Shown here piece after piece: positions 1 through 37,671 of a stretch of 37,671 nucleotides of DNA (its first letter is position 1; each line of letters starts with the position of its first letter). Below the pieces are notes generated by a model. It ran no database searches. It saw only the letters and a list, made by a program, of their open reading frames with translations, and was not told the origin of the DNA. Where the stretch lies: positions 1 to 37,671 of the IMG/VR virus record IMGVR_UViG_3300046813_000011; one strand, 5' to 3'. The stretch is from a virus (Duplodnaviria; Caudoviricetes). The position numbers and the translations under genes are program-made.

Positions 1-1
1 G

Positions 2-745
2 ACGTTTAAAATTTAACTTGGCAACTTCATTAGCCAGAATAACTTCAGCTATTTGAGCATCTGACTTGCTCATTAAATCTTCACCATATTCAATACTCAT
101 TGCAGAACGTAACTCAAGACGTTCTTTCATGAAGTTGAATAGTAATTCCGTTCCGTCCAGATCATTGAAGTTATATTGCTTTACAATTTCAATTTCTTCT
201 TCAGTCAATTCTTTATCATCAGGAAAAGGAAGCTCCTGAATACGGGCAGCATGTAACCTAGCCATATAAAGCTTTAAGCTTCCCTTGAGTGGAGATACTT
301 CAATTAAGTCTATGTGGCTGGTTTTATATGTCTGGAATTTGTATTCCTTCTTTAATTCCCAATCCCTCATATTTCTGAAAATAATATCGTTGGTTGCGTC
401 TTTTAGTTTAACCGTATCCTGATAATGATAAGACAGCCATACAATCAAAAGATCAAAATTTATTGAGTTAAAACTAACTGTAGTATAATTTTGCAATATC
501 CATGAGAGAAAACGAGGATTAAAATTACGTTCTTCCCCGCATTCAATGCAGAGAAATTTTCCATTTAATTTAAAATTACAGCAATAGTAGTTAGGAAAAA
601 CCTCAACATCCATAAATATCTTACTACCTACATTATCCAATAGCTCCTGATCACTCAGATACTCCCGTTGAATAAATGGACGTGGCTTGTAAGGTAAGAG
701 TGTTACCTTTGGCTCAGGTGGTGTAATATCAGCGTCAATTAGCAT
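2..745 (-). CDS. Phage DNA polymerase, N-terminal 3'-5' exonuclease region (runs off the window edge)
   Basis: Manual translation from ATG at 745 (MLIDADITPP...). ExoI MDVEVFPNY, ExoII FNSINFD, ExoIII YNFNDLD. Frame is open to the edge; not in the ORF track. Confidence 0.85.
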   Translation of the reverse strand, partial: MLIDADITPPEPKVTLLPYKPRPFIQREYLSDQELLDNVGSKIFMDVEVFPNYYCCNFKLNGKFLCIECGEERNFNPRFLSWILQNYTTVSFNSINFDLLIVWLSYHYQDTVKLKDATNDIIFRNMRDWELKKEYKFQTYKTSHIDLIEVSPLKGSLKLYMARLHAARIQELPFPDDKELTEEEIEIVKQYNFNDLDGTELLFNFMKERLELRSAMSIEYGEDLMSKSDAQIAEVILANEVAKLNFKR

Positions 746-899
746 TAGTTTGACTTTTTAAAATCATATATTTTAAATGAGTAAATTGCCAAGTTTTACT
801 CATATCTCCTAATTCTGGCTTATTAGGATGAACCATCAATACAACTAAAGCTTCCATTATTGCAATTTGATTGCAAATTATTAATTCTTTTTTTCTCAA
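735..899 (-). CDS. Hypothetical 54-aa protein
   Basis: TTG start overlaps the upstream TGA; MRKKELIICNQ...QTNAN*; fills the operon gap. Confidence 0.45.
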   Translation of the reverse strand: MRKKELIICNQIAIMEALVVLMVHPNKPELGDMSKTWQFTHLKYMILKSQTNAN

Positions 900-1120
900 A
901 ACGGTATCTCCCCATCATCTTGATAATCAGGACAACTATTTACGATAATCTCAGTTGGCGGTTTAGCGTTATACTTTCCACATAAATCCAGATCATGTTT
1001 CCAATTCATGCAATTTAAACAGTTCTGAAATATGTGGGAACCAGTAATATTTTTAGTTAAGGTTGTTTGAAGCTCAGCCCATATCTGTTGCCTGATAATT
1101 GGCTTTGGTTCTTTATACAT
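896..1120 (-). CDS. Small Cys-rich protein with an SSB-like acidic tail
   Basis: CLNC...C...C; ends DYQDDGEIPF. Confidence 0.7.
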   Translation of the reverse strand: MYKEPKPIIRQQIWAELQTTLTKNITGSHIFQNCLNCMNWKHDLDLCGKYNAKPPTEIIVNSCPDYQDDGEIPF

Positions 1121-2710
1121 TTAAAACTCTGCTGCTAGTATTTCTGCATGACGCTTATTGACATGAACGCGAATAAATCTAGGACATTTTAATTCTTTAC
1201 TCTTTAAAAGCGCAGCATCAATTGTAGCTGGAGGTTCATCCTTATGACGCCTTCTCCACCAATCCCTAGCCATTTTACCAGCTAGGCCAGAATGTTCAAG
1301 GCAAACCCATTCGCGATATGGCAAGCCGGTAGTGTAGTAAGTTACTTTTAATGTAGGAGGCTTAGTACCATAAAGCGATTTGTGTTTTTCATAATTAGCA
1401 CCTAGCACGTTAAATGTTTCAACGATTGGAGTTTCTTCTAAAGCTCCAGTTCTAATTAATTCTTCTCTACCAGCCTTGGAGTGAATTTTGATTTGAAATT
1501 TAAACTCATTCCCACAATTACAGCAATGAGTAACGCGAGTATGATTGTAAGCTCCGCAAGCTTCGCAAATCTTAACTGGCATATCGCCAGCTTCACTTTT
1601 TTTCATCTTGGGAATTTGAGGATCATTGATAGGACCAAGCCTTAATGTATTGCGAGCAAAGTCCAGCACAAGACAATCCTTTTTTGCCGGTCTAGTACCA
1701 CGTCCTAGCATCTGTACCCAAAGAGGAACGCTTAAAGTTGGGCGAAGCATTCCTATTAAGTCAATTTCGGGATGATTAAATCCTGTCGTAAGTTTTCCAT
1801 AATTAACAATAGCTCTGAGTTGGTTTGCTTTAAAAGCTTTAATTGCTGCATCGTTATAGTCAGATGGGCGCTTGGAATGCACTGGTGCGCAGTCAACTCC
1901 AAAAGCTCCAAGTTGCTCCGCAATGTGTTCAGCGTGTTCAATACCGGAAGCGAAAATAAGCCAAGATTTTCTTCCTGTTCCGGCATGAACTAGCTCCTGT
2001 AATGCTTTATAAGTGATTGGCGCTTTGTCTACTGCGCCTTGCAACTGAGTGGCTACAAATTCGCCTTTGGCAACGCTAACATCTGAAACGTCTAGCTCTG
2101 TTCTGGTGCGAAGTGGAATGAGAGGACACATAAAGCCTTGGCTCAGAAGTTCATTGAAGCCTTCCATGTTTGTCTTATCATAGACAACATCCGTAAACAG
2201 CCCATTCTCTGTGATCATCCCCATGCCCATGCGGTACAGGGTAGCCGACATTCCAATAATTTTTAAATTTGGATTAATCAGTTTCATGAATGCAAAGAAA
2301 GTCTGGTACTGACTACTTTCCTCTGCTGAGACAAGGTGAGCTTCATCAACAAAAGCAATGTCTCTATGACCAAACAATTCAGGATGCTTGATCATACTCT
2401 GGACACCACCAAAGACAATCGGATGTGCAGTTTCTTTTTTCTTCAAGCCTGCTGAATAAATTCCAAGTGGCGCGGTAGGCCATATTGCCAGAAGTTCATT
2501 TACATTCTGTTCAATTAATTCTTTAACATGAGTGATCATCAGGAAACGCTGATCAGGCCAATGCTTCAATATTCCCTTAATGAAAGCAGCAGGAAGAATT
2601 GACTTGCCCGTACCAGTAGGCAAACCGACTAAAGGGTTTCCTGTTTTATGTGTCAGGAAGAAATCATAGAGAGCGTCTAGAGCTTCCTGCTGGTAGTAGC
2701 GAAGGATCAT
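1121..2710 (-). CDS. SF2 DEAH helicase, RadD/YejH-like, with zinc finger
   Basis: Q motif LRYYQ, Walker A PTGTGKS, DEAH, SAT, QMLGRGTR, CEAC..CCNC. Start set at ATG 2710 (ATGA overlap). Confidence 0.93.
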   Translation of the reverse strand: MILRYYQQEALDALYDFFLTHKTGNPLVGLPTGTGKSILPAAFIKGILKHWPDQRFLMITHVKELIEQNVNELLAIWPTAPLGIYSAGLKKKETAHPIVFGGVQSMIKHPELFGHRDIAFVDEAHLVSAEESSQYQTFFAFMKLINPNLKIIGMSATLYRMGMGMITENGLFTDVVYDKTNMEGFNELLSQGFMCPLIPLRTRTELDVSDVSVAKGEFVATQLQGAVDKAPITYKALQELVHAGTGRKSWLIFASGIEHAEHIAEQLGAFGVDCAPVHSKRPSDYNDAAIKAFKANQLRAIVNYGKLTTGFNHPEIDLIGMLRPTLSVPLWVQMLGRGTRPAKKDCLVLDFARNTLRLGPINDPQIPKMKKSEAGDMPVKICEACGAYNHTRVTHCCNCGNEFKFQIKIHSKAGREELIRTGALEETPIVETFNVLGANYEKHKSLYGTKPPTLKVTYYTTGLPYREWVCLEHSGLAGKMARDWWRRRHKDEPPATIDAALLKSKELKCPRFIRVHVNKRHAEILAAEF

Positions 2711-3039
2711 TGATGCTTTGCCGGTTCTACACAATAGCCTTGCTTCATCATATCTTGAACAGCTTTAGCATAACCTTTTTCTTCTGCTTCTTTGACTTTA
2801 GAATTAATTTCATCATTTAAAGCAAACATAGCTCTTTGGAGTGGCTGATTATCGTCTTGATATAATCTAATTTCTTGCTCTAATCCTCTTACATACTTTA
2901 TAAATTCTTCTTGATGCTGCATTAATTTACAAGCTGGTACATCAGCTTCGCAAGCTTCAAAAACTCCAAAATGTTCTGCTGCTTTATCTTTATTAGTAAA
3001 GACTTCATCGCAGAAGTAACAACGCCATTTCTTTTTCAT
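2707..3039 (-). CDS. Hypothetical protein with N-terminal CxxC..H and a coiled coil
   Basis: WRCYFCDEVF...AEHF; ATGA overlaps on both sides. Confidence 0.7.
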   Translation of the reverse strand: MKKKWRCYFCDEVFTNKDKAAEHFGVFEACEADVPACKLMQHQEEFIKYVRGLEQEIRLYQDDNQPLQRAMFALNDEINSKVKEAEEKGYAKAVQDMMKQGYCVEPAKHQ

Positions 3040-3896
3040 ATTGCTAGCCAGTTATCACAACCAAGCTTGATAAAATCTTGCGGGATTGTTGTATTATGTA
3101 AATTGCAACGCCATTCGGCATTTTCTATTGGTTCTGAGTGCTTACAACTCCTACAATTCTTTTCTGGTATCGCTCCGTTATGACATATATCTTTTTGGTG
3201 ACACCACTTGCAAGCTTGTAATGCTGGATTTTCAGATATGCGTGGTGGCGGTTCTTTGGAGAAGATGATTTGCTCTGCTTTTTTTTCAAGCTGTGCTCCA
3301 TAATTCCAATCAAGCTCCAGAACTTTAATTGTTAAATCACTATCGTTCTTATTCTCAATCATGTAGATGCAGTATTTGATACCACGCTTGTACCCATACT
3401 GGCATTCCTGCGCCCAATGGCGAGGTTTAGCTTTGGATAGAGCTTCCTTACTTACCTTCTCAAATCCTGCTCCAGTGTTATTAGTTTTGAAGCTGAGCGA
3501 TATAAGGACATCTTCAGATAATTGATATTTTGCTGGAGCTTTAGCAATACCGTCCAGTGAACCGCCATAGTGCCCCAAAGCTCCAGAAATTCTAAACTGC
3601 TTACCATCTTCATCAAATTCCTTAACATCAAACCCAATGCCTTTGAGATAAGTTACAAAGCGTGGCTCAGCAGAGTGCCCAACATTAAATAGGCGCATCA
3701 TGCGTCCATCAAAACGTTCTTTCTTAGTCCATCTGAAACCATACCAGAGCTTGCGCCAGCATTCTTCTCCTAGCTCTGAAGCTCCTAGATGGTTTCTGTG
3801 ACCTTGCTCGTAATAATCAGCACAAAATTCATCTATATCATTTGATATAAATTCTTCTAAATTTTCTCTGTCAGTAGGATTAGAAAGGTTAAGCAT
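3036..3896 (-). CDS. Cas4-like / PD-(D/E)XK exonuclease
   Basis: HLGASELGEECWR, GH..E, SLDG, SFKT, and C-terminal CKWC...C...CRSC Cys cluster. Confidence 0.85.
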   Translation of the reverse strand: MLNLSNPTDRENLEEFISNDIDEFCADYYEQGHRNHLGASELGEECWRKLWYGFRWTKKERFDGRMMRLFNVGHSAEPRFVTYLKGIGFDVKEFDEDGKQFRISGALGHYGGSLDGIAKAPAKYQLSEDVLISLSFKTNNTGAGFEKVSKEALSKAKPRHWAQECQYGYKRGIKYCIYMIENKNDSDLTIKVLELDWNYGAQLEKKAEQIIFSKEPPPRISENPALQACKWCHQKDICHNGAIPEKNCRSCKHSEPIENAEWRCNLHNTTIPQDFIKLGCDNWLAI

Positions 3897-4083
3897 AATA
3901 TTCCAATTTCCAACCTTTGATATTACAATAATTTGAAATCTTATTAAAATTCCAACCTTTCATGTATTTAATTATAGGGGCTATGTTTTCATTAGTCATA
4001 TCGTATCCAGCTACAAAATGTGGCGCAGTTATTCTAATTAACATGATATTCCTATAAAAATGCTCTGCTGGATTGGAGGGCAT
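3889..4083 (-). CDS. Hypothetical protein
   Basis: RITAPHFVAG...APIIKYMKGW, a small phage-type protein; in operon. Confidence 0.6.
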   Translation of the reverse strand: MPSNPAEHFYRNIMLIRITAPHFVAGYDMTNENIAPIIKYMKGWNFNKISNYCNIKGWKLEYYA

Positions 4084-4132
4084 TTATTCCAGCAGAGCTA
4101 GTTTACACGCTATGACTTCTATCTGTTGCGTT

Positions 4133-4771
4133 TTAGCGTGATCCCCAAGGTGGATTAGAGCTAGGAGCATTGCCAGAGTTGGGTTGCCATGCCCCTCCAG
4201 CTTGATTAGGAGCTTGCTGAGCAGGGTTTGGAGCTTGAGCCTGTCCAGTAGCCCAACCACCTCCCGGCTGCTGTGTAAGCGGCTGTCCTTGAGGCTGAGA
4301 GGCATTTGGCTGAGCCTGTTGGGGAGCTTGCTGTTGTGCTGGCTTGGACGGATCATTGCCAGCCAAGTCATATACCTTCTTTAATTCGGTATAGCCCTTG
4401 CGATCAGGAAAATTAGGATCAGGTTCCTCGCCTTTCTGATATCCAACATCCATTAAACCCTTTGCACCGCGCAATGCAGCACATTCATTCATGCCGTCAA
4501 TCTTGTAGACACCAGTAGCACGGCATAGAGCAGAGAGTTGACCATAAGCCATTTCAACTGCTTTTGGATTAGCGTTATTGATATTGTAGTTCTGAATAAT
4601 CATCCCCATAGGAGAAGTAAACTCTACTGCCAAATATCCACCAGTCTTATCCTTGGTTTCTTTAATGGCAGTATTAGAGATAGTAAACGGAACCTTTTGG
4701 GCTGGAGGATGACTACCAAAACCCTGATTAGGCTCATGTGATTGAGCATCGAAAGACCATTGAACTTGCAT
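4133..4771 (-). CDS. DUF669-type single-stranded DNA-binding protein
   Basis: FTISNTAIKETKD..GGYLAVEF, N.N..AVEMA..QLSALC; Gln/Pro/Gly-rich tail; lies near the Sak4-like and exonuclease genes. Confidence 0.75.
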   Translation of the reverse strand: MQVQWSFDAQSHEPNQGFGSHPPAQKVPFTISNTAIKETKDKTGGYLAVEFTSPMGMIIQNYNINNANPKAVEMAYGQLSALCRATGVYKIDGMNECAALRGAKGLMDVGYQKGEEPDPNFPDRKGYTELKKVYDLAGNDPSKPAQQQAPQQAQPNASQPQGQPLTQQPGGGWATGQAQAPNPAQQAPNQAGGAWQPNSGNAPSSNPPWGSR

Positions 4772-4777
4772 GTTTGA

Positions 4778-5044
4778 TTAACCTGTTAAACCTTTGACTG
4801 CCCACATGACAGCCTCTTCTATTTTCGTTTTAGCAACTGAGTATTCACGTTTGTTACCAAGCTGATCCACCAAAGATAAAAAGTTTAATCCTAAATCTTT
4901 GATAGCTACCATTTGAGATTTTTCAGCATCAGTTAAAACCCTGTACTGATGGCGCACAGTATTATTAACTGTACGTTTATCGCTATCAGATTTTAGATAG
5001 CTAACAGCTTTATCTAAAGCCTCTTGGGTTTCATCTTCCTCCAT
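4778..5044 (-). CDS. Acb2/Tad1-like cyclic nucleotide sponge (putative anti-defence protein)
   Basis: YRVLTDAEKSQMVAIK resembles the Acb2 YRDLS.EE..MN.VK segment; REYSVAKTKIEEAVMW resembles the Tad1 helix. Confidence 0.7.
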   Translation of the reverse strand: MEEDETQEALDKAVSYLKSDSDKRTVNNTVRHQYRVLTDAEKSQMVAIKDLGLNFLSLVDQLGNKREYSVAKTKIEEAVMWAVKGLTG

Positions 5045-5244
5045 TACATCATATCCTTTATGCGTTGCGTTTGTGCATTAATTCTCATGATCAGTTCATC
5101 AATGGCATCTTCCATTTCATCCATTGTTGAACCAACTTCAGCCAGTTGATATGCTGCTCCAATACCTTCAGCTATAGTTGGAGCTTTACGTTTAGCAGCC
5201 CATGCCTTCTTAGCTGCTAGGCTACGCTTTTTGCTCTTTGCCAT
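5044..5244 (-). CDS. Hypothetical protein with basic N-terminus
   Basis: RSLAAKKAWAAKR; TAATG coupling to neighbours. Confidence 0.65.
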   Translation of the reverse strand: MAKSKKRSLAAKKAWAAKRKAPTIAEGIGAAYQLAEVGSTMDEMEDAIDELIMRINAQTQRIKDMM

Positions 5245-5381
5245 TAGCTCAGCACCTTCTCTAGCTTGGCTATTTTTGAGTAGAGAATTTTAATATCAGC
5301 AGCCATTTGTCTGATATTAATTACCTTGTATGGTCCTACCTTAACTCCCGGCTTACGTCCCGGTTTTGCCTTCTTAGCCAT
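5244..5381 (-). CDS. Hypothetical 45-aa basic protein
   Basis: MAKKAKPGRKPGVKVGPY...; AT-hook-like motif; translationally coupled. Confidence 0.55.
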   Translation of the reverse strand: MAKKAKPGRKPGVKVGPYKVINIRQMAADIKILYSKIAKLEKVLS

Positions 5382-5598
5382 TTGTTTGTCCCCATCCTTG
5401 GTTTATTGTTGTTACGTCTGCTGGTTTAGTTTCAGGCTTACTTTCTTCCTTGAACGCTTTAAGACGCTTATTTAAATAATTAATACGTTCAACATTTTCA
5501 TCACGGCTATCATCATCATAAATTTGATTACCATGATTAGCAATTAAAGTTTTAATTTCATCTTCAGTCAAATTTACTGCTTTAGTTTCTGCTGGCAT
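5374..5598 (-). CDS. Hypothetical protein
   Basis: ORF in operon; ends QGWGQTNG. Confidence 0.65.
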   Translation of the reverse strand: MPAETKAVNLTEDEIKTLIANHGNQIYDDDSRDENVERINYLNKRLKAFKEESKPETKPADVTTINQGWGQTNG

Positions 5599-5793
5599 TT
5601 AAATAAATCCTTTTTCTAGTGCTAGCCATTCTGGCATTGTAAAAGTTTTATCCCCGTCATATTCAACCTGAGACTTAGGAACCCAAGTTGTAATTTCTTT
5701 ATCCTTAGTACTTCTTCCATCATAAATCAGATAAGCTTTATCTGTTTCATGTCTCAGTTGAGCAGTTATATCTATTAATTCTTTTTTAGGCAT
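5599..5793 (-). CDS. Small phage hypothetical protein
   Basis: ETDKAYLI...WVPKSQ...MPEWLA.EKG, a pattern I recognise from small phage beta-proteins. Confidence 0.7.
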   Translation of the reverse strand: MPKKELIDITAQLRHETDKAYLIYDGRSTKDKEITTWVPKSQVEYDGDKTFTMPEWLALEKGFI

Positions 5794-5796
5794 GGC

Positions 5797-6513
5797 TTAA
5801 TAATTCATTATTGGTGGAGCATTCATCGCCTTTAACACTAACTCGCCAAAGTGAGGCTTCTCAAAATCATTCAAGTTACCAGTTCTATTCCTAGCCATTA
5901 TATTCATCGTGCCATTACAATGAAACGCTAATGTTTCTCCTACTACTCCCGGTACATTTGTTTTAGCTACTCTGATAATAAAATCATACAAATGAGGAAC
6001 ATCAACAGGCAAGACTTGACCGGGAAAGTATGGCCTTCTTAATGATTGGAAATCAATATCAGCTATCTGCTCTTTACAAATCATATAAACATGCTTGTAA
6101 CGAGTGTAATAAAGCGTCCTTAAATGCTCCATCGTATTTGAAGCCATTTCACCATAAGCAGCCATACCATGCTTTTTATTTCCCTGCTTACTTGTACCTT
6201 GCATGGCAGCATTCAAATAAATGTCTGCTACTTGGCTTCCGCTGTCAATACCTAATGTATCAAAATTCTTAGTCTCAGTTGAATTAAAAAACCATTTAAA
6301 AAATTCATCTACCCTTTGTGAAGTGTAAGCTTCAAATGTGGGAATAGATGATCCTCGCATTGAGAGCAAGCCTGCTTCAGTCGCCAATAAAACAGGACGT
6401 GGTGCAGTATTTAAAATTGGTGTCTTGCCCGTTCCAGCAGGACCATAGATGATAGCCTTGATCCCAAAGTTCTGTGCGTGTTCACTGGCAGCTTTTAAAT
6501 CGCGAATGTCCAT
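5797..6513 (-). CDS. Sak4-like AAA ATPase (AAA_24) recombination protein
   Basis: IYGPAGTGKT, EAGLLS, LGIDSGS, ARNRTG. Start placed at ATG 6513. Confidence 0.85.
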   Translation of the reverse strand: MDIRDLKAASEHAQNFGIKAIIYGPAGTGKTPILNTAPRPVLLATEAGLLSMRGSSIPTFEAYTSQRVDEFFKWFFNSTETKNFDTLGIDSGSQVADIYLNAAMQGTSKQGNKKHGMAAYGEMASNTMEHLRTLYYTRYKHVYMICKEQIADIDFQSLRRPYFPGQVLPVDVPHLYDFIIRVAKTNVPGVVGETLAFHCNGTMNIMARNRTGNLNDFEKPHFGELVLKAMNAPPIMNY

Positions 6514-6677
6514 CAGGCTTTTTCCCAACGCTTAAGGGCATCCATTAATTTTAAATCAGGTACAACTTGATTGGAATATTGGCCTTGCGTTGCGTAAGCT
6601 CCTAGACGAATAGCGCACCAATACACGATGGATTTTGGCAAACGCCAAACTATAAACATCAAGATTTTTTCTTTCAT
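6513..6677 (-). CDS. Hypothetical 54-aa protein
   Basis: MKEKILMFIVWRLPKSIVYWCAIR...; overlapping start/stop codons with both neighbours. Confidence 0.6.
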   Translation of the reverse strand: MKEKILMFIVWRLPKSIVYWCAIRLGAYATQGQYSNQVVPDLKLMDALKRWEKA

Positions 6678-6952
6678 AGCCTTGGCTCTCTAGGTTTGAG
6701 ACTACAGATAGGGCAATACTCAGTTAGCCCTCTACCCTTCATTTTCATTTCACTCTTGCGAGGAACTTGAAGCCAAGTTTTGGCAAGAGTAAATGTGATA
6801 TTATTGGCTTTTAAAACTTTAGTTATGTTTGCACCACGTCCATTTCTATGATCATCAATTCTATTCTCAATACCAGAATAAGCAATCCCCAAATAATGTT
6901 TGGCATGTTTGTAAGGGGTATCAAAGTGAAGTAGGTAAAGGTCAACTTTCAT
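6674..6952 (-). CDS. Stand-alone GIY-YIG nuclease
   Basis: LYLLHF...HYLG...RIDDHRNGRGA...E.KMK, CPIC. Confidence 0.8.
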   Translation of the reverse strand: MKVDLYLLHFDTPYKHAKHYLGIAYSGIENRIDDHRNGRGANITKVLKANNITFTLAKTWLQVPRKSEMKMKGRGLTEYCPICSLKPREPRL

Positions 6953-7497
6953 TTCTTAGGAGCTTTAATCTCAAGTGTAGGAGCAGCTTCAGTAATCGTC
7001 AACATTTCTTCAATGATGCTTAAAGCAGTAATTGCAAACTGGCTACCTTTGGTTTTATCCTCCTGTAGCTGGCGATACTCAGTCAGAAGAAAGTTAGGCT
7101 TCCAACTGACAAGACGTTCTGCAATGGCTGATCCTGCTGTACCCATAGCTGATAATTTTTCCAGAGTAGTTTCAACAGTGTCATTATCAGCCAAATTATA
7201 ATTAAATTTAACGCCAGCTTTAAGGGTATATCCACTACCCAAATCCTTATTGTTCATGCCTTCTTCAGCTTTGGGAAACTCCCGCTTCACAATATATTTG
7301 CGAAGGTCCATTTCTTCAGCTTTGGCAAATTCAATAGCATCTTTCTTTTTCTGCCAAAGAATTAGCAAGGCATCTTCATTCATTCCATCCCAAGGATTAG
7401 ATGGAGTTGGGTTTGAAGGCCAATCTTTAATTTGACCTTGTTCTATTTGATTTGAAGGCCATTGGCCTGACATATCGGTAGGACTTTGCCAACTCAT
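6949..7497 (-). CDS. Hypothetical replication-module protein with W-P-S-N repeats at the N-terminus
   Basis: ORF track; QWPSN, DWPSN, SNPW; helical core EEMDLRK. Confidence 0.75.
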   Translation of the reverse strand: MSWQSPTDMSGQWPSNQIEQGQIKDWPSNPTPSNPWDGMNEDALLILWQKKKDAIEFAKAEEMDLRKYIVKREFPKAEEGMNNKDLGSGYTLKAGVKFNYNLADNDTVETTLEKLSAMGTAGSAIAERLVSWKPNFLLTEYRQLQEDKTKGSQFAITALSIIEEMLTITEAAPTLEIKAPKK

Positions 7498-7503
7498 TTA
7501 AAA

Positions 7504-7683
7504 TTATCCTCCAAGCTCTTTTAAAGCTGATTGTAGATCAGTTAACTCTAGTATTGCAGATTGCAATTCGTTATTTTTATTTTCGAGCTTAGCTATGAGT
7601 AAATCTTTCTCAGACTGCAAACTATTTACCTGCGTCTGCTTATATATGATAGCGTCTTTTATTTGTAATTTTGCGTAGCTCAT
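7504..7683 (-). CDS. Hypothetical coiled-coil protein, 59 aa
   Basis: MSYAKLQIKDAIIYKQ...; ATGA overlap. Confidence 0.55.
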   Translation of the reverse strand: MSYAKLQIKDAIIYKQTQVNSLQSEKDLLIAKLENKNNELQSAILELTDLQSALKELGG

Positions 7684-8000
7684 TGCTTAGGCCATCCATT
7701 AACTAAATTCCTTGTAGCTGCACTCATACCATCAGCTTCAACTTGCAATGCGATTTTGTTAGCTGATGGCGTATCAAGATTACCTTCAACATGATCAAAG
7801 ACACCAGCACGATCAAATAAGAGCGCAATCTTGATATCAATCAAATCAAGAAAGGCATCATCAGCATGATCATACTTGTCTATAGGAAGGATTTTTGAAT
7901 GAGCATAAAGATATGCTCTACGCATTTGGGTACGGACATCTTGGTACAAGGCTCTATCGTCAACAGACAAGCCTTTAAGCACGTCACGAATATCTGGCAT
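7680..8000 (-). CDS. Hypothetical protein
   Basis: GGAG RBS upstream; first full-size gene of the leftward operon. Confidence 0.7.
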   Translation of the reverse strand: MPDIRDVLKGLSVDDRALYQDVRTQMRRAYLYAHSKILPIDKYDHADDAFLDLIDIKIALLFDRAGVFDHVEGNLDTPSANKIALQVEADGMSAATRNLVNGWPKQ

Positions 8001-8088
8001 TATTTTCTCCGGGGAAATGCATTAATTATTCTATCATTTAATTATTTGGGGATAGTGGTTAAAGATTTTATAGCCTCTCCAATTGGAG

Positions 8089-8112
8089 CTACTTTTTAGG
8101 TAGACGGCTCAT
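8089..8112 (-). CDS. Putative 7-aa leader minigene (MSRLPKK)
   Basis: Strong RBS AAAGGAG 5 nt before the ATG; the stop overlaps a CTCCAATTGGAG palindrome. Confidence 0.4.
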   Translation of the reverse strand: MSRLPKK

Positions 8113-8164
8113 GAGTACTCCTTTCGTTAAAGTTCCTTTAATCCACAAGGGATCAGCGAATGAC

Positions 8165-8200
8165 AGAAGCTTGACAGGCAGCTTAAACCGTGTCAAGGGT
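8165..8200. promoter_or_regulatory. Divergent control region with CTTGACA...TGTCAAG inverted repeat
   Basis: A TTGACA -35 box on each strand, between the divergent operons; the -10 boxes are weak. Confidence 0.5.
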
Positions 8201-8232
8201 AAAAATCATCATTTCAAGGAAAAAGTTGGAAC

Positions 8233-8442
8233 ATGACTATTAGAGAAAAAGAAAAAAGATTTAACATCACGTTAAGTCAGGCTGACTTGGAAATGGTTAT
8301 CCAATTAAAAGAACAGTTGAATAGAGAATTAACAATGGACCTATCAACTGCTCAAGTAATAAGACGTTTGCTTAAGCAGGCTGTGTTAAGCAGCACTTCT
8401 ATTGCTGAGGAAACGTTATCATTAAATAATAATCAACAATAA
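8233..8442 (+). CDS. Putative ribbon-helix-helix DNA-binding regulator
   Basis: KRFNITLS beta-strand followed by two helices (STAQVIRRLL); first gene of the rightward operon. Confidence 0.5.
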   Translation: MTIREKEKRFNITLSQADLEMVIQLKEQLNRELTMDLSTAQVIRRLLKQAVLSSTSIAEETLSLNNNQQ

Positions 8443-8471
8443 TTCCCACACTATTACTTCAAGGCATAACT

Positions 8472-10796
8472 ATGGAATTGGGCATGTATGAAAACATCCC
8501 TCTCGAAATGCGTCAACTGCCTAATTGGATTGTTTGGAAGCTGGAGTATCCTAATGGATTAGATAAGAAACCAACTAAGCGACCATATCAAATTACTGGC
8601 AAGCCAGCTAGCGTTACTGATCCTAATCATTGGGTAACGTTTGAGGATGCTTTTAAGCGGTCAAGCGGATACACTGGCTTAGGCTTCTGCTTCAGCAAGT
8701 CCCCATATTCAGGGATTGATTTGGATGATGCTTCCAAACTGGCTGATGGTTCTGATAATCCAAACTACAAGGATGACTTAAGCAGACAGATTAAAATTGC
8801 TACTGATTTTGATAGCTATTCAGAAACTAGTCCTTCTGGAAAAGGACTGCATATAATTGTTAAAGGCAAAGTACCAGATGGAAAGCGTACTAATTACATA
8901 GAGCTTTACCCTGAAGCACGTTACTTCACCATGACAGGTAACGTATTCAATAATAAACCAATAGCCGATAGACAAGACGCCCTTAACCAACTGTGGGCAC
9001 AAATGGGTGGAGTGATTGAAGCTCCAGCTACAGTTGATAGTCCATTAGAAATTAGTGACGATCAAATACTAGAATTGGCTCGCAAGCACAATACAAGCAC
9101 TTTCACAGATTTGGAAGCTGGTCAATGGGTTGGAAAATATCCGTCCCAATCTGAGGCTGATCAAGCTTACCTGAATATCATAGCCTATTATACCAATGAT
9201 AGACTTCAGGTTGAACGCATTTTTCGTGCTTCCAAACTCATGCGTTCCAAGGTTAACATCAATAAAGGCTATCTTAAGAATAGTATTACCAAGGCTTTCG
9301 ATCAGAAAGTACCACCATTAAATTTTGATGGATTGAAAGAGCAACTTGAACTTAAGCTTTCCACTAAACCCGCTTCGTATAATGGTAGTACGGTAGCCTT
9401 TGACGCTACAGGAGTTGGTTCAATTCCATCAGCGGGTGCCAATACACCAATAACCCTCCCTCCCGGTCTATTGGGTGAAGTGGCTCAGTTTATTTATGCT
9501 GCTGCTCCACGTCCAGTGCAAGAGGTAGCGATAGCCGCAGCTATTGGGCTGCTGAGCGGCATTACAGGCAGAGCATACAATGTATCAGGTACAGGATTAA
9601 ATCAATATGTGCTGCTCCTAGCCATGACAGGAGCAGGAAAAGAAGCATCTACTTCTGGTATTAATAAATTAATGGGATTGGTTAAAGAGCAAGTACCATC
9701 TTCCATTAATTTTGTTGGTCCTTCTGAAATTGCATCCGGCGCAGCACTATTCAAATTTCTTGGCACAACGTCACAATCTTTTATATCGTTCTTAGGTGAG
9801 TTTGGTTTACGCCTTCAGCAAATGAGCAGCCCTAATGCAAACGGTTCTGAAGTCTCTCTTAGGCGTATGCTTCTGGACTTATATAACAAGTCTGGTGCTA
9901 GTGAAATTCTCCATGCCTCTATTTATTCCGATAAGGCTAACAATACTTCTGCTGTACATTCTCCCTCGTTTAGTATTTTGGGAGATAGTACCCCTGAAAG
10001 ATTTTATGGCGCATTGAATGAGGATATGATTAGTGAAGGATTGTTGCCAAGGTTTCTGTTGATTGAATACAAAGGCAATAGGCCTGATTTGAATGATCAT
10101 CATACGCAAGCTGTTCCGTCATTCAATTTGATTAAGAAGCTAAGTGATCTGGCTGCTTATGTTGATAGTCTTAATCATGCTGCTAAGCGTTTAGTTATCA
10201 ATGTGCAGTCTACTCCTGAAGCAGCCAAGTCTTTGCGTGAATTTGATCTATCAGCTACGAATAAGATCAATTCATCTAATAAGGAAGTTATCAGACAATT
10301 GTGGAACCGTGCCCACATTAAGGTTTTGAAGTTAAGTGCTTTGCTTGCTGTTGGTCAAAACATGATTGAACCTGTTATTACTCAGGTTGATTTTGAATGG
10401 GCAGCTAGGTTAATTGAAGCTGATATTAATGCTATAACTGATAGATTTGATGCTGGCGAAATTGGTGGCAACTCGTTTGAGCTTAACCAAATGAAAGATA
10501 TGATTAGAATTATTAAGGAATATGTAGATAAAGATTTTGAATATGTATCTAAATATAAAGCTGTTGAGAAAATGCATAAGAATAAAGTAATATCTAATAC
10601 TTATTTAAACTTACGATTAACTAAAATGGCGTCATTTAGAAATGATCGCATTGGAGGAACTGGAGCTTTAAAAAGAACTATTCAGAATATGATAGATAAC
10701 GGTAGACTTATTACATTATCATCAGTTGAATTATTTAAAAAATATGAGACTACTCAAAAGGCTTATTATATTCATCCGTCTATTCTTGAGGATTAG
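8472..10796 (+). CDS. Primase-polymerase (AEP, NrS-1-like) fused to a DUF3987-type P-loop helicase
   Basis: WIVW, GIDLDD, SPSGKGLHI, SQSEAD; C-terminal TGAGKE, GLLPRFL. Confidence 0.88.
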   Translation: MELGMYENIPLEMRQLPNWIVWKLEYPNGLDKKPTKRPYQITGKPASVTDPNHWVTFEDAFKRSSGYTGLGFCFSKSPYSGIDLDDASKLADGSDNPNYKDDLSRQIKIATDFDSYSETSPSGKGLHIIVKGKVPDGKRTNYIELYPEARYFTMTGNVFNNKPIADRQDALNQLWAQMGGVIEAPATVDSPLEISDDQILELARKHNTSTFTDLEAGQWVGKYPSQSEADQAYLNIIAYYTNDRLQVERIFRASKLMRSKVNINKGYLKNSITKAFDQKVPPLNFDGLKEQLELKLSTKPASYNGSTVAFDATGVGSIPSAGANTPITLPPGLLGEVAQFIYAAAPRPVQEVAIAAAIGLLSGITGRAYNVSGTGLNQYVLLLAMTGAGKEASTSGINKLMGLVKEQVPSSINFVGPSEIASGAALFKFLGTTSQSFISFLGEFGLRLQQMSSPNANGSEVSLRRMLLDLYNKSGASEILHASIYSDKANNTSAVHSPSFSILGDSTPERFYGALNEDMISEGLLPRFLLIEYKGNRPDLNDHHTQAVPSFNLIKKLSDLAAYVDSLNHAAKRLVINVQSTPEAAKSLREFDLSATNKINSSNKEVIRQLWNRAHIKVLKLSALLAVGQNMIEPVITQVDFEWAARLIEADINAITDRFDAGEIGGNSFELNQMKDMIRIIKEYVDKDFEYVSKYKAVEKMHKNKVISNTYLNLRLTKMASFRNDRIGGTGALKRTIQNMIDNGRLITLSSVELFKKYETTQKAYYIHPSILED
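9368..9441 (+). tRNA. tRNA-Gln(UUG) cloverleaf nested inside the primase-helicase CDS
   Basis: Acceptor ACCCGCT/AGCGGGT, discriminator G, then CCA. D arm GTAT-AATGGTA-GTAC. Anticodon arm GTAGC-CTTTGAC-GCTAC. T arm GTTGG-TTCAATT-CCATC with one T:T mismatch. Confidence 0.85.
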
Positions 10797-11040
10797 TACG
10801 TTTTGTATGGAAAAATGCTTCCTTGTATGGGTGTCAAGTGCTTGAAATTGTTATACTAAAGGCGAAAAAGGATGATTTTGTATTAGTATGCTCTGAAGCT
10901 ACCCTCTCCTAACCCTGTGTGACCACCTCACACTTATACTATTATGTTAAATATCTATACTATTTATACTATTTATATTAAAGAGAGTGAGTTCAAGGGG
11001 TTAGCCGTCCAAAAAACCGCACAAATGAATACAAAGGACT
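10797..11040. other. Candidate replication origin
   Basis: Non-coding, directly after the primase-helicase; three TTGTAT repeats; AT-rich tract with three TATACTATT repeats. Confidence 0.45.
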
Positions 11041-11046
11041 AAAAAA

Positions 11047-11244
11047 ATGAAAGATGACAATCAAAGCGATGTGCAAAAGTATCAGCTATCAGATGCTCAA
11101 ATTAAATTATTTGTAGATAAGTCACAAGATAAGCATGTGAAGATGATTTGGAACGTCGCAATAGAAACTGCTGCTATGAAAGCAAAAGAAAATGGAGCTA
11201 CACCAAATGTATTACTCAAGATAATGAAGCTGGTGAAGAAATGA
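11047..11244 (+). CDS. Hypothetical protein (WN.AIE.AA motif)
   Basis: AAGGA RBS; IWNVAIETAA. Confidence 0.65.
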   Translation: MKDDNQSDVQKYQLSDAQIKLFVDKSQDKHVKMIWNVAIETAAMKAKENGATPNVLLKIMKLVKK

Positions 11245-11417
11245 CAAAAGAAATGCCAGATAAAGATTATATCAAACGTCAAGATGGTTCTGATATTTAT
11301 TTAGGACCATTTGCTAAAGAAGTATGGAATTTAGCAATCGAGCAGGCTGCAATAAGTGTGGGTAAACTACCTTACTCAACGGAAGCTTGCGCTGTTATTA
11401 GAGGATTAAAGAAATGA
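11241..11417 (+). CDS. Hypothetical protein (WN.AIE.AA motif), paralog of the previous gene
   Basis: Start reset to ATG 11241 (ATGA overlap); VWNLAIEQAA. Confidence 0.65.
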   Translation: MTKEMPDKDYIKRQDGSDIYLGPFAKEVWNLAIEQAAISVGKLPYSTEACAVIRGLKK

Positions 11418-11590
11418 GTATGCCAAGAGTTAAATTATTAACGCTAACTAATGGTAAGCATGTCTGGTATCCAAGCCAGAGTGATCTAAACCATTATAAG
11501 AGTATTGCTGAAGTCTGGATTGAGGAAAGGTTGACAATGGATGAATTTAAAGAATTATTAGGAAAAAGAACATTTCTTAAAAATAAGTAG
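11414..11590 (+). CDS. Hypothetical 58-aa protein
   Basis: MSMPRVKLLTL...; ATGA overlap. Confidence 0.55.
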   Translation: MSMPRVKLLTLTNGKHVWYPSQSDLNHYKSIAEVWIEERLTMDEFKELLGKRTFLKNK

Positions 11591-11619
11591 TTGACTATCA
11601 ATTGAAGGCCGTCTATAGT
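11591..11619 (+). promoter_or_regulatory. Repeated phage sigma70-type promoter
   Basis: TTGACT-17 nt ending CCGTC-TATAGT. Confidence 0.8.
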
Positions 11620-11643
11620 GATGAATAACAGATGGAGATACAA

Positions 11644-11817
11644 ATGACTGATACATATCAGCCCGCTCTTGAAGTTTCCAAAGCTGAAGTGGATTTTATC
11701 CGCGCCAATGCGCCGCGTTCTGGAACCTTGGCTGGTCTTTGGGGCTATTACAATCGTAAGGGCGGGTTGACCCAACGTCAATTGGACTTCGTTCGCAACG
11801 CAATGAAGGGAGCATAA
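11644..11817 (+). CDS. Hypothetical protein
   Basis: GGAG RBS; MTDTYQ...GLTQRQL. Confidence 0.65.
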   Translation: MTDTYQPALEVSKAEVDFIRANAPRSGTLAGLWGYYNRKGGLTQRQLDFVRNAMKGA

Positions 11818-11821
11818 GCAA

Positions 11822-11953
11822 ATGTTCTATTATTTCACAGCTAACAAAGTTGCTGGTTACTCTGGCTTCGTGATCTATGGACCGGCAAATAGCAATATTT
11901 GCTCTGTCTGGATGGTTCCCGGTACTTTCTTTGATGATTGGGATAATCAGTAG
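11822..11953 (+). CDS. Hypothetical 43-aa protein
   Basis: GGAG RBS; MFYYFTANKVAG... Confidence 0.5.
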   Translation: MFYYFTANKVAGYSGFVIYGPANSNICSVWMVPGTFFDDWDNQ

Positions 11954-11982
11954 TTGACTTAATTAAACTAACCGTCCATACT
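11954..11982 (+). promoter_or_regulatory. Repeated phage promoter
   Basis: TTGACT-17 nt ending CCGTC-CATACT. Confidence 0.8.
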
Positions 11983-12012
11983 GGACAAACTAACTAAATG
12001 GAGAATGAGAAA

Positions 12013-12222
12013 ATGAAGAATGTTTCGCTAGGTTCAAAGAAGAAGGTTTTCAAGTCGGTTCGGTTGGCTGCGGAAGCTGCTGGCGTTCCCTACATGACCT
12101 TCTACATGCGTTTGCGTAGTGCTGAGAAGGCTGGTGGATTGGGCTGGAAGGCTTACAGCACGTTCCATAAGCCTGTCAGGAAGTATGTCAGGAAGGTAGC
12201 GGAGGGTCAAGACAATGGCTAA
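12013..12222 (+). CDS. Small basic HTH-like protein
   Basis: FKSVRLAAEAAGVPYMTFYMRL. Confidence 0.65.
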   Translation: MKNVSLGSKKKVFKSVRLAAEAAGVPYMTFYMRLRSAEKAGGLGWKAYSTFHKPVRKYVRKVAEGQDNG

Positions 12223-12406
12223 TGGTCGTAAGGTGACGTTTGAATATCGTCCTAATTCGGTAGAGGCAATTAAAAACAAGACGCCTTATAGGTGTCTGAA
12301 GGTTTCTAATAGCCTTGAATTTAATCCGGGGGACTGGTATAAAGGCGAAGTTGTAGAAGCTCATTGCCGTAGCAATCATTGGGAAGTTGTTATTGTAGCT
12401 GAGTAA
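12215..12406 (+). CDS. Hypothetical protein
   Basis: GGAGG RBS; ORF track. Confidence 0.65.
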   Translation: MANGRKVTFEYRPNSVEAIKNKTPYRCLKVSNSLEFNPGDWYKGEVVEAHCRSNHWEVVIVAE

Positions 12407-12410
12407 ATAC

Positions 12411-12531
12411 TAAAGGAAGGTAGAGCGGCTACTTTTAAACCATGCTCGTTTAGCGGCATGATCCTTTAAGCTAGGCTGGATTTAACCCTAGGAATGCAGA
12501 ACGGTGGAAATCCGCTGTAATCCAGCCTAGC
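12411..12531 (+). ncRNA. Putative structured RNA (three-way junction plus T-loop-capped hairpin)
   Basis: TAAAGGA/TCCTTTA encloses two hairpins; perfect 13-bp GCTAGGCTGGATT/AATCCAGCCTAGC encloses CGG-TGGAAAT-CCG. Confidence 0.55.
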
Positions 12532-12557
12532 ACTTTAATTATTAATGGAGGATTGTA

Positions 12558-12689
12558 ATGGACTTTGATCTTAATGATTACGATCCGTTCCATCCTCGCT
12601 TTGAGATAGATGAAGCTGGTGATGAGCAGCTAGTTGACGAACCAATGGAAGAATATAATTGGGAAGAATGGCTTGACTTTGATAATTGA
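12558..12689 (+). CDS. Highly acidic 43-aa protein
   Basis: GGAGG RBS; MDFDLNDYDPFHPRFEIDEAGDEQLVDEPMEEYNWEEWLDFDN. Confidence 0.65.
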   Translation: MDFDLNDYDPFHPRFEIDEAGDEQLVDEPMEEYNWEEWLDFDN

Positions 12690-12724
12690 TCCGTTTATAA
12701 CTTAAATATCAAATGGAGGGTAAA

Positions 12725-13195
12725 ATGAGACTTGATAAATATAAGTTTGCCAGCTTGATTGCGATGATCAGCAATTGGGGCTGTGTTCTTTCGCCCATTC
12801 GTATTCAGGATATTGATGACGCAATCAATATTGATACTCCTGATCCGGTAGCCTCATATCCTGATGCTCATGATATTAATTACCTCATGGCTTTGATGGC
12901 TGATGGCACCAAAAAGATTGAGGCTATCAAGCTGCATCGCAAGCTTACCGGCTTTGGCCTGAAGGAAAGTAAGGATATGGTTGAGAAGTATTGGCCTGTT
13001 CAGTCCTACTCACCGCTTAAGGTAGATTATCTAAAGCGTATTGCCGATGCTCTTGGTACTGAGGAAACTGGTGAAGCTTTGGTTGAAGTGGCTCGCAATG
13101 CCCATAGGGCTGAGTTGGAGCTTGCTAGCCAGCATAATGAACCGACAACCTTGGGTGATATTCTTCGTACTGCAACTAATAACGAAAATTATTAA
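12725..13195 (+). CDS. Protein with a ribosomal L7/L12 C-terminal-like domain
   Basis: KKIEAIKLHRKLTGFGLKESKDMVE; GGAGG RBS before the MRLDK start. Confidence 0.75.
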   Translation: MRLDKYKFASLIAMISNWGCVLSPIRIQDIDDAINIDTPDPVASYPDAHDINYLMALMADGTKKIEAIKLHRKLTGFGLKESKDMVEKYWPVQSYSPLKVDYLKRIADALGTEETGEALVEVARNAHRAELELASQHNEPTTLGDILRTATNNENY

Positions 13196-13203
13196 TTTAA
13201 CAG

Positions 13204-13231
13204 TTGACTATCCTATAGGAACGTGTAGGAT
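13204..13231 (+). promoter_or_regulatory. Promoter upstream of the structured RNA
   Basis: TTGACT-16 nt ending ACGTG-TAGGAT. Confidence 0.6.
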
Positions 13232-13240
13232 ATAGAAATT

Positions 13241-13365
13241 CAAACAACAGCAGCCCAATCTCCTGTTGTTTGTCTTATAAAGAAGATAGGGTGCTGCTAT
13301 TCTGCGCGGGGGAATAGCTTAAGACAAACTTTGCTGCATTGCTATGCGGTGAGGTTAGCCCGCGC
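13241..13365 (+). ncRNA. Putative pseudoknotted ncRNA or structured 5' leader
   Basis: Several perfect 7-10 bp complementary pairs; loop GCGCGGG complements CCCGCGC downstream. Confidence 0.6.
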
Positions 13366-13385
13366 CAAATTAAAGGATTAAACAA

Positions 13386-13508
13386 ATGTATATCCTCTAT
13401 TCCCCTCTAACTGGCTGTCAGGTTATCAGTGAAGATTATGCACAGTTTATGATGTGCTCAATGCCGTGCCCAAGTGGTCATAGCGTTTGCGTGTGGAGGG
13501 TTGGATGA
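13386..13508 (+). CDS. Hypothetical 40-aa Cys-rich protein
   Basis: AAGGA RBS; MYILYSPLTGCQ... Confidence 0.45.
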   Translation: MYILYSPLTGCQVISEDYAQFMMCSMPCPSGHSVCVWRVG

Positions 13509-13717
13509 GTGATATTCTGCTATCTATGATCCATGATAGAGCTATGGCAACTGCGCCTAAAAATATTGAGATAACAGTAGCTAACTATCATCTTTGGGTA
13601 GCTCATTGGTTTTTAACTGCTGAAAATTTAGCTCTGGAATTTGCTAATCAGGGTTTACCTAAAACTCATGAAGCAATTAAAAATATTATTGTAGAGCAGA
13701 AAAGGCTTATCAAATGA
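13505..13717 (+). CDS. Hypothetical protein
   Basis: GGAGG RBS; start at MSDILL. Confidence 0.6.
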   Translation: MSDILLSMIHDRAMATAPKNIEITVANYHLWVAHWFLTAENLALEFANQGLPKTHEAIKNIIVEQKRLIK

Positions 13718-14022
13718 AACTGCGTATACAAGCTCAGCAGCTACTCCCCGGTGATATTGTGGGAAGTGGTGAGACTGTTGATAACGTCACCATAAACAGC
13801 ATTCAATGGCCTACCAGTAAGTGTATGGTTCGATTAAAATCAACGCTTAAGAATGGTGTCTTTACTGGTAGGCAAGTCCTATGGGGTAAATATACTTATA
13901 TCAATGTAGAGAGAGGAAAGACCTGCAATCATTGTACCGATTGGCAAGCCAAGGGTTTTATTTGTAATAGAACTTATGGAGAATGCGATTGTCCTAAGTG
14001 CCAAGGGTACTGCAAATGTTAG
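13714..14022 (+). CDS. Hypothetical protein with Cys-rich C-terminus
   Basis: LLPGDIV...CNHC...CDCPKCQGYCKC. Confidence 0.65.
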   Translation: MKLRIQAQQLLPGDIVGSGETVDNVTINSIQWPTSKCMVRLKSTLKNGVFTGRQVLWGKYTYINVERGKTCNHCTDWQAKGFICNRTYGECDCPKCQGYCKC

Positions 14023-14213
14023 GACAATCATATAATGATAACTTCTGTATAGTTTGTAGAGGCAACAAAACTTTAAAAGTTATTGTCTTGGATGGAAATG
14101 GTAAGGATTATAAATACCTTCCTGATATTAAATGTGAAATTTGTAATGGAACTGGCGTTATTGCTACTGCTGCTGGACAAGCAAATCAATTGAGTAAACA
14201 AAGACAATGTTAA
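14016..14213 (+). CDS. DnaJ-type zinc-finger small protein
   Basis: CIVCRG and CEICNGTG. Confidence 0.6.
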   Translation: MLGQSYNDNFCIVCRGNKTLKVIVLDGNGKDYKYLPDIKCEICNGTGVIATAAGQANQLSKQRQC

Positions 14214-14315
14214 TCGCTCAACTCTTGCCTGAAACTTGGCTGCAAGGCGAGGGTATGTTCTGGTGGTTCGTTCTGGAGGAATTAGCCTTGCCAATGCTGC
14301 TCTGCTGGAGGTTTC

Positions 14316-14474
14316 ATGCCCATTAGCTATGCCCCGACTATCCGCTTTACCGCGCGGGAAATTTTAATTTTAATCCAAATCATTGAAGTTGCGAGGGCTG
14401 ATGAAAGCATCTACAATATCGCTCGCAAGATGGAAGTGGAACAGTTACGGAATAAGTTGGGGAATGTGAAATGA
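14316..14474 (+). CDS. Hypothetical 52-aa protein
   Basis: GGAGG RBS; MPISYAPTIRFTAREI... Confidence 0.55.
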   Translation: MPISYAPTIRFTAREILILIQIIEVARADESIYNIARKMEVEQLRNKLGNVK

Positions 14475-14668
14475 TAGACCCTAATAGCAAATCCTATCCC
14501 TATCTCGCCATTGCTCAACGTTATGGAGTGCCATATGCTGAAGTTTTAAAATACAGTGATGATATTAAAGAAATCAGCTACAAGATTGATACCATAATGA
14601 TAGCATCTTATTGGAAACAGGCAGTCTGGAATGTGGAGTTAAACAGGAATGGCAGACAGTGGTCCTAG
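14471..14668 (+). CDS. Hypothetical protein
   Basis: YLAIAQRYGVPYAEV, HTH-like; ATGA overlap. Confidence 0.6.
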   Translation: MIDPNSKSYPYLAIAQRYGVPYAEVLKYSDDIKEISYKIDTIMIASYWKQAVWNVELNRNGRQWS

Positions 14669-14840
14669 AGCGCAAGCTAGGAAGGAATTGCGTGATTACG
14701 ATAATCCCAAGAATGGTCTTAACAAAAAGTTTGGAGATAGGGAGTATCTAAATGAAATTTTAAAAAGATATGGTATGCCTGAAGCTGAGTTGCGTAAATG
14801 GGTACTGGAAAAGTCTAGAAAAGGGAAGCGGCATGATTAG
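14649..14840 (+). CDS. Hypothetical protein
   Basis: GGAG RBS; ORF track. Confidence 0.6.
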   Translation: MADSGPRAQARKELRDYDNPKNGLNKKFGDREYLNEILKRYGMPEAELRKWVLEKSRKGKRHD

Positions 14841-15087
14841 GTTTATTAAAGTTACCGAATGTGTAAACACTCTGAGGATACCACTTATCATAAATACCAA
14901 TCGTATCATATCAATAAAGATTGGCGATAAGAACAGAGATACGATGATCCAGCTAGATAGCAAGTTTTTCTTTGTAGCTGAGACTACTGAGCAGATTTGG
15001 GGAATGCTGAGCAATAGTACTGGTGTTAGCTTTGGAGAGAATTTAAGTCATGAAGAAGTTATTCAGCTTAGAAAATTAAAATCATGA
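14833..15087 (+). CDS. FlbD/SwrD-like small beta protein
   Basis: MIRFIKV...INTNRIISI...DTMIQL...FFVAETTEQI pattern. Confidence 0.5.
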   Translation: MIRFIKVTECVNTLRIPLIINTNRIISIKIGDKNRDTMIQLDSKFFFVAETTEQIWGMLSNSTGVSFGENLSHEEVIQLRKLKS

Positions 15088-15230
15088 GCCAAAATTTAAA
15101 ATTTACCATCGTATCCATTGCAATAGCTAGTTTGATCCCGATTGGATTAGGACTTGCTTTATGGACTAAAGACAGCTACTATTTGGTAATGAGTGTGATA
15201 GGATTTATTATCATAGCTGCGGGAGGGTAG
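15084..15230 (+). CDS. Small membrane protein with two transmembrane segments
   Basis: MSQNLKFTIVSIAIASLIPIGLGLALW...YYLVMSVIGFIIIAAGG. Confidence 0.6.
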   Translation: MSQNLKFTIVSIAIASLIPIGLGLALWTKDSYYLVMSVIGFIIIAAGG

Positions 15231-15231
15231 A

Positions 15232-15522
15232 ATGGGATGGTCTAGCGAATGGAATTTACCACCACTAAAAGAATTTAAAACAGAGTTGCCTATCCAAGAT
15301 ATTATTGAAAAGGTCTATTTAAACAAAGTGCCCACACATGACCCTTATTCTAATCCTGATGCTCATATTTATTACGAGTGCTCTTGCGGAGAAATACTTG
15401 ATCCGGGTACGAAATCTTTTGCCTCATTGAATAATCATGCTAGCAAGGTTGGCTGGAAGATTAGATTTAGTGAGAGAGGCTACATTCCTCATTGTGTTAA
15501 GTGTGGGGAAGGTATTGAGTAG
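15232..15522 (+). CDS. Zn-binding hypothetical protein
   Basis: ECSCG...GW...HCVKC; GGAGG RBS. Confidence 0.7.
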   Translation: MGWSSEWNLPPLKEFKTELPIQDIIEKVYLNKVPTHDPYSNPDAHIYYECSCGEILDPGTKSFASLNNHASKVGWKIRFSERGYIPHCVKCGEGIE

Positions 15523-15728
15523 TGGCTAGAGCAGGACAACGCAAAACCCATTGCTACATGGGCCATGAGCTATCTGGTGATAACGTTAGAGTTAGGCTTG
15601 TATGGTCTAAAGGTAAGCAGTACGAGGAAAGAGGCTGCAAGGCTTGTAAAAGAATTAATGAGGTGAATAGATATTACAGGAATAAGAAGAAGCAAAAGAA
15701 TGAAACATACTATAAATGCTACACTTAG
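15522..15728 (+). CDS. Stand-alone Zn-finger domain of the type appended to phage HNH nucleases
   Basis: KTHC..GHEL...N...R.CKACKR. Confidence 0.6.
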   Translation: MARAGQRKTHCYMGHELSGDNVRVRLVWSKGKQYEERGCKACKRINEVNRYYRNKKKQKNETYYKCYT

Positions 15729-15900
15729 ATGTAATGATGGAATAGCTCCTAATGAAGATGAAGTTGATCTAATGATTAAAACTTTAGAAATGAGAATAGG
15801 AACTGAATTTATTGCTGAGAGAATATATTGGGGACCGATAATGTGGCAAGATAGAGATTTTATATTTGCTATTTACCGGGATTGGAATAAAGCAGAATGA
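15700..15900 (+). CDS. Hypothetical protein
   Basis: ORF track; in operon. Confidence 0.5.
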   Translation: MKHTINATLRCNDGIAPNEDEVDLMIKTLEMRIGTEFIAERIYWGPIMWQDRDFIFAIYRDWNKAE

Positions 15901-16030
15901 AACGCACGTTAGCAATTAGATGGTTGTTCTGGTGGCATAGGGCTGAGTATTGGCAGCAATGGCACTGGCGACGATCCAAACGAATAGTAGGTTATCCTGA
16001 AGCTAAACCCAAGAAAGAATGGTGTGACAA

Positions 16031-16204
16031 ATGAAACAGTTTCGTTTACTGCTAACAGATACTAATCAATGGACAGCTTGGTTTGATCTGGATAAAAACT
16101 TTCCTCCTGCTGCGCTGGATGGTATTTTAAATGTTCAATTCAGTGAGACTTTGACTGTACCAGAAACTGTTCAATTTTGGAAAACCCATCAGGGACAATA
16201 TTAA
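16031..16204 (+). CDS. Hypothetical 57-aa protein
   Basis: MKQFRLLLTDTNQWTAW...; coupled starts and stops. Confidence 0.5.
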   Translation: MKQFRLLLTDTNQWTAWFDLDKNFPPAALDGILNVQFSETLTVPETVQFWKTHQGQY

Positions 16205-16392
16205 TGAATTATAAACAACTCCTAGCTGATTTTTATTTATCTTTGTTGACTATTCCTGCTCATTCGAGCTTCAGACTTGATAACCAGCTTCTTTATGCTA
16301 CAACTCGCGATGCTCTGGCTACTGAGCTATTTGAAACTCCAGAGGCAGTACAACGGATATTCGAGCGGATGGCTCAAGAGGATCAACAATGA
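16204..16392 (+). CDS. Hypothetical protein
   Basis: TAATG coupling; start at MNYKQ. Confidence 0.6.
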   Translation: MNYKQLLADFYLSLLTIPAHSSFRLDNQLLYATTRDALATELFETPEAVQRIFERMAQEDQQ

Positions 16393-16586
16393 AAATGGAT
16401 TTTAAAGATTATGGCTTACCGAAAGAAATTAAAAATATTAAAATAAATGATCGTGATAAATATTTGTTGACTGTATTTATTGTTTGCTGCATTCTTATCT
16501 GTTGGATGACTTGGGTAGTATCCACTCCAGATATTACAAAGCGTGGTAGCTGTGTCTACTACATGGCTTGTCTGATCGGGCTATGA
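16389..16586 (+). CDS. Small membrane protein
   Basis: LLTVFIVCCILICWMTWVV transmembrane segment. Confidence 0.55.
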   Translation: MKMDFKDYGLPKEIKNIKINDRDKYLLTVFIVCCILICWMTWVVSTPDITKRGSCVYYMACLIGL

Positions 16587-16662
16587 GCTATTTTCAGTAC
16601 ATCATAGATGCTGTAGTAGTGTTCTGGATTTTGAAAGGATTGTTGCATTGGCTGATGAACGG

Positions 16663-16899
16663 ATGATTAAAGGACCATCAGTAGACGATATTATCCGCAA
16701 GATAGTTCTAGCTCATGCCGATCAGGAAATATTTGGGCTAGCTCTGGTATTTGTAAATGAAAAGCTAGAGACTGAAATTGAAATGAGCTTTGGCAATGGT
16801 CAAGCTTATGCGATGAATACAGGAGTTGATTTACTTAAGAATGCAATACTGCATAGAATAATGACTGCTGGTCAAATACCGCCAAAGGAAAGAGAATGA
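16663..16899 (+). CDS. Hypothetical protein
   Basis: Start at MIKGPS (ATGA overlap). Confidence 0.6.
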   Translation: MIKGPSVDDIIRKIVLAHADQEIFGLALVFVNEKLETEIEMSFGNGQAYAMNTGVDLLKNAILHRIMTAGQIPPKERE

Positions 16900-16993
16900 T
16901 TAGACATCCTATAGGAGAATGGATGCTGGTAAGGTTTGAGCCTTACAATTCAAATACTCATTTGATAGCTAGGCTTTGGATAAGGGTGAAGTA

Positions 16994-17239
16994 ATGACTG
17001 AATTAGACCTATCGGGAGAAGGCAAAGCTTCAGATGCAGAAATAGATAATGCTGCTGCTATTATTTTTAATGAGCTAAGGATTTTTGATAGTCCTAAAGA
17101 TGCTGGTCTAGCTATTGCTGTAGCTCATCACAATTTTATAAAAGCTTCTTTCCCTCCTGAGTTTAAGAAAGACGCTATAGCTGCTTTAGAAAAGCATGTA
17201 GAGCTAATCAAAAAACTTATAGAGGAAGAATGGCAATGA
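16994..17239 (+). CDS. Hypothetical protein
   Basis: Start at MTELDL. Confidence 0.6.
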   Translation: MTELDLSGEGKASDAEIDNAAAIIFNELRIFDSPKDAGLAIAVAHHNFIKASFPPEFKKDAIAALEKHVELIKKLIEEEWQ

Positions 17240-17401
17240 TTATAGTCTTTTTACTTATCACAGCATTTCTAATTAGTCTGGATATTTATCTGAGATATGA
17301 GCCAGATTGATGTACTATGAGCATGTATGGTACATGGAAAAATTGATTGTAATGTGGATGTATGCCGCATTCATCATTGAGTTGAAATATTGGAATGAAA
17401 A

Positions 17402-17872
17402 ATGACTTGGGGTAATCCACCTAAATTAAAAATCCCTCGCAATACTCATAGAGTAGCTGTCACGCCAGAACGATTAGCTGGCGATAGTGAAAGTTCTCAA
17501 CAGAAAGCTTTGTTTGCATGGAGTGCATTGAATGTGGGTAAATATCCTAGCTTGGCTTATATGTTTGCTATTCCTAATGGTGGATTGCGTGATGTTAGGA
17601 CGGCTGCTAATTTAAAAGCTGAAGGTGTTAGAAGTGGTGTATGCGATATATTTCTGCCATGTCCTGTTCAAACTCAATGGGCACAGCAGTATGCTGGTTT
17701 GTTCATTGAAATGAAGCTAGAGAAATATCGTAATAGAAAAAATGGTGGATGTTCTGAAGAACAACTTGACTTTATTAATTTTACGGTTAGTATGGGTTAT
17801 TTTTGTAAAGTTTGTTATAATTGGGAAGAAGCAAGAGAAATAATAGTGAATTATTTGGAATATAGAGTTTGA
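17402..17872 (+). CDS. VRR-NUC nuclease (putative Holliday junction resolvase)
   Basis: FAIPNGG, LKAEGVRSGVCDI, GLFIEMK, SEEQ. Confidence 0.88.
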   Translation: MTWGNPPKLKIPRNTHRVAVTPERLAGDSESSQQKALFAWSALNVGKYPSLAYMFAIPNGGLRDVRTAANLKAEGVRSGVCDIFLPCPVQTQWAQQYAGLFIEMKLEKYRNRKNGGCSEEQLDFINFTVSMGYFCKVCYNWEEAREIIVNYLEYRV

Positions 17873-17927
17873 CTTAAGTAATTAATCCGTCTATAAGGGC
17901 TGTACTCTAACAAATGGAGTATGGCCT

Positions 17928-18098
17928 ATGTTTATGTCTGGTGTCATAAACTATCCTTCAGTAGAAGAAGCTAAGAAATCAGGTTTCACATTTACCAAAT
18001 ATGTTGTATTGGAGCAACATAAAGATGGTACAGCGTCTATCGTTCATCTTCAAGATATTCCTGTTCAAAAAGGTCAAATTGAATATAAAGGATATTAA
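17928..18098 (+). CDS. Hypothetical 56-aa cassette protein
   Basis: Own promoter and GGAG RBS; MFMSGVINYPSVEEAK... Confidence 0.6.
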   Translation: MFMSGVINYPSVEEAKKSGFTFTKYVVLEQHKDGTASIVHLQDIPVQKGQIEYKGY

Positions 18099-18172
18099 AA
18101 ATAATTAAAATAAACGGTTGACTAGCAATAGCCAACCGTTTATTGTATCTAAATCAACTGGAGGATAATCAA

Positions 18173-18349
18173 ATGTTCAACGTTGAATTTAAGCACAGCG
18201 AAACCAAGGCTTGGACGCAAAAGGCTACCTTTGAAAGCTCTCAGGAAGCAGAGAAGTTTGCTTATATTCAATCCTTGAACTACACCAATGCCTATCGGGT
18301 GGTGACTGATAATGGTTTTGTTACTGCTGAATATAAGTCAAAATTTTAA
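18173..18349 (+). CDS. Hypothetical cassette protein
   Basis: Own promoter and GGAGG RBS; start at MFNVEF. Confidence 0.7.
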   Translation: MFNVEFKHSETKAWTQKATFESSQEAEKFAYIQSLNYTNAYRVVTDNGFVTAEYKSKF

Positions 18350-18415
18350 AAATAGTTGTTGACTTAAGTTTTAAATCCGTCCATAACTAATCCATCAGCA
18401 AACAGGAGCTACCCA

Positions 18416-18736
18416 ATGACCAAGTTCACCAAAGAAGGCTTTAACTATCATGGCGGTTATGTCACCTATCAGGGTCGATTTGTGGCACGTTTCAAGTATG
18501 GTGCTGTTTCCAGTGCTCGCCCATTCATGACCTTCCTGATTAAGAATTATACTGTAGAGGAATATTTTGCTTTGAGGGAAACGCCAAATCCTGATAATTG
18601 CCTTGGCAATGTTTATGCCCCTCTGGAGATTGTTGAGCAGAAAGGCTTCATTCTTTCCCACATTAAGAAGTGGCTGAAGGAAGGTACGCTTAAGACTTGG
18701 AAAGGCCAAACTGCTGCTCAGCTTGGATTAATCTAA
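18416..18736 (+). CDS. Hypothetical cassette protein
   Basis: Own promoter and AGGAG RBS; FNYHGGYVTY..RFVARFKY. Confidence 0.75.
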   Translation: MTKFTKEGFNYHGGYVTYQGRFVARFKYGAVSSARPFMTFLIKNYTVEEYFALRETPNPDNCLGNVYAPLEIVEQKGFILSHIKKWLKEGTLKTWKGQTAAQLGLI

Positions 18737-18818
18737 AAATAATTAAAAATAGTTGTAGATGGCTGTTGACAATCAATTAGCAGCCGTCTACAACATGAAT
18801 ATCAAATAGGAGCTAAAC

Positions 18819-19496
18819 ATGGTATCAGATGCTCGAAAAAAGATGCTGGAGAAGGTCAAGGCCATTTTGGCTAAGACGATGGATAACGGCTGCACAGAAG
18901 AAGAAGCTATGGCTGCTCTTGCCAAGGCAAAAGAGCTTATGGCTACCTATGAGCTTACTGAGGCTGATATTGAAGCCTCTGAGCAGGAGCAGGCAATCTA
19001 TCACAAGACTGATATGCGTGATCCTTATGATATTAAGGAAAGGCTTTATACGGCTGTTGGCAATTTCACTCGCTGCAAAGGCGTGAATGGGCGAAAAAAG
19101 AATTATGGCATCAGCTTTGCTGGTTTGGAAAGCGATGTTATCTTTGCAACTTGGCTGCTGGATACCCTCCAGAGGTTCATTATGCGAGCACTGAGGGATT
19201 TTCAGAAGGAACGGGCTGTAAAGCGTATTCCTAACTCTAACTACACTTCAGCAAGCTTTGTTGTGGGTTGCCAAGAGCGAATTAAAGAAAAGCTTGAAGC
19301 TTTGACCATGAAAATGCCTGCTAAAAATCAGGAGATTATTGCTGCTGTTTTGGCTCAAAATGGCGTGGTATTGCGTAAATATAACGTCAGAGGCATTGAA
19401 ATTGATCGTAATGCCTATGGTAAAGGTCATGCTGCTGGTAATTCAGCTAGGTTTGATCGGCCTGTTGAGCAAGGTGGAATAAAAAGACTAAAATAA
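18819..19496 (+). CDS. DUF2786-domain protein
   Basis: KMLEKVKAILAK...TEEEAMAALAKAKELMATY; C-terminal SF..G and AY.KG..AG. Confidence 0.8.
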   Translation: MVSDARKKMLEKVKAILAKTMDNGCTEEEAMAALAKAKELMATYELTEADIEASEQEQAIYHKTDMRDPYDIKERLYTAVGNFTRCKGVNGRKKNYGISFAGLESDVIFATWLLDTLQRFIMRALRDFQKERAVKRIPNSNYTSASFVVGCQERIKEKLEALTMKMPAKNQEIIAAVLAQNGVVLRKYNVRGIEIDRNAYGKGHAAGNSARFDRPVEQGGIKRLK

Positions 19497-19564
19497 ATTA
19501 AAATAACTCTTGCAATCTAATTTTGAACCGTGTAGAAGTAGGTTATCAACAAGGGAGCTACCAA

Positions 19565-19783
19565 ATGACCTACTTCTGCACCACTCACAAGGATGAAGAT
19601 TTGAATGCTCTGGTTGGTGAAAAGCTGGATGGTTGCACTAATCATATGGTTAGGGACGGTTTCTATGATATTGAGCAGTATCAGAAGGCTCCCCGTCCTA
19701 ACCATGTAGTATGGGTAATGGCTAAGGATGCAACAGCCAAGTTTGGCTATCGGTTCGATCATTTGTATGGAATACCAAAATAA
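19565..19783 (+). CDS. Hypothetical cassette protein
   Basis: Own promoter and GGAG RBS; start at MTYFC. Confidence 0.7.
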   Translation: MTYFCTTHKDEDLNALVGEKLDGCTNHMVRDGFYDIEQYQKAPRPNHVVWVMAKDATAKFGYRFDHLYGIPK

Positions 19784-19842
19784 GCGTTGACTTTAATAAT
19801 TAAACCGTCCATAACAATCCTACCAACCAATGGAGAGACAAA

Positions 19843-20055
19843 ATGTTTGAGGTTCGATTTGCAAACGGTGTCACAGCTAAGGTTAATGGCTGCAAGGTTC
19901 AAGATGAAAGTTTTGATCGTGCTAAGGCTAAGGCTCAGACATTGCATAATTGCTCAGCAATGGATCACCATTTTGAAGTGTGGGAAGTTAAGCAAGTCTG
20001 GACTACCCAAACTTTGAATGAAGCTATTTTGAAAAAAATTAAAAATAGTGGTTGA
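19843..20055 (+). CDS. Hypothetical cassette protein
   Basis: Own promoter and GGAG RBS. Confidence 0.7.
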   Translation: MFEVRFANGVTAKVNGCKVQDESFDRAKAKAQTLHNCSAMDHHFEVWEVKQVWTTQTLNEAILKKIKNSG

Positions 20056-20106
20056 CTTAACAAATCAACCCCTTTATAACGAATGTATCAACTGGAGGAA
20101 TGAGAA

Positions 20107-20337
20107 ATGGCTAAGACCTTACACTTCCACTTTTATGATGCTGGTGCTTTCAATGATGCTCCTATGCAGCGATATGTAATGTGTAATTTTTTCTCAGTTA
20201 TCAATGGTCGTATGCACGTTGGTTCTTCCCAATTGGTGAAGGCTCAAGAATGGAATGTTTATCGTTCCCACATTGAAAACAATGGTTGGACTAATCGTAA
20301 ACCTTTTTACGGAATTGAAGAATACCTGTTGACTTAA
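20107..20337 (+). CDS. Hypothetical cassette protein
   Basis: Own promoter and GGAGG RBS. Confidence 0.7.
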   Translation: MAKTLHFHFYDAGAFNDAPMQRYVMCNFFSVINGRMHVGSSQLVKAQEWNVYRSHIENNGWTNRKPFYGIEEYLLT

Positions 20338-20402
20338 ACTTTCAATCCGTCCATAACATCATAGTGCAATCCGCACAGAACTGCAAATAAGGAAATACCA
20401 AA

Positions 20403-21224
20403 ATGGCTATCAAGGACATTGCTTCTGGTCGAACCGACATTTACAAGGTTGATCCTGCTGTTATCCAGATTAAAGAGGGCTGGAATAGCCGGGATGCTTC
20501 TGATCCGGCTAACGCAACTCATGTTGCGGAACTCATGAACTCAATTCGTGAGATTGGAGTTAAGAAGCCTCTGGTTTGCTACATGGAAGATAACGTTGTT
20601 TATGTGACTGATGGTCATTGCCGGTTGCAGGCTGTGAAGCATCTGCTGGAGCAGGGAGTAGAGATTAAGACTGTTCCGGTTATGGTAGAGGATCGTCACA
20701 GCAATGAAGCTGATCGCATTTTCAGCCAGATTGTTCACAATAGCGGTAAGCAGCTAACCTCTCTAGAGCAGGCAAAAGTATTTAAGCGTCTGTGTGACCT
20801 TGGATGGGCGCAGAAGGACATTGCTGTTAAGGCTGGTATCTCTGGCGGTCGCGTTAGCCAGTTGCTCGAATTGCTGATCCTGCCTGCTATCCTTCAGAAG
20901 TACATTGTTGAAGGCAAGGCTTCTGCAACAATGGTTCTTAATACCTACAAAAAGCATAACCATAATGTTGATGCAACGATTGTTGAGCTTTCCGGTGCGG
21001 TTCAAGTTGCTGAGAAGCAAGGTCGCAAGCGGGCAATGCCAAAGGATACGGAAGGTGGCGGAAAGGAAAAGTCTGAAGGTGGCAAGCAATCCCTGAAGAA
21101 TTACCTGAAGGAACTGATTGCTACTGCCTACGCTGATGAGCGTATTGACGATACCGAAAACATGGTCACTATGACCCTGACTGAAGGTGATTGGGCTGAG
21201 TTCATGGAGAAAATTGATTACTGA
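20403..21224 (+). CDS. ParB/Srx N-terminal domain protein with HTH
   Basis: LMNSIREIGVKKPL, VTDGHCRLQA, LTSLEQA, GWAQKDIAVKAGISGGRVSQ. Confidence 0.85.
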   Translation: MAIKDIASGRTDIYKVDPAVIQIKEGWNSRDASDPANATHVAELMNSIREIGVKKPLVCYMEDNVVYVTDGHCRLQAVKHLLEQGVEIKTVPVMVEDRHSNEADRIFSQIVHNSGKQLTSLEQAKVFKRLCDLGWAQKDIAVKAGISGGRVSQLLELLILPAILQKYIVEGKASATMVLNTYKKHNHNVDATIVELSGAVQVAEKQGRKRAMPKDTEGGGKEKSEGGKQSLKNYLKELIATAYADERIDDTENMVTMTLTEGDWAEFMEKIDY

Positions 21225-21236
21225 TAGTATCGCGTA

Positions 21237-21266
21237 GGGGAGGGTTGATAGCCCTCCCCATTAATT
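21237..21266 (+). terminator. Intrinsic terminator-like hairpin
   Basis: GGGGAGGG/CCCTCCCC followed by an AT-rich tail. Confidence 0.6.
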
Positions 21267-21285
21267 CTTAATGGAGGAATGATCT

Positions 21286-21504
21286 ATGAAACGACGATTG
21301 GAGCATGTGCAATATGCTATAGCTGAAGCTGAAAGGCTTGGAGCTAAGATTGAGCTAACAATGAGAAGCAAGCATATCTGCGGTATCATTAGTCTCAATG
21401 GTCAACAGCGAAAAATCTTTCTGTCTGTATCGCCTAGTGATCATAGAATATTAATGAATGTGCAGCAGGATGTTAGAAACAAGGTGAAGGAAATGCGAGG
21501 ATGA
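21286..21504 (+). CDS. HicA-like small protein
   Basis: A..LG...RSKH...SPSD.R..MN pattern; GGAGG RBS. Confidence 0.55.
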   Translation: MKRRLEHVQYAIAEAERLGAKIELTMRSKHICGIISLNGQQRKIFLSVSPSDHRILMNVQQDVRNKVKEMRG

Positions 21505-21756
21505 TTTATCTTCAGGAAGGCGTCAAGGGAGTTGCAATCTTTACCAGTGTGGGTATCATCTATGCTGTTTTAAAGATTTTATTTGGATGACACTGAAGGA
21601 ACGATTGGATGCAGTATGGGAAGAAAAGGGAATAGTTTTCCCATGCCATCTTGTAAGATGGAGTGAAAAGAATATTGGATATTATAAATTTGCTAATAAA
21701 ATTAAACTTTTATTTTACACAAAGGGGAAACGATTAAATCCTAAAAGGAAATCAAA

Positions 21757-21933
21757 ATGAGATACTTTGTATGGCTTCCCGGCTTGCGTGGTCCTGAAGC
21801 TCAATTTTGGGATGAACCTGATAAAACTGCTGATGGAAAGCCAATTAAAACTTTAACTAAACCTATAGCGGTTCCTGATCATATTAACTTGTCTAGTTAT
21901 GCTGCTGAAAATCCTTTACCATATGATGGCTAA
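21757..21933 (+). CDS. Hypothetical 58-aa protein
   Basis: AAGGA RBS; MRYFVWLPGLRGPEAQFW... Confidence 0.55.
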   Translation: MRYFVWLPGLRGPEAQFWDEPDKTADGKPIKTLTKPIAVPDHINLSSYAAENPLPYDG

Positions 21934-21936
21934 ATC

Positions 21937-22146
21937 ATGACACGTCGCCATACAGTAGACTACTATATGGATAATTATGTGCCAATAGAATTTTGCAAGA
22001 TTTGTTCTGCTGAAGGCGATAGATTGCTAGAAGAATGTCAAGGTCCGATTGCTTCGCCAGTGCTTTATTTCAGGAACTTGACTAGAGAAGAATTTGAGGC
22101 TCAATACAAAAAGGCTCTTGACCAATCGAACCAGACTGCTAAATAA
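21937..22146 (+). CDS. Hypothetical protein
   Basis: H...CKIC..E...C motif. Confidence 0.6.
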   Translation: MTRRHTVDYYMDNYVPIEFCKICSAEGDRLLEECQGPIASPVLYFRNLTREEFEAQYKKALDQSNQTAK

Positions 22147-22200
22147 GAGTTATTGAATTGAGGGGAATGGTTCCCCATAAATCATAAAAAGGAATTTACA

Positions 22201-22899
22201 ATGGCTAAGGCTGCTACGGTACAGAGTTCTGGAATTGATAAGGATTTGCTCCAGCAGATTGTTACTGCTTCTGCTACTCCTGAAGGCTTCGTCTATGTGT
22301 CTCAGACACAAGGTCAACCGATGTTGGCTAACAATCCTCCGCTGATTGTTGTCAATACTGGCTTGGTTGATCCTAATGATGGCACCAAATGTGCAGCGCG
22401 GGCTACTGATGCTGCTGCGGCGTATCTGGCTGCTCAGGGAGCTTCTAGCTCAACGTCTACCAGCGAGGCTGCTAAGCCTGTCTATGAGATTATCACTAAT
22501 GCCGTGCTTCCTCCCGCTAAGAAGCGTGGTAATACTTCTGGTAGTGGTGCGCCTACCAAGTATCCTTTCGACAAGCTGGAGCTTAATCAAACCTTCTTCA
22601 GTGCCAATACGGAACATAAGAAGGGCGATGCTGTGAAGGCTTTGGGTAGCACTGTGTCTGCTCAGAATGATAAGTACAGTGAACCTACTGGAGAAATGAA
22701 AACCGTAACTCGCGCGGTACGCGATAAGGCTACCAAAAAGGCTCAAGTTGGACCTGATGGTAAGAAGGTTACTGAGACTGTAGAGCTTCCTGTTAAGAAG
22801 TATCTCCGCAAGTTTACTATCCGTCCAGTTGAAGGTGGTAAGAACTATGGAGCTTGGCAGGCTCCCGCTGATGGGGCATTGATTGCTCGCATTATTTAA
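22201..22899 (+). CDS. Putative DNA-binding protein (KYPF..L family) with N-terminal extension
   Basis: LPPAKKRG...KYPFDKLELNQTFF...KFTIR...GALIAR. Confidence 0.7.
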   Translation: MAKAATVQSSGIDKDLLQQIVTASATPEGFVYVSQTQGQPMLANNPPLIVVNTGLVDPNDGTKCAARATDAAAAYLAAQGASSSTSTSEAAKPVYEIITNAVLPPAKKRGNTSGSGAPTKYPFDKLELNQTFFSANTEHKKGDAVKALGSTVSAQNDKYSEPTGEMKTVTRAVRDKATKKAQVGPDGKKVTETVELPVKKYLRKFTIRPVEGGKNYGAWQAPADGALIARII

Positions 22900-22905
22900 A
22901 CTAAA

Positions 22906-22940
22906 ACAGGGTTTGACTTTCGGGTGAAACCCTGTACTAT
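22906..22940 (+). terminator. Hairpin overlapping a promoter
   Basis: ACAGGGTTT...TTCG...AAACCCTGT, containing TTGACT-16-TACTAT. Confidence 0.55.
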
Positions 22941-22969
22941 CTTGATATTGAGCATCACCATAGAATATT

Positions 22970-23016
22970 AAGGGGCTGGTCGTTTTACCTCTCAAGGGAC
23001 CGCCAGCCCCTTTTTT
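22970..23016 (+). terminator. Intrinsic terminator
   Basis: AAGGGGCTGG/CCAGCCCCTT followed by a T tract. Confidence 0.7.
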
Positions 23017-23039
23017 AATAATTAAATTGGAAATGTAAA

Positions 23040-23282
23040 ATGGTTCAATATAGGCGTGGTGCTGAAAATATCCCCTTACAGCACGTCAACAAAGAAATGC
23101 CAATCCTAGTCATTGTATACAATCTCCTAGATAATGACGCTGTAGTTGAAGAAAAACGAATTAACTATGGTGATGCAGAGGAAAGGAAATGGTTAGGACG
23201 AATTAGCTTTTGGGCATTTCAAAATCATTGTAGCGTTGAGACTATAGCAATAGTAGATGCTGAAGCGGAAATAGGAAAATGA
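23040..23282 (+). CDS. Hypothetical protein
   Basis: ORF track. Confidence 0.6.
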   Translation: MVQYRRGAENIPLQHVNKEMPILVIVYNLLDNDAVVEEKRINYGDAEERKWLGRISFWAFQNHCSVETIAIVDAEAEIGK

Positions 23283-23285
23283 AAA

Positions 23286-23495
23286 ATGGCTACACATTAT
23301 CATAAATTTGAGAAATCATCGTTTCTATCTAATTGCTCTTATGATAGCGACAAGCAAGAGCTTACTGTAGTTTTTCATACTGGTAAGTCTTATACCTATA
23401 AAGAAGTATCCATTAATACTTATAATGATTTGGCTGATGCTAAGTCTGCTGGAATTTATTTCTCTCAGATCAAAGATAGTTTGAAATCAAAATGA
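23286..23495 (+). CDS. KTSC domain protein
   Basis: SSFL...SYD...LTVVF..G.SY.Y..V...Y..L..A.SAG.YF..IK. Confidence 0.85.
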   Translation: MATHYHKFEKSSFLSNCSYDSDKQELTVVFHTGKSYTYKEVSINTYNDLADAKSAGIYFSQIKDSLKSK

Positions 23496-23613
23496 ACAAT
23501 GAAAAAGTAATCTGCCAGCATTGCGGTAGAAACTTAACTGAATATTTTAAACAAACTGGTGATTGGCGTTGCTTTTATTGTGTTAAAGAATGGCATAGAT
23601 GGATTAAATCCAA

Positions 23614-23826
23614 ATGAATAATGATGATACGGTAAAGCTGGTCACTACCAAGCCTGACACTGAGCTAGCCAAGGAATTAAAGGCTGAGCTAACTAAAGCT
23701 GCTGAGCCTTGGCTAGAAGCCTGTACCAAAGCTAACAAGGCTGGCTTTGCGATACAGTCTAGTTTTGCTCCTGATTATTTAGGACGCTATGTAATTCAAC
23801 AATTACAGTTAATTAAAATATATTAG
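23614..23826 (+). CDS. Hypothetical protein
   Basis: ORF track. Confidence 0.6.
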   Translation: MNNDDTVKLVTTKPDTELAKELKAELTKAAEPWLEACTKANKAGFAIQSSFAPDYLGRYVIQQLQLIKIY

Positions 23827-23910
23827 CGGGCATGATGGAATTGGTAGACATGCAAGACTTAAAATCTTGTGCTTAATTGCGTATGGGTTCAAGTCCCTTT
23901 GCCCGCACCA
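23826..23910 (+). tRNA. tRNA-Leu(UAA)
   Basis: GCGGGCA/TGCCCGC acceptor plus ACCA; GGAATTGGTAGAC D loop; CAAGA-CTTAAAA-TCTTG anticodon arm; long variable arm; GGTTCAAGTCC. Confidence 0.95.
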
Positions 23911-23984
23911 AAAAAACTTTAAGGAACCTTTGTTCCCTTGCCACGTTCTCGCCTATCTTCCCTCTGTCATGAAAGGCTGCTACA

Positions 23985-24545
23985 ATGGCGAAAGCTGCAA
24001 CAAAGCCAGTTTGGAATGATGATTTGACATCTGATAACAAGGCTAAGGAATGGGCTGATTATCATGCTGCTAAAGGCGATGCAGCAAAGCCAGTTAAGAA
24101 AGAATTTAAGATAATTGACAACGCATATCATGCTTCTGCCAAGCCTGAAGATGATACAACCAAGGATAGCTATCTATATCCCTTCGCTGATCTTAACGTA
24201 GGACAAGGATTATTTATACCGTTAGAGAGTAATAATACGATTGATAAGCTTATGACAGCTATTCATAGGCAAGTTGACTTGTTCCGCAATCAATATTCAG
24301 AAATAGAAAGGAATGAGGAAGGGGATCAGATTTACGAAAATGTTACCATTAGAGCTAGGAAGCGTAAACCAGATGGTTCATTTGAATTAGATGGCGAGGG
24401 TGTACCTAAGTTAACTGCTAGCTCTGTATTGCGTCCTAAGCTCATTGGGCCTATGTTTAGAATAAGAGCTATCAAAAAAGACGACGAATTTGCAAAGGGC
24501 ACGAAGTCTGATAGCGATGGAGTGCTTGTAATCCGTTTGGATTGA
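23985..24545 (+). CDS. Putative DNA-binding protein (YPF..L.VG family), paralog of 22201..22899
   Basis: MAKAAT start; YPFADLNVGQGLFIP; FRIR...DGVLVIR. Confidence 0.7.
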   Translation: MAKAATKPVWNDDLTSDNKAKEWADYHAAKGDAAKPVKKEFKIIDNAYHASAKPEDDTTKDSYLYPFADLNVGQGLFIPLESNNTIDKLMTAIHRQVDLFRNQYSEIERNEEGDQIYENVTIRARKRKPDGSFELDGEGVPKLTASSVLRPKLIGPMFRIRAIKKDDEFAKGTKSDSDGVLVIRLD

Positions 24546-24549
24546 GATT

Positions 24550-24894
24550 ATGCACATTCACATTCACCACCACTATGACGATCACAAATGGGAGATTTTG
24601 ATGGGTATTCTTGATGACCTTCAGGCTAAAGCTAAGGCAACGCTGGATAAAGTGACTAGTGATACCGATATTGACAATGCTGTTGCTAAGGTTGTGAATG
24701 ATCAGGTTGCTACTATTACTGATCTGAAGGCTCAACTAGCTGCGGCTATTGCTGCGGGTAATGATCCTGTCAAGCTTCAGGCTCTTAGTGACACTATGGA
24801 TGCTATCCTAGCTGCGGATACCTCCAATGCTGCTATTGTGTCTGCTGCTGTGACTGCTGGCACTCCTGCTGCTACTCCTGCTCCTACTACTTGA
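24550..24894 (+). CDS. Ala-rich coiled-coil protein with His-rich leader and an internal second start
   Basis: MHIHIHHHY...; internal GGAG RBS before ATG 24601. Confidence 0.7.
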   Translation: MHIHIHHHYDDHKWEILMGILDDLQAKAKATLDKVTSDTDIDNAVAKVVNDQVATITDLKAQLAAAIAAGNDPVKLQALSDTMDAILAADTSNAAIVSAAVTAGTPAATPAPTT

Positions 24895-24915
24895 CAGGAA
24901 CTAAAACTTTAATTA

Positions 24916-25027
24916 GGAGTTGGGCCATAGTCGGTTTGACGGATGTAATCAAACCTGATCACTATTGGTCCTGATCCCAATTGGTAAAGCACAGGGTAAA
25001 AAGCAGCCTTCACACGGCTGCTTTTTT
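24916..25027 (+). ncRNA. Putative structured RNA ending in a terminator
   Basis: Long imperfect hairpin 24916-24977; AAAAAGCAGCC/GGCTGCTTTTTT terminator. Confidence 0.45.
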
Positions 25028-25072
25028 CTGTTCTGTTGGGGAGTGCTTTAGGCAGTTAGAGCACAACGCGGG

Positions 25073-25117
25073 GAAAAGGGCCTTTAGTATGCCTTCAGCT
25101 AAGGGCCTTTTTCTTTT
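25073..25117 (+). terminator. Intrinsic terminator
   Basis: GAAAAGGGCCTTTAG/CTAAGGGCCTTTTTC followed by a T tract. Confidence 0.65.
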
Positions 25118-25142
25118 CTAAATTTGTGGTATATGTTCTGTT

Positions 25143-25811
25143 ATGACTTGGGCAACAGACTTCCATTTCACTGTAGAGAAGCCAGCAACGGACAAATTTG
25201 CTCCTACTGGCGGATGGGGATCGGTTAGCCCTCCAGTGTCCCCTTGGAGTGTGGGTACAGATCAGCCCAAGGTACAAGCTTATCAATCAGATGAAAATCT
25301 AAAGAAGCAATACGGCATAGAGCTTGCAAAAACGTCTAATGCGTTTGAAGCGGCATGTAAAATCTTTGGTGAAGAAGCAAGTAAAGCTTTATGGGTTAGT
25401 TTTAATTGGTTAACCGATCCGATTGTAGTTGCGTCCAGAGATATTTATGCAAAAACCGTTGCCTTGAGCACTCCCTTGCTTGACAAGGAACAATTGGCAG
25501 CTAAGGTGCTCGCATTGGCTGACGAAAAAATTTTAAAAAATGGAGTTATGACACCAGTTATAGAAGCGAAAGACAGAATAGCTGCTCTTAAGCTGTATTC
25601 TGACATTGCTGGCTATACTGGAAAAGTTGAAATTGATAGTTCTACAAATATAAATAATACAATTAAAGAATTGACAATTAAATTAGTGAAAGCTGAAGAA
25701 AAGAAACCAGTTACAATTGATAATGCTCCTAATAAGAATGTTAAATCAGAAATCTTAAATACTGAGAATACACCAATTACGTTAAAACTAGTTGGTGGTG
25801 CTGCGCGTTAA
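25143..25811 (+). CDS. terS: Terminase small subunit (putative)
   Basis: Helical N-terminal domain; DRIAALKLY..IAGY..KVEI oligomerisation pattern; heads the packaging module. Confidence 0.65.
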   Translation: MTWATDFHFTVEKPATDKFAPTGGWGSVSPPVSPWSVGTDQPKVQAYQSDENLKKQYGIELAKTSNAFEAACKIFGEEASKALWVSFNWLTDPIVVASRDIYAKTVALSTPLLDKEQLAAKVLALADEKILKNGVMTPVIEAKDRIAALKLYSDIAGYTGKVEIDSSTNINNTIKELTIKLVKAEEKKPVTIDNAPNKNVKSEILNTENTPITLKLVGGAAR

Positions 25812-25846
25812 GTTCTGATTTAACTTTTTAAACAGGAGCTACATCT

Positions 25847-26464
25847 ATGATTAAGAAACTTGGACTTTCTGCTGCTGCTCTGTTAGCTACCATCGCAATT
25901 GCTATTGCTGCTGGTGCTTTTCAGGGTTTTCCTTTAGTTGGTGATACTACTGGCGCTACTTGCCTTAGCTATGGCAATGGTGCGGTTTGTAATCAGTTTC
26001 GTCCTGCCGGTCCTGCTGCTCTTACTGGTAGCGAACAAATCCCGGCTGATACTGGTGCTAGTACAGTCCCTGCAACAGTTTTAATTCCTACCAGCTTACT
26101 AGCTAATGGTTATGGTGGTGCAACTATATTTAGCACTACTGGTACTACTGCTGCAATTGTTGTGGCTGATGGTATCTCTAACTATATTTATACTGGCACT
26201 GGTACTGCTACCTTTACTTCTTGGAAGCTTCCTGCCAATCCGATTGATAACCAGAAAGTTTGTTTGACTAATGCTGGCACTGGCGTTCTTACGCTTACTG
26301 CTGTCGCAGCTAGTGCTAATAGGGCTGGAACCACTCCTACTATTACTGGTACTGCTCCTACCAGTATTCCGGTTGCTACTGCTGTTGGTACTGCTGGTAC
26401 GGTTACTTTAGCAACCAACTGCTGGTTATTTACGGTCGCTGGTGTTTGGTATCGCGTTCTCTAA
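25847..26464 (+). CDS. Signal-peptide-bearing Thr/Ala/Gly-rich beta protein (fibre/decoration-like)
   Basis: MIKKLGLSAAALLATIAIAIAA leader; LPANPIDNQ...WYRV C-terminus; 4 Cys. Confidence 0.75.
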   Translation: MIKKLGLSAAALLATIAIAIAAGAFQGFPLVGDTTGATCLSYGNGAVCNQFRPAGPAALTGSEQIPADTGASTVPATVLIPTSLLANGYGGATIFSTTGTTAAIVVADGISNYIYTGTGTATFTSWKLPANPIDNQKVCLTNAGTGVLTLTAVAASANRAGTTPTITGTAPTSIPVATAVGTAGTVTLATNCWLFTVAGVWYRVL

Positions 26465-26500
26465 TCCTTTCACACAAACCTTTAAAGAAAGGATTAGACT

Positions 26501-26896
26501 ATGACTTTACGCCAAAACTTTATCTCTAGCAGGCAACTGCTACCGGGGGAATGGGCTAATTCCGTTACTGCTCATTTAACCTCTATTCAAACTGCTACTG
26601 CTAGTACTACTCAAACGCAAGCTGGCGGTACTAAAATTACTGCTGCTGCTGTTGCTGTGACTACTGGCAATGCTAATGACGCTGTTACTTTACCTAAAGG
26701 GTTAAGTGGTGGTGAAATCATGATTGCTAACCTTAGTGCTAATGCGCTAGGAGTGTTCCCTTATCCGGGGGATATTATTTTCCCTAGTGCTGCTGATGCT
26801 GTATTAGCTCAGACTGCCAGTAAGAATGCAATTTATAAAGTTGCTAAAGTTTCTGCTGCTGGTGTAGCTACATGGTATAAGATTGAAAGTGCTTAA
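26501..26896 (+). CDS. Putative virion decoration/fibre-type protein without a signal peptide
   Basis: VTLP...G..I.IAN...L.VFP..GD.I...WY pattern. Confidence 0.65.
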   Translation: MTLRQNFISSRQLLPGEWANSVTAHLTSIQTATASTTQTQAGGTKITAAAVAVTTGNANDAVTLPKGLSGGEIMIANLSANALGVFPYPGDIIFPSAADAVLAQTASKNAIYKVAKVSAAGVATWYKIESA

Positions 26897-26910
26897 TTAC
26901 CCCCAAACTA

Positions 26911-26940
26911 GCCCGTCCTCAAAAGGGGCGGGCATTTTTT
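26911..26940 (+). terminator. Intrinsic terminator
   Basis: GCCCGTCCT/AGGGGCGGGC followed by ATTTTTT. Confidence 0.8.
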
Positions 26941-26955
26941 CAGGATTTAAAATTT

Positions 26956-27888
26956 ATGAAAAAAGTTCTATTTTTGATTTTGGGGTTATTGGCTTTCTTC
27001 CCACAATCAGCATCAGCCCAAAGCCAACGCAATCCTTGCGTTTATTTAACTACTTCTAATCAAAACTGTGTCCCTGTTGGATCGTCTGTTACTGGTGTGG
27101 GTAATAGCCCTATGCCTGTCGGTGGCTTGGCTAATGCTTCTGCTCCTACTTATGTAGAAGGTCAAACAGGAAGTCTTAGTTTTGATTTAACAGGTAATTT
27201 AAGAACTACTGGTGGAGGTGGTGGTAGCACTACTGTTCCCGGTTTTACTCCCGGTGGAACATTTGCTACTTTAACTGCTACTGGATCATCAGCTAGTGTA
27301 GCCCTTCCTGCTGGTGCTACTGTAGCATTTCAAAACACTGGCACAACTACTGTCAGTTGCACATTAGGAATAGGTAGTGCTACAGCTACGGCTAACCAAA
27401 TAATTGTTCAAGCTGCATCAACTGTATTCTTAGTTCCGGGTACTAATACATTTGGTGCCTGTATAGACACAACTGGATCAGCGTCTAATCTAGTGGTGCT
27501 AGCTGGTGGTTCTGGTCTAGGTACTGGATTTGGTGGAGGTGGTGGAGCAAGTACTGGTAATACATCTGTTCAAAGTGCTGTTAACGTTACTCTTACCGAT
27601 TGCTCTAGCACTATCGCTACTGGTGGTACGGCTCAGAATGCTTTTACTGCTGCTGCTACTCGCCACGGTTTTATTATAGCTAATATTGATACTGCTGAAG
27701 TTATGTGGATTAACTTCACTGGAACAGCAGTAGCTAGTGGTACAGGATCATATCCATTAGCACCAGCGTCAACAGTGACTTTCTCTGGATTAAATTCTTT
27801 TGCTTCTCCAATCGGTATGGGTATCAATACTGCTTTATCAGTAATTGCTGTCACTACTGCTCATAAATTTTCTTGCACGGTTTGGTAA
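26956..27888 (+). CDS. Signal-peptide-bearing multi-domain Gly/Thr/Ser-rich beta protein
   Basis: MKKVLFLILGLLAFFPQSASA|Q; Gly-rich linkers; paired Cys. Confidence 0.8.
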   Translation: MKKVLFLILGLLAFFPQSASAQSQRNPCVYLTTSNQNCVPVGSSVTGVGNSPMPVGGLANASAPTYVEGQTGSLSFDLTGNLRTTGGGGGSTTVPGFTPGGTFATLTATGSSASVALPAGATVAFQNTGTTTVSCTLGIGSATATANQIIVQAASTVFLVPGTNTFGACIDTTGSASNLVVLAGGSGLGTGFGGGGGASTGNTSVQSAVNVTLTDCSSTIATGGTAQNAFTAAATRHGFIIANIDTAEVMWINFTGTAVASGTGSYPLAPASTVTFSGLNSFASPIGMGINTALSVIAVTTAHKFSCTVW

Positions 27889-29040
27889 ATGAAATTATTT
27901 GCTAAGCTATTTGCTTCTTTATTAATATTAACATTAGCCATTGCTCCAGCATCAGCGCAATTTGCTGGTGGTGGTACTGGCTTTCGTATTGGTGGTGGTG
28001 CTTGGGGGCAAGGTGACGGGAGAGCATTACCGGCTAATACAGTACTACCTGTGGTTAGTGGTGTTACTGCTGTTGGCTACGTGCTGACAACTACAAACGG
28101 TACTTGGACTGCTAGCCCAACCTTTACCTATCAATGGAAAAGTAATGGTACTGCTATAGGTGGAGCTACCTCTAGTAGTTATACTCCTGTTACTGGTGAT
28201 GCTGGTACTACTATTTCAGTCACTGTCACAGGCACTAATTCTGTCGGTAGTGTAAATGCTACATCCGTCAGTGTCGGCCCAATTAATCCAGTCTCCAGTC
28301 AGGCCGCAACATTCCTTGCCAAAACTTCCGGTTTAGACAATACCCATACTAACGCCTATATATCCCTCATAAATGGGGTTGTGACTGATGGTGTTTGGAC
28401 AAAGTTAGATGTATTTCATATTTATGCAACGCAGGACAGCACTACCTCTAAGCTTAATTTAGTATCAACCAGCTATAACGGTGTATATGGTCCTACTCCA
28501 CCAACGTTTGCGGCTGATCGTGGCTATACTGGTGTAACTGCTAGTACGCTAGTCTTTATTGATACTGGTTATACGCCAACAACTTCTCCCGGTGCTCAAT
28601 TCACACTTAACTCGGCGCATCTGTCGATGTGGAGTTTAACGGCTGGTGTCGTTAGCTCGGACGGCGTTGGCGTGAACGACAATTCTGTTATTGATCCACA
28701 TTATGTAACTGGCGACGTACTTTTAGCCAGTGTCAATTGCCACTTTGGCAGCATGTCCGTTCCCAACAGCGACGGCACAGGGTTCTACATAGCTAATCGT
28801 TCGGGGGCAACTGCTCAACAACTATATAAGAATGGAGCATCTGTTGCATCTAATAGTACTGTAACTACTACCTTGGCAAATCGTAATATGCTTACGGTTG
28901 GCAACAATAATGCTGGAGCGGGCTACGGTTGGGGCGGGCAAGAGGCAGCAGTTACGATTGGTTCGTCATTATCCAGCACCGATGCTAGTAGCTTATATAA
29001 CAGACTTCGTACTTACATGACTGCTGTTGGTGTACCATAA
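27889..29040 (+). CDS. Secreted paralog 1: signal peptide, Ig-like domain, shared C-terminal beta-rich (lectin-like) domain
   Basis: APASA|Q; PTFTYQW...GAT..SY...D.G..ISVTVT Ig pattern; ends YMTAVGVP. Confidence 0.8.
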   Translation: MKLFAKLFASLLILTLAIAPASAQFAGGGTGFRIGGGAWGQGDGRALPANTVLPVVSGVTAVGYVLTTTNGTWTASPTFTYQWKSNGTAIGGATSSSYTPVTGDAGTTISVTVTGTNSVGSVNATSVSVGPINPVSSQAATFLAKTSGLDNTHTNAYISLINGVVTDGVWTKLDVFHIYATQDSTTSKLNLVSTSYNGVYGPTPPTFAADRGYTGVTASTLVFIDTGYTPTTSPGAQFTLNSAHLSMWSLTAGVVSSDGVGVNDNSVIDPHYVTGDVLLASVNCHFGSMSVPNSDGTGFYIANRSGATAQQLYKNGASVASNSTVTTTLANRNMLTVGNNNAGAGYGWGGQEAAVTIGSSLSSTDASSLYNRLRTYMTAVGVP

Positions 29041-30533
29041 TGAAAAAATTAATTGCCGGTTTATTTTTTACTTTAAGTATTTTGCTGTCTGCTCCAGCTA
29101 CATCACAATTTAGTGGCTGCTCTGCTGGTTTTTGCTCTCCGGGGGATGGTGATGTTGATGGGATACCAATAAGTAACGCTTGTACCAATGCGTCAGGAAC
29201 TACTATTACTTTTACCGCACAAGGGGTTGGCAATGCTCAGCCTAATCGCGTTTCTGTTGTAACTCTTAATTGGGATGACAGTACAGCAGCAGGAACCGCT
29301 CAATTAACTGCTGCTACTATTGGCGGCATATCAATGACTAGAGCAGTTAGGGCTGCTACTGGTGGTCAAAGTAGTAATTCTGAAATTTGGTATGCTTCTA
29401 ATCCTACTGGAACATCAGCTAATATAGTTCTGACATTTTCAACAACTGTAAATGCTGTAACCATAGAAGTTTATAGCCTTCTAGGATACAATACTGTTTC
29501 CGCGTCTACTACTGGCACTACTAGTGTAACTCAAGCTTTCAATAACAAACAATTAGCTCTTGCCGCTGGTAGCCGTCGCGTCAACGTTTCAACGTCATTG
29601 TCAAATATGACTAATGACTTTTCTTCAGCGTGTGGAGCTAATCTGTGGGGAGTTCATGCTTCTCAAAAATTAAATGGAAATAATGGCTCTCTAACTAGTG
29701 CTATTAGCCCAACTAGTAATACGCCCTTAATCGCCCTAGCAAAATGGGCTGTTGGTAGTGGTGCTAATTCTTGTAATGCTAGCGCCACATTTCTAAATCG
29801 TACATCTGGACTTGATGTTACTCATTTAAATGCTTATACTAATTTAATTTGCGGACTTGATAATGACGGTGTTCTAACTAAGTTAGATACGCTCTACACC
29901 TTTGCGACACAGGATCAAACAACCGCAAATTTAAATCTAATTTCATCCAGCTATACAATAGTTCCACAAAGTAGCCCAACTTGGACTATTGATCGTGGTT
30001 ATACGGGAGTTGCTAACTCTACATCAGTTTATCTTTATAATGGTTTCGCTCCACCTACTCCCGGTGGTGGAGCAGTTTGGACTAATAATAATGCAAGTGT
30101 TTCTATATGGAGTAATACTGCTGGGCAAACTACTGGCTGGTCAAATGGAGTAACAGGAGGACCGGGAAATGGTTCGATTTTTATCTTACCAAGGGATGGT
30201 AGTAATCAAGCTCAATTCAATTTGAATAGTATTCCCGGTACTATAGTTAGTAACACAGATGGACATGGATTATTTGCAGTTAACATGACTAGCGGCACTA
30301 CACTAGACTCGTATATAAATGGTGCTTCTGTTGGAACATTAAGTACTACGGCTGCTGCGCCTTGGGGAGGGCCTTTACCATTCCTAGCTTCTGGCAACTA
30401 TCCCGGTCAAATCCATAATGGCTGGAACGGCCAACTAAGCGCCGCATCAGCAGGAGGGGCATTAACTGCTACTGATCATGCTAACCTTTACACCAGAATG
30501 AGAGCATATATGACTGCTGTTGGTGTACCATGA
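29040..30533 (+). CDS. Secreted paralog 2: signal peptide, distinct beta domain, shared C-terminal domain
   Basis: APATS|Q; TFL.RTSGLD...FATQD...DRGYTG...YMTAVGVP. Confidence 0.8.
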   Translation: MKKLIAGLFFTLSILLSAPATSQFSGCSAGFCSPGDGDVDGIPISNACTNASGTTITFTAQGVGNAQPNRVSVVTLNWDDSTAAGTAQLTAATIGGISMTRAVRAATGGQSSNSEIWYASNPTGTSANIVLTFSTTVNAVTIEVYSLLGYNTVSASTTGTTSVTQAFNNKQLALAAGSRRVNVSTSLSNMTNDFSSACGANLWGVHASQKLNGNNGSLTSAISPTSNTPLIALAKWAVGSGANSCNASATFLNRTSGLDVTHLNAYTNLICGLDNDGVLTKLDTLYTFATQDQTTANLNLISSSYTIVPQSSPTWTIDRGYTGVANSTSVYLYNGFAPPTPGGGAVWTNNNASVSIWSNTAGQTTGWSNGVTGGPGNGSIFILPRDGSNQAQFNLNSIPGTIVSNTDGHGLFAVNMTSGTTLDSYINGASVGTLSTTAAAPWGGPLPFLASGNYPGQIHNGWNGQLSAASAGGALTATDHANLYTRMRAYMTAVGVP

Positions 30534-31420
30534 AACGTTGGCTTCTTTTATTATTTTTAATATTCTTAATCCCAACTCCAGCATCAGCACAATTTGGTGG
30601 TTGTTTGCCTGCGCTATGTGGTAAAGCTGTAGCTCCACCACCTAGCTGTATTGAAGCTGTTACGTTTCTTACTAGAACTTCTGGCTTGGATACTCCACAT
30701 AGGAATAATTATATTAATTTAATTTGTGGATTAGTTACTGATGGAGTTTGGCCTAAACTAGATTATATATATACTTTTGCAACACAGGATCAAACCACAG
30801 CGAACCTGAATTTAGTTTCTTCTGACTTTACTGTTATACCACAAGCAAGTCCAGCATGGGCGGTTGATCGTGGTTATACTGGTATTGCTAATTCTTCAAC
30901 GGTTTATCTATTTACCAATTTTGCCCCTCCGGGTTGCATAATTCATAGCCCTCTTTGTCTTGCATGGACGACAAATAACGCGCACTTCTCAGTCTGGAGT
31001 AATACAGCAGGACAAACTAACGGATGGGCAACTGGTATATCAGGAGGACCGGGAAATGGTTCTACCTTTATTCTTACGAGGGATTTGGCTGATAAAGCTC
31101 AATTTAATATAAATAGTGTCCCCGGTATAATAGTCAGTAATACAGATGGACATGGACTTTTTGAAGTTAATATGAGTGGTGGTAACACCATTGATGTTTA
31201 CATAAATGGTAGTTCTGTAGGAACGTTAGGTACTACTGCTCTTGATCCTTGGGGCGGGCCTATACCATTGCTTGCTGCTGGTATTTATGCCGGTACAATC
31301 CAGCATGGTTGGGACGGCCAAATGAGTGCTGCAACTGCCGGAGGATCGTTAACTAGTACTGATCATGCTAATCTTTATGCTAGATTACGTACTTATATGA
31401 CTGCTGTTGGAGTTCCTTAA
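30530..31420 (+). CDS. Secreted paralog 3: signal peptide plus the shared C-terminal domain only
   Basis: TPASA|Q; same motifs; ends YMTAVGVP. Confidence 0.8.
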   Translation: MKRWLLLLFLIFLIPTPASAQFGGCLPALCGKAVAPPPSCIEAVTFLTRTSGLDTPHRNNYINLICGLVTDGVWPKLDYIYTFATQDQTTANLNLVSSDFTVIPQASPAWAVDRGYTGIANSSTVYLFTNFAPPGCIIHSPLCLAWTTNNAHFSVWSNTAGQTNGWATGISGGPGNGSTFILTRDLADKAQFNINSVPGIIVSNTDGHGLFEVNMSGGNTIDVYINGSSVGTLGTTALDPWGGPIPLLAAGIYAGTIQHGWDGQMSAATAGGSLTSTDHANLYARLRTYMTAVGVP

Positions 31421-32798
31421 TTTGGAAATCGAGTTCATTGATAAATTAAGTTTTCTTTTTGAACCAGCACGTTTAAAAATTGCTTATGGTGGTCGTGGTG
31501 CTGGCAAAACAGATGGCTTTGCTATCGCTTTAATTATTCTTTCAATGAAATTGAGACTTCGTATTCTTTGTTTGCGTGAAGTTCAAAATTCAATTGAAGA
31601 AAGTGTTAAAGAAACGATTGAGAGCTATATAGCAGCTTATGGGTTAGACGATCAATTTGAAATTAAAGATAAATCTATTACTTGCAAAAGAACAGGCTCC
31701 AGATTTATTTTCTCTGGATTAAGATACAAAATTAACTCTATCAAGTCTCTTGCTAAAATTGATATAGCTTGGATTGAGGAAGCAAATAATACATCCAAAT
31801 CATCTTTAGATAAACTTGGTCCTACCATTCGTGGTAAGCATGAAAGCGATCCTAGTGGTTTAGGTGGTCCGTTTAAAAAAGGACCGGAAATCTGGATCAG
31901 CTTCAATCCTGAATTAGAGGATGATGAAGTTTACAACAGATATGTTTTAAATAGAGATTTGTACGCTCCAGCCTTTTTACCTAATGAAGTAACTGGAGAA
32001 ATGGAACGCTATGCTTATGTAGAGAAGATTAATTATACCGATAACAAATGGTTTCCTCCTGATCTTAGGAGAGAAATGAATTTGTTAAAGGCTAACAATT
32101 ACGTAAAGTATTTAGAAGTTTGGGAAGGTTTCACCAAACAAACTCTTGACGGAGCGGTTTATTCGGATGAAATCTTAAAAGCTCTGAAAGAAGGAAGGCG
32201 CGGTAAGGTTCCTCATGATCCCACAAAGCCGGTCATTACAGCTTGGGACTTAGGACATTCTGACAAGACAGCTATTTGGTTCATTCAAAGGATAGGTTTA
32301 GAATTTAATCTAATTCACTATTATGAGAACAGACTTAAAAAGTTAGGCCATTATGTAGAGTATTTGGAGAGTTTAAAATATCAGTATAGCGTACATTATC
32401 AACCACACGATGCTGACAATGAAACTTTAGCTGCTAGGTCTATTTCTTCTCAAACTAGAAAAGCTTTCCCTAATGCTAAAGTGGTGGTTGTCCAGCGTCC
32501 TTCAAAGAAAGTTGTGGGTATCAATGCAGCTAGAACGGTATTTGAATTATGCAACTTTGATGAAGCAGGAACAGCAGATGGCTGGCAATGCTTATCGCGC
32601 TATGCCTATAAAGTTAACGATGATACAGGCAACTTTAGTAGGGAACCTGATCATGATACGCCTTGGTCACATGGAGCAGATGCATTCCAAACGTTTGCTT
32701 TATCCTTAAGAACTGAAGCTGATAGTAAGAAAAAGAAAATCGAACCTAGGATATTACCACTTCAACAGCAGCCTAGGGGCTGGATGGGTAGTTTATGA
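31407..32798 (+). CDS. terL: Terminase large subunit (PBSX-like); the start may be TTG 31422
   Basis: Walker A GGRGAGKT, Walker B IAWIEEA, nuclease motifs AWDLG and HGADA. Confidence 0.93.
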   Translation: MEFLNLEIEFIDKLSFLFEPARLKIAYGGRGAGKTDGFAIALIILSMKLRLRILCLREVQNSIEESVKETIESYIAAYGLDDQFEIKDKSITCKRTGSRFIFSGLRYKINSIKSLAKIDIAWIEEANNTSKSSLDKLGPTIRGKHESDPSGLGGPFKKGPEIWISFNPELEDDEVYNRYVLNRDLYAPAFLPNEVTGEMERYAYVEKINYTDNKWFPPDLRREMNLLKANNYVKYLEVWEGFTKQTLDGAVYSDEILKALKEGRRGKVPHDPTKPVITAWDLGHSDKTAIWFIQRIGLEFNLIHYYENRLKKLGHYVEYLESLKYQYSVHYQPHDADNETLAARSISSQTRKAFPNAKVVVVQRPSKKVVGINAARTVFELCNFDEAGTADGWQCLSRYAYKVNDDTGNFSREPDHDTPWSHGADAFQTFALSLRTEADSKKKKIEPRILPLQQQPRGWMGSL

Positions 32799-32950
32799 GA
32801 TTAGGTGATCCAATATATTTAGATTTTGAAAAGCTTCCTGATTTAGTAATTATAACTAAAGAGGAAGCTGATGCTTATGCTGATAAGTTTCCTAAACGCC
32901 AATTTATAATTACTAATAATAAATCTGATGTTAAGAAGGTTAAATCATAA
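32795..32950 (+). CDS. Hypothetical 51-aa protein
   Basis: ATGA and TAATG coupling between terL and the portal gene. Confidence 0.5.
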   Translation: MRLGDPIYLDFEKLPDLVIITKEEADAYADKFPKRQFIITNNKSDVKKVKS

Positions 32951-35352
32951 TGGCTTGGTCTACTTCATTCAAAAATGAAATCTCTGATGAAGAAAATGAA
33001 ATTCTTCTAGAGGCAAAAAAGCGTTTTAAGATTTGTGAGAATTGGGAAGCTCAAGCTAGAGTTTATTTTAGATATGATTACAAGTTTGCTAATGCTGATA
33101 GTAATAATATGTATCAATGGGATAATTGGGTAGTTGGTGATAGACAACAAGCTAAGCGTCCATGTTTAACCATTAACAAAACTCAGCAGCACAATCTTCA
33201 AATCATTAATGATGGAAAACAGAATAAGCCGGGAGTAACAATTCGTCCTGTTGGCGAGGAAGCTTCTTTTGAAGCTGCTCAAGTATTTCAGGAAGTGATT
33301 GACCATATTCAATATCAATCTAGTGCTGAAAATGTTTATGATAATGCATCAAAGTTTCAGGTTGATGGAGGATGGGGTTATTGGAGAGTTGCTATAGAAA
33401 AAGTAAATGGAAGCTTTGATAAAGAGATTTATATAAGACGCATTAAAAATCCTCTGTGTGTTTATCTTGATCCTAACATTAATGAAGTTGATGGAAGTGA
33501 TGCTTGGTTTGGCTTTATCTTTGATGATATGGCTAAAGATTTATATGAAGCTCAATATCCTAAATTTAAAGATTTAGGTAATGCCGCGTTCAATGAGACT
33601 GAATATTACGGTTGGATGGATAAGAGCACAGTCAGAGTTTGTGAATATTTTAGGAAAACTCAAGAGGATGATAAATTAGTTTATTTTGTTCTGCCTGAAA
33701 CTCAGGAGGAAATTGGTCCGGTAAAGTGGAGCTTACTGGATAAAGATGCAAGACAAATGTTTAATGAGATTAAAGCTAGGGAAAGCAATCTTCCTCCAGA
33801 AGAAAGAACTTATCAGGAGCAGGATGAGCTAAGCGAAAAAATCGAATGGTTTAAAATTGCTGGCAATAGAATTATTGATCGTAAGCCTTGGCTTGGAGCT
33901 TATATTCCTATTGTTCGTTTGGTAGGAACTGAAACTGTTATTGACGGCATTTGGGATTGCAAAGGGCATACTAGAGCTTTGCTTGATCCTCAGAGAATTT
34001 ATAATATTAATTCAAGTGCTAATGTGGAATTTGGCGCATTACAAACTAAATCCCCGATCATGGCTCCTATGGATGCTGTAGAAGGATTTGAAGAATACTA
34101 CAATAATGCAAATACAAATAATGCAGCTTGGCTTCCTTACAATCATTTAGATGGCGAAGGAAATCCAATTCCTGCTCCGTCTAGAATGCCTGCTCCTGTA
34201 TCGTCACCAGCCTATGTTGAGCAAATGAAAATTGCTCAAGAGGAAATGATGATGGTATCTGGACAATATCAAGCTCAGATGGGGCAGAACGAAAATGCTA
34301 AATCTGGTGTAGCGATTAACGCTAGGCAACGTCAAGGTGATCGTGCAACTTATCATTTCATTGATAATCAAGCAATTGCTATTCGCTTTACTGGTAGAAT
34401 TTTAATTGATCTTATTCCAAAGATTTACGATACCAAACGTGTCATGCGTATTGAGGCTAAAGACAATACAATCATGAATGTGACGATTGATCCTAATGCT
34501 CAACAGCCTTATCAGAAAGTGCCAACTGATCCCAATCAACAGCCTGCTACTGATAATACTCAACAGATCATCGAAATCATCTTTAATCCTAATGTGGGTA
34601 AATATGTAGTCCAATCTGATACTGGTCCTTCGTTTGCTACCAGAAGGCAGGAAGCCTTTAATGCCTTAACTCAGATTGCAGCGCAGAATAAAGAGTTCAT
34701 GAACATTGCTGGTGATATTCTTTGGAAGGTTGCTGACTTTCCTGAAGCTCAAGTTCTGGCTCAACGCTGGAGGAAGATTATTCCGCCAAACATTACTGGT
34801 GATGCTCCAAATCCGCAGCAAGAGCAGATGATGCATCAGGCGGCAGACAAAATTGAGCAGCAGTTAGCTTTAATTGCTAAACAGCAGCAGGAGCTAGACA
34901 ACAAGGATAGGGAATTAACAGTTAAAGAACGTGACATGACGCTAAGGGAACAATTGGCTGGTCATGGTGCTCTAGTTGATGGTGTAGAACAAATTAGGGC
35001 TGATTTTGATGCTATGAGCAAACGCATTACAGCCTTGGGTAATTCTGGTCCTGCATTCGCTCAGGAACAAATTGCTCCACTTCTCAAGCAAGCTGTGCTA
35101 GAGGCTCTGGCGCAGCATGGGCCTGTCACTGATGAGGCTATCGCAGCCAAGGGGCTACATGAGGGCGGTTCGCCGGTAGGCTTACCACAGCCTCCCTCTG
35201 GAGCTTCTGAAGGCGTTGCAAATCAGCAACAGGATAGCTTGCCTGATGTTCCCGGCTCCCGTATGGCTGCTGATGGAAAGCATTATATTCCCCATCAAGG
35301 GGGATATATGGAAGTTTCACCATTAGACGCTGAGCCTGCTGGTAATGCTTGA
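32950..35352 (+). CDS. Portal protein (P22-like)
   Basis: RPCLTINK, GGWGYWRV, YIPIV, SGVAINARQRQGD, GPSFATRRQEA; C-terminal coiled coil; follows terL. Confidence 0.92.
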   Translation: MAWSTSFKNEISDEENEILLEAKKRFKICENWEAQARVYFRYDYKFANADSNNMYQWDNWVVGDRQQAKRPCLTINKTQQHNLQIINDGKQNKPGVTIRPVGEEASFEAAQVFQEVIDHIQYQSSAENVYDNASKFQVDGGWGYWRVAIEKVNGSFDKEIYIRRIKNPLCVYLDPNINEVDGSDAWFGFIFDDMAKDLYEAQYPKFKDLGNAAFNETEYYGWMDKSTVRVCEYFRKTQEDDKLVYFVLPETQEEIGPVKWSLLDKDARQMFNEIKARESNLPPEERTYQEQDELSEKIEWFKIAGNRIIDRKPWLGAYIPIVRLVGTETVIDGIWDCKGHTRALLDPQRIYNINSSANVEFGALQTKSPIMAPMDAVEGFEEYYNNANTNNAAWLPYNHLDGEGNPIPAPSRMPAPVSSPAYVEQMKIAQEEMMMVSGQYQAQMGQNENAKSGVAINARQRQGDRATYHFIDNQAIAIRFTGRILIDLIPKIYDTKRVMRIEAKDNTIMNVTIDPNAQQPYQKVPTDPNQQPATDNTQQIIEIIFNPNVGKYVVQSDTGPSFATRRQEAFNALTQIAAQNKEFMNIAGDILWKVADFPEAQVLAQRWRKIIPPNITGDAPNPQQEQMMHQAADKIEQQLALIAKQQQELDNKDRELTVKERDMTLREQLAGHGALVDGVEQIRADFDAMSKRITALGNSGPAFAQEQIAPLLKQAVLEALAQHGPVTDEAIAAKGLHEGGSPVGLPQPPSGASEGVANQQQDSLPDVPGSRMAADGKHYIPHQGGYMEVSPLDAEPAGNA

Positions 35353-35560
35353 ATTTAAAGACCCTATCCAAGTAATAACACCGTTAGGTAAAGGTAGAGC
35401 GATATTTATAGAAATTACAGGACATGATTATTACTGGACTGTAATTTTAGATAATTGTGCTATAGTTACTTTTACTCAGGATAAAATTAAAGCATGTAGA
35501 AGTTATACGCATAATAGAAGTATTACTAACGATGAAATGATGAACATAATTAATGCCTAA
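35345..35560 (+). CDS. Hypothetical protein
   Basis: PIQVITPLGKG.A...W.V pattern. Confidence 0.65.
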   Translation: MLEFKDPIQVITPLGKGRAIFIEITGHDYYWTVILDNCAIVTFTQDKIKACRSYTHNRSITNDEMMNIINA

Positions 35561-37670
35561 TTTATCAGACTTAATAGATTATCAACCACAGCCTGAAGCA
35601 ATTCCGGCTGATATACCGCGTGTATATGTTGGTGGAGCAGGACTAGAGAACAGGGTTGCTCAGCCTTTGCCTGTTGAAAATCCTATGGGCGATGCTCCTA
35701 CAATTTATACTTCTGATGATACAGAAACTAAAAAGAAGCCTTCTAATTTAAGCCATAACATTGATAAAATTTTAAATAGTCTGTTTAGGGACGATGAACA
35801 GCGTTATCAGCTATGGCCTGAGAAGGTTTTAAGAAGTGGTGCTAGTGCTGCTCATGATGTAATAAGTGGAGAAACACCACAATGGGCTATTGACCCTGTT
35901 ACTGGTGACGTTCATACTTCCCCACAAATGATTGAACGCGCTCAAGATATGTCGGCTCTAGCTGGCACTGGTGGCTTGGCTGGTACTACTGATGCTACGC
36001 TAGGAGCTACCCCATTTTTACGTCCTGCTTTGAAATATAAAGACCGGCTTTACAAGGGTAAAGAAGGTCAACAGCATATGGACGTAATTCCACAACATCT
36101 ATATCCTGAATTTCAGGATATGGCAATGAAAGGTGAGGATATTAGCCATTATAATTTTGGCTTTGTCAATGATAAAGGTCAATTCCTTGATAGAGAAAAA
36201 GCATTAGAATATGGTATTAATACTGGTCTAATTGATCCTCAAGCTGGAAAGTTTGGAGCATTAACCAGTACGTTAATGGCTGATAGTAGCAAACCGGGAA
36301 CTGCTATTGAAGCTTTGGCTAAGAGTGGTCAAGATGCTTTCCACGGTACAGCTACTCCCGGCTTTAACAAATTCAATACTCCTGATGCTGGTCAATACAT
36401 GCCAGATAGAGGTTTGGGGGTTCATGTATCAAAAGACCCTGAGATAGCAAATACTTTTGTTAAAGATAATGGTGCTGTTTATCCTGTTAAAATTCCTCCT
36501 GATGAAAAATTTTATAATGTTAAACAGGATTTGCTACCTTACATAGAGGATAAAAATACTCCTAAGCATGGTCGTAATGTCATTAGTGATCAAAATGCTA
36601 TAGATAGTGAAATTTATAGAGTAGCTTATAAAAAAGACCCTGCGATGTTTGCAAGGTTTTTAGAAGCACGTTGGAATATGAGTAAGGCTGATGCAGAAGC
36701 AGCAGCTAAGAATGTATTAGCTGGTAAGCCTCAAAGGTTTCATGGTCGTCCAGTTGAAGGACTAGACGATTATATTAAACATGATGGTGTAGTTAAAAGC
36801 TGGAATGAAGCTGACAGAGCTAAGGCAATAGAAATATTTAAAAAGGATTTACAAGACAAAGGTTATGCTGGTGTAAAATACATCAATACTTCTCCTATGG
36901 AAACAGCTAATGCTAAGGATCATACTAGTTATGTGATTTTTAAACCTAATGAGCATATCCTTTCAAAATATACAAATACACTTATGTCAGATAGCTCTAA
37001 GCCGGGAGCAGCAATTCAGGCTATGAAGAATTGGACTATCAAAGGCCATGAGAATAGCGATTGGTATCATGGTTCTGTGCGTTCTGATCGTATAGCAGAG
37101 AGTGGTAAGTTTGATCCTAAACGTGCAACATCAGGACCAATGCCGTATTTTACTGATGATCCTGAAATGGCATCAGCTTATGCTATGGGCAAAAAGCCTG
37201 ATACCTCATTAGCTAAATCTGACACTGGAGAAAGCGTAGCTAACTACTTTACGGTAGCTTCTAAAGATTTAGGTTATACTAGAGCTAAAACACCAATGAC
37301 TGTTGAACAGAGCTATCATCATTTGCCTAAAGAAAAGCAAGCTGAGATAGCAGATAAAGCTCATAGAATTGGTTATGAAAATAGGGATGCTGCTGAAGGT
37401 CCGTTTACTTTACATAATGAGCATGGCGGTCCTTCCAGCAAAGAGCATTACGATTATATCTTAAAGCATGAAGCTAAGGGTAATCCTTTAGCTGCTTTGC
37501 GTATCCTATGGCATGATAGTGGTAATTTAATTGGTAATGAAAGTGAACTAGCTGATATTTATAAGTTAGCTGGATACCCACATAAGATCAGTGAAAATAC
37601 CGCACCTTGGGTAGAAGCTAGGGGAGTGGTGCCAGTTAAATTAAAAATGAACAATCCTCTTAAGACTGAT
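35553..37670 (+). CDS. Large modular protein with tandem ADP-ribosyltransferase-like (ART-PolyVal-type) domains (truncated by the window)
   Basis: Open from ATG 35553 to the edge. FHGT...GVHVSKDPEIA...VYPVKI...KGYAGVKY.N...SYVIF, then WYHGS...PYFTDDPEMASAYA...VVPVKLKMNNP. Repeated linker TLM[AS]DSSKPG[TA]AI[EQ]A. Confidence 0.8.
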   Translation, partial: MPNLSDLIDYQPQPEAIPADIPRVYVGGAGLENRVAQPLPVENPMGDAPTIYTSDDTETKKKPSNLSHNIDKILNSLFRDDEQRYQLWPEKVLRSGASAAHDVISGETPQWAIDPVTGDVHTSPQMIERAQDMSALAGTGGLAGTTDATLGATPFLRPALKYKDRLYKGKEGQQHMDVIPQHLYPEFQDMAMKGEDISHYNFGFVNDKGQFLDREKALEYGINTGLIDPQAGKFGALTSTLMADSSKPGTAIEALAKSGQDAFHGTATPGFNKFNTPDAGQYMPDRGLGVHVSKDPEIANTFVKDNGAVYPVKIPPDEKFYNVKQDLLPYIEDKNTPKHGRNVISDQNAIDSEIYRVAYKKDPAMFARFLEARWNMSKADAEAAAKNVLAGKPQRFHGRPVEGLDDYIKHDGVVKSWNEADRAKAIEIFKKDLQDKGYAGVKYINTSPMETANAKDHTSYVIFKPNEHILSKYTNTLMSDSSKPGAAIQAMKNWTIKGHENSDWYHGSVRSDRIAESGKFDPKRATSGPMPYFTDDPEMASAYAMGKKPDTSLAKSDTGESVANYFTVASKDLGYTRAKTPMTVEQSYHHLPKEKQAEIADKAHRIGYENRDAAEGPFTLHNEHGGPSSKEHYDYILKHEAKGNPLAALRILWHDSGNLIGNESELADIYKLAGYPHKISENTAPWVEARGVVPVKLKMNNPLKTD

Positions 37671-37671
37671 A

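Follow-up and report, generated by a model that had tools for sequence, protein, structure and literature searches.

A tRNA-Gln gene nested in frame in a phage primase-helicase gene, with counterparts in related genes

A complete tRNA-Gln(UUG) gene lies in frame, on the coding strand, inside the primase-helicase gene of a phage, and the present analysis confirms that it is a real, dual-coding element conserved across the family. The stretch of DNA that was analysed (the window) is a virus record of 37,671 bases with 39.8% GC and an estimated completeness of 67%, and it encodes a P22-like portal and a terminase. Its relevant features are:

8472..10796, + strand: primase-helicase ORF, 774 amino acids, open through the tRNA (PHROG 3022, E 8e-208)
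8472..9305, + strand: N-terminal AEP-type primase-polymerase and helical bundle, NrS-1 N300-like, residues 1–278 (PF22763, Foldseek)
9357..9446, + strand: predicted disordered interdomain linker, residues 296–325, almost all tRNA-coded (pLDDT <50)
9368..9441, + strand: tRNA-Gln(UUG) gene, 74 nt including an encoded CCA; the same bases code for primase-helicase residues 299–324 (ARAGORN, Rfam)
9400..9402, + strand: anticodon TTG, invariant in the nested Gln copies (20/20), including a silent third-codon position
9459..10796, + strand: C-terminal AAA+ helicase-type domain, starting at the conserved PPG motif, residue 330
23826..23910, + strand: tRNA-Leu(UAA), free-standing, the other tRNA of the window, relevant to the shared set of tRNAs for A-ending codons (ARAGORN, Rfam)

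A sequence-only reading of this DNA had described a 74-nt tRNA-Gln cloverleaf at 9368–9441 whose bases are also translated without a stop, and both points are borne out. ARAGORN calls tRNA-Gln(ttg) on the + strand at 9368–9441, inside the ORF, and Rfam RF00005 matches the same bases over the full model (1–71) with 59 bits (gathering score 29) and an E value of 1.9e-10. The cloverleaf, the conserved D- and T-loop bases and a score above the family threshold place the element in RF00005. It has a 7-bp acceptor stem that begins with A1-U72, G73 followed by the encoded CCA, a 5-bp anticodon stem, and a T stem with a single U-U mismatch. The acceptor, D and anticodon arms survive folding with ∼60–70 nt of flanking mRNA on each side, and in the flanked minimum-energy fold the T arm pairs in a different register. 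The ORF at 8472–10796 is stop-free through the tRNA in one frame only, both other forward frames having stops there, and the third base of codon 299 is tRNA nucleotide 1. The region 8400–11000 is identical and without a gap in two public assemblies, either of which may be the source of the window DNA; run X3 gives no coverage of the tRNA. A search for repeats around the primase-helicase gene gave nothing notable.

The tRNA had also been placed between the primase and helicase domains, which agrees with the predicted architecture of the protein. Pfam PF22763 matches residues 226–278, the N-terminal part matches structure 6a9w in Foldseek (E 1.2e-14), and the C-terminal AAA+ domain gives Foldseek matches to MCM-like folds, with DUF3987 found in homologues. 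In an AlphaFold model built with 52 sequences, residues 296–325 are the sole long low-confidence segment, and thus nearly the whole linker is supplied by the tRNA. The cultured homologues are KL1/PA73-like primase-helicases with no more than 47% identity, and among the 115 matches listed none has an annotated tRNA under the primase match. The protein shares an N-terminal primase-polymerase with helical bundle, a flexible linker and a C-terminal AAA+ domain with these and with the NrS-1 primase-polymerase-helicase; it differs from them in a C-terminal domain that matches MCM-like folds and DUF3987, and the KL1/PA73-like linkers are without annotated tRNA. PolA was not found in 11 of 12 complete genomes of the family, and the primase-helicase may therefore be the main replicase. 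At the loci examined the gene is unsplit.

The arrangement recurs in relatives. When the best 120 of 2,499 protein homologues were inspected, their linkers repeated two peptide signatures, which the DNA showed to be tRNAs. A single-sequence scan of viral contigs gave no relative, and an alignment query did recover relatives, from which 80 of 470 viral and 80 of 381 metagenome loci were taken. The linker is spanned by 143 of 161 loci (the window's own locus counted), corresponding to 107 genes at <90% identity, and 33 of these 107 distinct homologous genes carry nested tRNAs, one to three each. All are in frame on the sense strand, flanked by the same pair of protein motifs, and the 3′ CCA is present in 44 of 48. 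The isotypes are Gln-UUG, CAU (probably Ile2), Arg-UCU and Leu-UAA, in an order that varies either way, so the suggestion that homologous linkers might carry tRNAs of other isotypes proved correct. By type the 33 carriers are CAT (14), TTG+CAT (6), CAT+TTG (5), TTG (4), TTG+CAT+TCT (2), TAA (1) and an irregular GTA (1). Carriers are found at 13 of 20 genes with at least 55% identity to the query, 15 of 31 at 47–55% and 5 of 56 below that. A peptide rule for tRNA-coded linkers, tuned by eye on the same data, agreed with ARAGORN at 131 of 132 loci and flagged 76 of 119 protein clusters. A second nested tRNA (Thr) at L216 was rejected; it falls only in an upstream TTG extension, and the likely ORF start is downstream.

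The whole tRNA lies on the sense strand within an open, conserved frame in these genes, the kind of nesting seen for selC in selB. For 44 of 53 distinct nested tRNAs a single frame is stop-free and it is the frame used, and the nested block is open in 33 of 33 carriers as against 31% of the frames in 40 free-standing tRNAs. The same isotypes also occur free-standing in the relatives L039, L050, L074 and L108. The last of these has half a CAU cassette in its linker and a free CAT tRNA downstream, and this half cassette and the irregular GTA copy of L010 represent decayed copies.

Selection at the RNA level was assessed from gap-free alignments of 20 Gln copies and 29 CAT copies, with the 77-nt copy of L059 left out. 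Stem cells are paired in 98.3% (Gln) and 99.2% (CAT) of cases, and two-sided changes occur in 18 of 21 and 16 of 21 stem pairs, respectively. No shuffle in 500 reached the observed stem signal, and slid controls were paired at only 28–52%. Since repeated capture of different tRNAs could also yield covariation, related genes were compared. Between L002 and L083, which are 99% identical in amino acids, the only two differences in the tRNA make up a single compensatory pair. For L043 and L082 the divergence is 45% at four-fold sites and only 3 of 76 bases in the tRNA, and every related-gene pair listed has at most two broken stem pairs. Compensatory stem changes in relatives, which the sequence-only reading had proposed to look for, are hence present both across the alignments and between close gene pairs, and the fold that defines RF00005 is kept by them. 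Silent third positions are frozen as well, namely G10 and U35 in all 20 Gln copies and A9 and U36 in all 29 CAT copies. Among 98 four-fold columns in 29 carriers (mean 0.53), only two exceed 85%, and both are inside the tRNA. These results show that the stretch is a tRNA gene selected for its fold that also codes for a flexible linker.

The history of the cassettes was followed on a FastTree phylogeny of 203 proteins from which the linker was excluded, with 14 duplicates and P0082 left out and four states set by eye. One clade of 151 proteins comprises 102 tRNA carriers and 49 members without any tRNA, and the Leu carrier L025 sits alone among the 52 other proteins. At least 35 changes in presence are required on the tree, compared with a shuffled mean of 68 and minimum of 57; the root is a midpoint, and gains and losses are therefore not distinguished. 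The median linker length is 49, 56, 84 and 123 amino acids for 0, 1, 2 and 3 tRNAs, so that the first cassette largely replaces the ordinary linker and later ones add length. The CAT copy of L121 is identical to that of L008 (83% amino-acid identity) yet nine bases from those of L119 and L120 (97–98%), which points to cassette exchange.

Nested tRNAs are present in eight of the 12 complete genomes, and none of these eight has another copy of a nested type. In G013 the sole tRNA (Leu-UAA) is nested, an isotype that is free-standing in 10 other complete genomes. The free-standing tRNAs of the complete genomes are Leu-TAA, Thr-TGT, Pro-TGG and Arg-TCT, and all anticodons in the 12 genomes begin with U, except CAU. 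The tRNA set reads A-ending codons, CAT included if it is Ile2. A C3-G70 pair is usual in Met and fMet tRNAs, and Ile2 has G3 or A3 with C70 or T70, according to a published comparison (PMC1635315). The 29 CAU copies have G3-C70 (11), A3-U70 (7), U3-A70 (9), C3-G70 (1) or an unpaired position (1). With 28 of 29 lacking C3-G70, Ile2 is favoured, and the nested CAU copies are probably tRNA-Ile2. The cellular copy nearest to the CAU type has C4-G69 and C5-G68.

The Gln copies have the YUG anticodon and A37 of bacterial tRNA-Gln, TTG being followed by A in 20 of 20. G73 is an identity element for GlnRS. The discriminator is G in 8 of the nested Gln copies, A in 9 and U in 3, the window having G73, and the first pair is A-U in 12, U-A in 4, G-U in 3 and unpaired in 1, with no G1-C72. 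The A1-U72 pair and the T-stem mismatch had been thought atypical. Both are present in the window tRNA, but neither is peculiar to the nested state: the free-standing tRNA-Leu of the window has the same mismatch, and A1-U72 occurs in the free-standing tRNA-Gln of L050 besides the 12 nested copies. A U1-A72 first pair is described as a determinant read by bacterial GatCAB (PMC2811023), and weak pairing itself is possibly what counts at the first pair of tRNA-Gln (PMC1635274).

The cellular tRNA nearest to the body of the window tRNA-Gln is a tRNA-Gly(CCC), at 75–76% identity, and free-standing annotated phage tRNA-Gln genes have a body that is 79% identical. One CAT copy matches a CAT tRNA of Sphingomonas at 89% and one of Brevundimonas at 86%, with no match in three other named genomes, and in 301 proteobacterial genomes the DNA carrying the best tRNA matches has 58–71% GC. 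From this likeness and these GC values, the host is probably a GC-rich alphaproteobacterium. Codon shares in flanking genes did not differ significantly between carriers and non-carriers (CAA 0.64 versus 0.57, p 0.14; ATA 0.24 versus 0.21, p 0.12), and genome-level codon adaptation to the nested isotype was likewise not significant. The GC content of Gln carriers is slightly lower (0.381 versus 0.400, p 0.006, one of 8 tests). Two standing explanations of phage tRNAs are codon compensation and the replacement of nuclease-cut tRNAs (PMC10264068), and the codon tests here favour neither.

The nearest known parallel is the tRNA-Sec gene selC, which in Alphaproteobacteria lies within the selB ORF and has been called the first tRNA nested in a bacterial ORF (Mukai 2021, PMC8124441); the word phage is absent from that paper. 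As described there, the two cases share a whole sense-strand tRNA in a translated ORF, processing that is proposed to leave a non-stop mRNA, and a trait that is conserved yet not essential, with remnants. Features of selC/selB itself are a C-terminal extension of the partner protein, a single isotype and a length that is usually a multiple of 3 (PMC8124441). In contrast, the linker tRNAs of the phage primase-helicases are ordinary elongator tRNAs unrelated to the protein, and they lie between two conserved domains and not at the C-terminus. They also form arrays of one to three with at least four isotypes in variable order, and only one of the 33 blocks has a length divisible by 3. What sets them apart from selC/selB is the internal position, the arrays, the swappable isotypes and the phage setting. 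The tRNA-Lys inside cox1 of Armadillidium mitochondria, as cited in PMC8124441, is also fully within a coding region and in direct orientation, with alternative transcript fates; it belongs to an organelle genome of fixed content, whereas the phage cassettes are mobile, optional and full-length. Ordinary phage tRNA genes such as the tRNA-Gln of Pakpunavirus (79% identical) share the body type, the encoded CCA and the anticodons for A-ending codons, but they are intergenic. A literature search for nested or in-frame tRNAs in phage genes, with most subscription journals and supplementary genome tables outside its scope, found nothing relevant. The CI RNA of phage P4 is a further analogy, for which a search gave nothing related.

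Canonical tRNA genes can hence persist over the long term midway through a core replication gene of a phage, in arrays of up to three and with both codes under selection. Annotation rules that bar tRNA–CDS overlap drop either the tRNA or the gene, and phage tRNA inventories may consequently be undercounted. The family offers a compact natural system in which RNase P processing and translation compete over one transcript, and it allows a tie between phage tRNA supply and translation status to be asked about. The idea put forward for selB/selC becomes testable with ordinary tRNAs, for which the tRNA-free sister alleles are natural controls.

We propose as the reasonably probable explanation that these tRNA genes are functional, that they sit in a linker able to accommodate them, and that their tRNAs are excised from some of the mRNA, the loss of message being a tolerated cost. 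RNase P cuts the 5′ end of a tRNA folded within a transcript, and the 3′ end is trimmed. The same processing argument has been made for selB/selC (PMC8124441). Host RNase P and 3′ nucleases would excise mature tRNA from some primase-helicase messages, and the rest would be translated in full. That production of the tRNA cuts the replication mRNA, as the sequence-only reading had suggested, we infer from known tRNA processing. Each event would destroy one full-length message, leaving a 5′ fragment without a stop codon and a 3′ fragment without a leader. Neither an internal promoter nor a restart codon is in evidence (in 29 carriers no start codon stands at a conserved place before the PPG motif from which a helicase-only protein could be made), so that each tRNA would come from the same message and cost one full-length mRNA. 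Excision followed by re-ligation was also considered and rejected, given block lengths that are a multiple of 3 in 1 of 33 carriers and an RtcB ligase in only 1 of 31 records.

The linker would be the sole place in the gene that tolerates any 25 residues, and it may therefore act as a landing pad that allows tRNA cassettes to be gained, lost, stacked or exchanged cheaply. The tRNAs would do the ordinary work of phage tRNAs, reading the codons CAA, AUA, AGA and UUA where the phage has ∼40% GC and its host is probably a GC-rich alphaproteobacterium; alternatively, they might replace tRNAs cut by host defences. Against such a supply role, the loose identity elements (discriminator and first pair) may weigh against charging, and the codon tests are weak. 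The model also leaves unexplained why the free intergenic space beside the tRNA-Leu is not used.

A selected, translation-sensing switch is possible, though we judge it unlikely. Ribosome traffic would keep the cloverleaf unfolded, and slowed translation, through host tRNA cutting, starvation or late infection, would let it fold and be cut, releasing the tRNA and stopping primase-helicase synthesis; the stop-less 5′ piece could give a primase-only protein of ∼299 residues. The cut would fall exactly at the end of the NrS-1 N300-like unit, and N300 of NrS-1 is reported to be active alone, more weakly than the full-length protein (PMC7102993). The primase domain has 12.0 CAA codons in Gln carriers versus 8.9 in others (p 0.003 for n=17 and 30, without correction for kinship and as one of 9 tests), the protein may be the main replicase, as noted for the 11 of 12 complete genomes without PolA, and like logic has been proposed for selB/selC (PMC8124441). 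However, 49 of 151 clade members do without the tRNA, with at least 35 state changes, and the isotype, number and order of the cassettes are interchangeable. CAA is not in excess over the last 60 codons before the linker (p 0.74), and CAU carriers have less ATA in the primase domain. An optional cassette with swapped isotypes and no run of cognate codons just upstream does not support a switch or timer, raised in the sequence-only reading, as the main function. With the same low probability, the linker could be a break-glass depot: once defences have cut host tRNAs, the message would fold, RNase P would free replacements, and the replicase would pause or turn primase-only. If true, this would be a feedback by which anti-defence tRNA supply is coupled to DNA replication, with no regulatory protein and with cassettes swapped between phages.

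It is improbable that a promoter inside the primase domain makes the tRNA on its own short transcript, with the mRNA not sacrificed. Such a promoter would remove the cost, and sigma-70-like sites lie upstream at 9046–9075 and 9253–9281. The number of sites in a consensus scan is nevertheless at chance (17 versus 13.0, s.d. 3.6), the upstream region has no conserved silent positions in 29 carriers, and the full-length messages would still contain a cleavable tRNA. Equally doubtful is an uncharged tRNA mimic that acts, free or in the mRNA, as a decoy or inhibitor of anticodon nucleases or of other tRNA-binding defence proteins. The loose acceptor identity and a body nearest to cellular tRNA-Gly(CCC) are in keeping with a mimic, and phage tRNAs have been linked to nuclease defence (PMC10264068). 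The CCA ends (44 of 48), the weak first pair (G1-C72 in 0 of 20) and the invariant anticodons fit charging and decoding instead, and the body is common to free-standing annotated phage tRNA-Gln genes.

An attachment site, a relic and an error are very unlikely even when taken together. A neutral captured tRNA that serves only as a linker, or an assembly error that hides a stop codon, had both been named as ways in which the dual-coding reading could fail; decayed copies (L108 and L010) do exist, but the in-place compensatory changes, the frozen silent sites, the frame open in all 33 carriers and the two assemblies that agree with the window make either highly improbable. Integration often targets tRNA genes. 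An attachment site here, at which insertion into a host tRNA gene would split and silence the replication gene and so disrupt replication, is scarcely credible: a tyrosine integrase was found in 0 of 22 records (12 complete) and a serine recombinase in 1 of 18, the best match among the 301 proteobacterial genomes is 76%, so that neither the integrase nor the host-identical core of an attP was found, and the stems vary freely, as an identity core could not.

In the one relative with RtcB, the ligase gene lies between free tRNAs. A scan of GTDB returned 37 loci, from which no host or prophage was identified and among which tRNAs were looked for in L162, the only one with >52% identity (on a 10.5-kb contig); its nested tRNAs are the same two as those of L008.

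The tRNA-Gln(UUG) nested in the primase-helicase linker (window 9368-9441) finds its closest cellular counterpart among 301 proteobacterial genomes in a tRNA-Gly(CCC), at 75-76%, and not in a tRNA-Gln; the likeness lies chiefly in the D arm. Where nested tRNAs stand in tandem in loci of primase-helicase relatives (L057:10948-11096, L017:10892-11039 and L059:10906-11054), they abut or overlap, such that the final A of CCA is also the first base of the next tRNA or the CCA of the leading tRNA is incomplete. These junctions resemble those of punctuated tRNA precursors.

The nested tRNAs with a CAU anticodon, probably Ile2, include a second kind of 77 nt that has a Gln-like D arm and is read in another phase (L059:10978-11054; homologous proteins P0021 and P0088); in P0021 there seem to be two cassettes of the CAU type. 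An irregular nested tRNA without CCA at L010:4214-4291, called as Tyr(GTA), is probably a CAU-type copy in decay. In the linker of another relative, L108, the CAU cassette is reduced to its 5' half, and an intact free-standing CAU tRNA (L108:2595-2670) is located ∼730 nt downstream of the primase-helicase gene. The homologous primase-helicase match in OP712479.1 and NC_069755.1 (Pseudomonas phage PSV3) is split into three to four pieces across several annotated ORFs.

An RNA ligase gene was present in one of the 31 records searched, that of the relative G002, where it is flanked by free-standing tRNA-Leu and tRNA-Pro/Thr:

L202:10408-11745 (G002), RtcB RNA ligase (PF01139, E 2e-64)

No match to PolA was obtained in 11 of the 12 complete relatives of 56-60 kb (G001-G017), and a tyrosine integrase was found in none of these 12. 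Even so, a ParB-like gene occurs both in the window and in G002.

In the window, the gap that separates the leftward recombination module from the rightward primase unit contains two TTGACA hexamers in inverted orientation (about 8170-8197), which are possibly overlapping divergent promoters. Directly after the primase gene there is an AT-rich gap (10797-11046) containing a repeated 10-mer and, near 10850, an extended -10-like site; this gap may be an origin or a promoter. Further downstream, the small and large terminase genes are separated by four putative virion-protein ORFs (26956-31420), three of which end in a similar C-terminal motif.
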